Positions 1 through 64,000 of a stretch of DNA of 64,000 bases are shown here, one piece after another (the stretch's first letter is position 1; each line of letters starts with the position of its first letter). Made by a program: the position numbers and the translations under genes. The stretch is taken from the IMG/VR virus record IMGVR_UViG_3300033183_000354, positions 88,720 through 152,719 of that record; one strand, 5' to 3'. This DNA comes from a virus. The notes beneath the pieces were generated by a model that had not been told where the DNA came from, searched no databases, and saw nothing but the letters and a program-made list of their open reading frames with translations.

Positions 1-150
1 AAAGATAAAACTTATTTCGCGAAGATATGGAAGGGTGAAGAATATCTTAATTTTGTCTATGATGTTAATCACCCATGGGAAGAAGAAGCTTATCGTTTAC
101 AGGAGGTAATTTTAGAAGCATGGAAACGTACTCGTTCGGGATCCCCTTGA
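1..150 (+). CDS. 3' end of a hypothetical protein, possibly zinc-metallopeptidase-like (partial)
   Basis: Frame 1 is open from base 1 to TGA at 148-150 (KDKTYFAKIWKGEEYLNFVYDVNHPWEEEAYRLQ...). PWExEAY motifs are common in phage HExxH proteins; the HExxH itself is outside the window. Confidence 0.5.
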   Translation, partial: KDKTYFAKIWKGEEYLNFVYDVNHPWEEEAYRLQEVILEAWKRTRSGSP

Positions 151-392
151 AACCGGTGGATCAAACTGACAAAGAAGCTGAATACTACCGTGACATGGTA
201 GTAAAACAAGGCGATCATATTGAACTGCTCAAGCAAAATGTTCATGAATTACAAGGTCAACTACAGCAAGCATATCGTCGAATCGCTGAATTGAGAGAAG
301 CACTCGATGTAGAAATTGGAGAAAAACAAAATGAAGAAAATCTTATTGTCGACTACACCCTTATTCCTACTCGCAACGACAGCATTCGCTGA
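120..392 (+). CDS. hypothetical coiled-coil protein
   Basis: ORF track 75..392; ATG at 120 follows CAGGAGG; heptad-like LLKQNVHELQGQLQQAYRRIAELRE. Confidence 0.6.
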   Translation: METYSFGIPLKPVDQTDKEAEYYRDMVVKQGDHIELLKQNVHELQGQLQQAYRRIAELREALDVEIGEKQNEENLIVDYTLIPTRNDSIR

Positions 393-717
393 GACTACTC
401 AAGATCATTATAAAACTGTTATTGTTCAAAAGCCATATACAGTTGAAATCTGTACTCAAGGCAACAACAAGTCAGAAGTTCAAAACTTTCTAGAAGGAGC
501 TATTGTAGGTGGTGCTATTGGCAATAACATTCCTGGTGAAAAGAATGGTGGAGCGCTCGGAGCATTCTTAGGTGGTGTACTCAATACTGAGAGAAACAAA
601 GGACCTCAGTGTCGTACCGAAACACGATATGAGGAAGAGACAAAGACAATCTATTCTCATTCAACTGTTACCTTTACGCATGAAGGTCGTCAATACTCAC
701 TGAGGTTTCAGAAATAA
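331..717 (+). CDS. exported/membrane glycine-zipper protein
   Basis: Signal peptide MKKILLSTTPLFLLATTAFA; GAIVGGAIG...GGALGAFLGG glycine zipper. Confidence 0.7.
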   Translation: MKKILLSTTPLFLLATTAFAETTQDHYKTVIVQKPYTVEICTQGNNKSEVQNFLEGAIVGGAIGNNIPGEKNGGALGAFLGGVLNTERNKGPQCRTETRYEEETKTIYSHSTVTFTHEGRQYSLRFQK

Positions 718-965
718 TGTACACCGTCTACTCAAAAGCAGGATGCATCTTTTGCGATGCAGCAATGGATCTAATGGATCGCCATCACATTCAATACAAA
801 GAAATCAAAGTTCATCTAGACGAAGGTGCTCGAGCTCTATTCAAGCAGAGAAAATGGACAACTGTTCCTCAGATTATTGATGATAACGGCATCCATATTG
901 GTGGCTATGAGGACTTTAAAAAAAGTCTGATTGTTGAAAACCCAGCCGAGGTAAATTCATTTTAA
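717..965 (+). CDS. nrdC: glutaredoxin
   Basis: CxxC (CIFC), TVPQI and IGGY motifs; 82 aa. Confidence 0.9.
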   Translation: MYTVYSKAGCIFCDAAMDLMDRHHIQYKEIKVHLDEGARALFKQRKWTTVPQIIDDNGIHIGGYEDFKKSLIVENPAEVNSF

Positions 966-987
966 TTGAAAAAAGTGCATTTTTTAG

Positions 988-1016
988 TGTACATTTACTG
1001 AGAGTTGTAGTATAAT
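988..1016 (+). promoter_or_regulatory. sigma70-type early promoter
   Basis: TGTACA-N17-TATAAT with upstream A/T tracts; same architecture at 5392, 6199 and 9138. Confidence 0.75.
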
Positions 1017-1046
1017 ATATACATGATTGAAAAAGAGGAGCTAATC

Positions 1047-1346
1047 ATGTCTTACATTATGGAAAAAAATCTCGTCGATTACATCAACGCTCAGCGCGCT
1101 GAGGCCGAAGAGTTCTCAAAGCAGCCTGGCTGTTGGATGGGTAAGATGGTCGATCCCGCTGATATCGAATACTGGAGCCAGCGTGTTCCTTCCGGTACTC
1201 TCAAAGAGTTCCAGCGTATCCAACTCATCGAGGATGCGTACTATATCACCGCTGATCATGTCAGCAAGTCGTATGCTCGGTCTCTCGAGTTTCATAAGTG
1301 GACCGATGAGAAGATTGAGGCTCATATAGAAAGGATGTGTGCATGA
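1047..1346 (+). CDS. hypothetical early protein
   Basis: ORF; GAGGAG RBS before ATG 1047; downstream of the early promoter. Confidence 0.75.
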   Translation: MSYIMEKNLVDYINAQRAEAEEFSKQPGCWMGKMVDPADIEYWSQRVPSGTLKEFQRIQLIEDAYYITADHVSKSYARSLEFHKWTDEKIEAHIERMCA

Positions 1347-1561
1347 TGGAGTACGCAGGTTCAGGATCTCCCTTTGTTCGAGGCGGTATGGATAGCTATT
1401 ATCGCAGACCTCGCTGTCCTCACTATCACATGAATGGTATTAATGAATACGGCAATCCGTGTATTAATAGAGTCTATGATCTGACCGAAGAACAGATCAA
1501 AGAATATCATGCTGGTTATGATGAGAACGAAGAGCGCGGTGACTATAAGGATTGGGGTTAA
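1343..1561 (+). CDS. hypothetical protein
   Basis: ORF coupled to the upstream gene by an ATGA overlap. Confidence 0.7.
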   Translation: MMEYAGSGSPFVRGGMDSYYRRPRCPHYHMNGINEYGNPCINRVYDLTEEQIKEYHAGYDENEERGDYKDWG

Positions 1562-1563
1562 TC

Positions 1564-1665
1564 ATGAAAATCATTATAGGTATTCTCATGATATTACTAT
1601 TAGGTTATAATGATTGGGAATTATTAGATATATTACAACGACATGTAGTAGAGTTTTTAAAATGA
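1564..1665 (+). CDS. small membrane peptide, 33 aa (not in the ORF track)
   Basis: MKIIIGILMILLLGYNDWELLDILQRHVVEFLK*; fills the gap exactly; ATGA overlap with the next ORF. Confidence 0.55.
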   Translation: MKIIIGILMILLLGYNDWELLDILQRHVVEFLK

Positions 1666-1829
1666 CATCACAAGAATTCGAATTATTTGAACGTCGCATT
1701 GATAACTGTTTTCGTGCAGCAGATCTTGCTAATGATCCAGATTTTAAGAAACTTTGGTATCAAACTGCAATGGCTCTGCTACGTAAAATGAATTATAGAA
1801 TGAATGGCTCCGTAGCTCAGCTGGATTAG
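1662..1829 (+). CDS. hypothetical protein
   Basis: MTSQEFELFERRIDNC...; its 3' end overlaps tRNA-Arg. Confidence 0.55.
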   Translation: MTSQEFELFERRIDNCFRAADLANDPDFKKLWYQTAMALLRKMNYRMNGSVAQLD

Positions 1830-1883
1830 AGCAATTGCCTTCTAAGCAATGGGTCGGGGGTTCGAGTCCTCCCGGAGTCGCCA
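1806..1883 (+). tRNA. tRNA-Arg(UCU)
   Basis: Cloverleaf; anticodon arm ATTGC-CTTCTAA-GCAAT; GTTCGAG T-loop; encoded CCA. Confidence 0.95.
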
Positions 1884-1888
1884 ATATT

Positions 1889-1978
1889 GGAGGGCTGGCA
1901 GAGTCTGGCTTAATGCACCTGGTTTGAAACCAGGAGATGGGCAACCATCCGGGGGTTCGAATCCCTCGCCCTCCGCCA
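1889..1978 (+). tRNA. tRNA-Ser(UGA)
   Basis: Acceptor GGAGGGC/GCCCTCC; CCTGG-TTTGAAA-CCAGG; long variable arm; CCA. Confidence 0.95.
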
Positions 1979-1981
1979 TAT

Positions 1982-2066
1982 GCGGGCGTGGTGGAATAGG
2001 TAGACACACAGGACTTAAAATCCTGAGGCTTAGGCCGTGAGAGTTCGAGTCTCTCCGTCCGTACCA
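1982..2066 (+). tRNA. tRNA-Leu(UAA)
   Basis: CAGGA-CTTAAAA-TCCTG anticodon arm; variable arm; GTTCGAG; CCA. Confidence 0.95.
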
Positions 2067-2084
2067 AATTATATGAGGTGTTAT

Positions 2085-2366
2085 ATGTTAGGTAAAGATT
2101 TTTGGGAAGATTTAGATATTGATGCTGCTGAATTTAATGTTCAGATTGAAGTATCTGCAAAAGCATTAATTGATGAATGGGGTTCTAAGTTGACTGAAGC
2201 TGATCTTCTAAAACTAAATGCATATGTACATGCTCAAGATAAATCGATCGAAGGATCTATTGCAGCATCTGCGCTTGAATACTACTTAACTAAAGATTAT
2301 AATCCACAGTTTATCCATTACTATGAGTCAAAGAAAAAAGCTCCGTGGTGGAAATTCTGGAAATAA
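2085..2366 (+). CDS. hypothetical protein
   Basis: GAGGTG RBS before ATG 2085; C-terminal KKAPWWKFWK tail. Confidence 0.7.
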   Translation: MLGKDFWEDLDIDAAEFNVQIEVSAKALIDEWGSKLTEADLLKLNAYVHAQDKSIEGSIAASALEYYLTKDYNPQFIHYYESKKKAPWWKFWK

Positions 2367-2374
2367 ATAGTAGT

Positions 2375-2533
2375 ATGAGAAAATTAAACGTTACACTTGG
2401 CGATATTGTCGTCATTCTTCCTTTTGCTTGGGTTATATCACAGTCATTACTGTATATGAATTTTTTTTGGGCAATAGGTGCTTTATTTTTATTTGACGTT
2501 TATGCTGCCAATAGGAGGAGATGGAATGTCTGA
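2375..2533 (+). CDS. small two-TM membrane protein
   Basis: Hydrophobic 52 aa ORF; AATAAATA lies 5 nt upstream of the ATG. Confidence 0.6.
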   Translation: MRKLNVTLGDIVVILPFAWVISQSLLYMNFFWAIGALFLFDVYAANRRRWNV

Positions 2534-2789
2534 TGATATTTTTGATTTTGGTTTTACTGCTGTAGATGAGACAGAACTAAAAGCAGTTCAAGATGTTGCT
2601 GCCAAAGCAGAATCTTTGGGTGCTAATGCACTAAACACTCAAGAAAAACTTGATAAACTATATAATGCCATCACACCTCTGCTTAACAACCTTAAGAAGA
2701 ATCCAGAAAAAGAATATATCCTTTGGCCTAATCGTATTGAAAAGGTTGAGGCATTCGAGGATTATTTGTATAAGATTTACTCAAAATGA
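2526..2789 (+). CDS. conserved T4-like phage hypothetical protein
   Basis: AGGAGGAG RBS; MSDDIFDFGFTAVDE...LKKNPEKEYILWPNR pattern recalled from marine T4-like phages. Confidence 0.75.
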   Translation: MSDDIFDFGFTAVDETELKAVQDVAAKAESLGANALNTQEKLDKLYNAITPLLNNLKKNPEKEYILWPNRIEKVEAFEDYLYKIYSK

Positions 2790-3757
2790 CTTTTTACGAC
2801 GACCAAATTATCCTAAATAAAAAGATAGAGAATTTTCTTTCCTCTGATTTAATTCAAGAAATAAAAGATAATTTCTTAGAATGTGAAGAATTAATTAAAG
2901 AAGAATATGATAGAGATGAAAAATATGATGGATTAAATGAATTTTATTTCACATATACTGGAGAATATTTTTTAAATGATCATGCTCTATTAAAAAATAG
3001 GTCTAACTTTGATCAAATGGTTTTAGTGCCAGAACACATGCATATTAAGGTTAGAGAAAAATTATCTAAAATGTTTTTCGCTGATATTTTTGATGAAATT
3101 AAAGAACATATAGAAAACACGATCGGCTTAGGATACGTTGAACGATTAGCATTCATGAATATGCCAAGTGATTTTCAAATTCACACAGATAGTTTAGATG
3201 TAAAAAATAGATTTATAAAACGACCAAATAATTGGGATGATTTAAAAAAAGAAGATTATCATCCAGACAACGTAACTAATTGGCCGATTTATCAAGGGTT
3301 AATTAATATTGACGCACCTTCTAATAACGGAACTATAATTTTTGATCAATGGTTTCCATATTCAGTTTATTGGTCTCCGCAAAATACTTCTAAAGAAACT
3401 GATGGAACCAGAAGCGCTAAGAAAGATATTATATTTTTTTATTCTGACGATCAACCACATAGATTTGAAGAAAGCATTAGAAATTTTACTGGCCAAGAAA
3501 TATCAGAAAAAGATTTCAATTTATTAATTGAAAAATCTCCAAGACCAGATAGAGTTAAAAAAGATGAATACTATGGATTATCGATTGATTCATTAATGAC
3601 TTTCGATACTCCAGGAACTCTTAATATGTGGGACAGTAAAAAGTTTCATAAAACGATACCGTTTAAGCACCATGGTAAAAATCAAAATAGATTAGTTTTA
3701 CAATTTATTGCAATGAAAAAACCATTATTTTATAAAACAGGGCATACTATATTTTAG
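2786..3757 (+). CDS. 2OG-Fe(II) oxygenase-like protein
   Basis: HxD (IHTD), distal His (KFHKT) and Arg in the final strand (NRLVLQF); paralogue of 3747..4703. Confidence 0.6.
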   Translation: MTFYDDQIILNKKIENFLSSDLIQEIKDNFLECEELIKEEYDRDEKYDGLNEFYFTYTGEYFLNDHALLKNRSNFDQMVLVPEHMHIKVREKLSKMFFADIFDEIKEHIENTIGLGYVERLAFMNMPSDFQIHTDSLDVKNRFIKRPNNWDDLKKEDYHPDNVTNWPIYQGLINIDAPSNNGTIIFDQWFPYSVYWSPQNTSKETDGTRSAKKDIIFFYSDDQPHRFEESIRNFTGQEISEKDFNLLIEKSPRPDRVKKDEYYGLSIDSLMTFDTPGTLNMWDSKKFHKTIPFKHHGKNQNRLVLQFIAMKKPLFYKTGHTIF

Positions 3758-4703
3758 ATCTACAAACAAATTGTAAAACTTTTCTACTTGTTTGATCTTC
3801 AAATTTATATGGCATCTGACAATGATATCGTCGACTATCCCATAGACTAGTAGTTCCAGGTTTATCAAAAAAGAAAAGTTTTTCTAAGCTGAGTCCATAA
3901 CCTTGATCTCTATTAAATTTCCCATTATCTACTAAATTATTGGTTATCATATTGAAATCATCATCAGAAAATGGTTTGTATGTAAAATTTTTTATAGTGT
4001 GACCAAATCGCGTTGGTGAATCATCTTTATAAAATGTAATAAAGGGATATCCACATATAGTATTTTTATATCCCGAATATTCTTTATCAAATGCAAGATA
4101 CGTTGTAAAAGGAAACATCTGATCAAATAGGATTGTTCCATGAGTCGTAGGAGCATTAATATTAATTAATCCTTGGTATATGTTCATTCTATTGATATAA
4201 TCGTCTTGCATATAATCTTTTTGAATTAGACTATCCCAATCATCTGGTCTATCCATATATTTGTCTTTTACTGCTAATCTATCAGTATGAATTTCAAATG
4301 AGGATTTCATATTCATGAATTCAAACCAAGCTATTTTAATATTAGAATCATTTAATCGAGTAAGTATTTTTTCTTTGTATTCAAAAATTTTATCATTTAA
4401 ATCTTTTAATTCAATTGCTGCATATTCCTTAAAATCTTCTATTAACTCTAAACGTTCTAACTTTGAATAAAATAAGACTTCATTAATAGTAAAATCCATT
4501 ATAATTCCAGTCTCTTTTTCATCATCAAAATGGTGGAATATTGAATGTAATCTTAATTGAGAAATGGGTCGAGTACTTCCCCAATAATCTTGGGCGATTC
4601 TTTCGGCATACTGGTCAAAGATAGATTCGAGTTCTGCTGCTTCTTCGACAGAGAAAAAATCTTTATCTTGAATAGTAGGATAAATATAATCGTTATCTAA
4701 CAT
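3747..4703 (-). CDS. 2OG-Fe(II) oxygenase-like protein
   Basis: IHTD...RYHCQ...SRKVLQF; shares YQGLINI.AP...GTI.FDQ.FP with the convergent paralogue. Confidence 0.6.
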   Translation of the reverse strand: MLDNDYIYPTIQDKDFFSVEEAAELESIFDQYAERIAQDYWGSTRPISQLRLHSIFHHFDDEKETGIIMDFTINEVLFYSKLERLELIEDFKEYAAIELKDLNDKIFEYKEKILTRLNDSNIKIAWFEFMNMKSSFEIHTDRLAVKDKYMDRPDDWDSLIQKDYMQDDYINRMNIYQGLININAPTTHGTILFDQMFPFTTYLAFDKEYSGYKNTICGYPFITFYKDDSPTRFGHTIKNFTYKPFSDDDFNMITNNLVDNGKFNRDQGYGLSLEKLFFFDKPGTTSLWDSRRYHCQMPYKFEDQTSRKVLQFVCRSKI

Positions 4704-4708
4704 AGGAA

Positions 4709-4716
4709 TATTTATA
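4709..4716 (-). promoter_or_regulatory. T4-type late promoter TATAAATA
   Basis: Exact TATAAATA on the minus strand, 5 nt before ATG 4703. Confidence 0.65.
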
Positions 4717-5357
4717 TGGCATTTTTAGTACATCCACTTCCACCTATTCCAGTCTATGTAAAAAAAGAATATCTGTATGATCTAGAAAGGGGTCACGGTG
4801 AATATACACCTGGCATCTGGATCGCAGTTAAATCAATACAATATAAAGCACTTTATTTCGAAACCCTATTAACAGATTATGGAGCACTATATGATAAACT
4901 CCCTTTGGTAGCGTTTGTTCATAGCCTTGATCATAGCGACCTTCCTCTCGATGTTCTTCAGCTTTGGGATTGTTTTGATTATGACATTACTGTAGTTCAA
5001 AAACCACTATTAAGCAGATGTGAATTCTTTGGAAAGGATCGCAAGATGCATTCGGGTGAGTATATGTTTACTATTGATAACGCTCATCGAGATCATGCAT
5101 ATCTTGATACTAACTTTAGTGAACACGATCCTGAACATAAGTCATTCAATATCATTAAGTTAGATAGTGGTCAGTTTGCTGCTCAACCAAACAATAGAGT
5201 CATCTTTAGAGACTCAAGCCTTACACCTGAGAAGTTACTGATGCCAGATTTTAAAGTCTGTACTCAGAACTATGCAGTAGAGACTGAACCAAAATGGTCA
5301 GTTGGCCACACAGACGAATGGCAATACAAGACTGAAGATGAAAAAAATCACATCTAA
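4716..5357 (+). CDS. conserved hypothetical protein of marine T4-like phages
   Basis: MAFLVHPLPP...GALYDKLP...LQLWDCF...HKSFNII.LD.GQFAAQPNNR pattern. Confidence 0.8.
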   Translation: MAFLVHPLPPIPVYVKKEYLYDLERGHGEYTPGIWIAVKSIQYKALYFETLLTDYGALYDKLPLVAFVHSLDHSDLPLDVLQLWDCFDYDITVVQKPLLSRCEFFGKDRKMHSGEYMFTIDNAHRDHAYLDTNFSEHDPEHKSFNIIKLDSGQFAAQPNNRVIFRDSSLTPEKLLMPDFKVCTQNYAVETEPKWSVGHTDEWQYKTEDEKNHI

Positions 5358-5391
5358 TTGTTTTTATTAGATAAAATAATGCGTTTTTTTG

Positions 5392-5420
5392 TGTACATTG
5401 CCTAAAGATTGTAGTAGTAT
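5392..5420 (+). promoter_or_regulatory. early promoter
   Basis: TGTACA-N17-TAGTAT; shares TTGTAGTA and the upstream T-tract with the promoter at 988. Confidence 0.7.
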
Positions 5421-5447
5421 AGTCCTATAATCAAAGAGGAGTTTATT

Positions 5448-5684
5448 ATGATTATTAAACCTGAAGATCGTCTGGCTTATATCAAAAAAGCTGCAGCCAA
5501 GTTTAACAAAAAAGTTAAGCGGAATGCTCGTGTTCGCGACTATACCACTCCTGTCGAAGATCGTAGCACTGACGACTCTGTTAACATCAACGCTTGGACT
5601 GATGCCGAAAAGTATGTCGACGAATATTATGGCGATCGCGTACGTGGTCAAACTGCATACGAATCATATGAAGGATGGAACTAA
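5448..5684 (+). CDS. hypothetical protein
   Basis: GAGGAG RBS; 78 aa. Confidence 0.75.
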   Translation: MIIKPEDRLAYIKKAAAKFNKKVKRNARVRDYTTPVEDRSTDDSVNINAWTDAEKYVDEYYGDRVRGQTAYESYEGWN

Positions 5685-5836
5685 TGTTTGAAGTATTTCT
5701 CACAAATTTTGGCTTTACTCACAGCTCTCATAAAACTTTAGAAGATGCGATTAAGGCTGCCAAGAATACTGGTTTTCAGTGTCACATCTTTAAGAGTACA
5801 GATCCTTTCACTATCTTAAAGACGGTATGGAACTAA
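5684..5836 (+). CDS. hypothetical 50-aa protein (not in the ORF track)
   Basis: MFEVFLTNFGFTHSSHKTLEDAIKAAKNTGFQCHIFKSTDPFTILKTVWN*; TAATG coupling at both ends. Confidence 0.7.
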   Translation: MFEVFLTNFGFTHSSHKTLEDAIKAAKNTGFQCHIFKSTDPFTILKTVWN

Positions 5837-6195
5837 TGACTATGCATCTTGTTCATGGTATGTCTACCACATCAACTCGAAAGCGTAAGACCAAGCGTAC
5901 TCCTGGCTGGCAGAAAGCCGAAGCTAAACACAATGCTTGGCTGCGTAAGATGGGTGTGCATCCTGATCAGCTCAAAACAAAGGAGAAATCAAGTGGCGCG
6001 AGTATTCCGAATTATGCAGAGACACGCTTCAGCATCCCGACGTCGGACGTCGTTACACCCATCGCAGGAAAGCGAAAGGCACAAGAGTATTCAGGAGACT
6101 ACATCGTCGGGCTCGCAACAATGCACAAATCAAACACAGTTCCAGTGGGTAGATCCGATTCCCCAGAAATATATGCACAAATGAGGCGAAATTAA
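5836..6195 (+). CDS. conserved basic hypothetical protein
   Basis: GLATMHKSNTVPV motif recalled from marine phages; TAATG coupling. Confidence 0.75.
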   Translation: MTMHLVHGMSTTSTRKRKTKRTPGWQKAEAKHNAWLRKMGVHPDQLKTKEKSSGASIPNYAETRFSIPTSDVVTPIAGKRKAQEYSGDYIVGLATMHKSNTVPVGRSDSPEIYAQMRRN

Positions 6196-6198
6196 TGG

Positions 6199-6227
6199 TT
6201 TACTTTTGTGGAAAACTGTAGTAGAAT
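6199..6227 (+). promoter_or_regulatory. early promoter (T4-like GTTTAC -35)
   Basis: (G)TTTACT-N17-TAGAAT. Confidence 0.7.
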
Positions 6228-6239
6228 ATATCTACAATA

Positions 6240-6455
6240 AAAAATTGTCGAACGAGTATAAACGTGGTTAAGCCTGTAAACGACATTAAAATTAAGACGC
6301 AGGTGGGAATGAAGAGCCCTCATAAGAAAGACTCAACTGGGAATGGTCCGTTCGTCCAGTCTAAAAATTAAGGAACGCGCGAGTTACGAGGCCCCCGGGC
6401 TCGAAAATAGAATGAAAAAGACCGTCCTAGGAATCGGTTTGGGGTCCCATATTAT
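6240..6455 (+). ncRNA. candidate structured RNA or long 5' leader with several pseudoknots
   Basis: No convincing ORF; TGTCG/CGACA, ACTGG/CCAGT plus CGTTC/GAACG, GAGCCC/GGGCTC, GGCCCC/GGGGTC, TGGGA/TCCCA. Confidence 0.5.
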
Positions 6456-6473
6456 TATTGAGGAGCAAACATA

Positions 6474-7598
6474 ATGGCATTACAAAAACGTAAGAAGAAA
6501 ACAGTTCGCGCTCGTGCGCGTACAGGGATAGCTGCAGCACCTATCGATAAGGGCTTTGAGGCTGTTAAAGATTATTTCCATATGGAGATCGATCGTAAAG
6601 ACATCTCAGCTCAAATCAAGACTTATATCAAGAAAACATTGAATAAGTCAGATCAGCGCGCCGCGCTTGCCTGTCCTGAATATAAGTTTGTTCTCGGATA
6701 TTTAGGTGCCACAGCATTTTGGAATAATCAAGGGTTGACTCAATGTGATAAATCAAAGTCATATACAGCACACTTAGATGCTAAGATTGCTGATCTAGTA
6801 GTACTTGGTAAGACCATCTTAGCAGAGAAAAAGGCTGAAGCAAAGACAGAAAGTAACGTAATAACACTTTCTCCAGCACAACGCCTTCAGAATAAGATTA
6901 GTAATACTATTATGCAAGATCTACTTAATCTCGAAGATCAGTGGATCGAAGGTAAGAAGACTACAATTGATGTTTATCTTCTCTTTAAGAAATACAGTTT
7001 GGCTGGATCGGCTACATTGCCAGTCCGCCAGGTGATTGAGGGATGGTTGCTAGATTATGAAGATGCATACCATAAGCGTTGTGACCAAGCCGTCGAGGGC
7101 TATTCACATGTGAAAAGACCTGAACTCAATCGCCGCATTAAAGCGTGTCAAGACATGCTCCTCGATCTTGACCGCATTAAGTCCGCAGCGAAGGCTACTC
7201 GTAAAACTCGAGTCAAACAGCCTAAAGCTGCGGACAAACAAATCTCGAAGGTTAAATACAAGACCGAAGATACTACATATAAACTAGTATCAATCCCACC
7301 AATTCAAATGGTCGGTAAGATTCGATTGTATACCTTCAATACGAAGACTCGTACTCTTACAGAGTATGTAACACAAAGTACAAATGGGTTTGAAATCTCA
7401 GGTAGTACTATCAAGAACATTGATACTGTTAATAGTCGTCAAGTTCGTCTTCGTAAACCAGATGAGTTTCTTCCGCTTGTGCTAACAAAAACTGTAAGAC
7501 AGGTTGACGCCGAGTGGAAGAAGCTCACTACTAAAACAAGTGTGCCAAACGGTCGTATTAATGCAGATACTATTCTATTGAGGGTATTAGACAAATGA
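6474..7598 (+). CDS. conserved T4-like hypothetical protein
   Basis: 374 aa basic protein; C-terminal LRKP...NGRIN.DTILLRV pattern; GAGGAG RBS. Confidence 0.8.
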   Translation: MALQKRKKKTVRARARTGIAAAPIDKGFEAVKDYFHMEIDRKDISAQIKTYIKKTLNKSDQRAALACPEYKFVLGYLGATAFWNNQGLTQCDKSKSYTAHLDAKIADLVVLGKTILAEKKAEAKTESNVITLSPAQRLQNKISNTIMQDLLNLEDQWIEGKKTTIDVYLLFKKYSLAGSATLPVRQVIEGWLLDYEDAYHKRCDQAVEGYSHVKRPELNRRIKACQDMLLDLDRIKSAAKATRKTRVKQPKAADKQISKVKYKTEDTTYKLVSIPPIQMVGKIRLYTFNTKTRTLTEYVTQSTNGFEISGSTIKNIDTVNSRQVRLRKPDEFLPLVLTKTVRQVDAEWKKLTTKTSVPNGRINADTILLRVLDK

Positions 7599-7861
7599 TT
7601 AAAGTAGATTATGAAGAAGAAGTGATGATGCTTCGCAAGAAGGTTAGAGCCTATGAGGATACAAACTCTCAGGCATCAGATGAACTCGTTGTAAAATCCT
7701 TGAAGAAATACTATGATATTTGTAGTATACCTGACAAGGTTGATTTGTCAGACGACATCATCGAACCAGATGAAGAACTGCTTAAGGCAATTAATCGAGT
7801 TCTTGCTGATTATATGCCCCAGGATGACTATGATAGGTGGAAAAATGAAAACAATCTCTGA
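7595..7861 (+). CDS. hypothetical protein
   Basis: ATGA-coupled ORF. Confidence 0.7.
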   Translation: MIKVDYEEEVMMLRKKVRAYEDTNSQASDELVVKSLKKYYDICSIPDKVDLSDDIIEPDEELLKAINRVLADYMPQDDYDRWKNENNL

Positions 7862-8066
7862 CGAAGAATATGAGTTATTTCAAAAACTAAAAACTATTGT
7901 AAAGCACTCTAATCCAGAACGCTCTGGTGTATTTTTCATCTGCGGTGCTGGAGGTGAACGAGACAACATGGGTTTACCAGAAAGAATCAATGTTTGTCCT
8001 GCGTATGGGTTAGATGGAATGGCACAGTATACAAAGTCGAAAGACTATTCAGCACCAGGGTGGTAA
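7845..8066 (+). CDS. hypothetical protein
   Basis: AGGTGG RBS before ATG 7845, within track ORF 7713..8066. Confidence 0.65.
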   Translation: MKTISDEEYELFQKLKTIVKHSNPERSGVFFICGAGGERDNMGLPERINVCPAYGLDGMAQYTKSKDYSAPGW

Positions 8067-8068
8067 AA

Positions 8069-8398
8069 ATGACTGAATATAAACCAGACAACTGGGTGAT
8101 TATCAAAATGAAAGGTGATGATCCACACTATCGAGTACTTGCCGGCTGGTCGGGTGGTTATTTGGATGGTGATAGTTGGCGTATAAACAGCGGTATTACT
8201 CGTCACGAATTTGATGGAGATTACTGGTATTTCTATGGATCTTCTGGAAGTTGTTATAAATGCCATGTTGATAGTTATCATTTGAGAATGAACAATGCAC
8301 ACGTCTGGGGACAATTACAAGAACTGCATGGCGTTAAAGTAGAGATGCTTGAAAATCTAGCATGGACTAAAAAAGATTGGGATTGGATAATTAAATGA
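8069..8398 (+). CDS. conserved phage hypothetical protein
   Basis: PDNWV...GWSGGYLDGDSWRINSGI...FYGSSGSCYKC pattern. Confidence 0.75.
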   Translation: MTEYKPDNWVIIKMKGDDPHYRVLAGWSGGYLDGDSWRINSGITRHEFDGDYWYFYGSSGSCYKCHVDSYHLRMNNAHVWGQLQELHGVKVEMLENLAWTKKDWDWIIK

Positions 8399-8715
8399 GT
8401 AATGATTATGTAGTTGTAACAACAATCAGTCAGTTTAGACACCGATATGTGATGCATAAGGATGATCTACAAAAACTGAATCCTGATATTCCTGTCAATC
8501 CCATTGAATGGGCTTGTGATACAGTCACTTCAGAAGAAGCAGAAGAGTTTTCTCAGTATTGGTTAGGTGAGACTATTATCGATACTACCACAATGACAAA
8601 AGATGAAATGTTGGAACTGTTTGATCAAGATAACGACTATCTGAAAGATTGGACACATGAGTATAAAATTGAGTGGGTTAGGAAGAATCTAAAAGGAAAA
8701 GATGACCATGACTAA
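8395..8715 (+). CDS. hypothetical protein
   Basis: Coupled ORF, 106 aa. Confidence 0.7.
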   Translation: MSNDYVVVTTISQFRHRYVMHKDDLQKLNPDIPVNPIEWACDTVTSEEAEEFSQYWLGETIIDTTTMTKDEMLELFDQDNDYLKDWTHEYKIEWVRKNLKGKDDHD

Positions 8716-8890
8716 GGTATTAATGTGTGATCCACCGAGTGGGTGGAAGTATGGATTTCCAAAGCCAATGCCTAGAGATGTCAAAGATGTCAAAGCGTGG
8801 TTGGTAGAGAATGGTTATCCACAAAGAGAAATTGATCAGTGTGGTGATCATTTCTGGGTAAGACATTGGGAGACGGAACTTGACAATTGA
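8702..8890 (+). CDS. hypothetical protein
   Basis: DPPSGWKYGFPK motif; 62 aa. Confidence 0.7.
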   Translation: MTMTKVLMCDPPSGWKYGFPKPMPRDVKDVKAWLVENGYPQREIDQCGDHFWVRHWETELDN

Positions 8891-9122
8891 AGAAAACTTT
8901 TTAACTAAATCTAAATTTACTAAGCTTATTGAAGCAACAGTAGTTGAGACACGACTATCGTATATGGATACGATCTTACATCTTTGTGAAGAAAACAACA
9001 TTGATCCAGAAGATGTAAAGAAATTCATCTCGCCTATCATCAAAGATAAGCTAGAGGCAGAGGCAATGGCCTTAAACTTTTTGCCAAAACAAAATACATT
9101 AGACTCGTCTTTATTTGAATAG
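8880..9122 (+). CDS. gp33: late-promoter transcription co-activator gp33
   Basis: F...IE..V.E...SYMD.I...CEEN.ID.E...K.IS..IK.KLEAEA..LNFL signature; immediately upstream of gp32. Confidence 0.9.
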   Translation: MTIEENFLTKSKFTKLIEATVVETRLSYMDTILHLCEENNIDPEDVKKFISPIIKDKLEAEAMALNFLPKQNTLDSSLFE

Positions 9123-9137
9123 TACGTATATATACTA

Positions 9138-9166
9138 TGTACAATACAGTCGATACGATGTATAAT
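9138..9166 (+). promoter_or_regulatory. gp32 promoter
   Basis: TGTACA-N17-TATAAT. Confidence 0.7.
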
Positions 9167-9204
9167 ACTACAGTTAATATTACAGCACATACAAGGATAC
9201 AAAC

Positions 9205-10119
9205 ATGTCATTCGAAAATCTAAAACGCAATCGCGACCAAATCTCCAAACTTGTTCAAGCAGCCGAAGCCACCAACGGAGGTGGTGAAAAGAAGTCGTAT
9301 GTCGATGAACGAATTTGGAAACCTACAGTAGACAAAGCGGGTAACGGCTATGCAGTCATTCGATTCCTCCCAGCAGCAGAAGGCCAAGAACTCCCATGGG
9401 TTCGATACTGGGATCATGGATTCAAAGGACCAACCGGTCAGTGGTATATCGAAAACAGCCTTACTTCTATTGGTCAACCTGATCCAGTTGGTGAACTCAA
9501 CTCAAAGTTGTGGAATTCTGGGTTCGAGGAAGACAAAGAAAAAGCCCGAGCACAAAAGCGTCGACTCCACTATGTAACTAATATCCTCGTTCTTCAGGAT
9601 CCAAGTGCTCCTCAAAACGAAGGTAAAGTATTCCTCTATAAGTTTGGTAAAAAGATCTTTGATAAGATCATGGACTCTATGCAACCAGACTTTGCAGATG
9701 AAACACCAGTCAATCCATTTGACTTTTGGTCAGGTGCAGACTTTAAGTTGAAGATCCGTCAAGTAGAAGGATATCGTAATTATGATAAGTCGGAGTTTGC
9801 AGGAACATCTTCTCTCTATGATGGAGATGAATCCAAGTTGGAAACAGTCTATAACCAACTACATGATCTCAGTGAGTTCACCGATCCAAAGAACTACAAA
9901 ACGTATGACGAGCTCAAAGCAAAGTTGATGCGTGTTCTCGGTGAAGAGGCCACAGCAGGTTCATATACGATTAAGCAAGAAGCGATGATCAATGAACCGG
10001 CACCAATGCTTGAACCTCGTTCAGCTGAACCAGTAACGGCAGATCAATTGTCTGCTAGCTCACTCGAAGATGACGATGATACCATGTCATATTTCGCTCG
10101 GTTAGCTAGTGACGAATAA
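9205..10119 (+). CDS. gp32: single-stranded DNA-binding protein gp32
   Basis: DERIWKP..DKAGNGYAVIRFLP, WYIENSLT, GKVFLYKFGKKIFDKI, acidic tail DDDDTMSYFARLA. Confidence 0.97.
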   Translation: MSFENLKRNRDQISKLVQAAEATNGGGEKKSYVDERIWKPTVDKAGNGYAVIRFLPAAEGQELPWVRYWDHGFKGPTGQWYIENSLTSIGQPDPVGELNSKLWNSGFEEDKEKARAQKRRLHYVTNILVLQDPSAPQNEGKVFLYKFGKKIFDKIMDSMQPDFADETPVNPFDFWSGADFKLKIRQVEGYRNYDKSEFAGTSSLYDGDESKLETVYNQLHDLSEFTDPKNYKTYDELKAKLMRVLGEEATAGSYTIKQEAMINEPAPMLEPRSAEPVTADQLSASSLEDDDDTMSYFARLASDE

Positions 10120-10129
10120 TATATATAAT

Positions 10130-10470
10130 TCTGCATCCACATTTTATTTCGTGGCTCTGCTGAATAAAGGGGTTGGCCGCCAGAAATAAGCTCGTACAGA
10201 TCAACGGTTAGTCTGTCAAATAAGCATGTGGATGATCTAATAGGTAAGATGCTGGGATAACTCGGCAATGGGAGTTCGAATCTCTCTCCACATACTCCAT
10301 AAAGCGTCCTCGAACCGGGCGCTAGGATATGTCTGATTATGCTATGTAGGGTCGATATATCTGACAGGGAAGTAACCCGTTTTAGATCGATAGCTATCTC
10401 TATATTGGGTGGCGGTATAGAGCGATATATCAAATGCCTTCTGCAGAGCGGTAGGTATAGGCCACCCCAA
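10130..10470 (+). ncRNA. candidate large structured ncRNA surrounding a tRNA-like domain
   Basis: GC-richer non-coding stretch with many hairpins; GGGGTTGGCC (10169) or GGGTGGC (10407) can pair with GGCCACCCC (10460). Confidence 0.5.
10224..10299 (+). ncRNA. tRNA-like element with a 9-bp acceptor stem and a 4-nt anticodon loop
   Basis: GCATGTGGA/TCCACATAC; D arm ATCT-AATAGGTA-AGAT; CTGGG-ATAA-CTCGG; T arm GGGAG-TTCGAAT-CTCTC; 3' TCCA. Confidence 0.7.
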
Positions 10471-10535
10471 ATTTTGTTTATTTTAAGTCATAGATTGTTA
10501 CTCATAGTACTAATTGAATGACTATAATAAACCTT

Positions 10536-10609
10536 GCGGGTATAGTATAATGGTATTACAATCGCCTTCCAAGCCAAAGACCTCGGTTCGATTCCGGGTA
10601 CCCGCTCCA
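10536..10609 (+). tRNA. tRNA-Gly(UCC) with a mismatched anticodon stem
   Basis: GCGGGTA/TACCCGC acceptor; CTTCCAA loop; GGTTCGATTCC; TCCA end. Confidence 0.9.
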
Positions 10610-10616
10610 GTTTAGG

Positions 10617-10676
10617 TCAGCCAACCGATTAGGCCTAGTCGCTGAGTAAGCCTCGGACAAAAGTTGGTGCAACTGA
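10617..10676 (+). ncRNA. candidate small three-way-junction RNA
   Basis: TCAG/CTGA and CCAAC/GTTGG enclose hairpins CGATTA-GGCC-TAGTCG and CTGAG-TAAGC-CTCGG. Confidence 0.4.
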
Positions 10677-10685
10677 AAGGAGAGA

Positions 10686-10730
10686 GACTACTTCGGTAGT
10701 CGGGGATTAGGAGACTTCGGTCTCCTAATT
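10686..10730. terminator. tandem cUUCGg hairpins, probable terminator between convergent transcription units
   Basis: GACTAC-TTCG-GTAGTC and ATTAGGAGAC-TTCG-GTCTCCTAAT, followed by TCTTT. Confidence 0.75.
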
Positions 10731-10732
10731 CT

Positions 10733-12568
10733 TTATGGGCCTTGATCCCAAATCATCTCGCTAGGATTAAATGAACTCACATCACCGCGTGGAAGAAAGG
10801 TGTTATTTTCATTTTGAATAGAAACGTTATCACCTACTTGACCTACAGCTACAGTTCCTCTTGATACAGGTACATTATTATTTGTTGAAGCAGTAATTTG
10901 AGCTGCGCCAGACGCGACACCACTATCAACTTGAGGCTTGCTTATGGCTTGTCGCGGCTTGGGTGCCGGTGTATAACTCTCATCAAATGTATTAGTGTCA
11001 GGCAATGTTGATGCAACGCGGGCCGCTTCTCTTAATTTTAGTTCTTCATCTGTCTTTCCAATGAGCCATGCTGCAACTTTTCTTCCGGCATAATCACCAC
11101 CAAAATAACCAGCTAGTGTTCCAATGACACCACCAATGAGTGTTCCCGGTCCAGGGAATGCACTACCAATAGCACCTCCAAGTAATCCGAATCCAATCGT
11201 TCCAAGTGTTCCTCCAATAAGAGGACCTAATTGTTCAATCTTTTCATCCATGCTTAGACTATCATCCATCATAATTGATGCTGCCAGCGCGCTATCGAGT
11301 GCAGCAAAGAGTAACGCTGAACCCGGAATCCCACGTAAGCCTTTAATCCGTGGAAACTTTTGCCACCATTTGGCTCCAGTACCAACTGGCTTCATCTTCT
11401 TTAAGTCTGCTTCACTTAATACTTGACTAGTCGCTTTACCATCTGCACCGGCGATCGCATAGTTGCCTTTAGCAGTCTTTACAACGTTCTTACCGTCTAA
11501 TGTACCATAGACTCGAGGAGCTGATGGCATCCTAGTATTTGCTGCCCTTTGAGCATCAATTTCTGCTGCAGTAGGACCTCTACGTACCATATTAGATACG
11601 CCCTTTGCAGCTAAAGCTGCGCCACCAGCGACAGCAGCCCCTCCAACAATATCTTCGGTTGTAATTTCTCCTGATCCATCATCACCTACTATACCATCAA
11701 AAAATTTATCATATACGTATGTTCCAGCTGCAACTGCAGCTGCTATTGCAAGAAGCCTTCCTCCTTTGCGCGTGCCAGCAAATAGTGCAATATTTTTTAA
11801 ACCTCTCATAAATGGACCAGGGGCAATGAGCAATGCCATACCAGCAAGAAGACCTGCAGTTTCTTTAAAGTTTGATGTTAATGTATCCCAGTCTCCTGTG
11901 ATAAGAGCATTTATACCATCTAACCCTTTACCTACACCTTCTTGGAGTGCTACCATTACCTTTGTTAAATCTGGCAACTTAATTCCAAGATCATCTAATT
12001 TCTTTTTTAAGTTTTCTCCAAGTTCACCAAGCTTGTTCATATTCTCGTCAGTGGCAAGAGCACCGACTGCAACACCAATGAGACCGAATCTCTTGCCTAG
12101 AAGCGAACCAAATGAACCACCAAGTGTCGCTCTTTCGGCCGCATCGCCGAGTTCTTTTTTTCCAGTTTGACTTGTTACCCAATCTCCAATCTCATCTGCA
12201 AAGACTACACCAAGAGCAGCAGGAATACCTTTCTTTGCAAACGTACCAAATAGTGATTTACCAAAGGCAAGGAGTCCACCGCCGGTTAATAATCCAGTCG
12301 GTAACGTCGTAAATTTATCAAACTTATCTCCAAGAGATGAAGCTCCACGACCAATAGCTCCACCCGCTGCGCCTACACTTACACCAATCTTTTGCATCAG
12401 AGATTGTTTCATCTCTCTTTGTTCTTCAAGCTCATCGCCTTTCTTTGTTTCCATATAAGAAACAAAGCGATCAATAGCACCACTCGTTTTAGCAGTGTTA
12501 TCGCTCACTTGCGTAAGGATTTTACCTTGAGATAAAAGAGTATCGTTGAGTGCAGCTAAACTAGACAT
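10733..12568 (-). CDS. tape-measure / baseplate hub protein (gp29-like)
   Basis: 611 aa, Ala/Gly-rich amphipathic and TM-like segments; follows gp26/gp51; length similar to T4 gp29. Confidence 0.7.
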   Translation of the reverse strand: MSSLAALNDTLLSQGKILTQVSDNTAKTSGAIDRFVSYMETKKGDELEEQREMKQSLMQKIGVSVGAAGGAIGRGASSLGDKFDKFTTLPTGLLTGGGLLAFGKSLFGTFAKKGIPAALGVVFADEIGDWVTSQTGKKELGDAAERATLGGSFGSLLGKRFGLIGVAVGALATDENMNKLGELGENLKKKLDDLGIKLPDLTKVMVALQEGVGKGLDGINALITGDWDTLTSNFKETAGLLAGMALLIAPGPFMRGLKNIALFAGTRKGGRLLAIAAAVAAGTYVYDKFFDGIVGDDGSGEITTEDIVGGAAVAGGAALAAKGVSNMVRRGPTAAEIDAQRAANTRMPSAPRVYGTLDGKNVVKTAKGNYAIAGADGKATSQVLSEADLKKMKPVGTGAKWWQKFPRIKGLRGIPGSALLFAALDSALAASIMMDDSLSMDEKIEQLGPLIGGTLGTIGFGLLGGAIGSAFPGPGTLIGGVIGTLAGYFGGDYAGRKVAAWLIGKTDEELKLREAARVASTLPDTNTFDESYTPAPKPRQAISKPQVDSGVASGAAQITASTNNNVPVSRGTVAVGQVGDNVSIQNENNTFLPRGDVSSFNPSEMIWDQGP

Positions 12569-12744
12569 TATTGATTTGCTCTTTCGTTCTGTTCTTTTAT
12601 AAATTCATTTAATAATGCAATATAAATTTCTCTCTCCCACGGTATCATATTATCCAGCTCAGTTAGAGAATAACTAAAATGTTGCATCATTGTAAAATTA
12701 GTTCTATAAAAGTTCTCTAACGTTTCATGAGAGAGATTAATTAA
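12568..12744 (-). CDS. gp51: baseplate hub assembly protein gp51-like (missing from the ORF track); probably the -1 frameshift extension of gp26, or a 40-aa ORF from ATG 12690
   Basis: LINLSHETLENFYRTNFTMMQHFSYSLTELDNMIPWEREIYIALLNEFIKEQNERANQ*; the YSL.EL.NM.PWER.IY motif is typical of gp51; TAATG overlap with the tape-measure gene. Confidence 0.8.
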   Translation of the reverse strand, partial: LINLSHETLENFYRTNFTMMQHFSYSLTELDNMIPWEREIYIALLNEFIKEQNERANQ

Positions 12745-13457
12745 AAAAAATCCTGTAAGCCCTTTAATTCTATTTTATTGTGTTGATTGCAGCTTTTACA
12801 ATCATACTCAATCGTGTGTGTCAATATAGGCATACTATCAACAAAGGTCGTGATCCTATTCAACTGTTCATTTGTAAGTGAACTCATGAACCTTTCAACC
12901 TCTTCACGAGGCTCATCTTTAATCATGATGTTTTCTTCTTCTGTCTGCACAGAATGAATACATGCTACGACCGTCTCGAATAAAACATCGACTACACGAG
13001 AATCATCACTAAAGATCTTTTCATTGTTGATCATATCTTCATATGTAGGATACTTCATCTTAACACTAACCGTATCATTAAGAGGAATAGTCGAAGACGC
13101 GATATCATCAACATTTATTTCAATTTGAGAAAGATCAATTGATACACTATTTTCATGTTCACAATTGCTGCAGCGTGATGATATGTTAGACGTTTCACCG
13201 ACAGATTTAGATCTCACTTTTGTAAACATATAGTCAACATCAAAAGTTGAGAGGTCTTTGACATTAATATCAGAAACACAAGACTGTAAACAACTTAACA
13301 TTGAATTTAAAATTTGTTTTGAATCTTGAGATTCCAATGCAATCAAAAGATTCTTTTGTTCCTTCACTAGAAATGGCCTAAACTTAACTGTCTTCTTTGT
13401 TGAAGGAATAACCATTTCATAGATTGGATTATCATTATTTAACTTTGGTAAAGCCAT
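12741..13457 (-). CDS. gp26: baseplate hub subunit / assembly chaperone gp26
   Basis: MALPKL...P.Y...IPST...VKFRPFLVKEQK.LL.A.ES; RSKSVGE; two CxxC pairs; ends GLQDFF. Confidence 0.9.
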   Translation of the reverse strand: MALPKLNNDNPIYEMVIPSTKKTVKFRPFLVKEQKNLLIALESQDSKQILNSMLSCLQSCVSDINVKDLSTFDVDYMFTKVRSKSVGETSNISSRCSNCEHENSVSIDLSQIEINVDDIASSTIPLNDTVSVKMKYPTYEDMINNEKIFSDDSRVVDVLFETVVACIHSVQTEEENIMIKDEPREEVERFMSSLTNEQLNRITTFVDSMPILTHTIEYDCKSCNQHNKIELKGLQDFF

Positions 13458-13702
13458 TATGCAGATCTCCTACGCCATACGTCATTGGCATTCACACGAA
13501 TAAATCTTTTATTCGTTTCATTCTTATTTGGATTTTCGATAGTCAGCATTACATTCTTGCCTTTTAGCCAAGCTGCATATTTAGCTGTCATCTGTTCTGT
13601 GCTACCAACCCATTCTCTACGAGATGCTTTAACCAATTGACGATCAATTGGACTACGTTCACCCTTCGAGGTATATTTCGTTCTTTGTCTTTTCTTTCCC
13701 AT
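13457..13702 (-). CDS. conserved basic hypothetical protein
   Basis: YTSKGER...AW.KGKNV.LTI.NPN..ETNKRFIRV pattern. Confidence 0.75.
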   Translation of the reverse strand: MGKKRQRTKYTSKGERSPIDRQLVKASRREWVGSTEQMTAKYAAWLKGKNVMLTIENPNKNETNKRFIRVNANDVWRRRSA

Positions 13703-13707
13703 TCACT

Positions 13708-14310
13708 TCACCCTAAATTTAATGATGCTGTTATAAAGTCTTGCGGGTTTTCATCAACCAGCCAGTTTGTATATGAAATTTCTACAGTTAACTGTACTAG
13801 ACCATCAAGTTCATTTGTTAATTCAACTGCATTAATAGTCGTTGGAAATGCATCGATTAGTTTTACAGAATAAACTGTACCCTGACCAATGCCAATATTT
13901 GCTCTTAATGGGCCAATAGATTTGCTAAAGCCAGTAAGAGGTTTTCTTAATTGATGAATTGTAACATCTTCTACATATTCATTCTTATATGATAAATCAT
14001 AAATGCCTTCATTAATGATACTTGATCTCCAAGTATCAAAATATTTTTTTACGCCATAATCATTCATTAGATAAAATGTCATTACCACATCAGTAACAGC
14101 ATAACCATATGCCACCTTTTGGAATTCCATTCCAATCCTACGATCAGTAGTTAAGATTTGTTTACCTGGTAAAGCAACACTAGAACATAGAACATTCATT
14201 TCTCTCCCATCAACTCCAAAACGAGAAGGAAGGTTTACCAAGAAATTATTTGGACGAGCAAAGCCTAATTTTGCTGACGCAATGGATTTAATATCGTCTA
14301 TCGTTGCCAT
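13708..14310 (-). CDS. tail tube family protein (gp54 tube initiator / gp19-like)
   Basis: G.ARPN.F.V, LC..V.LPG, AFPT.I..VEL pattern of the gp19/gp54 fold. Confidence 0.8.
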   Translation of the reverse strand: MATIDDIKSIASAKLGFARPNNFLVNLPSRFGVDGREMNVLCSSVALPGKQILTTDRRIGMEFQKVAYGYAVTDVVMTFYLMNDYGVKKYFDTWRSSIINEGIYDLSYKNEYVEDVTIHQLRKPLTGFSKSIGPLRANIGIGQGTVYSVKLIDAFPTTINAVELTNELDGLVQLTVEISYTNWLVDENPQDFITASLNLG

Positions 14311-14894
14311 TAGATCATAGCCCTCGAATCTTTATAAACCTTTGCGCCACTTGCCTTACGCCAATCTGCAGTCGGTAAGAACGTCGCTATCTCCCATTCG
14401 GGAGCAGATACTAAAGCAAAACGACTACGGACATGACTTGTTAAGTATCTCTTATAACAAGGTTTAAAATGCCTAAACTTCTGTGAACCTTTCAATAGCT
14501 TATAAGATAAATCAAACTTTGTCTTCTCATCATAGTTTTTATTCGTCGTAATGTCAAGTAGCGCATCGAGGAACTTAGCCCTTAATATTGGCGGCAAATA
14601 ATGGATATTAAGACCATAAAACCCACCTTCTGCTCGCTCTACCGGAATCACGAGAGGAAACGCATCATAATAAGGTAACGTGTCCTTTGTCTTCGGGTCA
14701 TAGAAGAACATGTACATATTACCAGGAGAAAACTGATTTCTCAGTTTGATCTCATCTTCTTGCATCAATTGATTACGATTGATTCTCTGCATCTGCTGAG
14801 CCTTTTTACGAAACCAATCGCGCGACTCTTTCGTACGCGGATTAATACCTGCACGAAAGGCTTCAAGTTCTAGCTTTTGAAATAGATTCGACAT
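14310..14894 (-). CDS. gp2: DNA end protector protein gp2
   Basis: MFFYDPKTKDTLPYYDAFPLV, GLNIHYLP, PC.KRYL..HVRS. Confidence 0.95.
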   Translation of the reverse strand: MSNLFQKLELEAFRAGINPRTKESRDWFRKKAQQMQRINRNQLMQEDEIKLRNQFSPGNMYMFFYDPKTKDTLPYYDAFPLVIPVERAEGGFYGLNIHYLPPILRAKFLDALLDITTNKNYDEKTKFDLSYKLLKGSQKFRHFKPCYKRYLTSHVRSRFALVSAPEWEIATFLPTADWRKASGAKVYKDSRAMI

Positions 14895-14899
14895 AATTC

Positions 14900-14907
14900 T
14901 ATTTATA
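14900..14907 (-). promoter_or_regulatory. late promoter TATAAATA
   Basis: Exact consensus 5 nt upstream of the gp2 ATG. Confidence 0.75.
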
Positions 14908-14908
14908 A

Positions 14909-15415
14909 TTATTTCTTACGTTTTTTACGAGAGTAAGGTGCAAGCTTTTTTAATGGTTTCTTAATTTTTCCAGGCATAGCTTTAGGTAATAGCTTCATCT
15001 TTCGAAGCGTATCTTCTGTCCATATCTGAAATTCCCAACCTCTATCCTTTGCATATTCATTTGCAGCTTCCCATTTATTCATATTCTTAATATAAGTTAA
15101 GCTCTCATTAATATATCTCTTCGTACGTTTTTCTCCGATAGGAGGTGCAGTCTCTTTTGCAGGTTTAATCTCAACAAGGACAGTTTTATGATTTGTAAAA
15201 GTAATTTTTATATCTACAAAATATCGATGATATTTCTTATCAACCTCATAATAGTATGGTATGACTGTCTCTTCTGAGCTCCATTCTTTTATGTCAGGAT
15301 TATTATCACACCATTCAAATACTTTCTTTTCCCATGAAGAACGATAGATGACGTTTGTAAAGTCACCTTTGTACTTCTTTGTATTGATTACTTTGTATCG
15401 TCCGGAATATACCAT
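14909..15415 (-). CDS. gp4: head completion nuclease gp4
   Basis: YSGRY...N..KYKGD...VIYRSSWE...WCD, HRYFVD, EIKP, NMNKWEAA. Confidence 0.95.
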   Translation of the reverse strand: MVYSGRYKVINTKKYKGDFTNVIYRSSWEKKVFEWCDNNPDIKEWSSEETVIPYYYEVDKKYHRYFVDIKITFTNHKTVLVEIKPAKETAPPIGEKRTKRYINESLTYIKNMNKWEAANEYAKDRGWEFQIWTEDTLRKMKLLPKAMPGKIKKPLKKLAPYSRKKRKK

Positions 15416-15422
15416 TTTTGAA

Positions 15423-15430
15423 TATAAATA
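15423..15430 (+). promoter_or_regulatory. late promoter TATAAATA
   Basis: Exact consensus upstream of the baseplate operon. Confidence 0.75.
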
Positions 15431-15466
15431 AGAAAGAATTATTTAATCTATATATAGGATCTTTTC

Positions 15467-16561
15467 ATGGCTTACGAAAGAGAACGAGTATTGATATCAC
15501 AAGGCGGAGAGAATCAAAGCCGATTGGTTGCGACTGAATATGCGTCAACGAGTACTCAGCCAACTGCGGCCGATAATGGTGAAATACCAGATATTCCGGC
15601 CAATTTACAGTTTCCTCTTATCGATGATCCTGCCTATGCCGGAAAGATTTCATTTGAAGTCTATAAAGTAAAACCTATCGATATTAATGGTCGACCTCTT
15701 TATGAGTCAAAGATCTTCGATAATGTAAGAAAATATATTCCAGGTAGTGGAACTAAAAATTCTGCAACAGCCGATGACGGATTTGCATTTGCTCAAGAAA
15801 AAGAAATTGCAGATAAGACAAAAGAAAATGCTAATATTGTAGCAGATGCTATTATTAATGGGATGGAAACAGAAGATCTTAATAAAAAAGTGACATTATT
15901 TTTTCCTCTTTCAATCAATGTCGATGATGGAGTAGAATACACTAATGGTAATTTAGGAGTACTTGGTGCTGGTGTTCTACAAGGATTAAAAGAAGGAAAC
16001 CCTATCGGGAAGGCAATTGGTGGTTCAATAACTGAAAGTTTAGGCAATTTATTTGATTTTGCTCTTGGATCAGCTAATCAAGAAGCTGCACAATTTGCGG
16101 CATCGAGACTTGCTAAGTTTGGTGCACAGAGTATTAACACTGCTGCAGCAATCGCAACTCAAGTAACTGTTAATCCAAATAGTCGTACTGTATTTGATAA
16201 TGTACGAATTAGAGATTTTGCTTTTACTTTTAAATTAATTCCTAAATCTGCTGCAGAAGCAAGAGAAATCGCCAATATCGTAAAATTCTTTAGACATGAA
16301 TTATATCCTGAAGTAAAAGATGTAGGCGGTTTACCGATTGCATATGAGTTTCCAAATGTATTTAAGATTCGCTTCTTACATCGTGGTCTTGATGCTCGTA
16401 TCCCTAAACTTGAATTCTGTTATTTAGTAGGCGTATCTTCATCGTATAACCCAACGAGTGCTACATTCTTCAAAGATGGTCATCCAAATGAGATTGATAT
16501 GACTTTAAGGTTTAGAGAAATGAGAGCTCTTCATAAGAAAGACGTAAGGGAAGGTAAATAA
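15467..16561 (+). CDS. gp48: baseplate tail-tube cap gp48-like
   Basis: VNPN...VF..V.IRDF.FTFKLIPKS..EA.EI..IVKFFR...YP; P.EIDMTL.FRE. Confidence 0.8.
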   Translation: MAYERERVLISQGGENQSRLVATEYASTSTQPTAADNGEIPDIPANLQFPLIDDPAYAGKISFEVYKVKPIDINGRPLYESKIFDNVRKYIPGSGTKNSATADDGFAFAQEKEIADKTKENANIVADAIINGMETEDLNKKVTLFFPLSINVDDGVEYTNGNLGVLGAGVLQGLKEGNPIGKAIGGSITESLGNLFDFALGSANQEAAQFAASRLAKFGAQSINTAAAIATQVTVNPNSRTVFDNVRIRDFAFTFKLIPKSAAEAREIANIVKFFRHELYPEVKDVGGLPIAYEFPNVFKIRFLHRGLDARIPKLEFCYLVGVSSSYNPTSATFFKDGHPNEIDMTLRFREMRALHKKDVREGK

Positions 16562-17298
16562 TGCAGTACTTTAAAAACTTTGATGATGTACTCTATAAAT
16601 TTGGCGATGAACAATCTACTGTCGCCTTTCAAGATATTACGACTTATATCGATGTCGTAGATCAAATTAAGGATGCAACTTCTTTTTACACTTATTATAA
16701 TATCCAAGAGTTTGAAAGACCTGACATACTTTCGATTAAGCTTTATGACACACCACTTTATTATTGGACTTTTTTCTTAATGAATGATAAGCTAAGGCAA
16801 CAAGGTTGGCCTCTTACAAATGAAGAACTTGATCGAATAATTAAAAAACAATATCCTCACCGTGTAATTACGACAAGAAATAATTTAACTGGCATCTTTA
16901 AGATAGGCCAAACTGTAACCGGTTCAAGTTCAGGTGCAACCGGTACAATCGCACATCGTCATCTCGATCTTGGTCAAATTATGCTCGATGATGCAAATGG
17001 TACCTTTATTGATGGTGAACAGATTCAATCAATTGCTGTAGGTGAATTTGAAGATACAGTACAATCAATCAATATTGTATCTTCAGAAGAAGAATATAAT
17101 GCAGCACATCATTATGAAGATGTAAATGGTAAGATCGTTGACATTGATCCGTATGTGGGTCCTGGTGCACAATTAACTGAAATTACTAATTATCAAAATT
17201 ATTATAATATTAATCAAGACTTACACCAGATTCGTGTTATCAAGCCAAGTCTTATTGATACAGTAGTATCGAACTATAAAAAAGCATTGAAACAATAA
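16561..17298 (+). CDS. gp53: baseplate wedge subunit gp53
   Basis: YFKNF, ERPD.LS.KLY....YYW.F.LMN...WP, HHYED, IRVIKP. Confidence 0.85.
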   Translation: MQYFKNFDDVLYKFGDEQSTVAFQDITTYIDVVDQIKDATSFYTYYNIQEFERPDILSIKLYDTPLYYWTFFLMNDKLRQQGWPLTNEELDRIIKKQYPHRVITTRNNLTGIFKIGQTVTGSSSGATGTIAHRHLDLGQIMLDDANGTFIDGEQIQSIAVGEFEDTVQSINIVSSEEEYNAAHHYEDVNGKIVDIDPYVGPGAQLTEITNYQNYYNINQDLHQIRVIKPSLIDTVVSNYKKALKQ

Positions 17299-17299
17299 T

Positions 17300-18685
17300 A
17301 TGACGACTAATCAAACTAATAATGGTCTAAATGTTGCAGATGATTTCGAAATCATTGAAGCACTTCTCATTACCGAGAGGGCGGGCGGACTAACATATGA
17401 CGTCTCGAGAATCATTACAGATTTTGAGATCTATGAGCATATCGATAAACCATTCTTAACAGCGCGTATAGCGATGATTGATGGTAATTCAATTATGGAA
17501 GCTTCTGATATTCAGGGCGGTGAAAAGATTAGGATTCGATTCCAATCTGTTGAAACAAAGAAAGAGTCAACTTCTATTGTAAAAACATTTATTATCGATA
17601 AGGTTATTAAAACTACTCGAGCGAATGAAAGAACTGATGTCGTCTATTTTAGTTGTTATGAAGACGTGATGCTAAAATCAAGCCTCATAAATGTGAATAA
17701 ACATTATAAAGGTAATATGGGAGGCATCGTCTCAAAGATATTATTTGAACACCTCAATAAAAGTACTATCGTTTCGAATGATCTCTTTCAATCAGATATT
17801 CAATTAATTGTACCAAATATGCATCCTATCGAAGCTGCATCATGGGTTAAAAATAGAATTACGAGTAAAGATGGATTTCCATTTTATCTCTATAAGACTT
17901 TAAATAGCGATGACTTTCATCTCATTGATTTAGGTACTTTGATTAAGAGAGAACCGATTAATAAGAGAGCACCATTCCTATATTCAAGAGGAGCTGCACA
18001 AGCTTCATTAGAACAAAGGCATTTGATTATTAAACACTATAAGCATGAAAATACAGATGACATTATGACTTTAGTGCGAAAAGGTTATGTAGGCGCGACT
18101 TACAATTTTATCGATACATTAAAAGGAATTAATCGTAAAGTTGATTTTGATGTGGCAAGTGATGTGTTTTATAATATAGCCGATAAAGATTATCTCGGCA
18201 CATCTCCAAGATTTAATTATGCACCAGATCAAAAGATGGATGATATAAAATTAAGCTCTTATCGATCAACTAATTATAGCGTGATCACTGGTAATGGTGC
18301 GCATACATATGATAATTATAGTATTAAGTCATTAGATGAAGAAGACTATCAGTCATCATATAAAAAGCGTATTGTATCACATGCGCTTAAGAACTTTATG
18401 ACAAAAACCCCTATATCCGTTGTAGTTCCGGGTCGACCTTTTATGAGAGGTGACGGTGACTATACTATTGGTAATGTCGTACGACTGATCTTTCTAGAAT
18501 CAACAAATGATGATCAGAATGAAAAGCGAATTGATACAAAGAAGTCAGGTGATTATGTTCTTTATTCTACTAAACATAGCTTTTCTGTAGCTAGTCCAAA
18601 TCGAATAGATAGCACATTGTTATGCGCCAAGCTTTCTTCATTTGATGTTGGTGTTTCTATTGGAGACTTGCTCAATGTTTCATAA
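17300..18685 (+). CDS. baseplate hub protein (gp27-like)
   Basis: IYE.ID.PFLT...GGEKI.I.F N-terminus; SGDYV...KH C-terminus; lies between gp53 and gp5. Confidence 0.65.
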   Translation: MTTNQTNNGLNVADDFEIIEALLITERAGGLTYDVSRIITDFEIYEHIDKPFLTARIAMIDGNSIMEASDIQGGEKIRIRFQSVETKKESTSIVKTFIIDKVIKTTRANERTDVVYFSCYEDVMLKSSLINVNKHYKGNMGGIVSKILFEHLNKSTIVSNDLFQSDIQLIVPNMHPIEAASWVKNRITSKDGFPFYLYKTLNSDDFHLIDLGTLIKREPINKRAPFLYSRGAAQASLEQRHLIIKHYKHENTDDIMTLVRKGYVGATYNFIDTLKGINRKVDFDVASDVFYNIADKDYLGTSPRFNYAPDQKMDDIKLSSYRSTNYSVITGNGAHTYDNYSIKSLDEEDYQSSYKKRIVSHALKNFMTKTPISVVVPGRPFMRGDGDYTIGNVVRLIFLESTNDDQNEKRIDTKKSGDYVLYSTKHSFSVASPNRIDSTLLCAKLSSFDVGVSIGDLLNVS

Positions 18686-19466
18686 GTTTTATGGAGACGA
18701 GACGAGATGGTTTATCGGTGTAGTCGTTGATAACAATGATCCATTAAACCTTGGAAGAGTCAAAGTGCGTATTCACGGTATTCATAGTGATAATAAAGAA
18801 GAGATCCCAGATTGGGCGTTGCCATGGGCTCAGGTTCTTATACCTGTTACAGAAGAAGGTACTACGGGCTATGGCTATAATCCTTATATTATTCCAACTG
18901 CGCAAGTCTTTGGTATTTTCTTAGATGGTAAGAGTTCACAGTTACCTCTTATTCTCGGATCTATTCCAAAAATTGAACAAGGATATGAATCAAGTCAAAC
19001 AGATGAAGATTTAGAAGGAGCTACTCTTGAAGAAAAAGCATTCCTTTATCTTATATCAGATGATCAGCATGCATATACGCCTATACAAGCTGCCGGCATA
19101 TTAGGTAATTTGATTCATGAATCTGGTTTAAATCCTCGTCAAGTATCTAAAGTACCAGGAGAAGATTCATATGGTATCGCACAATGGAATCCAGCAGTTG
19201 GTAGAAAACAAGAGTTATTTGAGTGGTGTAAATTAAATAAGCTTGATCCTTCATCATTGATCGGTCAATTAAAGTTTATTAAATATGATCTTGATAAAAA
19301 TAGTGATCAATATCGTATTGATAAAACACTTGGTGATTTGCAGAATGCTACAACTATTGAAACTGCATGTAAGATCTTTGAAAAGAGATATGAACGACCA
19401 AAGGCCGGAAGTACACAAGCCAGATTAGATGAAGCAATAAAAATTTATGAAAGGCTAGCAGTATAA
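18675..19466 (+). CDS. gp5: gp5 N-terminal OB domain fused to a phage-tail lysozyme domain
   Basis: WFIGVV.DNNDPL.LGRVKVRI.G.H...LPWA (gp5 OB); AAGILGNL.HESG.NP...YGIAQWN (tail lysozyme). Confidence 0.85.
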   Translation: MFHKFYGDETRWFIGVVVDNNDPLNLGRVKVRIHGIHSDNKEEIPDWALPWAQVLIPVTEEGTTGYGYNPYIIPTAQVFGIFLDGKSSQLPLILGSIPKIEQGYESSQTDEDLEGATLEEKAFLYLISDDQHAYTPIQAAGILGNLIHESGLNPRQVSKVPGEDSYGIAQWNPAVGRKQELFEWCKLNKLDPSSLIGQLKFIKYDLDKNSDQYRIDKTLGDLQNATTIETACKIFEKRYERPKAGSTQARLDEAIKIYERLAV

Positions 19467-21484
19467 TGGCTCAAAAGATTGCCTATAATACAAATATTAT
19501 TATCCTTGACCATGATCCAATTAAGGTCACGTCTGTACGTGCAAGAAATAAAACGTCACAATTCTATACTACTGTCCAAAACTATAATATTACTGGTAGA
19601 AAAATTACCTTAAATAAAAAATATCAAAATGTAATAGTTGATTATGATTATGATTTAGGTAAAGATCCAGAAGCAGTAACTAATTATGTTGCCTTTTCTG
19701 ATAAGTATTTTAATGAAGAACTTAGTAGTCTTATTAAAAGAAGTGCTAGTGATCAGTTATCAGAAAAGACTACATCTGCACAAAAGAAAAGAGCTGCAGT
19801 CGAAGGTACCACATTAGGTACATCTGTTAAAAAAACTTCGAGTGGTTTTACTTCAATCACCTCAAACTTTTCAGAAGTAGAGACTGCAACAGATGAAGTA
19901 GTCGTAGCATTATTAAGCGGTGATGCAACAGGCGTTAAGGTCGTAAAAGAATTATCTACTGATGAAGCTAATGAGATAACAACTCTAACAGGTAAATCAT
20001 CGAGCGGTGGTTTATTGAATACAGTTGTAGTAAGTGGTAATGCAGAAGGTATTGAAGAAGCTCTTGTAAATGTAATAGGTACGCCAAAGAGTGCCACAAA
20101 AGCAACATTAAGATCAGTATCTCCACATGCAGATGAAGTTGATACTGCAATTGAAGAGCCTATTGCAAATAATATTGCGAATGAATCTGAGAAGATTGCT
20201 ACTCGTACAGTTAATCTATTAAATGAACCATTTAAATCTGTTGATCCAGTAACTGGTCAAAAAGGATTTGGCTCTCTTGGTTTAGATTTTGGTAATATAC
20301 TTGGTGCTATTTTAGGTAAATCAATGTCATTGCCTCAAGTAAGAGCATTTGGTCAAGAAATACCAAGCTTGCCTGCAGGATTTAAACTACCAACTGGTTT
20401 AACTGCACCTCCTGCAATTATCGATAAAACGTCTTCTACTAATATTAGAAACAATTTAAGAAACCTTGCACCATTATCTGCAGCAGTTCAAAACTCAAAT
20501 GCTACATATGTAATTGGTCAAAATAATACTAAGTTTACATATCCTCTGCCAAGTACATATGAGTTTAAGACGATCGGTGGTTATGAAGAACTTGAAAGAG
20601 AACTTAGACTTTCGAAACGAGATATTACTACAGCTATCGTACGTTGGTCATTGACATATACTGATCAGTGGCTTGATGCAAATGATATGCACAAAGAACA
20701 TACTACTTTAATGGTAGATGCACTCGGTGGAACTGAAAAAGCAAAACGTGTATCTCAAACTGTAGGTATTCAATGGCATTATGTGATTCGGCGCGATGGT
20801 GTTATTCAAAGAGGAAGACCTATCGAAAAGAAGACTTATAGCGGAGTAGATGGAATTGATAACCATTCTATTCATATTGGGTTTATTGCAGGATATAATG
20901 GACCTGCAGGATGGGAACATTCAAAGGTAAGTGCAGATTCAATTAATGATGCTCAATGGGAAGCTTTTGATTCATTCATTAAAGCCTTTTATTCAGCTAT
21001 TCCGGGTGGTCAGATATATCCGTATAGTAAATTTAATACGCAATCTCGAGCACCTGGTTTTGATGTAGAACTTTATATTAGTGGTAAATATGGTAAATCT
21101 AATATTGAAACTGCAAGTGTTCTTTCTTCTGAAGAAGTTAATTCAAAGCCTGCAGCGGTAGTAGTTAGTCCTTCTCGCTCACCGCATGCAGACTTTCCGG
21201 CGCTTATACCTGATACAGGACCTGCAACTTCGAGCCTTTCTCCAGGCGAATATAATCAAAAGTCAAGGCAGGCGAATATCTTAAGTAGAGAATTAAAAGC
21301 TTTATTAAAAGATATAAAAGAAAAATATGGTAGACAAATACCAAACAAAGTACAAACAGACATTGATCTAAAAACTGCTGACTTAAATAAAATTGAAGAT
21401 GAATTGTATGGACTTAGAAGAAACTTAAGAAATAATGGTTATGTTTGGGACGCTACTACACAAAGCTTTAAGAAGGATGCATAA
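19466..21484 (+). CDS. virion protein with a C-terminal N-acetylmuramoyl-L-alanine amidase-like (PGRP/T7-lysozyme fold) domain
   Basis: IQWHYVIRRDG.IQRGRP...HSIHIGF.AG...QWEAF...PGFDV. Confidence 0.7.
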   Translation: MAQKIAYNTNIIILDHDPIKVTSVRARNKTSQFYTTVQNYNITGRKITLNKKYQNVIVDYDYDLGKDPEAVTNYVAFSDKYFNEELSSLIKRSASDQLSEKTTSAQKKRAAVEGTTLGTSVKKTSSGFTSITSNFSEVETATDEVVVALLSGDATGVKVVKELSTDEANEITTLTGKSSSGGLLNTVVVSGNAEGIEEALVNVIGTPKSATKATLRSVSPHADEVDTAIEEPIANNIANESEKIATRTVNLLNEPFKSVDPVTGQKGFGSLGLDFGNILGAILGKSMSLPQVRAFGQEIPSLPAGFKLPTGLTAPPAIIDKTSSTNIRNNLRNLAPLSAAVQNSNATYVIGQNNTKFTYPLPSTYEFKTIGGYEELERELRLSKRDITTAIVRWSLTYTDQWLDANDMHKEHTTLMVDALGGTEKAKRVSQTVGIQWHYVIRRDGVIQRGRPIEKKTYSGVDGIDNHSIHIGFIAGYNGPAGWEHSKVSADSINDAQWEAFDSFIKAFYSAIPGGQIYPYSKFNTQSRAPGFDVELYISGKYGKSNIETASVLSSEEVNSKPAAVVVSPSRSPHADFPALIPDTGPATSSLSPGEYNQKSRQANILSRELKALLKDIKEKYGRQIPNKVQTDIDLKTADLNKIEDELYGLRRNLRNNGYVWDATTQSFKKDA

Positions 21485-22887
21485 TGGTTGATTTTACTGA
21501 CGAATACTTTGACAATCAAAGAAAGAGTAAGGTATCTAAGACTCGAGGACGTGTAGAAGCAGATGCCTATAAGGATAACGATAAACGCTATCCTTTGCCT
21601 ACATATGAGAATCAATCTTCACTTAATAAAGCTACACGAGGCGGTAAAGAGAATAGAGCCTATATTGGCGGAGGCGATGTAGTAGTTGATCTCAATCTAA
21701 AACCTACTATGCCGTCTCGCTCACCTAAAAATCATGTTAAGCAAACAATTACCGGACATATATTTGAAGTCGATGATACAAAAGGCAATGAACGTATCTT
21801 ATATAAGCATGCAACAGGATCAGCAATTGAAATGCAGGCTGATGGAACTGTCATCGTTAGTTCGCTCTTCAATACTGTACGTTTTACTGGTGGAGATGAA
21901 AAAGTAATTATCGAAGGTGATGGTACAATCTCTTATAATGGTAATTTAACGCTTGACGTAACAGGCGATTTTAATCTAAAAGTTGGACAAAACTTCAATA
22001 TAGATGTTGGAGGTGACGTAGTACAGACTGTTGACGGCGGCGTTAAACATACAGTTGAAAAGAATTTCAAACAAATTATCAAACAAAACTATAGTGATTA
22101 TGTCCTTGGTGTACGTACCGAAGAGACTTTAAATGATCGATATATTATTACTAAAGGATTATTTGATAACTATGCACAAAATGATATCAAGCAATTTGCT
22201 GGTAATGATATCATTACAACAGCACAAAAGACATTTACTGCTTCATCAAAAAATATTAATATTATGGCAAGAGATCTTACTGTGATTGGTGATAGTGGTA
22301 CAATGGGTGGTGAGAATATTATCGCATATAACTATAATATGTACACAGGTCATTCAATTGAAGCCGGTGATACTATAACTACACCAGTTGTATATGGCGA
22401 TTTACAAGGTACAGCCACAAAAGCTATAGACGCAGATACAGCTCATAGTCAATCATATGGCGATTTCCATGGTGATGTCGGTTCTTCTCCAGGGTATACA
22501 GCAGATAATACCTCTGTCGATACAACTGCAACTTTATTGCCAAACAGTACACGTCTCACAAATACATTATATAAATCTGATCTTGGCATAAGAAAAGTAT
22601 CGATCGATCCAGGTGATAAGATGAAGAATCAAATCGATCGATCAGCAAAATATGGTGGTATTGCTACACGAAAACTTACGACAGCAGAAGTTAGATCAAA
22701 GATGCGAGATCCAATTACTGCAACAAATAAAGCATTTATTGGTTCTATGCTTTCTGAAGGCGTATTGTCTGCACAATATATTAATTCGATTCCACCTCGA
22801 ATTGGAAGAAAAGTTGGTGCTGAACCTACACCAAGAAGAAATAGCGAACCAATTGGTTATAGAAAAGATACTGGAAGGTTTGTATAA
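21484..22887 (+). CDS. gp5 C-terminal beta-helix (spike) protein
   Basis: HV.QT.TGHIFEVDDT.GNERI...HATGS.IE...DGT, then V.G.. repeats. Confidence 0.8.
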   Translation: MVDFTDEYFDNQRKSKVSKTRGRVEADAYKDNDKRYPLPTYENQSSLNKATRGGKENRAYIGGGDVVVDLNLKPTMPSRSPKNHVKQTITGHIFEVDDTKGNERILYKHATGSAIEMQADGTVIVSSLFNTVRFTGGDEKVIIEGDGTISYNGNLTLDVTGDFNLKVGQNFNIDVGGDVVQTVDGGVKHTVEKNFKQIIKQNYSDYVLGVRTEETLNDRYIITKGLFDNYAQNDIKQFAGNDIITTAQKTFTASSKNINIMARDLTVIGDSGTMGGENIIAYNYNMYTGHSIEAGDTITTPVVYGDLQGTATKAIDADTAHSQSYGDFHGDVGSSPGYTADNTSVDTTATLLPNSTRLTNTLYKSDLGIRKVSIDPGDKMKNQIDRSAKYGGIATRKLTTAEVRSKMRDPITATNKAFIGSMLSEGVLSAQYINSIPPRIGRKVGAEPTPRRNSEPIGYRKDTGRFV

Positions 22888-23522
22888 TGGCTATTACGAA
22901 AAATTATATTCCAGATCCATCATATAACCCTGAATTTCAAACTGAAATTACTGCGAGGACAAAATTGGCTCCTGGTATTAGTATGGCAAAGTTTTTAGCT
23001 GGCTATGGAGATAAGTCAAATCTTAATCATATTGCAACAAGACAAGAAAAACTTAAGTTGGCTAAACAATATTATCTTCATGCTCAAGCAGTCTTGACAG
23101 TATCTCAAAATATGAGTGACTTCGAAGAATATCGCTTAATAGTAGCAGAAGGTTTATATAAACCTGGACCAAGTGAAGTCTTACAAAAAGGAAGTATTAA
23201 TGAGAGTCTACAAAAAGGACTTGCTGTAGTATATGAGCTTAGAGATAATAGAGGCAATAATGCTCTTGATAAAACATTCGATCTTGCGGTTCATTGGAAA
23301 GATACACTTAATTTTAATAAACTAATCCTCGATTATGATACGTATGATCCAAATGGAAGTTTAAACGCTCAAATCATTTTGATTATGCCTCAAATATTTG
23401 ATCCATGGAAAGTAACTTATGATAATATTATTGAAACGAGATTTAATAACTATGTCCAAGCTACAAATGAATTAATTGAAATTTTACTTCCTAAAGAAGA
23501 AAGTACTGCTAAAGTTTATTAA
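22887..23522 (+). CDS. hypothetical baseplate-associated protein
   Basis: 211 aa ORF between the gp5-C and gp25 genes. Confidence 0.7.
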   Translation: MAITKNYIPDPSYNPEFQTEITARTKLAPGISMAKFLAGYGDKSNLNHIATRQEKLKLAKQYYLHAQAVLTVSQNMSDFEEYRLIVAEGLYKPGPSEVLQKGSINESLQKGLAVVYELRDNRGNNALDKTFDLAVHWKDTLNFNKLILDYDTYDPNGSLNAQIILIMPQIFDPWKVTYDNIIETRFNNYVQATNELIEILLPKEESTAKVY

Positions 23523-23555
23523 TAAATAGGATAGATACATTCTTAAGAGAAAAAA

Positions 23556-23999
23556 ATGGCTAAACGAGCATTTGCAGTAGAAGATGGTAACTTACAGATA
23601 AAATCTGTGACAGTTGCAAAAGAAAGGGTTTATAAAGATATAGACCTGACATTTGCGCGTAAACCTTCTGGTGATATTTACAAGAAGACTGATGCTGCAG
23701 CAGTGAAACAAGCAGTAAAAAACGTCTTACTTACTAATAAGTATGAAAAGCCATTTGCTCCATCTTATGGTGCTAACTTAAATGCACTTCTTTTTGAACT
23801 TGAATCAGAATTTGAAGATGATAAGATAAGAGATGTCATTAAACAAACTATAAGAAAATATGAACCAAGGGCTCGAGTTGCTGGCGTAAAGACAAAGATT
23901 AACCCAAATAATAATGCTGTTACAGTTACAGTTAATTTTCAAATCGTAAGCACTTCAGAAGAATTTACACTCGATCTAACACTAGCGAGGCTGAGATAA
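23556..23999 (+). CDS. gp25: baseplate wedge subunit gp25
   Basis: YKDIDL.F...D..AVKQAVKN.LLTN.YE.PF.P.YG...LLFE...YEPRA. Confidence 0.92.
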   Translation: MAKRAFAVEDGNLQIKSVTVAKERVYKDIDLTFARKPSGDIYKKTDAAAVKQAVKNVLLTNKYEKPFAPSYGANLNALLFELESEFEDDKIRDVIKQTIRKYEPRARVAGVKTKINPNNNAVTVTVNFQIVSTSEEFTLDLTLARLR

Positions 24000-25832
24000 A
24001 TGGCGACCACAATTAAATCAACTGATCTAGATTTTGATACGATCAAAGCAAGGTTGAAAGATTATTTAAAGTCAACCGGAGAGTTTTCTGATTATAATTT
24101 TGAAGCCTCAGGTATCTCAAACGTATTAGACGTATTGGCATATAATACTCATTTTAATGGGTTGACTGCTAACTTTGCTTTGAATGAATCATTCCTTAAT
24201 ACTGCTCAATTAAGAAGCTCAGTTGTATCTCATGCCGAAGCTTTAGGCTATGTACCAAGATCTTATACTTCAGCAAAAGCATTAATCAATATTTCTATTA
24301 CTATTTCTGCTGTTACTAGACCAGTTACGGTTACATTACCACGTGATACAAAGTTCACATCTGAAGTCAATGGTATCACTTATACTTATCAGACTCTTTC
24401 TAATTATACTGCAACTGATGATGGTTCAGGCGTTTATCAGTTTACAACTTCTGAAGGCATAGAATCAATTCCCATTTATGAAGGTTCATTAAAGACTAAA
24501 ACTTTCTTTGTTGGAGAAACCGAAGAAGAACAGATTTATGTGCTATCAGATATTACGATGGATACGCAAACACTTGAAGTAAAAGTATATGAATCTTCTT
24601 CAAGTAGTACTTATGAATCTTATACTAATTTAAGAGATGCGAGTCGTATTACTACTACCTCAACTCATTATCAAATTAAAGAAGTGCCAAATGGTAACTA
24701 TGAACTTTTATTTGGGGATGGAGTTACGACTGGTAAGAAACCGAGCGCAGGTAATAAGATTGTAGTTACATATCTATCAACTGCAGCAGGCGCATCAAAT
24801 GGTGCAACTACTTTTACTCCTTCATCTACGTTTACAGTTGATGGCACTGATTATAATCTTGGAGTTACTACTGTATCTGAGTCAGCAGGTGGAGCATTTA
24901 AAGAAACTATTGATTCTATTCGTCGTAATGCTCCGATTGGATTTGCTACTCAACAAAGACTTGTGACTGCAGAAGATTATCGTGCACAGATCTTATCAAA
25001 ATATGGAAACTATATTGATGATGTTATCTCTTGGGGTGGAGCAGATAATGATCCTCCTCGTTACGGTGCAGTATACGTATCACTTGACTTTAAAGATGAT
25101 ATTTCATCTGATGTGCAGACTGAAGTAAAAAATGCAATTGTTAACGATCTTACTTCAAATATCTCGATTATGTCAATCGATACTCTTTTCTCTGATGCTA
25201 TTACTACGTATCTCGAATTAAATACATTCTTTAACTTAGATCCTGATTTAACTTCTTCTACGCCTCGAGCAGTTGAAAATGATGTATCAGAATTAGTCAT
25301 TGATTACTTTAATAATAATCTGAAAAGCTTTAATAAAGTATTTAGAAGATCTCAATTATTGGCTACTATCGATGATTTCGATGTTGCTATTCTTAACTCT
25401 CGAATGGATGTGAAGGTACAACAAAGGTTTACGCCTTCATTAAGTCAATCACTATCATATGATGTTAAGTTTCCAGTAACATTAGCAAATCCAGATGATG
25501 AGTTTTACCGTATTACTTCGAATCGTTTTACTTATAATGGTGTAGCTTGCTTGATTCGTAATAAATTAAAATCAAATAAACTTGAAATCGCTGATATCGA
25601 TGGCAATATTCAAGTAGATAATATTGGTTCATATTCTCCAGATAATGGTACTGTTAATATTGTTGGATTTAAACCTTCTTCTATTGAAGGCAGTTCGCAA
25701 ATAAAAATCTCTGCTACTCCTTCAAATCAAAGTACAATTAGACCTTTAAGAAATTATATCATCGACTTAGATCAAGAGCTTTCGATTGCGTCAGCTCAGA
25801 TTGATTATCAAGAAACAAGAATTAATCTCTAA
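24000..25832 (+). CDS. gp6: baseplate wedge subunit gp6
   Basis: LDFD.IK..LK.YL...EFSDYNFE.S....LDVLAYNTH...NESFL.TAQLRSSVVSHA..LGY.P; Q.RLVTAEDY. Confidence 0.95.
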   Translation: MATTIKSTDLDFDTIKARLKDYLKSTGEFSDYNFEASGISNVLDVLAYNTHFNGLTANFALNESFLNTAQLRSSVVSHAEALGYVPRSYTSAKALINISITISAVTRPVTVTLPRDTKFTSEVNGITYTYQTLSNYTATDDGSGVYQFTTSEGIESIPIYEGSLKTKTFFVGETEEEQIYVLSDITMDTQTLEVKVYESSSSSTYESYTNLRDASRITTTSTHYQIKEVPNGNYELLFGDGVTTGKKPSAGNKIVVTYLSTAAGASNGATTFTPSSTFTVDGTDYNLGVTTVSESAGGAFKETIDSIRRNAPIGFATQQRLVTAEDYRAQILSKYGNYIDDVISWGGADNDPPRYGAVYVSLDFKDDISSDVQTEVKNAIVNDLTSNISIMSIDTLFSDAITTYLELNTFFNLDPDLTSSTPRAVENDVSELVIDYFNNNLKSFNKVFRRSQLLATIDDFDVAILNSRMDVKVQQRFTPSLSQSLSYDVKFPVTLANPDDEFYRITSNRFTYNGVACLIRNKLKSNKLEIADIDGNIQVDNIGSYSPDNGTVNIVGFKPSSIEGSSQIKISATPSNQSTIRPLRNYIIDLDQELSIASAQIDYQETRINL

Positions 25833-26773
25833 TGGCACATAAAATATCTGATTATAATCGTAGAGAAATAAACTTAATCCAAAGACGGATTAAAGAAGTT
25901 TTGCCTGAATATTTTACGGCAGAATATCCTGACTTGATTAAGTTTCTCGAAGCGTATTATGATTTTATGAATCAAGATACAACAGCAAATAACCACGATA
26001 TTGATATTCATCAACTTTATCGTGTAAGAGATATTCCTGAAACTGAACTATCGAATCTTAATCAAATCATTAAAGAGTTAAGTGCTGGCCTTGAGAATGG
26101 TGAAGCATTTACTGATGCTAGGTTTACAGCAAGAAGATTTGCTGATTTCTATAGATCAAAGGGTTCTCGTAATTCAATCGAAGAATTCTTTCGTGCCTTT
26201 TTTCAACAAGAAGTTGAAGTTGAATATCCTAAAAAACAAATGTTTATTGTAGGTGAATCAGAAATTGGTTTCGATTCTCTTAAATTTATTCAAGATTATG
26301 CTTTATATCAAACGTTCTCTATTCTTATTAAGAGCGGATTAGGTACGAGAACATGGGATAAACTATATAAAAAATATGTACATCCGGCTGGATGGTATTT
26401 TCAAGGGCAAGTAGTAAATGAAGGGGTAGCTGATTTTGGTATTGGTAATATGCCATTATCACTTAAAGATTCTGGAATTGGTCCTGTTCTTGTCGGTGAA
26501 GCTATTCTTACTACAACTGCTCCATTTATTCAAGATGTAGCATTTGTAGAAAATGATACGATTATTACTGGTATCGATAATAATCTTATCTCACGTTATC
26601 AGTCATTGACTGCAACTCAACTTCAAAATAACTTCAATGATATTACTGATCTTATTTCACCGAATGCACCTACATTTGATGATAGTGCTACAGAAGGTGA
26701 AGCCGATATGGCTGGAACAGTTTACACAATGGATGGTGCGAGATATACTGATAGTAATAACGCATATCTTTAG
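25832..26773 (+). CDS. baseplate wedge protein (gp7-like)
   Basis: LPEYF..EYP.LIKFLEAYY, FYRSKGS..SIE.FFR.FF, Q.Y..YQ.FS, VHPAGW. Confidence 0.75.
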   Translation: MAHKISDYNRREINLIQRRIKEVLPEYFTAEYPDLIKFLEAYYDFMNQDTTANNHDIDIHQLYRVRDIPETELSNLNQIIKELSAGLENGEAFTDARFTARRFADFYRSKGSRNSIEEFFRAFFQQEVEVEYPKKQMFIVGESEIGFDSLKFIQDYALYQTFSILIKSGLGTRTWDKLYKKYVHPAGWYFQGQVVNEGVADFGIGNMPLSLKDSGIGPVLVGEAILTTTAPFIQDVAFVENDTIITGIDNNLISRYQSLTATQLQNNFNDITDLISPNAPTFDDSATEGEADMAGTVYTMDGARYTDSNNAYL

Positions 26774-26793
26774 TAAAGAGCATAAACTTTCAT

Positions 26794-26801
26794 TATAAAT
26801 A
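26794..26801 (+). promoter_or_regulatory. late promoter TATAAATA
   Basis: Exact consensus, intergenic. Confidence 0.7.
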
Positions 26802-26828
26802 CCTTTAATCACGGTGTAAGGGATTAAG

Positions 26829-27830
26829 ATGACTAGACAGAATATTGCAATTGGATCTTCGGCGAATGATGGTACTGGTGATACCCTCAGAGCAGCAGGT
26901 CAAAAAATTAATCAAAACTTCGTAGAGATCTATCAACGTCTTGGCGGAGATAGCGATGTTTTTTCGACTCAAATTAGTTTTACTGGTTCTGCAATTGTCT
27001 GGGAAGGAACCAGCGCTGATAGTTGGGAAACAAATCTTATTGTAGCAGATCCTACTGCTGATAGGACTATAACTATCCCTGATGCTACTGGAACGATCGT
27101 ATTAAATAGTGCGACTCAAACTCTTACAAATAAGACTTTGACTACACCTACTTTAACGACTCCAAAGATCAATGATACTTCGGCAGATCATACATATAAT
27201 ATTGCGGTCAGTGAATTGGCTGCTAATAGAACAATAACACTTCCTCTCTTAACAGGAAATGATACGTTTGTTTTTGCTGATCATACTCAGACATTAACAA
27301 ATAAAACTTTGACTACGCCGACTCTAAATTCGCCGACAATTGGCACATTAATCAACGATGCAAATGGCGCTGAGATTATTAAACTAACGGCTACATCTTC
27401 TGCGGTCAATGAAATTACAATTGCGAACGCGGCCGCAGGTTCTGGTCCTACTATTTCTGCTACTGGTACTGGTACAAATATAAACCTAAACTTAAGCGCT
27501 AAAGGCACAGGTGCTGTCGAAACAAATAAGTTTGCTTTTAATCATGAAAATCAGGTTTCAAATGGAGCAGTATCTGCCGAGAGATCTTTCATCATCTTTA
27601 GCAAAGCAACTGCTTTAGCTGCTACACTTGCAGATGGTACGGTTACAGGTGAATTTAAATTAATGGTAAATGCTAATACTGGTTTAGTTACAGTTACTCC
27701 TTCTAATTTTGCACAAGGCACTTCTTTCTCAATTGCACAAAACGGTTCATGTCAAGTTATTTGGGACGGTAGCAATTGGTTCATGATTGGATCTGCTGAT
27801 TCGTCTGACACATATATAACTATTACTTAA
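26829..27830 (+). CDS. baseplate wedge / tail-fibre connector (gp9/gp10-like N-terminus)
   Basis: MTRQNIAIGSSANDGTGDTLRAAGQKINQNF.EIY; repeated TQTLTNKTLTTP. Confidence 0.8.
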   Translation: MTRQNIAIGSSANDGTGDTLRAAGQKINQNFVEIYQRLGGDSDVFSTQISFTGSAIVWEGTSADSWETNLIVADPTADRTITIPDATGTIVLNSATQTLTNKTLTTPTLTTPKINDTSADHTYNIAVSELAANRTITLPLLTGNDTFVFADHTQTLTNKTLTTPTLNSPTIGTLINDANGAEIIKLTATSSAVNEITIANAAAGSGPTISATGTGTNINLNLSAKGTGAVETNKFAFNHENQVSNGAVSAERSFIIFSKATALAATLADGTVTGEFKLMVNANTGLVTVTPSNFAQGTSFSIAQNGSCQVIWDGSNWFMIGSADSSDTYITIT

Positions 27831-27840
27831 GAGATAAACG

Positions 27841-29214
27841 ATGACAGCAATTATTACAGACGCACTCAAAAAACAACTGCTCGATACCGTATATAACGAG
27901 TTTACTGCTGGAAGCACTAAATACTATATTGGTGTTGGCAGATCCGAGCAATGGGATAGCGCTGAAACAGTACCTACTCCTACAAACTCTTTAAGAACAC
28001 AACGTAATGCTCGTTTATCATTACAGGCAATTAAACTTGCAACTGATGCATCTTATGTAATTCCTCGTTATAACTGGACTTCTGGTACAATTTATAGTGG
28101 CTATGATGATGCATTTAATAGATATCCTACTAATTCATATTACGTATTAACAGAAGATAATCACATTTATATTTGTCTTCAACAAGGTAAATCTTCGACA
28201 GGTATTTCTGTTGCATCAACTGTTAAACCTACTGGTACAACTACTACTCCATTTAGAACTTCAGATGGTTATGTTTGGAAGTTTTTATATGCACTAAGTG
28301 GTGTAACTTCTGCTAGATTTTTGTCGGCTAACTATATGCCAGTTCAGTTTATTAATGATTCTTCAGGCTCAGAGGCAATTGGTATTATCTCTCAACAGCA
28401 AGCGACTATTCAAGAAGCAGCATCTGAAGGTCAAATTATTGGTATTCGAGTTTCTAATGGTGGCACTGGTTATACATCTGCTCCTACTGTAACTATTTCC
28501 GGTGATGGTGCCGGCGCAAGTGCTACTGCTTACGTAAGTGGTGGTTCTATTACAAAGATTGAACTTGATTCAAGTGGCGATAGCGGCATGACGATGGGTC
28601 ATAGTTATAAATATGCGGGTATTTCATTTAGCGGCGGTGGTGGTAGTGGTGCTGTGGCACGTGCTATTATTGGTCCTACTGGTGGTATTGGTGCAAATCC
28701 AATTAATGATCTTCGTTCTACTGCGATTATGTTTAATACAAAACCTGCAGGTGCAGAAGGCAATGACTTTATTGTCGATCAAGACTTTAGACAAATTGTT
28801 CTTATGAAAGCACCAACAGATTATAATGATTCTGCATATACAGATACGACAGGCAAAGTCCTTCGTTATCTTAAACTTACTTCAGCTGGTGACGCATCAA
28901 ACTTTATCGTAGATCGTACTATTACAGGTGGTACTTCTACTGCAAAAGCAATCATTGATCAAGTTGATAGTGATAATATCTACGCTCACCAAACTGAAGA
29001 TACTGGATTTATTAGCTTCCAAGAAGGCGAAGCAGTATCTGCACCTGGAGCAACTGGTACACTCGTTGCTGCTGGCTATGATGGAGATACAGATGCATTT
29101 ACAAATGATGATGTTAATAAGTTTTCTGGGGACATATTATACATAGAAAATAGAGCGCCAGTACTTCGAGCAGCTGATCAGACTGAAGATATTAAAGTCA
29201 TCATTTCACTTTAA
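27841..29214 (+). CDS. gp8: baseplate wedge subunit gp8
   Basis: IPRYNW.SG..Y..YDD, YYV.T....IY.CL, T.DGY.WKFLY, SGDILYIENR.P..R..DQTEDIKVII. Confidence 0.9.
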   Translation: MTAIITDALKKQLLDTVYNEFTAGSTKYYIGVGRSEQWDSAETVPTPTNSLRTQRNARLSLQAIKLATDASYVIPRYNWTSGTIYSGYDDAFNRYPTNSYYVLTEDNHIYICLQQGKSSTGISVASTVKPTGTTTTPFRTSDGYVWKFLYALSGVTSARFLSANYMPVQFINDSSGSEAIGIISQQQATIQEAASEGQIIGIRVSNGGTGYTSAPTVTISGDGAGASATAYVSGGSITKIELDSSGDSGMTMGHSYKYAGISFSGGGGSGAVARAIIGPTGGIGANPINDLRSTAIMFNTKPAGAEGNDFIVDQDFRQIVLMKAPTDYNDSAYTDTTGKVLRYLKLTSAGDASNFIVDRTITGGTSTAKAIIDQVDSDNIYAHQTEDTGFISFQEGEAVSAPGATGTLVAAGYDGDTDAFTNDDVNKFSGDILYIENRAPVLRAADQTEDIKVIISL

Positions 29215-29224
29215 GGTATAGAGA

Positions 29225-32200
29225 ATGGCAACCGTACTAACTAAATCTACTTTTTCTAATACATATAAAGATGATTTTGCTGATAGTGACAATTATTACA
29301 GAATCCTTTTTAATAGTGGTAAAGCACTGCAAGCGAGAGAGCTTACGCAGATGCAAACTATTATTCAAAAACAAATTGAAAGATTTGGGAGTAATATTTT
29401 TAAAGAAGGTGGAGTCGTAAAACCTGGCGGCACAAACCTTAATCAAAAGTATGAATACATCAAATTAAATACTACGTCTAATACACTACCTACTGATACT
29501 TCAACTCTTATTGGTACACTCTTTACGGGTCAAACTTCTGGTGTTATCGCAAAAGTAATTCAAGTTGTATCTGCTACAGGTTCTGATCCAGCTACACTTT
29601 ACGTACAATATACTAATACCGCATCCTCAACGGCTGATACCTCTTCACCTATTCGAATGGAAGCAGGCGAAGATATTAATAATGGTTCAATTACTCTTAC
29701 TGTACAAACGACAAATACAACAGCAAATAGAGCAGTCGGTACTGGTACTATTGTTTCAATTGGTTCAGGCATTTATTATACAAAAGGTTTTTTTGTATAT
29801 ACTGAAAATCAATCGAAAATTGTTTCTAAATATTCTGATGCCCCTAACGTTGATGTTGGATTTAAGATCGTAGAAGATGTCGTCACTATTGCTGATAATA
29901 CCGCATTATACGATAATCAAGGATCGACTCCTAATTTATCTTCCCCAGGCGCTGATAGATATCGTATTCGTCTTCTTATCTCTACTCGTGATGAAATTGA
30001 TTCTGATCAAAATTTTATTCATATCGCTACTGTTAAAAATGGCGTAATCTTTGCAACAGCAAAAGAAACTGATGCATATGATATTCCTAATGATATGATT
30101 GCTCAGAGGATCTTTGAAAACTCTGGTAACTATATTGTTAATCCATTTACCGTTAAATTCAATGAAGATTCAGATAATACAAAACTACAGCTTGAAGTAA
30201 GTGATGGTGTAGCTGTTGTTGACGGCTATAGAGCTGAAAGATATTTCCCAACGGTTATTCGACTTGATAAGCCAACTACTACTATTACCAAAAATAACGA
30301 AGTTGTAGCAGCTGACTTTGGTAACTATGTTATTGTAAATCCAGCAAATGCTTCTGGTTTACCAAACTTAAATACGTGGGAACAGCTTAATCTACGTAGC
30401 GCTACTAATTACGGTGGATCTACGATTGGTACTGCAAGAGTAAAAGCTGTAACCGAAGATGGTGCAAACTATCGTTACCATCTTTTTGATATTCAAATGA
30501 ATTCTGGTCAAGCTTTTAGAAATGTTAAAAGTGTTGGTACAAGTATAACGAGTTATTTTAATCCAACTCTTGAAAATAGCAAAGCTGTACTAAAGGATCC
30601 TCTTAAGAATTCATCTCTCTTTGCGCTTCCTATTTCTCGACCTTCTTCAATTAGTGATATTTCTTTGGTAGTACAAAGAAGATTTGCTACTACTACGAAT
30701 GCAAGTGGTGAAGCATCACTGACTCTTACTGCTACTGGTGAAACTTTCTCTAATGTTGGTGACTGGATTTATGCTAATGCTGATAGCGACTTATATACTG
30801 GTTCAGTAAGTGTAAGTGGCGCAGGTACAGCAGCTGCTAGCATTAGCGGTCTTCCTGTAAGTTCTTCTAATCTCGAGATCTTAGCTTATGTTAATAAAGC
30901 TGCTGCCACTCCAAGATCTAAAACATTAACAACTCGTACAATAAACGCTACTGTTGATTCTGATGGCAATGGATTTAAGTATATTAATCTTGGTAAAGCC
31001 GATATCTATGATGTATCAGAAATTGTGAATGCTGCCGATAGTTCAATAAGCTATGCTAATCGATTTGTTCTTGATAATGGACAAAGAGATAATTATTATG
31101 GACTAGGTAAACTAGTATTAAAAGGTGGAAACGCGGCGCCAAGTGGCAATGTTTATGCAAGCTTTAGACATTTTGCACATGGTACTTCAGGCGATTTCTT
31201 TGCTGTTAACTCTTATACTGGTCAAGTTACATATAAAAACATTCCGTCTTATAGATTAAATGATGGAACTACGATTAATTTAAGAGATTACTTAGACTTT
31301 AGATCAGTACAAGATGCAAATGGCGCATATTCAAGTACTGCGACTGGGGCTCGAGTCAATCAACTTCCACAGCCTACTGATACTATTCAGTTCGATGCGG
31401 CTTATTATCTTCCAGTTGCTGGTAAGTTGACAATTGACACAGAAGGCATGCTAGATTTTGTCAAAGGCTCTCCTGAATTAATTCCACGTCCACCTGAAAA
31501 GGCTGATCAATCTCTTGGTCTTTATAATATTTGGATGGGCGGCAATACTCTTGATGATTCTGATGTTCTTTTACAGCGCATTGAACATAAACGCTTTACA
31601 ATGGCTGACATTGGTCAACTTGAGACACGAATCGATAAGCTTGAAGAATTAGCTTCTCTTAGCATGCTTGAAATGGATACGAAGAATTTCCAAGTTCTTG
31701 ACTCTGCTGGTCTTGATAGAACAAAATCAGGTTTCTTTGTAGATAACTTCTCTACACATATTTTATCTGACGTTGAAAATCCAGACTATTCGGCTGCACT
31801 TGATCCTTCTCGTCAAGAGTTAAGACCTGCATTTAGTGAAGATAATATTAAATTAATATATGATTCGGCTTCTTCGACCAATACTATTAAGAAGGGTGAT
31901 AATGTTTATATCAAGTATGACGAAGCAACTTATATTAATCAAAGTCTTGCAAGTCAGGCCATTCAAATTAACCCATTCTCTGTAGTTGTTCATGAAGGTA
32001 TCATAACGCTTTCTCCAGCATCAGATGAATGGAGAGATACCAAGCGTAAAGCTGCTAAAACTATTGATGGTGGTACTAAACTTAATACACAGCAAGCTTA
32101 TATGTGGAATAACTGGGAATGGAACTGGGGAGGTCGACCTCTTGATCAGTTGAGTGTTGGTGCGACTACTAACGTTAAGAAGACTTCTACTTCTACACAA

Positions 32201-33349
32201 AATATTACTAATGTGAATAAAGTGGTAAGTGAAGAAACAGTAAGAGAATTAGTCGCAGACCGAGTCATCGATGTTGCGGTTATTCCTTTCATGAGATCAC
32301 GTAAGATCTACTTTAAAGCACAAGGCTTAAGACCGAATTCGAAAGTATTTGCTTTCTTCGATAATGTATCGGTAGCAGATTGGGTAAGATCAGAATCGTT
32401 TGCTTATTATTCAGATGATACTACAGATTATGGTAACCTATATGCTAATGCTACTGCACATCCTGATGGAGCGACTACACTTCAAACTGATGCAAATGGT
32501 GAAGTTTCTGGCACATTCTTTATTCCAAATTCTTCTACTCGTCGTTTTAGAACAGGTAGAAAAGAATTTAAGATCCTTGACATTAGTGTCAATAAAGATA
32601 ATCAAGCTCTTGCTGTAGCACGAGCATCATATACAAGTAAAGGGTATTTAGATACGTATCAGAAGGAATTCTTATCTACACGTATTCTTAATGTCGAAGG
32701 GATTAAAACTGTTACCAATAAAGCTCAAAAGTACAATTATGGCGGTGGCGGTGAAGGCGGCGGCGGAGGTTTCCAAGGTGGTATAGGAACTACTATTGGA
32801 AATCATACCTCGGTTCCTGGAAAGAATAATACATTTAGTAATGATCCATATGGCATTGGCCATTCAGGTGAATTTGGCGGAGGTACCGGTACCGGCTGTT
32901 TCTTAGCCGGTACAATGATTACTATGGAAGATGGTACTCAAAAGGCAGTTGAAACAATTGAACTTGGAGAAAATGTTGCAATTGGCGGGTTTGTATTTGC
33001 TAAAGGTTCATTCCTCGTTGACGATCTATATGACTATAAAGGCATTAAAGTATCTGGCTCTCATATGGTACATGAAGATGGAGTATGGGTCAGAGTCGAA
33101 GATTCGAAGTATGGTGTTCCAGAGCATGAAGAAACTGTGGTGGTATATAACTTCGGTACTGAAAATAGAAGATTACTTATCGAAGGTATTACATTTACAG
33201 ATTACTTCGAAGCTGATGGTAAAGCATTTCTTGAAGCAATGGGTGATGCATACTTTGATAAGTGGAGAGAAATCTCAGAAGATTATCATAATGAAATTGG
33301 AGTAAAAATTGTTAATGATGAAAGCCAGAAAATGGAACTTAGACAATGA
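29225..33349 (+). CDS. large VrlC/DUF4815-like virion protein with a C-terminal Hint domain
   Basis: DDF....YYRILFNSG.ALQARELTQMQTI.Q.QI; PGADRY; KSGFFVDNF; Gly-rich linker, then CFLAGTMITMEDG...VYNF (Hint). Confidence 0.85.
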   Translation: MATVLTKSTFSNTYKDDFADSDNYYRILFNSGKALQARELTQMQTIIQKQIERFGSNIFKEGGVVKPGGTNLNQKYEYIKLNTTSNTLPTDTSTLIGTLFTGQTSGVIAKVIQVVSATGSDPATLYVQYTNTASSTADTSSPIRMEAGEDINNGSITLTVQTTNTTANRAVGTGTIVSIGSGIYYTKGFFVYTENQSKIVSKYSDAPNVDVGFKIVEDVVTIADNTALYDNQGSTPNLSSPGADRYRIRLLISTRDEIDSDQNFIHIATVKNGVIFATAKETDAYDIPNDMIAQRIFENSGNYIVNPFTVKFNEDSDNTKLQLEVSDGVAVVDGYRAERYFPTVIRLDKPTTTITKNNEVVAADFGNYVIVNPANASGLPNLNTWEQLNLRSATNYGGSTIGTARVKAVTEDGANYRYHLFDIQMNSGQAFRNVKSVGTSITSYFNPTLENSKAVLKDPLKNSSLFALPISRPSSISDISLVVQRRFATTTNASGEASLTLTATGETFSNVGDWIYANADSDLYTGSVSVSGAGTAAASISGLPVSSSNLEILAYVNKAAATPRSKTLTTRTINATVDSDGNGFKYINLGKADIYDVSEIVNAADSSISYANRFVLDNGQRDNYYGLGKLVLKGGNAAPSGNVYASFRHFAHGTSGDFFAVNSYTGQVTYKNIPSYRLNDGTTINLRDYLDFRSVQDANGAYSSTATGARVNQLPQPTDTIQFDAAYYLPVAGKLTIDTEGMLDFVKGSPELIPRPPEKADQSLGLYNIWMGGNTLDDSDVLLQRIEHKRFTMADIGQLETRIDKLEELASLSMLEMDTKNFQVLDSAGLDRTKSGFFVDNFSTHILSDVENPDYSAALDPSRQELRPAFSEDNIKLIYDSASSTNTIKKGDNVYIKYDEATYINQSLASQAIQINPFSVVVHEGIITLSPASDEWRDTKRKAAKTIDGGTKLNTQQAYMWNNWEWNWGGRPLDQLSVGATTNVKKTSTSTQNITNVNKVVSEETVRELVADRVIDVAVIPFMRSRKIYFKAQGLRPNSKVFAFFDNVSVADWVRSESFAYYSDDTTDYGNLYANATAHPDGATTLQTDANGEVSGTFFIPNSSTRRFRTGRKEFKILDISVNKDNQALAVARASYTSKGYLDTYQKEFLSTRILNVEGIKTVTNKAQKYNYGGGGEGGGGGFQGGIGTTIGNHTSVPGKNNTFSNDPYGIGHSGEFGGGTGTGCFLAGTMITMEDGTQKAVETIELGENVAIGGFVFAKGSFLVDDLYDYKGIKVSGSHMVHEDGVWVRVEDSKYGVPEHEETVVVYNFGTENRRLLIEGITFTDYFEADGKAFLEAMGDAYFDKWREISEDYHNEIGVKIVNDESQKMELRQ

Positions 33350-33779
33350 TTATGAGACACTAAAAAAGTGGTGGGAAGATTGGGAATTTGGTGTAGTTCC
33401 ACTTGAGGTTTTACCTCCACTTGGTATCATGATTGAGAATAATGAAGGTCCAATTTGTGCGGCCGGATTATATGTAGGCACTGGTACAAAGTTTTGTATT
33501 ATGGAATGGCTTATTAAAGATAAGCATAGTTCATTGAAAGAATCACATAGAGCGATTCAACTTTGTATTAATGAAGTAATAAAATTAGCTAAAGATAACG
33601 ATTGTACGCTAATGTATACGGTAACAGGTGATGATTCATTGATGAAGAGATATACACGCTTACACGGAATGAAACTAACAGAGAATAATGTGAGAACGTT
33701 TATTAAAGATTTAAATAATTCTTATACTGATTTTGAGTTTGTACAAGATGATGAACAGTGGGAAAAGGATCAAGAGTAG
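33315..33779 (+). CDS. GNAT-family acetyltransferase-like protein
   Basis: R......DY..L.KWW..W...LP..G.MI....PICA.GLY...EW...AK..C...Y pattern consistent with the GNAT fold. Confidence 0.6.
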   Translation: MMKARKWNLDNDYETLKKWWEDWEFGVVPLEVLPPLGIMIENNEGPICAAGLYVGTGTKFCIMEWLIKDKHSSLKESHRAIQLCINEVIKLAKDNDCTLMYTVTGDDSLMKRYTRLHGMKLTENNVRTFIKDLNNSYTDFEFVQDDEQWEKDQE

Positions 33780-33787
33780 AGGTATAA

Positions 33788-35356
33788 ATGGCAACTTCAC
33801 TTGGATATAAATTAAACAAAAATCCAATCGCTCAATCATTTTTTGTTGATACGACGAGTGGGATTTTTGCTACGAAGATTGATGTCTTCTTTGCTCAAAG
33901 GGATACGTCTTTCCCTGTTACTCTGCAATTAAGGCCGATGGTGAATGGATATCCTTCGTCGCAAACGATTATCCCTGGATCAACAGTAGTAATTCCTGGC
34001 AGTTCTATTAACGTATCAGCCGATGCGTCATCTGCTACTAGTTTTACATTCCCTGAACCAATCTATTTGAAAGGTTTAACAGATTATGCTATTGTAATTA
34101 CAGTAAATTCTCCAGATTACAAGATTTATATTGCAGAAACTAATCAATTCCTTCTTGGCTCGACAGAAAAAAGAGTGGATCGTCAACCGACTCTTGGAAG
34201 TCTTTTCTATTCTCAAAACTCAGTTACATTTACGGCCGCTCAAAATCAAGATTTGACATTTAAATTATATCAAGCTAAATTTAAACATAATTCAGCAGCT
34301 GCAGTCTTTCATAATACTGATGTACCTCAGTCACTTTTGGCAAATAACCCAATTCAAACTACTGCAGGCAGTTCTACAGTAAAAGTATCACATTATAATC
34401 ATGGCCTATACGTTGGTAATACAGTTACAATTGCAGGCGTTGATTCTGATGGCGTAGGTGGTCTTACTTATTCACAGCTAACTGGTAATAAAACAGTAAC
34501 TGCAATTGATTATAGTGGATTTGAATTCAGTGCAGGAGCAACTGCAGATTCAGATGTTACTGGTGGTGGAATAAACGTAAAAACGACAAAAAATATTCCA
34601 TATTCAATTATGTATCCTCATATGCAAACTTTACAGCCATTCTCAACAGCTATAGAAGCGGTTGCTCGAGGTACGACTGGTAAATCATTTGCTGGTACTG
34701 AGACGGCTTTCCAAAAGAGTACTGATTATAGCGTTATTAAATTAAATCAAAATAACGAAGCAAATGAAATGTACACGATTGCTAATACTGCAACAGAAAC
34801 TGCAGAATTAGGCGCAGGAGTCAGATCATTTGATATGGCTGTTAATATGTTTAGTATTGACTCAAACGTATCTCCTATTCTCGATTTGCAGAGAAGTTCT
34901 CTTAGCGGTATTTCATATGTAATTGATAAACAAGATTCTGCTGCTACTGCAGGATTTAATGTGCCTCTTAACTTCGTAAATGAAACTTCTGCGAATGGTG
35001 GCAGTTCTCCTTCGAAACATATTACAAAGACTATTACGCTAGTCGAAGATGCAGTTGGCATTAAAGTGTTATTTGCTGCTAATAGACCTTCGACTTCTGA
35101 TATCCAACTTTATTATAGAGTTTCAAGTGGCGATGAACTAATTACTGAAAAGACATGGGCATTAGCGACCGAAGAAACAAGCAATCCAGCAGATGAAAAT
35201 AGAACAATCTTTAGAGAATATCAATACTTGATCGGTGGTCAAGGTGGTAATCTTCCAGCATTTACTCAAATGCAATTGAAGTTTGTATTTAGATCTACCA
35301 ATAATGCACGTGTTCCTGTAATGAAAGATTTGAGAGTAATCGCGCTGAGCGTATAA
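33788..35356 (+). CDS. virion structural protein (C-terminal portion of the VrlC-like family)
   Basis: NPIAQSFFV...GIF.TKIDVFF...PV.LQLRPMVNGYP; GSLFYSQN..T.T..Q.QDL.F.LY; P..KDLRVIAL. Confidence 0.8.
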   Translation: MATSLGYKLNKNPIAQSFFVDTTSGIFATKIDVFFAQRDTSFPVTLQLRPMVNGYPSSQTIIPGSTVVIPGSSINVSADASSATSFTFPEPIYLKGLTDYAIVITVNSPDYKIYIAETNQFLLGSTEKRVDRQPTLGSLFYSQNSVTFTAAQNQDLTFKLYQAKFKHNSAAAVFHNTDVPQSLLANNPIQTTAGSSTVKVSHYNHGLYVGNTVTIAGVDSDGVGGLTYSQLTGNKTVTAIDYSGFEFSAGATADSDVTGGGINVKTTKNIPYSIMYPHMQTLQPFSTAIEAVARGTTGKSFAGTETAFQKSTDYSVIKLNQNNEANEMYTIANTATETAELGAGVRSFDMAVNMFSIDSNVSPILDLQRSSLSGISYVIDKQDSAATAGFNVPLNFVNETSANGGSSPSKHITKTITLVEDAVGIKVLFAANRPSTSDIQLYYRVSSGDELITEKTWALATEETSNPADENRTIFREYQYLIGGQGGNLPAFTQMQLKFVFRSTNNARVPVMKDLRVIALSV

Positions 35357-35565
35357 TGTTTAATGAATATAAAAAAGTTGAAGGTGAACCTGGTTATATT
35401 AGGCATGAACAAACAGGTGTGGTGTTGAATATAAATAGTAGTGAAGCGAATAGTGCTAGAGAAAGAAAAAAATTAAGAAGACAAAAAGAGCAGGAACTTG
35501 AAGAATTAAAGAATGAAGTAAGTGAGATCAAAGAATTGCTTCTTAAATTAGTAGAGAAACAGTAA
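35356..35565 (+). CDS. small coiled-coil hypothetical protein
   Basis: KVEG...IR...TG.VLN...ELEELKNEVSEIKELL; contains an internal TATAAATA at 35430. Confidence 0.75.
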   Translation: MFNEYKKVEGEPGYIRHEQTGVVLNINSSEANSARERKKLRRQKEQELEELKNEVSEIKELLLKLVEKQ

Positions 35566-37391
35566 TGGCAAAACCTATCATTAATTACTCTGATACGATT
35601 ACCGGTTGGATAGATAAGAACAACTTATTGACAAATGATGTCGGGGATCTTGCTAATCTTAATACTACGGTTGATTCTGATATCGTAGGTGCATTAAATG
35701 GTATCGATTCTGATATTGGCGCTGTATCTTCTCTGAATACATCAAATAAAACGCTTGTAGGAGCTATTAATGAGAACCACGGTCAACTTGATCAAGTTGA
35801 TTCAGATCTTGGTGCTCGGACTTCGCTAACTACCACTGATAAGACAGACGTCGTTTCGGCTATTAATGAATTAGATGCTGAACTTGGTACTATTACAGCT
35901 GGTGCCATGGGTACTACTGCTTCTACTGTAGGAGGAGCTATTTCTGAACTTGAAGTTGAGATCGATACTCTAAATACAAAAGTAGAACCTAGTCAAGCTT
36001 TGACTACTACCGCTACTACTCTTTCAGATGCTATTAATGAGCATGAGACCGATATCTCTACTATCAACGATACAATTGGCAGTGGCGGACTTAATACAAC
36101 TGCTCAAACGCTGATCGGTGCTATTAACGAACATGACGCTGAGATTGGTGCTGCTTCATTAAATACGAGTGCTACTACGCTTCGTGGAGCTATTAATGAA
36201 CATGAAGCTGATATTGGTAATATGACATTTACTGGTCTTTCAGCGACTAATATTTCAGCTGCTATTCGTGAAACTGTGACAGAACTTGGCGCAGTAACTT
36301 CATTAACAACTTCTGCTTCAACTGCAGTAACTGCTATTAATGAACTTGATGCTGAACTTGGTACTATTACTTCAGGCGCGATGGGAACCACAGCTTCAAC
36401 CGTTTCTGGCGCTATTGCTGAACTTGAAGCAGAGATTAATACACTTAATACATTTACTGATGTTGGGACATCGCTTAATACCACTGCTACATCTTTAGCT
36501 GATGCTATTAATGAACATGAGACATTGATCAATAATTTAGACAGTGATATTGGTACAAGAACAAATCTAACGACTTCAACTACTTCAAGTTTAGTAGGAG
36601 CTATTAATGATCTTCAATCTCAAATTGATGTTCTTGATAGTAGTACAAATAACTCAGTCGGCGATTTGAATGACTTAGATACGACTGCTAAGACTAATGT
36701 CGTTGCTGCGATTAATGAAGTATATAATAGCATCGGTGCTGATATTGATGAAACGATTCAAGATGCAGTTGGATCAATGTTCTCAAGTAATACTGAAACT
36801 GGTATTGCCGTAACATATGATGATAATAATAATAAAACTAATTTTGTAGTTGATCAATCTTGGGTACGAGGTAGATTATCTGGTAGTTCAGGCATTTCAT
36901 ATAATTCTAGTACTGGTGCTATTAGCCATAGTGATACTTCTTCTGCCACTTCTGTAAATAATAGTGGTCAAACGTTTATTCAAGATATTACAGTTGATGC
37001 ATTTGGTCACATTACAGCTATCGGTAGCGCCACTGCTTCTCACTATCAAGGTTGGGACTTATATACAGACGGCACGAGCCGCGGCTCAATCTCCAGTGAA
37101 GAGAACGTAAACTTTGCTGGTGGAAGCGGTATTAGTATCACATATAGTTCTAGTAATAATACGATGACGTTTGCGGCTACATCTGATCCAGTTGTAACAG
37201 TTACTCTTACAGGTGATGTTACCGGTTCAGGATCAGCTACTCTCACCAATCTTGGTAACGGAACAGCTTCATTCTCTACATCACTTGCAGCAAATACCGT
37301 TACTTCATCCGAACTCTCGGGTGCAACATCTCTTATCATTTATAACTCAGCCGGTACGGCAGTAAAGACGCTCTATGGCGCAGGATCTTAA
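35565..37391 (+). CDS. segmented coiled-coil fibre (fibritin/whisker-like)
   Basis: More than 10 LxTTA.TL.GAINE(H/L) repeats; beta-rich C-terminus. Confidence 0.7.
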   Translation: MAKPIINYSDTITGWIDKNNLLTNDVGDLANLNTTVDSDIVGALNGIDSDIGAVSSLNTSNKTLVGAINENHGQLDQVDSDLGARTSLTTTDKTDVVSAINELDAELGTITAGAMGTTASTVGGAISELEVEIDTLNTKVEPSQALTTTATTLSDAINEHETDISTINDTIGSGGLNTTAQTLIGAINEHDAEIGAASLNTSATTLRGAINEHEADIGNMTFTGLSATNISAAIRETVTELGAVTSLTTSASTAVTAINELDAELGTITSGAMGTTASTVSGAIAELEAEINTLNTFTDVGTSLNTTATSLADAINEHETLINNLDSDIGTRTNLTTSTTSSLVGAINDLQSQIDVLDSSTNNSVGDLNDLDTTAKTNVVAAINEVYNSIGADIDETIQDAVGSMFSSNTETGIAVTYDDNNNKTNFVVDQSWVRGRLSGSSGISYNSSTGAISHSDTSSATSVNNSGQTFIQDITVDAFGHITAIGSATASHYQGWDLYTDGTSRGSISSEENVNFAGGSGISITYSSSNNTMTFAATSDPVVTVTLTGDVTGSGSATLTNLGNGTASFSTSLAANTVTSSELSGATSLIIYNSAGTAVKTLYGAGS

Positions 37392-37393
37392 TT

Positions 37394-38323
37394 ATGGCAG
37401 TCAGAAGGCCACTTTATTATGATTCAGGCAATCTTCGTGAAATGTCTGATTCGATGCTCACAGCTATTCGACAGCGCTGTGTATATCTCTATGGTGGATC
37501 ACCAGCAGTAGATCTTTCTGTAGTAGCAAGCAGTGGTTCTCTTGCATCAATAAGTGATACCAGAAAATCTGCTGGTGCATATTCTACTCGAGTTGATGAA
37601 TATCCAACAGAAGCAGAGACTGCGGAACCTGGTACAGTTACAGTCACTTATGATAAAATTAATTCTTCTACAGATTCTGTAAGTGCCATCACTGATACTA
37701 ATAATAAGTTATATCCTATCTATAATAGTAGTGGTAATCTTAGAGCTATGACTGCTACGGATATTTTCGACACATTCATTACGCAGGCAATTGATCTATT
37801 AGTTGATGGCAATGATAGAGACGGTACTTACCGAATTTATACTGGAACTTCTCTATCAAATCATACTCTTATTTCTGCTACTCCGGTTTTCTCTGATACA
37901 AGAGCTAACACAGGAGCATATACTGCTGGTGGAATTCCAGAAGTAGAGGATCAGCCTACGACCATTACTAATTACTATCTGATGAGAACGAATCAAGGTA
38001 CAGCATATGGTACTCCATCAATAACAGCACCGCTTTATATCCGTACTGATAATAATTTACAAACATATACGAGTGGATCATTTGATACAATTTTACAAAA
38101 TGAAATGAGATATCATACAGCAAATACTGTAGGATCAAGAATTACATATAGTATTAATGGAACCGGCAATAACCGAGGATCTGCAATGGTAAATACGATT
38201 CTTAATGGTGGCGGAAATTATCAAACACGGTTTGTTAATGATAATGATTATCGTGCACAAGAATTCCCGGACGGTACGGCTGTTACGGCTAATACATATT
38301 ATTTAAGGATTACGAGGTCTTAA
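37394..38323 (+). CDS. virion structural protein
   Basis: 309 aa, Thr/Ser-rich, with internally repeated PLY...GNL..M units; in the structural operon. Confidence 0.7.
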   Translation: MAVRRPLYYDSGNLREMSDSMLTAIRQRCVYLYGGSPAVDLSVVASSGSLASISDTRKSAGAYSTRVDEYPTEAETAEPGTVTVTYDKINSSTDSVSAITDTNNKLYPIYNSSGNLRAMTATDIFDTFITQAIDLLVDGNDRDGTYRIYTGTSLSNHTLISATPVFSDTRANTGAYTAGGIPEVEDQPTTITNYYLMRTNQGTAYGTPSITAPLYIRTDNNLQTYTSGSFDTILQNEMRYHTANTVGSRITYSINGTGNNRGSAMVNTILNGGGNYQTRFVNDNDYRAQEFPDGTAVTANTYYLRITRS

Positions 38324-38324
38324 A

Positions 38325-38807
38325 ATGGAAGGACATGAGTTTTTAACTGCGCATTTTTGTAATAACGAGAGAACGACCATCGAAGTCTATTGGGCAACCG
38401 AAGACGAGACTCGTGTTACTTATGTTGAGGCGAAAGATGGAGATCCTCAATACGAAGAAGTATTAAAGCATGTATCTATCGATCAACTTCATGAGAACAC
38501 TTATAAACATATTCGCGAACAAAATCAATTATTTGAAGAACAAGTAATCGCGATCGCTAAAGAACGTGGGATGATTTATGATATTGATTCTATTAATACC
38601 GATATCTACAAAGCTATTGGATCAGCAATCTTTGCGCCATTTGATCCTGAGAAAGACAAAGAAAAACTTTTTATGTACAAGTTACAATTATTTGAAGTAG
38701 AATCAATTAAAAATTCAAAAGATAAAGAACTAAAAGCACAATTAAGAAAAGCTAAGAATCTATTGGAATCTACCAAAATTGCTATTCAGATTGTAGAAAA
38801 TAATTAG
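38325..38807 (+). CDS. hypothetical protein
   Basis: 160 aa ORF. Confidence 0.7.
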   Translation: MEGHEFLTAHFCNNERTTIEVYWATEDETRVTYVEAKDGDPQYEEVLKHVSIDQLHENTYKHIREQNQLFEEQVIAIAKERGMIYDIDSINTDIYKAIGSAIFAPFDPEKDKEKLFMYKLQLFEVESIKNSKDKELKAQLRKAKNLLESTKIAIQIVENN

Positions 38808-39354
38808 ACCACCAACCATTTATATTCATTAGTTCATGTGATTGATTAAAGAGGCAAACATTAACGTTTGTCTCTTTTTTATTAGTTTGAACTGATGCAT
38901 ACAATTCATCCTCAAACATTTTAGGTCTGTAAACTGCCCATAACCATTGATCGATCCCTCTATCATACTCTTTCATAAATTCTTTTGAATTAGATTCGAA
39001 AAATTTAAATATAGATGATCGATCTCCATACCAGGAAATTATACTTGAGTTAATTGGATTAGTTTTATAAAATCCTCCTTCAACTCTCCAATGAGCATGA
39101 CATACAGTTAAGTCTTTGCGAATAAATTTATTACAATCATCTTTGATTAAAACATCTAAATCAAAATATAAATTTTGGCCATCTCTAAACTTATCAAACA
39201 TTTGCAGTTTATCATATACACCTCCAAAGATAACCTCATCGATTACTTCAAATGAAGTATATTCAAGATTAGAATATTTGTCAATCATATACTTTAGATT
39301 TTCTGTATGCCATTGACTATACTTATTTCCAGTATTAACACAGATTAATCTCAT
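38782..39354 (-). CDS. GT-A glycosyltransferase (DxD)
   Basis: ICVNTGNKYS, KLQMF, LYFDLDV, NSSIISW, GIDQW; start at 39354 by ATGA coupling. Confidence 0.75.
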   Translation of the reverse strand: MRLICVNTGNKYSQWHTENLKYMIDKYSNLEYTSFEVIDEVIFGGVYDKLQMFDKFRDGQNLYFDLDVLIKDDCNKFIRKDLTVCHAHWRVEGGFYKTNPINSSIISWYGDRSSIFKFFESNSKEFMKEYDRGIDQWLWAVYRPKMFEDELYASVQTNKKETNVNVCLFNQSHELMNINGWWSNYFLQSE

Positions 39355-40442
39355 TTGTGTATTGACCTCACTTGTTGTTTGTCGAATGATTTTTGTTGTG
39401 TGCTGCAATGTTTTTTGCAAACATAAATGGGGCTGTCTGATATGCTTTTTTGTAACTGACCGTTGAACCAAGAGTTTTCGATAATTTTATTTAAAGGTGT
39501 AAACTTTATATTATTATCAAGTCTCATTAAATTATATTGTTTTGCTATATCAGTTTCAAAAAATGTATCTTTTATTTGTTCATATATTATATGTTCTTTT
39601 ACACCAAAAAAACAACAAGGCCAAACTTGACCATCAAAATTAATATTTAAAGTATTATCAGCAGCCCATTTACATATTACCTTTTCTTCTATATCAATAT
39701 TGGTTTCTGAATAATGAGCTAAAAATGGATTTTCAAATTCTTTATCTGCCCATTCTAATATTTCTTCTTCACCATTTTCATTAAGATATGTGTATGGTTT
39801 ATAATTACCGTTTTCATCTAATCCGAATCTATCACTTTTAACATAGGTATGCCTTTGACTCCCGTATTTTTTAGCTAAATCACCAATTTCTTTTACATAA
39901 TCTTGATTATGTTTAAATACGATTGTTTGTGAATTAACAATCGATTTACCATTTTCACTAAATGCTAACATATTATCTAAGACTTTTTGGAGTTTCGTAT
40001 TTTTTCGATATTTACTATGCATCTCTTGATTTACACCATCAATATCAAAGCAAACTCTTAAATGTTTTCTTCTATGTTTATACGCTAAAGATCCAAAATT
40101 CCACCAAAAATCTTCATCTCTTATTGATCCATTGGTACAAATAGAAAGTATAGAATCATTCGGTAAAGATGAAAGTAAATAATCACTAATATCATAAATT
40201 TCAGGATTCATTATTGGATCTCCCCAACTAGGAGACATATGAATACTAATAACATTCTCTAATTGATCTTGAGGATAAGATAACATAACTTCTGGTAATG
40301 ACCAATGTATTAATGGAAGACTAGGTATCTTTTTTAAACCTCCATTGATATTATCAGTTCTACTACATTGAGGGCATTTAGCATTACAATGTGTTGTAAT
40401 ATCTATTGTAAGTTTTAAATTTTTATTATACCATCTATGCAT
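39351..40442 (-). CDS. radical SAM protein with SPASM/twitch-like C-terminus
   Basis: CNAKCPQC (CxxxCxxC), GDPIMNP, TNGS, IDG, C...GQVWPCC...CKKHC. Confidence 0.9.
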   Translation of the reverse strand: MHRWYNKNLKLTIDITTHCNAKCPQCSRTDNINGGLKKIPSLPLIHWSLPEVMLSYPQDQLENVISIHMSPSWGDPIMNPEIYDISDYLLSSLPNDSILSICTNGSIRDEDFWWNFGSLAYKHRRKHLRVCFDIDGVNQEMHSKYRKNTKLQKVLDNMLAFSENGKSIVNSQTIVFKHNQDYVKEIGDLAKKYGSQRHTYVKSDRFGLDENGNYKPYTYLNENGEEEILEWADKEFENPFLAHYSETNIDIEEKVICKWAADNTLNINFDGQVWPCCFFGVKEHIIYEQIKDTFFETDIAKQYNLMRLDNNIKFTPLNKIIENSWFNGQLQKSISDSPIYVCKKHCSTQQKSFDKQQVRSIHK

Positions 40443-41208
40443 TAAAACTAATACCGAAATCTTTATTAACGTGGTGCAAAATATAAGCTGCTGCAGAAGG
40501 ATCCGGAGAAGATTGATCCAATATAAAATTCCATTGAATACCAATATTTGTATATGGTACGTCAAATTTTTCTATTAAATATGAAATATAAACTTCATTA
40601 TTATGAATCCAACTTTTATTTATTTCTTCAGGATATAGGTTGTCTAGACTAGCCTCTTCAAACTTATTAAAACAATAATCAAATCGTTCACTAAATTTTA
40701 ACTTATCAATGGAATTTTTATTTGCAGCAATAACTCCAGTATTAAGCATCTCATCATTACCATTTATATCATCAAGTAAAAGCATAGCATTCTTAGCGCA
40801 TGTTTTACTATACATATCCATCTTATGCCAAGAATCGTTTTTTAATCTAGAATGCATTTGGTCTGAAGTTGGTTTTTTAACTATACCATATGCGCAAATT
40901 TTATTCAAATCAAAAGAATCAAATATATTCTTTGTTGTCTGAGGTACTATATCAAAATCAAAGTAAACTACTTCATCATAATCATTGACGAGTTTTTCAA
41001 GTAGAAAGATTTTTTCAAATTGAATTTTATCATAGTCTGAAACAGAAGTTGTAAATAATTCATAGTCAGCGCCACAATTTTTTGCATAGGATTTCTGCGA
41101 TTCTAAGATTTGATCTTTGAATTTGATAAACTGATTACGCTTGAAATCGGGGACAGAACTATGTTCTTCCACTTGATCGGTATATAAACTATAGATAATT
41201 CTTTTCAT
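40435..41208 (-). CDS. GT-A glycosyltransferase (DxD)
   Basis: YA...GADY.LF, YFDFDIV, LNTGVI, NNE, WN, HHVNK; paralogue of 41189..42088. Confidence 0.8.
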   Translation of the reverse strand: MKRIIYSLYTDQVEEHSSVPDFKRNQFIKFKDQILESQKSYAKNCGADYELFTTSVSDYDKIQFEKIFLLEKLVNDYDEVVYFDFDIVPQTTKNIFDSFDLNKICAYGIVKKPTSDQMHSRLKNDSWHKMDMYSKTCAKNAMLLLDDINGNDEMLNTGVIAANKNSIDKLKFSERFDYCFNKFEEASLDNLYPEEINKSWIHNNEVYISYLIEKFDVPYTNIGIQWNFILDQSSPDPSAAAYILHHVNKDFGISFNA

Positions 41209-42088
41209 ACCATTCCTTTACATAACCAAAATCTTTATTAATCACATGAACTAAATTAATATCATGTGGTATGTAATTCCATTTATCTAAAACATGATGC
41301 CATTGATTCGTTAAATCTTGCCTTTGAACTTGATTCATTGACATCTTATAACTCCAGATAGTTTCGTTATCCCAACCAAACATATACCTGATATGATTTG
41401 GCCACATACTAAACTCGTCGTTCTTTAGTTCACTCATCATATTAATGACATCATCAAAATCGCCCCAATAATCTAACTTTTCTAATTGTTCTTTCGAAAC
41501 TCCGACGATACCAGTATTATAAACGTCATTCTTTCCAGACATATCTGATTCAATAAGCATTGCTCGAGCGTTCCAGTATTTTGCTGTCGGCGATCTATTC
41601 GATAACATGCTCATGCTATTAAAATTTTGTTCACTGATGACCATCTTATGCAATGATGTATCAATTGAGTTTCTATTCGCCATAATAGTGATACCATTTT
41701 TTGGTATATCCCAATGGTCAAAAAAATTGATCTTTGTTAATGGAACTACATCAAAGTCGAGATATAATATCTCGTCATATTTTTTAGCCAGTTCATACAT
41801 CAAGTGAATCTTATAAAAGTTCACAATATTGTATGCAGTAATTATAGGATACTTTTCATTAAACCATTCTTTATATTTGATGTAATTATCATCATATTCA
41901 AATAGTTTATACTCAACACCAATACTATCAGCATACTTCTGCTGTACTTCTTTTAACCATGAATAGTATGTTCTTAATTGTCTTTTAGTCTCAAGTGTTT
42001 TAGGTTCTTCTTTACCATAGAACGGAGGCTGATAATCTAGTTCATTTTCAGGGATATCGATATAAAGACTATAAATAATTCTTGCCAT
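41189..42088 (-). CDS. GT-A glycosyltransferase (DxD)
   Basis: YA..IG.EYKLF, YKI, LYLDFDVV, YNTGIV, DNE, HVINK. Confidence 0.8.
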   Translation of the reverse strand: MARIIYSLYIDIPENELDYQPPFYGKEEPKTLETKRQLRTYYSWLKEVQQKYADSIGVEYKLFEYDDNYIKYKEWFNEKYPIITAYNIVNFYKIHLMYELAKKYDEILYLDFDVVPLTKINFFDHWDIPKNGITIMANRNSIDTSLHKMVISEQNFNSMSMLSNRSPTAKYWNARAMLIESDMSGKNDVYNTGIVGVSKEQLEKLDYWGDFDDVINMMSELKNDEFSMWPNHIRYMFGWDNETIWSYKMSMNQVQRQDLTNQWHHVLDKWNYIPHDINLVHVINKDFGYVKEWYEKNYL

Positions 42089-42638
42089 GATATTAGAATA
42101 CGCTATTGAAAAAATACAAACTTGTGATGATATTGAAGTAGCAAAATCAATCGCTAATTCAGTTAATCAAAATCAGTTAAAAAACAAATACTGGTTAATC
42201 GAGCATTTACAACCTTACTTAGATATGTATATCGATCCTAAGATCGTAGTTGCTGCAGGTTGGCATGGCCTTACTGCTCATATGTTAGATAATAATGTTA
42301 TGTCATTTGATATGGATCCAGTTTGTAAAGAAGTTCGCCTCTTTCCAAACGTGAATTATAAAACTTCGAAGATAGAAGACTTTGATCCTTCTCAGTACGA
42401 TATCATCATATGCACATCATGCGAGCATATTACCGATGATGTTATCAATAATTTTATCGCTAAGAAAAATCCAACTAGTATCTGCCTCCTCCAAAGCAAT
42501 AACTATTATTATATACCAGAACACGTCAATTGTAAACAAAATTGTGACGAATTTGCTGAAAAAATTAACCTTAAGATACTTGATAAATTTACACTTGAAT
42601 GCGATAAGTACGATCGTTTTATGATAATAGGAATCTAA
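42087..42638 (+). CDS. class I SAM-dependent methyltransferase-like protein
   Basis: K.WL, VAAGWHG, SFDMDP, DIIICTSCEH, LQSNNY..EHVNC; TATAAATA at 42070. Confidence 0.65.
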   Translation: MILEYAIEKIQTCDDIEVAKSIANSVNQNQLKNKYWLIEHLQPYLDMYIDPKIVVAAGWHGLTAHMLDNNVMSFDMDPVCKEVRLFPNVNYKTSKIEDFDPSQYDIIICTSCEHITDDVINNFIAKKNPTSICLLQSNNYYYIPEHVNCKQNCDEFAEKINLKILDKFTLECDKYDRFMIIGI

Positions 42639-42642
42639 TTAT

Positions 42643-42650
42643 TATAAATA
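42643..42650 (+). promoter_or_regulatory. late promoter overlapping an RBS-sequestering stem
   Basis: TATAAATA; AAATACCT (42646) is complementary to AGGTATTT (42696), which covers the RBS. Confidence 0.65.
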
Positions 42651-42704
42651 CCTCCTGTAGGCAGGGGCGTTCGCGTCCGACAAAGAAATCACGGAAGGTA
42701 TTTC

Positions 42705-43058
42705 ATGGCCCAATACGAAGAATTTACCATCGATCAAGGAGCGGACGTCGCCTTTGAACTTCATCTAACAGATGTTAACGGTGCAGCCAAAAATCTGAAT
42801 GGCTATACTGTGTCTGCTAAAATGAAGAAGAATTATAACAGCGACAGCGCCGATACTCACGACTTTACTAGTATAGTCGCTTCTCCATATACAGATGGCA
42901 TTGTCACATTGTCGCTCACAAATACTCAGACTGATGTTCTCAAGGCTGGAAGATACGTATATGACGTAGAGCTTTCATATCTTGATAGCAGTGATAACAC
43001 CGTGATTGAGAGGATACTTGAAGGCCGCATTCAAGTAACACCATCGGTGACGAAATGA
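42705..43058 (+). CDS. small virion adaptor protein (Ig/BppU-like)
   Basis: IDQGAD...L.GYT..AKMKK.Y...G.VTLSLT.TQT..LKAGRYVYDVE...RILEG.I.V.PSVT. Confidence 0.75.
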   Translation: MAQYEEFTIDQGADVAFELHLTDVNGAAKNLNGYTVSAKMKKNYNSDSADTHDFTSIVASPYTDGIVTLSLTNTQTDVLKAGRYVYDVELSYLDSSDNTVIERILEGRIQVTPSVTK

Positions 43059-43067
43059 GTATTTTAA

Positions 43068-43997
43068 ATGTCGACAGATAAGATCCTTGTAAAGGTCTCT
43101 CAAAACGCTCAGGTAAAGATTTCTGACGATCAAACGATAGTCAAGAAGATTGTCGTTGGAACTCCTGTTAAGAAAGTTACTGCTGCTCGTTTTGATGCTT
43201 TAACACTAAGTGGCAACTCGGCCTCTTATTATCTTGACTACAATAACTTTACAAATACTCCTACAATCTTAGATTCTGATATGATCAAGAGATTTACTCT
43301 TGATTCTTCTGAAGTATTAGCTCTGATTGACTCTGACTATTTTGATCAGATTGGCCTACAAAATATAGAAGACAGTGGCAGTGGCATTAAACTCATTGGC
43401 CCGGTTAAAATTACAGATCATGTATTACCCAATGCGAATCAGCGATATGATCTTGGTTCCCCAACAAATAAATTTAGAGCTCTCTATATTGCGGGTAGAA
43501 CCATTTATATGGGTGGATTATCTTTATCTGATTCTGGTGGATCTCTTACAATCGGTGCTACTGACTCAAATGGAAATATTATTCCGGGATCAGAGAACGC
43601 TGTACTAACATCTGCTATTGATTCTGATCAAGTCAATCGTATTATCGATGATCGCCTAGATTCTTCTCTATATGATGGTAGACTTCTAGAAGAAGTATCT
43701 CAAGATTTTACTACGATTACGCAACAAACGATTGATACTTTCTCGGCTGCAGCTTTAAGAACAGCAAAATATCTAGTACAGATTGAACATGATTCTGATA
43801 GCAAATATCATTCTTCAGAATTATTATTAACACATAATGGATCAGAAGTTTATATTACTGAATATGCGATGGTGACGACTGATTCATCTCTTGGAGAATT
43901 TGATGCTTCTATATCAGGTGGAAACGTAACTCTTAAGTTAACTCCATCTTATACTAATACAAGTTTCAAATCAAAAAGAATTGATATAAATGCATAA
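43068..43997 (+). CDS. tail fibre-associated structural protein
   Basis: YYLDYNNFTNTP, P.....YDLGSP..KFR.LY, TIDTF....RTAKYLVQI modules. Confidence 0.75.
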   Translation: MSTDKILVKVSQNAQVKISDDQTIVKKIVVGTPVKKVTAARFDALTLSGNSASYYLDYNNFTNTPTILDSDMIKRFTLDSSEVLALIDSDYFDQIGLQNIEDSGSGIKLIGPVKITDHVLPNANQRYDLGSPTNKFRALYIAGRTIYMGGLSLSDSGGSLTIGATDSNGNIIPGSENAVLTSAIDSDQVNRIIDDRLDSSLYDGRLLEEVSQDFTTITQQTIDTFSAAALRTAKYLVQIEHDSDSKYHSSELLLTHNGSEVYITEYAMVTTDSSLGEFDASISGGNVTLKLTPSYTNTSFKSKRIDINA

Positions 43998-44000
43998 TAT

Positions 44001-44008
44001 TATAAATA
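44001..44008 (+). promoter_or_regulatory. late promoter TATAAATA
   Basis: Exact consensus, intergenic. Confidence 0.7.
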
Positions 44009-44038
44009 GAGTTAACAAGATTTTATTTAGGATTTATC

Positions 44039-44347
44039 ATGGCCGTTAAAAAGAATTTTGTAGTTAAAACGGGACTTGAAGTAGCAGATTCGGCTGTTGT
44101 GACAGGAGTGTTCAAAGCTTCGGGCTTAAGATATCCTACTGCAGACGGGAATGCAAATGAAGTAATTAAAACAAACGGAAATGGAATTTTAAATTTTGGT
44201 AAGTTGAGAGTTGGGGATCTTGATGATGTTAATTTGGCCACGCTCGCTGAAGAAGGTATTTTAGTTTATGATTCAGCTACCGAAAAATGGATCGCCAAGA
44301 ATGAACTTGTTGGCACCGATATAACATCAGACGGAGGCTTTTACTAA
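44039..44347 (+). CDS. small tail fibre-like protein
   Basis: KNFVVK.GL, YPTADG...VIKT.G.G.L.F, L.DV, LVYD....KW, DGG.Y. Confidence 0.75.
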   Translation: MAVKKNFVVKTGLEVADSAVVTGVFKASGLRYPTADGNANEVIKTNGNGILNFGKLRVGDLDDVNLATLAEEGILVYDSATEKWIAKNELVGTDITSDGGFY

Positions 44348-47187
44348 TGGCGTCAATTATTAAGATTAAACGATCGGCTACCAACGGAGCGCCGACTTCC
44401 CTACAATTAGGGGAAATGGCGTATTCGTATCTAACAGGTACAGAAGGAAATGGCGGTGACCGACTATATATTGGTGCAGTACCATCTGGCCAATCTTTAC
44501 AACCAGTTGTTATTGGTGGTGTTTATTTTACCAGTAAATTAGATCACACTCCTGGTACACTCACTGCATCAAGCGCTATTATCACGGACGCGTCAAATAA
44601 AATTGACGTCTTAAACGTTGATAATATTACGATCAACGGTAATACTATTAGCTCAACAGATACTAATGGCCATATCATCCTTGATCCAAATGGCGCCGGT
44701 GAAATTCAAGCCTCCTCCGCAAAAATCACCGGTGTTGCTGATCCATCAAGTGCACAAGATGCTGCCACAAAAGCTTATGTTGATTTAGTCTCTGGCGCCA
44801 AGACTATTACTATCAACGGTGATACTGGAACTGATACTGTTAATATTGCAGATTCAGCTTTAACCATTGATGGAGCCGATGGCCTCGCTGTAACGGTTAC
44901 TAACAATAATGTTACGGTAGGTGTTGCCGGTTCTGGTATTCCTAACTCAAGCCTAACAAATAGTACTGTTACTATTGCGGCTGATGCTGGTTCAAATGAC
45001 GCAGTTTCCCTTGGTGAAACCTTTACTCTTACAGGTGGAACAGGTCTTACTTCAACTGTTGGAACAAATGAAGTAACATTTGCTCTTGACAATACAGCAG
45101 TTTCGGCTGGATCATATGGTAATGCATCTAATATTCCAGTTTTTACTGTTGATGCTCAAGGTCGTTTAACATCAGCAACAACTGCTGCGATCTCTACTGA
45201 TCTTTCAATTGCCGCAGATACTGGTACAGATACAGTTAACCTACTTGATTCTGATATTACCTTTACTGGTGGTACCGGTATCACGACTGCAGTAACAGAT
45301 AATACGGTTACTATTACAGGTGATAATGCTACGACGACCACTAAAGGTGTGGCATCGTTTAGTGGATCTGACTTTACAGTTTCATCTGGAGCAGTTTCGA
45401 TCGCTACAGGCGGTGTTTCAAATGCTCAGTTGGCCGGTTCTATCACAAATGCTAAATTGGTTAATAGCTCTATTATCATTAGTGATGGTGTTGATACTGA
45501 TCCAGTATCGTTAGGTGGAACACTCCTTATCTCTACGAGTAATGGTGTTGATTTTGTAGTCAATGGCAATGATTCTGCTACCATCTCAGGCGTTGATGCT
45601 ACAACGTCGACGAAGGGTGTGGCATCATTTAGCTCAAATGACTTTGCTGTTACTTCTGGCGCTGTTACTATCAAGACACAAGGTGTTAGCGCTACACAGT
45701 TAGAAAATACTTTAGACCTTTCTGGTAAGTCAGTTACTCTTGCTGCTGGTGAAATCAGTAACTCTGAACTTGCTAACTCTAGCTTAACGATTAACGGTAC
45801 TGCTATTTCACTTGGCGGTTCTGGTTCAATCGATACTGATGACATCAGTGAAGGCAACACGAACCTTTGGTATACTACTGCAAGAGCAGATAGTGATGCA
45901 AAGAGAGCAGTTAGCGTAACAGATGCTGGCGGAGATGGTTCTCTTACTTATGATGAAGCGAGTGGTGTATTTACTTACACTGGTCCTTCTGCATCTGAAG
46001 TAAGAGCTCATTTCTCAGGTGGCACTGGTGTAACATACAACTCAGGTACTGGTCAAATCTCGATTGGTCAAGCAGTTGACTCAACCGATGATGTTATCTT
46101 CAACAACATTAATACTCATGGTAATGTAACGATTGATGGTAATCTTGCAGTTAACGGTACAACTACTACGGTTAACTCAATAACGGTTACTACAAATGAT
46201 CCGTTAATGCATCTTGCCGATTCGAATGATACGACAGATGCTCTTGATATTGGTTTTATCGGTCAATACTATAGTTCAGCTAATACTCGAGTTGAAAGAA
46301 CTGGTTTCTTTAGAGATGCGACCGATGGTCAATACAGACTCTTTACTGGTTTAGCTGATGATACTTTAGATAGTAATAACGTTGTTGACATCGATGGTAC
46401 TGGATTTACTCTTGCTGATCTGAATGTCGGAACGTTAAGAGCTACTTCAATTATTGGTGTTCATAGTGGATTTGACTCTGACTTTGCTCAGAAGACGACT
46501 GACGACTTAACAGAAGGTTCAAACCTCTATTATACGACTGCTAGAGTCGATTCTGATATGGGTGATATCCTTACTGCTGGTGAAGGTATCGATATCACTG
46601 CAGGCTCCGGTATCATTACGATTGATGCCGAACTGGCAACTACTACTAACAAAGGTGTCGCATCGTTTGCTACTGCAGACTTTAACGTAACGAGTGGCGC
46701 GGTTGAATTAAAAGACACAGTCATCAAGTCAGTTTCTACTGATGGATCGGCTGCTACTCCTTCAACTCATGCCTTTACGATTGCAGGTACATCTGCACAA
46801 GGTATCACGACCTCTGGTTCTGGTTCGACAGTCACGATCACGGCGGCGAATGCTGCTGCTGATGGAAGCACGAAAGGTGTCGCAGCATTTAATAGCACAC
46901 ACTTCTCGGCTGCTTCCGGTATCGTTTCGGCCAATGATGTTACACTCTATAGTGGTAACACGAATACTGGTCAAGGTTCTGGTATCGCTGCAACGATCGG
47001 TGAATCCTTTAACATCTACGGTGATTGGACGCAAGGTATTACGTCGACGATCTCTTCAGGAAATCTTGTCATTCAAGGTAGAAATGCTACGACTACATCG
47101 AAGGGTGTTGCATCATTTAATGATTCAAACTTTGATGTTGTATCAGGCGCTGTATCGATCGATACCGTTGATGGTGGAAGTTATTAA
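44347..47187 (+). CDS. long tail fibre protein
   Basis: IIKIKRS...P..L..GE.AY N-terminal module; repeated ATTTTKGVASF...F.V.SGAV; 946 aa. Confidence 0.8.
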   Translation: MASIIKIKRSATNGAPTSLQLGEMAYSYLTGTEGNGGDRLYIGAVPSGQSLQPVVIGGVYFTSKLDHTPGTLTASSAIITDASNKIDVLNVDNITINGNTISSTDTNGHIILDPNGAGEIQASSAKITGVADPSSAQDAATKAYVDLVSGAKTITINGDTGTDTVNIADSALTIDGADGLAVTVTNNNVTVGVAGSGIPNSSLTNSTVTIAADAGSNDAVSLGETFTLTGGTGLTSTVGTNEVTFALDNTAVSAGSYGNASNIPVFTVDAQGRLTSATTAAISTDLSIAADTGTDTVNLLDSDITFTGGTGITTAVTDNTVTITGDNATTTTKGVASFSGSDFTVSSGAVSIATGGVSNAQLAGSITNAKLVNSSIIISDGVDTDPVSLGGTLLISTSNGVDFVVNGNDSATISGVDATTSTKGVASFSSNDFAVTSGAVTIKTQGVSATQLENTLDLSGKSVTLAAGEISNSELANSSLTINGTAISLGGSGSIDTDDISEGNTNLWYTTARADSDAKRAVSVTDAGGDGSLTYDEASGVFTYTGPSASEVRAHFSGGTGVTYNSGTGQISIGQAVDSTDDVIFNNINTHGNVTIDGNLAVNGTTTTVNSITVTTNDPLMHLADSNDTTDALDIGFIGQYYSSANTRVERTGFFRDATDGQYRLFTGLADDTLDSNNVVDIDGTGFTLADLNVGTLRATSIIGVHSGFDSDFAQKTTDDLTEGSNLYYTTARVDSDMGDILTAGEGIDITAGSGIITIDAELATTTNKGVASFATADFNVTSGAVELKDTVIKSVSTDGSAATPSTHAFTIAGTSAQGITTSGSGSTVTITAANAAADGSTKGVAAFNSTHFSAASGIVSANDVTLYSGNTNTGQGSGIAATIGESFNIYGDWTQGITSTISSGNLVIQGRNATTTSKGVASFNDSNFDVVSGAVSIDTVDGGSY

Positions 47188-47199
47188 TATATAGAATAT

Positions 47200-47227
47200 A
47201 GTCGGAGGGTTTTCTAATCCTCCGACT
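47200..47227 (+). terminator. strong intergenic hairpin (terminator or processing site)
   Basis: AGTCGGAGG...CCTCCGACT; no immediate U-tract. Confidence 0.5.
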
Positions 47228-47256
47228 TAAAACAAAACCTTTTTTAAGGAATTGAG

Positions 47257-47943
47257 ATGTCAACTATTAAGCTGAAAAAGTCCAGTATATCTGGACGCGT
47301 GCCAACTTTAAGTGACCTAGACTACGGGGAATTAGCCATCAACTATGCTGATGGCGTTTTATATTATAAAAACTCGTCTACAGGCATTCAAAGGATTGGC
47401 GCTACTCCGATCGGAGTCGATTCAGCTGCAGTTATTAATATCATCGATAAAGCATTTATCGATAATCTTGACGTTAATGCTGGTACATTAGACGGACAAG
47501 ATGGCACTTATTTCCTCAACTATAATAACTTTACGAATACGCCAACAGCAGCTGATTTTAGAGACTCTGCTTTTGTCACAAGTATTGCTTCACAAACTAA
47601 AAGCCCGGCAGACTCTGCTTCTGTAGCATCTATCGTTGATAGTGCCTTTGTACAAACTCTCATAAGAGAAGACTATGTTGCTACTATCGTCGATTCGGCG
47701 TATGTTGCTTTACGCGTAGGCGATTTTACAGATAACTTTGGAACAGTCGCAGTCGTCGGTGATTTATCTATCGATGCTACGACAGGTGGTGATACGATTA
47801 CCTTTGCAGCTGGATCGGGAGTTGATATTTCAACAAACGTAGCTCAAAAGAGAGTAACGATTTCTGCAACACCAAGTACAGTATATGATTTTGGAACGAT
47901 TACGAGTCCGGTTGGATTTACACTTGATATGGGTGCTATATAA
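47257..47943 (+). CDS. tail fibre-like protein
   Basis: TIKLKKSS..GRVP...DL.YGELAINYADG.LYYK; DSA repeats. Confidence 0.75.
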   Translation: MSTIKLKKSSISGRVPTLSDLDYGELAINYADGVLYYKNSSTGIQRIGATPIGVDSAAVINIIDKAFIDNLDVNAGTLDGQDGTYFLNYNNFTNTPTAADFRDSAFVTSIASQTKSPADSASVASIVDSAFVQTLIREDYVATIVDSAYVALRVGDFTDNFGTVAVVGDLSIDATTGGDTITFAAGSGVDISTNVAQKRVTISATPSTVYDFGTITSPVGFTLDMGAI

Positions 47944-47946
47944 ATA
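47939..47946 (+). promoter_or_regulatory. late promoter TATAAATA
   Basis: Exact consensus overlapping the upstream stop codon. Confidence 0.65.
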
Positions 47947-47967
47947 GGTTAAAGGTTAGAGGATAAC

Positions 47968-50900
47968 ATGACATTACAACTAAGAAGAGGTACTGACTCC
48001 GATAGATTAACGATCACCCCCTCGGCCGGTGAACCTATTTGGACGACTGATACTGAGAAATTATATGTAGGTGACGGTACTACTGCGGGCGGTGTACTTG
48101 TAACCGGAAGTGGAACAGCTGGTACTGATTCAGCTACTGTAAGTTCGATCATTTCGGCAACCGTTGACTCTGCGTATGTACAAGCAAGACAAACTGACGT
48201 TTATAGAGATTCTGCTTTTGTAACGAATATTATTGATAGTGCATATATTCAAGCGAGACAGACTGACATCTATCGTGATTCTGCCTTTGTAACAAATATT
48301 GTTGATTCTGCCTATATTCAAGCTAGACAAGCTGACGTTTATAGAGATTCTGCCTTTGTTACTTCAATTGTTAATGCAGCTTATATTCAAGCAAATCAAG
48401 CTGACATCTATCGTGATTCTGCCTTTGTAACAAATATCATCGACTCTGCTTATATTACAGCAAGAGCGTCTACTTATGATTCAGCCAATTTTACTGGTCA
48501 ATTAGCGGCTGCTAGTACTTCAGATTTAAGTGAAGGTACTAACCTTTACTATACGACTGCTCGAGCTGATTCTGATGCGAAGAATGCTATTAGTGTTACT
48601 GATGCCGGTGGTGATGGATCTTTAACTTATAACAATGGTGTCATCACTTATACTGGTCCTTCTGCATCTGAAGTAAGAGCACACTTTAGCGCAGGCACTG
48701 GTGTCACGATTAGTTCTGGTCAAATTAGTATTGGACAAGCATTAGGAACGACCGATAGTGCTGTCTTTGCTTCAGTTACTACTACAGGTAATATTATAGT
48801 CGGTGGTAATTTACAGGTGACTGGTACTACTACCACAATTAACTCTGAAACCCTTAATATTACTGACAACATGATCTATATGAATGCTGGGGAATCTTCT
48901 GGTTCATCAACAGCTTCGATTGATGTTGGTTGGGCAGCAAACGTTAACGACGATGGATCATATACCCATGTTGGTATGTTCCGTGACGCGACTGATAACA
49001 CATTTAAGGTATTTGGAGCTTATTCTCTCGAACCAGATGCTGCAGTAGAAATTAATACTGGCCATGCTTCATTTGCTCTTGCTCCATTCGCAGCGTCTAC
49101 ATTGAGCGGAAAATATCTTGGGTTTGACTCAGACTTCACAGCAAAATCTACTTCTGATCTTACCGAAGGTACTAATCTTTATTATACGACAGCAAGAGCA
49201 GATAGTGATATTACTGTAAAAGTAACGAATACATTCCTTCGCGGTCTTATCGATGATTCTTCGGTTATTATTGATGGTAATGGTTCTACTGGTGGTGTTA
49301 CAATTGCTGACGGCGGAATCACAATTAAATCTGGTACAGGTAGCGTAGCTTATACTGATTTCTACTGTGAAGCATCAAATGCACATAGAACTCGAGTTAA
49401 ATCAGCAGCGCATGCCGATTATTCCGGTAATGTTGATGTTACACTTCCAACATCAACCGGTACTCTTGCTCTTACTTCTGATATTCCAACAGCTGTAAGT
49501 TCTTTAACAAATGATGCTAACTATCTCGATAGCACATATGCTCAAGCTCTTATTGACTCTGCTTATATTCAAGCAAGACAGACTTCAGGTGGTGGAACTA
49601 CTCAGCAGACATTTAAAACTATTTCAGTTTCAGGTCAATCTGATGTGGTTGCTGATGATTCGGCCGATACACTTACATTAGTTGCTGGGTCAAATATTAC
49701 TATTACAACTAACGCAGCTACTGATACTATTACAATTGCGTCAACTGGCGGTGGGGGTGGATCTGCAGATTCTGCTACGATCATTGCTATTGTTGATTCT
49801 GCCTATGTACAAGCAAGACAAACTAGTGTATCATCATCTTCTATTACCGCTACGGTAAGCAACTACACTTATACGGCCGATTCAGGCCAAACAGCATTTA
49901 GTGGTGTTGATGACTTTACAAATACGCTATCTTATACGGCTGGTACTGGTACTCAAGTATTCTTGAATGGTCTTCTCCTAGTTGATAGTGATGACTATAC
50001 TGCTACGAATGGTTCATCTATTACGTTAACAACAGCTGCTGATAGTGGAGATACTTTATCGATCGTTGCATGGAACACTACTCCTCAAGTTAATGTTGCG
50101 GCAGCGACTACTATTACTCAATATAACTATGAAGCTGATTCAGCTCAAACCACATTCGGTGGTTCTGATATTGATGGTCAGACTTTATCCTATACTGCAG
50201 GTGAGTTACAAGTATTCTTAAACGGTATCTTACTCGTAGATAGCAATGATTATACTGCTACAAATGGCTCAAATGTAGTCTTACAAAGTGGCGCTGATTC
50301 TGGCGATATGATTTCGGTCATCTCTTATGTAACAGCTACTTCGAATCTTAATTCAACAATTGAAAGCATTGTCGATTCTGCTTATGTACAGGCAAGACAA
50401 ACTGCCGGAGGCGGTGGCACAGTCGACTCAGCAGCCGTTATTGCAATTGTTAATACAATTGATCCTACAATCAATAACTATTATTATACAGCAACTGCTT
50501 CACAAACTGCTTTTACTGGTGCTGATAATGCTGGTAATACTTTAAGCTATACAACTGATAAGCTTCAAGTTTATCTAAACGGTATTTTATTAATTGATAG
50601 TGACGATTATACTCAAACTAATAGTAGCACTGTAACTCTTACTTCAGCTGCTTCAAGCGGCGATACAGTTACAGTAGTTAGCTACAAGACAGGTAGTGCC
50701 GCAGTAAATGACGCGATCGCCGCCGTGGTCGATTCGGCTTATGTTACTGCTCGAGCAGGTGGTGCACATAGTTGGACCGAAAAGACAACTAATTATACTG
50801 CTGTAGCTAATGATAGATTATTTGTTGATGCTTCAAGCGGTGCAATTACAGTAACGCTTCCTGCTACCCCTTCAATGGGTGATGAAATAAGAATCATCGA

Positions 50901-51057
50901 TGCATATGGTGTAGCAGCAACAAATAATATTACTATCTCAAGAAATAGTAAGAAAATTAATGCTGTTGATTCTGACTTTGTTCTTGATGTTAACAGAGCA
51001 GCTATTGGCTTAGTATATTATAATGATTCAAACGGATGGCTATTAATAGAGAGATAA
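47968..51057 (+). CDS. long tail fibre / hub protein with DSAY.QARQ repeats
   Basis: QLRRGT N-terminus; three YTA..QT.F...QVFLNG.LL...DYT modules; 1029 aa. Confidence 0.8.
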   Translation: MTLQLRRGTDSDRLTITPSAGEPIWTTDTEKLYVGDGTTAGGVLVTGSGTAGTDSATVSSIISATVDSAYVQARQTDVYRDSAFVTNIIDSAYIQARQTDIYRDSAFVTNIVDSAYIQARQADVYRDSAFVTSIVNAAYIQANQADIYRDSAFVTNIIDSAYITARASTYDSANFTGQLAAASTSDLSEGTNLYYTTARADSDAKNAISVTDAGGDGSLTYNNGVITYTGPSASEVRAHFSAGTGVTISSGQISIGQALGTTDSAVFASVTTTGNIIVGGNLQVTGTTTTINSETLNITDNMIYMNAGESSGSSTASIDVGWAANVNDDGSYTHVGMFRDATDNTFKVFGAYSLEPDAAVEINTGHASFALAPFAASTLSGKYLGFDSDFTAKSTSDLTEGTNLYYTTARADSDITVKVTNTFLRGLIDDSSVIIDGNGSTGGVTIADGGITIKSGTGSVAYTDFYCEASNAHRTRVKSAAHADYSGNVDVTLPTSTGTLALTSDIPTAVSSLTNDANYLDSTYAQALIDSAYIQARQTSGGGTTQQTFKTISVSGQSDVVADDSADTLTLVAGSNITITTNAATDTITIASTGGGGGSADSATIIAIVDSAYVQARQTSVSSSSITATVSNYTYTADSGQTAFSGVDDFTNTLSYTAGTGTQVFLNGLLLVDSDDYTATNGSSITLTTAADSGDTLSIVAWNTTPQVNVAAATTITQYNYEADSAQTTFGGSDIDGQTLSYTAGELQVFLNGILLVDSNDYTATNGSNVVLQSGADSGDMISVISYVTATSNLNSTIESIVDSAYVQARQTAGGGGTVDSAAVIAIVNTIDPTINNYYYTATASQTAFTGADNAGNTLSYTTDKLQVYLNGILLIDSDDYTQTNSSTVTLTSAASSGDTVTVVSYKTGSAAVNDAIAAVVDSAYVTARAGGAHSWTEKTTNYTAVANDRLFVDASSGAITVTLPATPSMGDEIRIIDAYGVAATNNITISRNSKKINAVDSDFVLDVNRAAIGLVYYNDSNGWLLIER
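48163..48462 (+). repeat. about four copies of a 69-bp (23-aa) coding tandem repeat
   Basis: (I/V)DSAY(I/V)QARQ(T/A)D(I/V)YRDSAFVTNI repeated; TATAGAGATTCTGC alternates with TATCGTGATTCTGC. Confidence 0.9.
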
Positions 51058-51058
51058 T

Positions 51059-52018
51059 ATGGGAACTTATTCGTCGGCTCTTCGAGCCACTGCAAACGCA
51101 GCAGATATTACAGGTGCGACTGATACGTATGCAACACCAAGTCTTTTACCTCTTTCTGGAGTAACGGCCGGTTCACAGGCATATGTGTCCTCTACTAATC
51201 GATTGTATATCTTTACCGGTACTGGTTGGTATAGCATTGCTCTTGTCAATAATAATCCAGTTATTTCAAGTATTTTAACTTCTAACGATAGTTCAAGTCC
51301 TATTGCTCTTAAGACATCTGGCAATAATACGATCGTAACGGTTAATGCAGTTGATTCTGAAGGAATACCTCTTACTTATTCATATGTAACAGATAGCGGG
51401 TTTGATGGTCTTGCTACGATTAGTGCTCAAGATTCGAGTGTATTTACGATTACTCCATTTAGCTCAGACTCTGCTACAACTACTTCAGGCATCGTGACAT
51501 TTAAGGCAAGTGATGGAATAAATGTTACAACTACTAATACTACATTTACGCTTTCATTCCTCACTCTTATTGATGCTGATATGGTTCAAGGTTCTTGGGG
51601 TAAGCAAAGTTATGCAGCACACTCGTTTAGCGGTACTGAAGTATATGTTACTCATAGTCAAAACTTTAATACTAATTCACATCGCGAATTTACTGGTCTT
51701 ACTATCGGGCAAACATATCAACTCGATTATGAACATAAGTCTGCTACGAGTGGTGGTACCGAAACATTCTATATAACAGATACTCTGTATACTACTACTA
51801 GTTTGTCTAGTCTTAATGTTACTCAATTAGCTGGTACTACTTGGAGTGAATCAAATACTATTTCAAATGGCGCTAGTTATGCTGAATCTACGTCTTATGT
51901 GTCATTTAGCTTCCGATTTGAAGCATCTGCGACAACTATGTATGCTGTCTTTGCACCAGATTATCCGGATCAAAATGCGTATTACGTAAGAAATCTTAAA
52001 CTATATAAAGTAGGTTGA
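51059..52018 (+). CDS. adhesin/fibre paralogue 1 (shared stalk plus jelly-roll-like head)
   Basis: LPLSGV.AG.QAYV..TNRLY...GTGWY and DSEG.P.TY...QDSSVFTITP modules. Confidence 0.75.
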   Translation: MGTYSSALRATANAADITGATDTYATPSLLPLSGVTAGSQAYVSSTNRLYIFTGTGWYSIALVNNNPVISSILTSNDSSSPIALKTSGNNTIVTVNAVDSEGIPLTYSYVTDSGFDGLATISAQDSSVFTITPFSSDSATTTSGIVTFKASDGINVTTTNTTFTLSFLTLIDADMVQGSWGKQSYAAHSFSGTEVYVTHSQNFNTNSHREFTGLTIGQTYQLDYEHKSATSGGTETFYITDTLYTTTSLSSLNVTQLAGTTWSESNTISNGASYAESTSYVSFSFRFEASATTMYAVFAPDYPDQNAYYVRNLKLYKVG

Positions 52019-52026
52019 TGTCATAA

Positions 52027-55000
52027 ATGGCAAACTATTCTTCTATATTAAGGTCTGATGCTACGTCGATATCAGGGTTTACTTCACAGGTCAATGTTTA
52101 TTCTACTATCAATGATTTACCTTTAAGTGGAGTTGCAACTGGTTTAAGGGCATATGTTACTGGCAATAATCGTTATTATTTTTATAACGGTACAGGCTGG
52201 TCAAGTATCGGTATTGCAAATACTTCTCCATCTTTGACAGATTCAGGAACACCTGAATCTACATATGCACTTGCAATCGATGGCTCTACACCTACGATTA
52301 TTACTATTATTGCGACAGATCCAGAAGAACTTCCTATTACATATTCTGTTGTCGCAGATTCTGACTTTAGTGGATTAGCATCTGTTTCTCAAGATTCAAA
52401 TGTATTTACAATTACACCATTTAGTTCTGACTCTGCTACGACTACTTCTGGTACTCTTACCTTTAAGGCAAGTGACGGCGTTAATATCGCGACTGCATCA
52501 TCAACGTTTACTCTTACGTTTGAGATTGCTAATTCGAATTATACAACACTTCTAGCAAAAGCAAGTGGAAATTCTGGTACAAATACTTCTGTTACTGATT
52601 CTTCTTCAAATGCTCATACGATGACAGTTAGCGGTGACGTTAGGACTACTTCATTTAGTCCTTATAGAAGTGGTGGATATAGCTACTATCTTAATGGATC
52701 GTCATATGTACGTCCTACTAATAAGCATTCTGTAACTACAGGTAATTGGACGATGGAATTTTGGGCATATATGCCTGATCTTAATACTTCAAATACTTAT
52801 GCAATTGCTGAATTTCAAGTAAATAATAGTTCTGCGTTTGAAGTTTTGATGCCAAACTTGGATGGTTTAGCGCTTAAAGCCACTTCAGTTGGTACTACCT
52901 TTGACTCTAGGACTTCAGGCGGTAATCCTACTGCATATCCACCTGTAAGAGAATGGTTCCATATAGCTATAACTTATAATGGTAGTTATGTTAAATTATA
53001 TTTAAATGGTGCTGAATTATTATCAGTGGCTAACTCATCACTAGATGTTACTAATACACATTTAAATGTTGGAGCATGTTTAAGAGGTACTGACTTCTAC
53101 TTTACAGGCTATATCTCAGACTTTAGATTGGTAAAAGATGTAGTATATAATGGCAATTTTATTCCACCAACCGAACGTTTAACTACGATCACAAATACTG
53201 ATCGTTTATTAGCTAGTTTACCATATTTAGGTGACGCGTCTGATAGTACTGAACCTTTGATAGCTTCAGGAAGCCCAACTATTGAGGCATTTGCTCCATA
53301 TAATTATTCGCCTTATAGTGCTTCTTCTCATGGCGGGTCTGTATACTTTGATGGCAGCGGTGATTATTTAACTGTAACATATAATTCTAATCTCGACTTA
53401 ACTCAAGCTTCAACTCATACTATTGAAGCGTGGGTATATCTTACATCTACTCCAAGTGCTAACACATCAATTATTACTACAAGACCAAGTTCAGGTCCAT
53501 ATGGCTACGACGTTAGAGTTAATACTAGTCGTCAAATTCAATATTATCATACTGGTGCTGGTTCAGTTACTGGCAGTGTTGCGATGGTATTAAACACGTG
53601 GAATCATGTTGCTGTAGTATTAACAGGTGGAACTGCTTATATTTACATTAATGGAATACTCGACACTTCTGGATCTTTTTCTTCTGGATTTGCTACTACT
53701 CAATCGCCATATATTGGAAGAAGTGGTACTTCTGTAGCTTATTTGCCTGGATATATCGCAGATCTAAGAGTCGTAAATGGTACGGCTGTATATACGGCTG
53801 CATTTACTCCACCAACTTCTCCATTAACAGCTATAACTAATACTGCACTCTTAATGAGCGGTCAAGATGCTAAAGTATATGATGCATCACAAACTGTTGG
53901 TGCATTAACACTAGCTGGTAATGCAACATCATCAACTACGCAAACAAAATATGCTTCATCTTCTGTTGCTCTTGATGGCACTGGAGATTATATTTCTGTT
54001 GATAAAACTATTGGTCATTTTGGAACGAGTAATTTTACAATTGAAGGATGGTGGTATTTTAATACTGTATCTGCTGGTTATCAACCAATTATAACACTAG
54101 GACAAGATGCGGATCAAAGAGGATGGGGTCTTATCACTGAAACAGATAATGAACTAGCATTTTATATGAGCAACGGATCAGCGTGGTCTTATAATATTGC
54201 ATCAACAACAGTACCTAATTTAAATGCGTGGAATCATATTGCTGTTACACGTAGTGGCGGTACTTTAACGCTATTTTTGAATGGTACATCAATAGGCACT
54301 GCTAGTATAGGAGCTAATAGTACTCACACTACAACTTCTGGAGCTCTATATATTGGTCACTACCCATTTTTCCCTGGAGGTGCTCGTTCTTTTAATGGTT
54401 ACATAGAAGATGTTAGAATTACAAAGAGTCTTTCACGTTATCCATTTATTCCAACAAAAGAGACACTTACAGCAGTTTCAGGAACATCAATACTAACTGC
54501 ACATACATCAAGTTTAACTGATGGATCAAGTAATAGTCATACCATTACTACTAATGGATCAATGGCTTCTCCTACTTCATTTGCTCCTTCTAGTGGAATG
54601 TATTCTCAATATTTTGATGGATCAGATGATTATATTACAACTTCTTCTGATACATCATTTGGTCTTGGCACAGCTGACTTTACTTTTGAGTGCTGGTATT
54701 ATTGGCCTTCTGGTTCTACATATGCTTGGCTTATGGATATGCGAGATGTTGGTACGAGCTATATTCAAACTAAACCTGCATTATATTCAACTACTAGTAA
54801 TTTAATATATTATGTTGATGGTGGGGATTTCATTTCCGCTCCTGTATTACCTACAAATAAATGGGTACATGTAGCTTTAGTAAGAGCAAGTAGCGTAACA
54901 AGAATATTTGTAGATGGATCGATAGTCGCTTCAGGAAATGATACAAAAGATTATGGATCAAGTGCATCATTTAAATTTGGTAGAAATGAAAATACTTATT

Positions 55001-55095
55001 ATGGTACAGGGTATGCTTCTAATATAAGACTGGTTAAAGGAACTGCTCTCTATTCAGAAGACTTTACGCCTCCTACTAGTCAATTGAATGGATAA
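52027..55095 (+). CDS. adhesin paralogue 2 with multiple LamG/ConA-like domains
   Basis: Repeated S.YFDG.GDY...FTIE.W...W.H.A..R...Y.NG...GYI.D.R...Y...FTPPT. Confidence 0.85.
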   Translation: MANYSSILRSDATSISGFTSQVNVYSTINDLPLSGVATGLRAYVTGNNRYYFYNGTGWSSIGIANTSPSLTDSGTPESTYALAIDGSTPTIITIIATDPEELPITYSVVADSDFSGLASVSQDSNVFTITPFSSDSATTTSGTLTFKASDGVNIATASSTFTLTFEIANSNYTTLLAKASGNSGTNTSVTDSSSNAHTMTVSGDVRTTSFSPYRSGGYSYYLNGSSYVRPTNKHSVTTGNWTMEFWAYMPDLNTSNTYAIAEFQVNNSSAFEVLMPNLDGLALKATSVGTTFDSRTSGGNPTAYPPVREWFHIAITYNGSYVKLYLNGAELLSVANSSLDVTNTHLNVGACLRGTDFYFTGYISDFRLVKDVVYNGNFIPPTERLTTITNTDRLLASLPYLGDASDSTEPLIASGSPTIEAFAPYNYSPYSASSHGGSVYFDGSGDYLTVTYNSNLDLTQASTHTIEAWVYLTSTPSANTSIITTRPSSGPYGYDVRVNTSRQIQYYHTGAGSVTGSVAMVLNTWNHVAVVLTGGTAYIYINGILDTSGSFSSGFATTQSPYIGRSGTSVAYLPGYIADLRVVNGTAVYTAAFTPPTSPLTAITNTALLMSGQDAKVYDASQTVGALTLAGNATSSTTQTKYASSSVALDGTGDYISVDKTIGHFGTSNFTIEGWWYFNTVSAGYQPIITLGQDADQRGWGLITETDNELAFYMSNGSAWSYNIASTTVPNLNAWNHIAVTRSGGTLTLFLNGTSIGTASIGANSTHTTTSGALYIGHYPFFPGGARSFNGYIEDVRITKSLSRYPFIPTKETLTAVSGTSILTAHTSSLTDGSSNSHTITTNGSMASPTSFAPSSGMYSQYFDGSDDYITTSSDTSFGLGTADFTFECWYYWPSGSTYAWLMDMRDVGTSYIQTKPALYSTTSNLIYYVDGGDFISAPVLPTNKWVHVALVRASSVTRIFVDGSIVASGNDTKDYGSSASFKFGRNENTYYGTGYASNIRLVKGTALYSEDFTPPTSQLNG

Positions 55096-55114
55096 ATAGG
55101 TCAAAGGTGTAAGT

Positions 55115-56509
55115 ATGGTCTCGAGAGCAAGAACATTATCTGATAGAGTTGCTAAAGCGTATGCGGCCGGTAAATTAAATACTGACGGCACAATTACTGG
55201 TGCAGCTGTTACGACTTATAGTACTTATGCTAGTGTCTCAAATACTGGTAATTCAGTAGGAGACATTGCTATTGTTAATTCAACTAAAAGCATGTATGTT
55301 TGGGATAGTGATGGTTGGAGAACTATTACTACCTATAACTTTACTCCTATTATTGATGATAGCTCTTATAATAGTAGTTATACCCTTGATTCAGGTGGAA
55401 ACCCAACTATTCTTAGCTTGACTGCTACTGATTCAGATGGCGCAATTCAAAATATTTCTTGGTCATATACTGCTTCTGATTCTGCTTCTACATTTGTAAC
55501 TATTTCTCAAGATTCGAGTGTATTTACAATTACTACGAAAAATGATTCAGATATTCAAGCGATATATCCAGATGGTGGTGATTTTACTATTACCTTTACT
55601 GCGACTGATAGTGTATCATCTGATACTGCTACTGTAACCTTTACTCGAACATATTATCCAACTCTTGAGATTTATATGTGGGGTGGTGGTGCTTCGGCTG
55701 GTTATCAAAATTACACTTCTCCTTATACAGGAAAGGCTGGTAATGGTGGTGGTGGCGGTGCTGTCTATGGAGAAATTAACCCAGGATCATATATTGGTAG
55801 TACATTTAAAATTGAAAATAATAGAGGAGCTGGACCAACAGATACTGGTATAGCCGGAAATAATGGTTATGGAGGAGGATGTTCAGCCCTTTGGACTCAA
55901 AATAGTAATAGTGACCTCAATTATCTAGCACTTGTTGCCGGAGGTGGAGGTGGCGGTGGTGGTAATAAATCAGGTGGTGGAGATTATTCTTCAGGAAGAG
56001 CAGGCGGGCCAGGAGGAGGAAATTCTGGCACAACCGGCAATGGATCTTATCCTGGAGGAGGAGGTACTCAATCTGCCGGTGGCGCGAGTGGCGGGTCTGG
56101 TGGTAGTGCCGGTAGTCAATTTCAAGGTGGATCTGGTTATTATCCTTCTATTAATTTTGGAGAAAATAGTGGCGGCGGTGGCGGTGGATATTATGGCGGC
56201 GGTGGCGGCGGTTCTGACGGTGGTAATAATACTGGCGGCGGAGGCGGAGGATCGAGCTATATCAATACGAGTATAGTGTCGAATGGTGTAACATACTCTG
56301 GTTCAGGTGCATATCCAGGAAATTCTTCATCATCTTATAGGGGTGGTGCTGGCAATGGGGTAGTTTCTGGTGTTCAAGGTAGATCTAATTCGCGAGTAGT
56401 AATTAGATATCAAGGTTCACAGATTGCTACAGGTGGTACCATTACGACATCAGGTGGTTATACTCAACATGTATTTACCGGTAATGATACATTTACGCTT
56501 ACAGGATAA
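55115..56509 (+). CDS. adhesin paralogue 3 with a glycine-rich head
   Basis: Stalk module, then WGGG...GGGGG repeats and ATGGTITT.GGYT.H.F. Confidence 0.8.
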   Translation: MVSRARTLSDRVAKAYAAGKLNTDGTITGAAVTTYSTYASVSNTGNSVGDIAIVNSTKSMYVWDSDGWRTITTYNFTPIIDDSSYNSSYTLDSGGNPTILSLTATDSDGAIQNISWSYTASDSASTFVTISQDSSVFTITTKNDSDIQAIYPDGGDFTITFTATDSVSSDTATVTFTRTYYPTLEIYMWGGGASAGYQNYTSPYTGKAGNGGGGGAVYGEINPGSYIGSTFKIENNRGAGPTDTGIAGNNGYGGGCSALWTQNSNSDLNYLALVAGGGGGGGGNKSGGGDYSSGRAGGPGGGNSGTTGNGSYPGGGGTQSAGGASGGSGGSAGSQFQGGSGYYPSINFGENSGGGGGGYYGGGGGGSDGGNNTGGGGGGSSYINTSIVSNGVTYSGSGAYPGNSSSSYRGGAGNGVVSGVQGRSNSRVVIRYQGSQIATGGTITTSGGYTQHVFTGNDTFTLTG

Positions 56510-56512
56510 AAG

Positions 56513-57802
56513 ATGGCAAAGTCGAGAAATAGAGATATAGCTTCTACGTTTGGAGGTGCTGTTGCTAATAATAAATTATCAGCCTCTGGTGTATTTAATT
56601 CAGCCACAGTAAATCATTATGATTCAATTGGTGGATTGCCTTTATCTTCGGTTGATTCAGGAAGCTTGGCTTTTGTTGTACCTACTGATAAGTTTTATGT
56701 TTTTACTAATAGTGGATGGTATAATATAACTTTATCCAATAATACTCCATATTTTATTGTTGGACCTGATTCTGCATATACAATCGATAGTGCAACTGGA
56801 GCAACTATATCATTGAGTGCAGGCGATTCAGATTTTAATAATTTAGATAATATTATAACATATTCTGTGACACTGGATTCTAATTTTAGTCGAATGGCTA
56901 CTATTACTCAAGATTCAAGTGTATTCACGATTAGTCCTAAAAGTGCCACAGTTGCAGATTCTGCAGTAGTAGCAGCTGGCGCAGGTAATACGTCGACGAT
57001 TACATTTACAGCATCTGATGGTATTACTTCGGCAAGTCAAAATTCAGTTATTACTTATACTGGAATAGGTCAACCTGCTCGAAACTTTGTTACAGATTCT
57101 ATTGTTGCTTTTTATGACGCGCAAGACACTTCGAGTTATTCTGGTTCAGGCAGTACATGGACAAATATTTCTGGTCAAAGTGGTGATCTTACGATATATA
57201 ATAGTCCAACTTGGAATAGTAATGGCTACTTTACTTTTAATGGTTCAACTCAATATATGAGAAATACAAATCTATTTAATATGGGTATGGGTGAAACCTT
57301 TACTGTTGAAGGATTTGTTTTTATTCCATCTTCACCATCTTATTTTAAAGTATTTAGTAATGACAGAGTAGCTTATCAGGGTTCAGAAGGATGGATAGAT
57401 GTTGAAGCCACAACAGGAAAAATTAGATATGGGGTTGATTCGAGAGTTGGTTCACCTTATAGTTATTTTATGTCAAGTGGAACATCTAATATTAATCTGA
57501 ATGGATGGAATTATTTCTCTATGACAGGTAATATTGGTACTACATCAATGTCAGGTAGACTTTTAATTAATGGTGAAATTGAAAATCTTTCTGCTTCTTT
57601 AACTTGGTCAGGTTTTACTGATCAAAACTATACTCAATTTAGTGTTGGTAGACATTATAATCATGTTTACAGTGATAATTATTTTAATAGTTCTATCTCA
57701 ATGATTAGATTATATAATGATCAACTTACTCAAGCAGAGCAAGAGCAAAACTTTGAAGACTTTTTAAACTTCAATAGCATATCATTTACATATACGAGTT
57801 AA
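56513..57802 (+). CDS. adhesin paralogue 4 with a single LamG-like head
   Basis: YDA....SYSGSGSTW.NISG...F.FNG...RLYN..LT.AE..QNF. Confidence 0.8.
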   Translation: MAKSRNRDIASTFGGAVANNKLSASGVFNSATVNHYDSIGGLPLSSVDSGSLAFVVPTDKFYVFTNSGWYNITLSNNTPYFIVGPDSAYTIDSATGATISLSAGDSDFNNLDNIITYSVTLDSNFSRMATITQDSSVFTISPKSATVADSAVVAAGAGNTSTITFTASDGITSASQNSVITYTGIGQPARNFVTDSIVAFYDAQDTSSYSGSGSTWTNISGQSGDLTIYNSPTWNSNGYFTFNGSTQYMRNTNLFNMGMGETFTVEGFVFIPSSPSYFKVFSNDRVAYQGSEGWIDVEATTGKIRYGVDSRVGSPYSYFMSSGTSNINLNGWNYFSMTGNIGTTSMSGRLLINGEIENLSASLTWSGFTDQNYTQFSVGRHYNHVYSDNYFNSSISMIRLYNDQLTQAEQEQNFEDFLNFNSISFTYTS

Positions 57803-57804
57803 CG

Positions 57805-60800
57805 ATGGTATCATTAAATAGAAATTTAGCAGCAGCATTAGGTCAATCAGCGGCAAATGATACTGTAAGCGATACAGGTGCGCCAGCTGGTGGATTAACT
57901 ATATTCGATTCAATCGGAGAAATGACAGCTACTACGGCTACTGCATCAAGTGGTGAATTAGGTCTATTAAGAGATTCAAATCTTTTATATGTGCATAATG
58001 GTTCAGGTTGGTTTAAGATGGCAGTTATTAATACTTCACCATCTTTTTCTACTTCTCCAGAAACTACGTATGAACTTTCAAATACAGGAGCAGTAACTAC
58101 AATTACTATCCTTGCAACCGATCCTGAAGGTCTTCCTATTACATATAGCGCATCAGGTAATAATGATTTTAATGGTCTTGCAACTGTTTCTCAAGATTCG
58201 AGTGTATTTACTATTACACCTTTAAGCGAAGACTCTGCTACGACTACTTCTGGTATATTAACATTTACTGCTTCAGATGGAGTAAATCTTGCTACAGCTA
58301 CTTCAACCTTTAGCTTAGTATTTAAAGTAGAAAATGCAAATTATACTCGGCTTTTAATAAAAGCTTCTGGCAATTCTGGTACAAATACTAGTATTACTGA
58401 TTCTTCCTCAAACTCACATTCTCTTACGATTAATGGCAATACACATGCAAGCTCATTAAGTCCATATTCTTCAGGTGGCTATAGTTATTATTTTAATGGA
58501 TCAAGTGATTATCTTTATGCAGCTGCATCATCTGATTTTGCTTTTGGCACCGGTGACTTTACAATTGAATTTTGGGCATATATTACTAATACCACTACTA
58601 GTCGAATTTTAACTAATAGAGCTACTCAAACCGGCGCCGCCGGTACATGGTCTTTAACTTTAAATTACAATACAATTAGATTTACAGAAGTTATATCTGG
58701 TGAGCCAGGACCGACAGCAAATATCGATATGTTAAATAGATGGGCTCATATTGCTGTTGCTAGAAGTTCTGGTACTACAAAGATATTTGTTGATGGTATT
58801 GAAATTGCAAGTGCAACGCAAACTACAAACTTCAGCAACTCTTCATATAATTTACATATTGGAACTTCTCCTAACGAAAACTACCGAGAAGGCTATTTTA
58901 GTGATATTCGAATAGTTAAAGGTACTGCTTTATATACTTCTAATTTTACTCCACCGACTGAAAGACTAACTGCAGTATCTGGTACAGTTTTACTTACTTG
59001 TCATCTTCCTTATCTTGTAGATGGTTCTTCTGCTGCAAGAACTATTAACATTAATAGTGTCAGAGCGACTGCTTTTAGTCCATATTTGTCATATGCTTAT
59101 TCTGCATCTTCTTATGGAGGATCTGTATATTACGATGGGACTGGTGATTATATTGATTTTTCACCGAGTTCCGATTTTGGATCTAGTGATTTTACGATAG
59201 AAGCATGGTTATATCCTACAGATAGTACTGCTTATCGAGTAGTCTCAGCTAGAAATAGCAATAGTGGATTAACTTTCGGTAGAGCTGCAAATGGCACTTT
59301 TAGTATATTTTATGGAAATGGTACTGCATATCTAGATATAGCAAATGTTGTTCCTTTAAATGTATGGACACACGCAGCATTAGTTAGAGAGAGCGGAACG
59401 GCTAAAGTTTATATTAATGGAATATTTAAAGGATCTGTAGATTGGTCGGGTAAATCATTTACTTCAACTACTTATAGAATTGGTAATAGCTATGATACCC
59501 GAAATGAAACTTTTGATGGAAATGTTTCTGACTTACAGATGATCAGTGGTACTGCAAAGTATACTGCTAATTTTACTCCTAACACAAGCCCTATTTCAAC
59601 TGCAAGCGGGGCGATGCTTCATTTAAAAGGACAAGATGCTAAAGTATATGATGCATCACAAAATAAAGTAATAACTTTAGCTGGTAATACTTCTTCATCA
59701 ACTGGACAAACAAAATATGCTTCTTCTTCAGTTTATTTTGATGGTACCGGAGACTATGCTACTATATCATATGATGCTGAATTAACAAAATGGTGGACAA
59801 AACCATATACAATTGAAGCATGGATATATCCTACTAATCTTGCAAATTGGGGATATGATGCTAGTTATCGTCCTAATTTAATTTGTCACGGCACACATAA
59901 TTCTACTATAAACTATTGGTCATTTGGTACCAGTGACGATGGTGCAGTATATTTCTATTATTGGAATGGTGCTGTTAATGACGTTAAATCTACAACTGGT
60001 CTTGTGACTGCTAATACATGGTCTCATATTGCTATGACTCACAATAACGGTGTTATTAATTTATATCATAATGGGACGCATGTAAAAACGGCAAATGTAA
60101 GTGGAACGCCTCAGGAAAGTTCTAGCTATCCTATCAATATTGGAATGATTAATAATGTAGGTATTATTGGTTATGTAGAAGATTTAAGAATAACAACTGG
60201 TCTTAGTCGATATTCATATATTCCTGCAAAGGAAACTTTGTCTGTGGATGCTAATACTATTTTATTAACAGCGCATGCTTCATCTGTCACGGACGGTACT
60301 AGTAACTCTTCTCCAACAGCATCTGGTAATGCTGCAGTAACAACACATGCTCCAAAACAAGGTATGTATTCAATCGATTTTGATGGAACAGACGATAAAG
60401 TCTCGATAAGCAATCCTAATACTGCATTTGGAAGTTTAACAGGTGACTATACTATTGAATGTTGGGTTAATATGGATGCTGTGCCTTCAGGTGATGGTAA
60501 TGGAGATGAAAACCAAATTATTGGTCAATCAACTTGGCCAGAAAATGCAACTAGTGGTAATTGGTGGGTATTGTTTGCTGTAGCAAGTGGTGTTTATTTC
60601 TACACTGCTGATGGGTCTAATTATACTGCTCATCATGCAACTGCTATGTCTTGGACAGTCGGAAAATGGACTCACATAGCTGTAGTAAAATCAAGTGGGA
60701 CTGTTTCTGTCTATATTGATGGATCACTTCAGACTTCTGGTTCCAATGATGATACTCTTATTGCTGATAACAATAGAGCTTTAACTATTGGCAATGATGC

Positions 60801-60903
60801 CGGAAATACTAATGACTTTAATGGACAAATATCGAATTTACGTGTATCAAATACTGCTCGTTATACAAGTGATTTTACACCACCTTCTTCGGCATTAGTA
60901 TAA
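57805..60903 (+). CDS. adhesin paralogue 5 with multiple LamG/ConA-like domains
   Basis: Same architecture as 52027..55095. Confidence 0.85.
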   Translation: MVSLNRNLAAALGQSAANDTVSDTGAPAGGLTIFDSIGEMTATTATASSGELGLLRDSNLLYVHNGSGWFKMAVINTSPSFSTSPETTYELSNTGAVTTITILATDPEGLPITYSASGNNDFNGLATVSQDSSVFTITPLSEDSATTTSGILTFTASDGVNLATATSTFSLVFKVENANYTRLLIKASGNSGTNTSITDSSSNSHSLTINGNTHASSLSPYSSGGYSYYFNGSSDYLYAAASSDFAFGTGDFTIEFWAYITNTTTSRILTNRATQTGAAGTWSLTLNYNTIRFTEVISGEPGPTANIDMLNRWAHIAVARSSGTTKIFVDGIEIASATQTTNFSNSSYNLHIGTSPNENYREGYFSDIRIVKGTALYTSNFTPPTERLTAVSGTVLLTCHLPYLVDGSSAARTININSVRATAFSPYLSYAYSASSYGGSVYYDGTGDYIDFSPSSDFGSSDFTIEAWLYPTDSTAYRVVSARNSNSGLTFGRAANGTFSIFYGNGTAYLDIANVVPLNVWTHAALVRESGTAKVYINGIFKGSVDWSGKSFTSTTYRIGNSYDTRNETFDGNVSDLQMISGTAKYTANFTPNTSPISTASGAMLHLKGQDAKVYDASQNKVITLAGNTSSSTGQTKYASSSVYFDGTGDYATISYDAELTKWWTKPYTIEAWIYPTNLANWGYDASYRPNLICHGTHNSTINYWSFGTSDDGAVYFYYWNGAVNDVKSTTGLVTANTWSHIAMTHNNGVINLYHNGTHVKTANVSGTPQESSSYPINIGMINNVGIIGYVEDLRITTGLSRYSYIPAKETLSVDANTILLTAHASSVTDGTSNSSPTASGNAAVTTHAPKQGMYSIDFDGTDDKVSISNPNTAFGSLTGDYTIECWVNMDAVPSGDGNGDENQIIGQSTWPENATSGNWWVLFAVASGVYFYTADGSNYTAHHATAMSWTVGKWTHIAVVKSSGTVSVYIDGSLQTSGSNDDTLIADNNRALTIGNDAGNTNDFNGQISNLRVSNTARYTSDFTPPSSALV

Positions 60904-60906
60904 ATA
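60899..60906 (+). promoter_or_regulatory. late promoter TATAAATA
   Basis: Exact consensus 5 nt before ATG 60912. Confidence 0.7.
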
Positions 60907-60911
60907 GTGAT

Positions 60912-61976
60912 ATGGCACGTACGAGATCAGGTAATATCGCAGAAGCGATTCGAAAAGCATTAACTCGAGGAACTTTAACATCAGCTGGCAATTTAGTTGG
61001 TGCTGGTGGAGTTAATGTTTATGCTACGATTAGTCAACTGCCGCTTTCTGGTGTAACTGCTGGTACTCAAGCATATATTACAGCAACAAATAGATTATAT
61101 GTGCACAATGGTACAGGTTGGTATGCCATTAATGTAGGTGATGCATATTCAGCATTTCCAACTGTTATGGAATTTTATTTGTGGGGCGGGGGCGGAGAAG
61201 GTGGTATGCAGTATAGTACCAATGGGTCTGGTGCTGGAGGCGGCGGAGGATTTACTTATGGTGAGCTAGCTAGTCCTGCAAATTCTATAGGAACAACATA
61301 TACTCTTAAAGTGAATGCTGGCGGTGGATTTGCTTATTCTGGTGGCATTGGTGGCGGATATACTGGAGTCTTTACTTCTGCAACTATTTCTCAAGCAAAT
61401 GCTGCTCTGATTGCAGGTGGTGGAGGCGGAGGCGCAGCTAATCAAGGTGGTGCTGGCGGCGGATTAACTGGACAAAATGGTGCTTTTAATAGCAATGCCG
61501 GTGAAGGTTATGGGGGATCCCAATCTGCTGGTGGTGGATGGAGAAACACACCATATAATGATCCTGGTGGGTCTGGTTCCGCTTTAACTGGGTTTTCTCA
61601 AAATAGTGCCGGTGGTCCAGGCAATGGAAGTTATTCCGGTGGTGGTGGCGGTGGTTACTTTGGTGGCGGCGGTGGTGGTAAGTACTATGGTGGAGGCGCC
61701 GGTGGAGGTGGATCAGGATATGTGGATTCAGCTGAATTTGTAAATTCGTATACTCAAGTTGGAAGTAATGCAACTCCAGCAAATTCATCTTCGTCTCTAA
61801 GAAACGGTAGAGGTGAAGGAGGTTCAGCTCAGCAAACATCTGCGCCAACAAAGGGAATAGCTGTTATTCGTTATGAATCTGGAACTGCTGTAGCAACTGG
61901 TGGAACAATTACAACAGATGGAAGTTATATAGTTCATACGTTTGATTCAGATGGATCATTCTATATCACAGGATAA
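60912..61976 (+). CDS. adhesin paralogue 6 with a glycine-rich head
   Basis: LPLSGVTAGTQAY..TNRLY..NGTGWY, then a Gly-rich domain homologous to that of 55115..56509. Confidence 0.8.
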   Translation: MARTRSGNIAEAIRKALTRGTLTSAGNLVGAGGVNVYATISQLPLSGVTAGTQAYITATNRLYVHNGTGWYAINVGDAYSAFPTVMEFYLWGGGGEGGMQYSTNGSGAGGGGGFTYGELASPANSIGTTYTLKVNAGGGFAYSGGIGGGYTGVFTSATISQANAALIAGGGGGGAANQGGAGGGLTGQNGAFNSNAGEGYGGSQSAGGGWRNTPYNDPGGSGSALTGFSQNSAGGPGNGSYSGGGGGGYFGGGGGGKYYGGGAGGGGSGYVDSAEFVNSYTQVGSNATPANSSSSLRNGRGEGGSAQQTSAPTKGIAVIRYESGTAVATGGTITTDGSYIVHTFDSDGSFYITG

Positions 61977-61979
61977 GAT

Positions 61980-64000
61980 ATGGCAGAGACAAGAGCAAGA
62001 GACGTAGCAAGAACATTTGGTCAAGCAATTGAACAGAATACTCTTACTGCAACAGGATCACTTGGTGTTACAGGTTTTTCTGTATACGTTACTATTGATG
62101 ATCTTCCTCTATCAGGAGTTCCAGCTGGAACTCAAGCATTAGTCACTTCAACAAATACTCTTTATATCAATAATGGCGTAGGTTGGTTTAAGATTGCTCT
62201 TCTCAATACTAATCCTTACTTTACTGATTCTGGTACACCAGAAAGTACATATGCTTTGTCCTCGCAAGGAATAGCAACTACTATTACATTAATTGCTGTT
62301 GACTCTGAAGGTATTCCTATTACATATAGTGCAGTTGCTGATTCAGATTTTGGTGGACTTGCATCTATTTCTCAAGACTCTTCGGTCTTTACTGTTACAC
62401 CATTTAGCGAAGATAGCGCAACGACTTCTTCTGGTACTGTCACATTTAAAGCAACTGATGGTGTTAATATTGCTTCTGCTCTTTCTACATTTACATTACA
62501 ATTTTCAATACCTAATTCAAGTCATACATTACTTCTTGCAAAGGCATCTGGCAATGACGGTACAAATGCTATTACCGATGAATCTTCGAATGGTTATACA
62601 CTAACAAAGTCTGGTGATGTAAAAAGATCTGCATTTAGTCCATATCGCGATGCTGGATATAGTTATTATAATAGTGGCGGAAGTGCAACAAAGGGATATT
62701 CATTTACTAATATTCTTGGTGGATATGGATCTGGTAATTTTACAGTAGAAACTTGGGTATATTTAACATCTAATAATGATTATTCTAAAACTATATTTTC
62801 TAATTTTTATTATTATAATGGAACATCAAATGCTAGTGTAAGATTAACTATAAACAGAGAAGATATTTATTGGAACATGTATACTGGTGGCGGGACAGCA
62901 GCCAATGGTGCGCCACAAACAAATTTACATTATGCAGCACAAGATAATTATTTAAATAGATGGGTTCATATTGCTATTGTAAGAAATAGCGGCTATATTT
63001 ATTTGTATGTTGATGGCATTCAAAGAATTAGTTCTGCTCTATCATCTGATAGTACTGTTAATTATCCAAATAGAGATTTATATATTGGCAGAAATTACTT
63101 ATATAGCGGAAGTCCATCAGAATCAAGAACCGACTATGGTGGACCACTTTATTTAAAAGATTTTAGAATATCTAGTAACGCAAGATATACCGCAGATTTT
63201 ACTCCGCCTACTGAAAAATTAACAGCTGATGCAAATACTGATTTATTACTATTTAATACACCATATGTGAAAGATGCATCATCTAATGATTATACTATAA
63301 CGCCTTATGATTTAACTCAATTAGAACCGTTTAGTCCATATGATAATACTGCATCTTATTCTGCATCTAATAACGGTTCGTCGTTATATTTTGATGGAAG
63401 TGGTGATTATCTAACAATTGCAGATACAAATTCACGAGTAAGTACAGGAAGTTATACAGTTGAGGGATGGTTCTATTTAGAAGGTCTACCATCTACAAGA
63501 TCTCAGCACGCAACTTTACATACACAATATTACCCGTCGTCTGGTGAAGGTGGTCGATATTTGACTTATATTTCTTCTAATGATAATGCATTTACTTATT
63601 GGGTTGGAGCAGATGGGTCTACAACACACTCGAATATTATTAAGACACATCAGTGGTATCATTTCGCGGCGGTAAGAAATGGGACTAGTTGTACATTATA
63701 TTTAAATGGTAAAGGTGAAACAGATGGTGTAGTTTATGATACTTCAATCTATCAAGAAAATCCACAGGTTGGTGCAGAACCTAATAATGGTACTTATTTA
63801 CAAGGATATATTGCCGATTGGCATTTAACAAAAGGTACTGCAAAGTATACTTCTGATTTTACTCCACCAACAGCTCCTATTAGTAATTCTAGTGCTACAA
63901 CATCAATTGCTAATGTATCTACACCTAATTTGTATAGTGCTTCTCAAAATAGAAATTCTCATGCTCTTTATGGAAATGTAAAGTCTTCGACTGGTCAAAC
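61980..64000 (+). CDS. adhesin paralogue 7 with LamG domains (runs off the window end; not in the ORF track)
   Basis: MAETRARDVARTFG...LPLSGVPAGTQA...DSEGIPITYS..ADSDFGGLASISQDSSVF..., then LamG motifs. Confidence 0.8.
   Translation, partial: MAETRARDVARTFGQAIEQNTLTATGSLGVTGFSVYVTIDDLPLSGVPAGTQALVTSTNTLYINNGVGWFKIALLNTNPYFTDSGTPESTYALSSQGIATTITLIAVDSEGIPITYSAVADSDFGGLASISQDSSVFTVTPFSEDSATTSSGTVTFKATDGVNIASALSTFTLQFSIPNSSHTLLLAKASGNDGTNAITDESSNGYTLTKSGDVKRSAFSPYRDAGYSYYNSGGSATKGYSFTNILGGYGSGNFTVETWVYLTSNNDYSKTIFSNFYYYNGTSNASVRLTINREDIYWNMYTGGGTAANGAPQTNLHYAAQDNYLNRWVHIAIVRNSGYIYLYVDGIQRISSALSSDSTVNYPNRDLYIGRNYLYSGSPSESRTDYGGPLYLKDFRISSNARYTADFTPPTEKLTADANTDLLLFNTPYVKDASSNDYTITPYDLTQLEPFSPYDNTASYSASNNGSSLYFDGSGDYLTIADTNSRVSTGSYTVEGWFYLEGLPSTRSQHATLHTQYYPSSGEGGRYLTYISSNDNAFTYWVGADGSTTHSNIIKTHQWYHFAAVRNGTSCTLYLNGKGETDGVVYDTSIYQENPQVGAEPNNGTYLQGYIADWHLTKGTAKYTSDFTPPTAPISNSSATTSIANVSTPNLYSASQNRNSHALYGNVKSSTGQ

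Follow-up and report, generated by a model that had tools for sequence, protein, structure and literature searches.

The window that we analysed is a 64,000-nucleotide stretch of a complete 152.7-kb virus contig with direct terminal repeats (IMG/VR record IMGVR_UViG_3300033183_000354), which derives from a marine T4-like myovirus. The gene for the single-stranded-DNA-binding protein gp32 lies on the plus strand at positions 9205-10119, as shown by its open reading frame, a PF08804 match and its homologues, and the protein shares 60% identity with that of Phage C48C1 (Kyanoviridae), 56% with that of Methylophilales phage Melnitz and 55% with those of cyanomyoviruses. In a collection of about 15 billion proteins this gp32 was a singleton with no exact record and with nearest relatives at 88-89% identity, indicating that the lineage is under-sampled. 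The gene converges with a minus-strand gene of the baseplate module encoding 611 aa (10733-12568); the corresponding minus-strand neighbours in C48C1 are annotated as a peptidase, a baseplate hub assembly catalyst (gp51) and a baseplate hub protein (gp26). The 3' untranslated region of gp32 is occupied by a lineage-specific non-coding cassette of 492 nt (10120-10611, plus strand), in which two hairpins are followed by a tRNA-like gene, a multi-hairpin stretch of about 235 nt and, at the 3' end, a canonical tRNA-Gly(UCC) with an encoded CCA (10536-10609, plus strand), which was called by ARAGORN and scored 60.8 bits in Rfam. No second copy of the cassette was present within the phage's own genome.

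Beyond the cassette, alignment with relatives revealed a conserved non-coding block of about 123 nt (10612-10734) that ends in two UUCG-capped hairpins. The block is common to relatives L001, L002, L003, L022 and L034 and partly to L006, L008 and L011, with invariant stretches that include TAGGT... and ACAAAAGTTGG, and the conserved 5' half may constitute a separate RNA element. The capped hairpins look like back-to-back terminators, one for each of the convergent units (gp32 and baseplate), and a minus-strand terminator was called at 10701-10686. No terminator was found between the gp32 stop codon and approximately 10712-10734, and no convincing promoter was found inside the cassette. This layout fits co-transcription of the cassette with gp32, so that the cassette RNAs would most simply be made by read-through from gp32.

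The tRNA-like gene (10226-10294, plus strand) was matched end to end by the Rfam tRNA model RF00005 with 45.5 bits against a cut-off of 29 (E = 1.9e-8 in a scan of 701 nt and 9.8e-10 genome-wide), while the four true tRNAs of the phage (Arg-UCU, Ser-UGA, Leu-UAA and Gly-UCC) scored 53.6-63.3 bits on the same model. In the frame of the covariance model, the acceptor is a perfect 7-bp stem (AUGUGGA/UCCACAU, 10226-10232 with 10287-10293) followed by the discriminator A10294. The D stem has 4 bp (10235-10238 with 10247-10250) and the D loop is AAUAGGUA; the T arm (10270-10286) consists of the stem GGGAG/CUCUC and the loop UUCGAAU. U8, A14, G18, G19, A21, G53, U54, U55, C56, A58 and C61 are present, together with G26 and a variable region of 4 nt, and in the RF00005 alignment all 21 stem pairs of the body and all bases of the tertiary contacts are intact. 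The preliminary description of this DNA had reported a cloverleaf with a canonical D arm containing GG and a T arm with TTCGAAT, and the sequence is as described there.

The single departure lies in the anticodon arm. The remnant at 10252-10265 (plus strand; GGGATAAC is the short-arm sequence in the assembled contig, within 10250-10270) pairs CUGGG with CUCGG, including two G.U pairs, around the loop AUAA (10257-10260), and with 14 nt instead of the normal 17 it is 3 nt shorter than that of any decoding tRNA. The 4-nt loop that had been noted earlier is borne out by a 3-nt gap in the model alignment, by the minimum-energy fold, which adds a G26-C44 pair to give a 6-bp stem closing the same four bases, and by ARAGORN. 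In its default mode ARAGORN made no call, and with the relaxed option (-ps) it returned tRNA-??? at 10226-10295 with a 2-base anticodon, in line with the pseudo or undetermined call that had been anticipated. The gene thus reaches the tRNA family score and forms the cloverleaf, while a 7-nt anticodon loop with U33 and a three-base anticodon is lacking; as it passes the family score and fold and fails the defining loop, it is a tRNA derivative and not a tRNA. Its tRNA derivation is beyond doubt, and the lesion is confined to the anticodon loop. On structural grounds, a loop of 4 nt (at most 6 nt) cannot present an anticodon, so the predicted RNA cannot pair with a codon and would not decode, as the preliminary description had held. 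An Rfam run over the whole window (1-64000, gathering thresholds) missed this match, which surfaced only in the small-region scan and the genome search. The miss is a filter effect, and speed filters can hide tRNA derivatives that carry indels.

The preliminary description had placed the element at 10224-10299 (plus strand), with a 9-bp acceptor stem containing one C-A mismatch and a 3' CCA. Seven of these base pairs are supported by the model, but the two additional positions contribute one pair (G10224-C10295) and one mismatch (C10225.A10294), and such an extension is no better than chance. The CCA likewise depends on the frame: with nine positions an unpaired U is followed by CCA at 10297-10299, whereas with seven the discriminator is followed directly by CUCCA. 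In all four working tRNAs of the phage the CCA is encoded straight after the discriminator. The 3' end of the tRNA-like gene is therefore ambiguous. Several known tRNA classes were considered for the element and set aside. A selenocysteine-type or histidine-type long acceptor would have to be of a 9/5 form unlike that of any known class, and its extra pairs are no more than chance would give; an initiator tRNA is contradicted by a U-A pair at 11-24 and by the lack of a C1xA72 in the 7-bp frame; a recent duplicate of one of the phage's own tRNAs is excluded by the unrelated sequences. A lysidine-type tRNA-Ile2 was also rejected, since the element has neither the C4-G69 nor the C5-G68 pair, which we take to be determinants for TilS.

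Upstream of the cloverleaf, the sequence CATCCACAT (10134-10142, plus strand) is a perfect complement of 10226-10234, confirming an observation in the preliminary description, and within it TCCACAT (10136-10142) is a direct repeat of the 3' acceptor strand at 10287-10293. A complement of at least 9 nt arose in 28 of 2000 shuffles (1.4%), so its occurrence is somewhat unlikely by chance. The alternative fold that had been suggested on this basis is indeed available: in the nearest-neighbour model it reached -48.6 kcal/mol against -44.4 kcal/mol for the forced cloverleaf, an advantage of 4.2 kcal/mol, and it would form first during transcription. One may thus suppose that the cloverleaf is not the working fold, and that the 5' acceptor strand and 10134-10142 instead close a domain of about 100 nt with two hairpins in the 3' untranslated region of gp32; such a domain could, for example, stabilise the 3' end of the mRNA, and the likeness to tRNA would be a matter of ancestry only. 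Nevertheless, nearest-neighbour models ignore the tertiary contacts of tRNA and often mispredict true tRNAs, the upstream stretch alone was no more structured than shuffled sequence (z = -0.41), and L022, which shares only the first ~46 nt of the leader, does not conserve the complement. The complement and direct repeat are mildly unusual and have no comparative support, and we consider it highly improbable that this domain is the working structure.

We searched extensively for homologues of the tRNA-like gene, and neither a short-loop nor a normal-loop version was found in INPHARED, IMG/VR, JGI metagenome contigs, GTDB or the contigs of relatives. Megablast and blastn searches of INPHARED with the region and the 76-mer matched only the tRNA-Gly, apart from insignificant T-arm matches, and blastn together with ARAGORN on 80 gp32 loci from IMG/VR gave no relevant match. 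The covariance search of phage sequences that the preliminary description had proposed did recover ordinary tRNAs, but no short-loop homologues from which covariation could be read: on 82 sources, all matches of a purpose-built covariance model (R1) were to ordinary tRNAs that carry a 3-nt insertion against the model, and ordinary tRNAs were again what it matched in the whole contigs of four relatives and in Phage C48C1. Pattern scans of IMG/VR with the D and T arms at any arm length, with the T arm and acceptor, or with the acceptor and T loop yielded nothing relevant. The 14-mer of the short arm had at least 118 matches, and among the matches listed none was followed by a T-arm-like sequence. 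A scan of JGI metagenomes returned unrelated sequences, namely tRNA-Glu genes from soil and one tRNA-like sequence rich in AT, and pattern scans of GTDB gave no match. Furthermore, a tRNA with the same acceptor stem and T loop, whatever the length of its anticodon arm, was found neither among 185,579 GTDB species genomes nor among 2.9 million IMG/VR contigs.

A singular sequence of this kind raises the question of an artefact, in which an ordinary tRNA with a 7-nt loop lost three bases during metagenome assembly or sequencing. The genome is indeed known from one metagenome-derived contig, of which no collection contains a second copy. However, the deletion does not lie in a homopolymer or repeat, and consensus sequences from short or long reads do not typically contain an error of this kind, a clean loss of 3 nt. 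In addition, 93% of the window is taken up by open reading frames of 100 aa or more, and neither gp32 nor the genes around it differ in length from their counterparts in relatives, indicating that the assembly is not prone to indels. We therefore regard an error as quite improbable.

Comparison with relatives placed the cassette at a variable site. In most of 80 related loci from IMG/VR the gap between gp32 and the baseplate gene is -4 to +10 nt, and a subset carries a block of ~123 nt equal to 10612-10734. In L002, L003 and L008, whose gp32 is about 84% identical, the gp32 stop codon abuts the homologue of this block, so that 10120-10611 represents a 492-nt indel and these closest relatives do without the whole cassette. 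It is likewise missing from the relatives whose gp32 is nearest, at 88-89% identity. The content of the site differs even among contigs encoding an identical gp32 protein (P0003), which have either the bare block of 121 nt, a gap of 333 nt with a manA RNA (RF01745), or a manA RNA with a DUF4031 open reading frame and a decayed tRNA-Trp-like piece (28.4 bits, broken acceptor). Across the relatives the site was empty or held a manA RNA, a small open reading frame, a tRNA-Gly or the decayed tRNA-Trp-like piece; in L062 a tRNA-Gly directly follows gp32, while in L010 it lies 1.5 kb upstream instead. The gap that separates gp32 from the convergent baseplate gene is thus a hot spot for insertions, with fast turnover. 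Apart from ~46 nt shared with L022 and the tRNA-Gly of L062, the cassette had no similarity to the inserts of other relatives.

Several further observations concern these inserts. The first ~46 nt after the gp32 stop codon (10120-10166; from TATATA... up to GGCTCTGCTGAAT) are common to L022:3889-3945, and L001 and L005 also start with TATATA; based on these shared starts, the inserts seem to have in common a short leader at their left edge. The manA RNA scored 68.3 bits at L048:3979-4185 and 48.1 bits, below the cut-off of 55.2, at L212:3043-3203 and L215:3450-3610 (E ~3e-9). L005 is 85% identical to L048 over the gap, and the manA scan reported no match there. No plus-strand gene follows the manA RNA in L212 and L048, and a DUF4031 open reading frame follows it in L215; in L212 and L048, the RNA cannot serve as the 5' leader that the catalogue entry of the family describes. 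According to a 2026 preprint (10.64898/2026.07.01.735769), manA RNA forms a 60-mer cage. The tRNA-Trp(CCA)-like sequence at L215:3836-3902, at 28.4 bits just under the cut-off, has a broken acceptor stem, and its T arm replaces the usual terminator hairpin before TTTTCTTTA; it is a tRNA that has decayed or been truncated. A homologous insert of ~190-200 nt (L014:2520-2720, L030:2797-2992 and L051:1771-1968) or ~130 nt (L037:3891-4022) reads like a short protein-coding gene of less than 70 aa and not an RNA. ARAGORN also called 'tRNA-Ile(tat)' genes of 91-94 nt with very long variable arms at L006:330-423, L017:1108-1201 and L021:833-923; they are either class-II-like tRNAs with a UAU anticodon or misfolded calls, and as unrelated long-arm tRNAs they were rejected as relatives of the element.

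Downstream of the tRNA-like gene, the multi-hairpin stretch (10300-10535, plus strand) matched no Rfam family at E up to 10, and no homologues of it were found. The fold of 10300-10480 gave a z-score of -1.87 against shuffled sequence. A long-range pairing between GGGUGGC and GCCACCC is possible within the stretch, and parts of it loosely recall manA (CUGA... hairpin ...UAGAU), though the manA model gave no match. A 60-aa open reading frame at 10339-10521 looks spurious as a gene.

This arrangement lends itself to a functional reading, in which selection has kept the gene as a tRNA mimic that does not decode, placed in the 3' untranslated region of the highly expressed gp32, and in which closing off the anticodon arm is what the design is for. 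RNase P and 3' processing enzymes would release the RNA from the transcript that reads through from gp32. It could then serve as punctuation that frees the gp32 mRNA at its 3' end and the downstream RNA at its 5' end, with the tRNA-Gly defining the other end of the latter, or as a decoy or sponge for proteins that recognise the elbow and acceptor of tRNA and not the anticodon. The intact body with the loop as its sole departure is consistent with this possibility, as is the stable closed hairpin of 5-6 bp that the anticodon arm forms. So is the position of the gene, which has gp32 on one side and on the other an RNA-like stretch that a true tRNA bounds, in a 3' untranslated region where neither an internal terminator nor a convincing promoter was found. 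Relatives put other RNA genes (manA RNA and tRNA-Gly) at the same site. The tRNA cluster of T4 itself includes stable RNAs of no known function, and the 3' domain of one of them, rnaC, resembles an acceptor and T arm. On the other hand, the zero homologues leave no evidence of selection, the closest relatives do without the element, and the stability of the flanking stretches, which match no family, is not clearly above that of shuffled sequence (z = -1.87 and -0.41). An RNA without an anticodon would also be a poor decoy for known anticodon nucleases: those described in PMC10264068 and PMC11464382 read the loop, so a decoy against them would not serve. Moreover, the element has no G3:U70, no long variable arm and no G-1:C73, which are the identity elements of synthetases that ignore the anticodon. 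Neither role, both of which the preliminary description had raised, gained positive support in our analysis. We consider a role as a processing signal plausible from the layout of the locus, and selection as a mimic overall a possible but doubtful explanation.

The explanation that we favour, with moderate confidence, is a tRNA gene, probably of the NAU (Ile/Met) type, that was disabled by a 3-nt deletion and whose RNA is probably still processed like a tRNA. The cassette bearing the tRNA-like gene landed in the hot spot in the gp32 3' untranslated region, and on this view a normal 7-nt anticodon loop would have lost three bases to leave AUAA. The remnant looks like the product of a simple deletion from CU-NAU-AA or from xU-NNN-AA (e.g. 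AU-NNN-AA). It may correspond to positions 35-38, that is, the end of an N-A-U anticodon followed by A37 and A38, which would indicate an Ile or Met type, and this is the more natural reading because it also fits A1-U72 and the discriminator A73. MAFFT aligned AUAA with the GAUAA of the tRNA-Ile(GAU) of Citrobacter phage Tr1, which has the same 4-nt variable region and a near-identical T arm, although the match alone is not significant (E = 2). No intact Ile tRNA was found in the phage by ARAGORN or the Rfam genome search, while tRNA-Ile(CAU) is the one tRNA common to all tRNA-bearing T4-like genomes compared in PMC1524935. The RNA would probably be made by read-through from gp32, and since the rest of the tRNA body is intact, host tRNA-processing enzymes would probably still cut it out, with RNase P acting at 10225/10226 and trimming at the 3' end, and the relic would travel with the working tRNA-Gly.

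Accordingly, we regard the gene as a young tRNA pseudogene, a relic neither decayed nor deleted yet. It combines tRNA ancestry with a disabling lesion, and the absence of the cassette from the closest relatives points the same way, as do the fast turnover of the site and the decayed tRNA-Trp-like piece found there in L215. AUAA is not a stabilising tetraloop, whereas the terminator hairpins of the phage use UUCG caps, and in the 7-bp frame the gene has no encoded CCA, unlike the four working tRNAs. Pseudogenes called by tRNAscan-SE have precedent in T4-like phages, with three in Aeh1 and one in 44RR (PMC1524935). Other observations speak against decay. An intact parent or orthologue with a normal loop was not found in GTDB, IMG/VR or JGI metagenome contigs, so the expected parent tRNA is missing from every collection searched. 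The 9-bp frame does give a CCA end, and the 9-nt upstream complement also counts against a mere relic. Decay is seen only in the loop, and with the body intact a pseudogene requires that the deletion happened very recently or that the body is still under selection.

Among known systems, the gene resembles the canonical tRNA family (RF00005) in its 7-bp acceptor cloverleaf, GG-containing D loop, UUCGAAU, 4-nt variable region and A73, and it differs in an anticodon arm that is 3 nt short and has no U33 or anticodon in a 7-nt loop. The likeness to phage tRNA-Ile lies in the alignment of its AUAA remnant with (G)AUAA, and the difference from the phage's four working tRNAs in the missing CCA directly after the discriminator. 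As with the T4-like tRNA pseudogenes of Aeh1 and 44RR (PMC1524935), it is tRNA-derived, standard finders refuse or flag it, and it sits in a variable region beside a working tRNA; it shows only one visible lesion in an otherwise perfect body, the published ones being compared here by their 'Pseudo' calls. The nearest functional precedents, by analogy, are rnaC and rnaD of T4 (species 1 and 2; NC_000866 70908-71171), non-decoding stable RNAs beside tRNA genes, which adjoin tRNA-Arg and are annotated without known function. A weak model alignment gave rnaC an acceptor-like stem and a T arm, and neither rnaC nor rnaD reached the tRNA family cut-off. At 119-139 nt they have no full cloverleaf and no sequence similarity to our element, which is a complete tRNA minus three loop bases.

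More distant parallels are found outside the T4-like phages. The mascRNA/MEN-beta RNA (RF01684) is similar in idea, as a tRNA-shaped non-decoding module in a longer transcript that is cut by RNase P or RNase Z and thereby sets where neighbouring RNAs begin or end; the tRNA-like units of murine gammaherpesvirus 68 are likewise tRNA-like processing signals in a eukaryotic setting. The mascRNA/MEN-beta is, however, eukaryotic and its model did not match here, and processing of our element is only proposed. YrlA (RF02553), described in PMC4201824 as a tRNA-like Y RNA of bacteria and some phages, is also a tRNA-mimicking non-coding RNA unable to decode, but our element has no Rfam match to it and no long Ro-binding stem. 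The models for mascRNA/MEN-beta, YrlA and manA (RF01745) gave no match in 10050-10750 at E up to 10. As no homologue was found, the element is best filed as a new orphan disabled phage tRNA gene.

For genome annotation, the case is a warning that default ARAGORN and whole-window Rfam searches can both miss a 45-bit match to the tRNA model. If the gene is a relic, it would offer a clean snapshot of the death of a phage tRNA gene by a single in-loop deletion, in a fast-turnover hot spot behind gp32 and beside a working tRNA. If it is functional, it would be a very simple case for the emerging idea that phages keep tRNA-shaped, non-decoding RNAs, a question that dates from the discovery of the stable RNAs of T4. 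The more solid by-product is the mapping of the site downstream of gp32 as a landing pad for RNA genes in marine T4-like phages, with manA RNA, tRNA-Gly and tRNA remnants among its contents.
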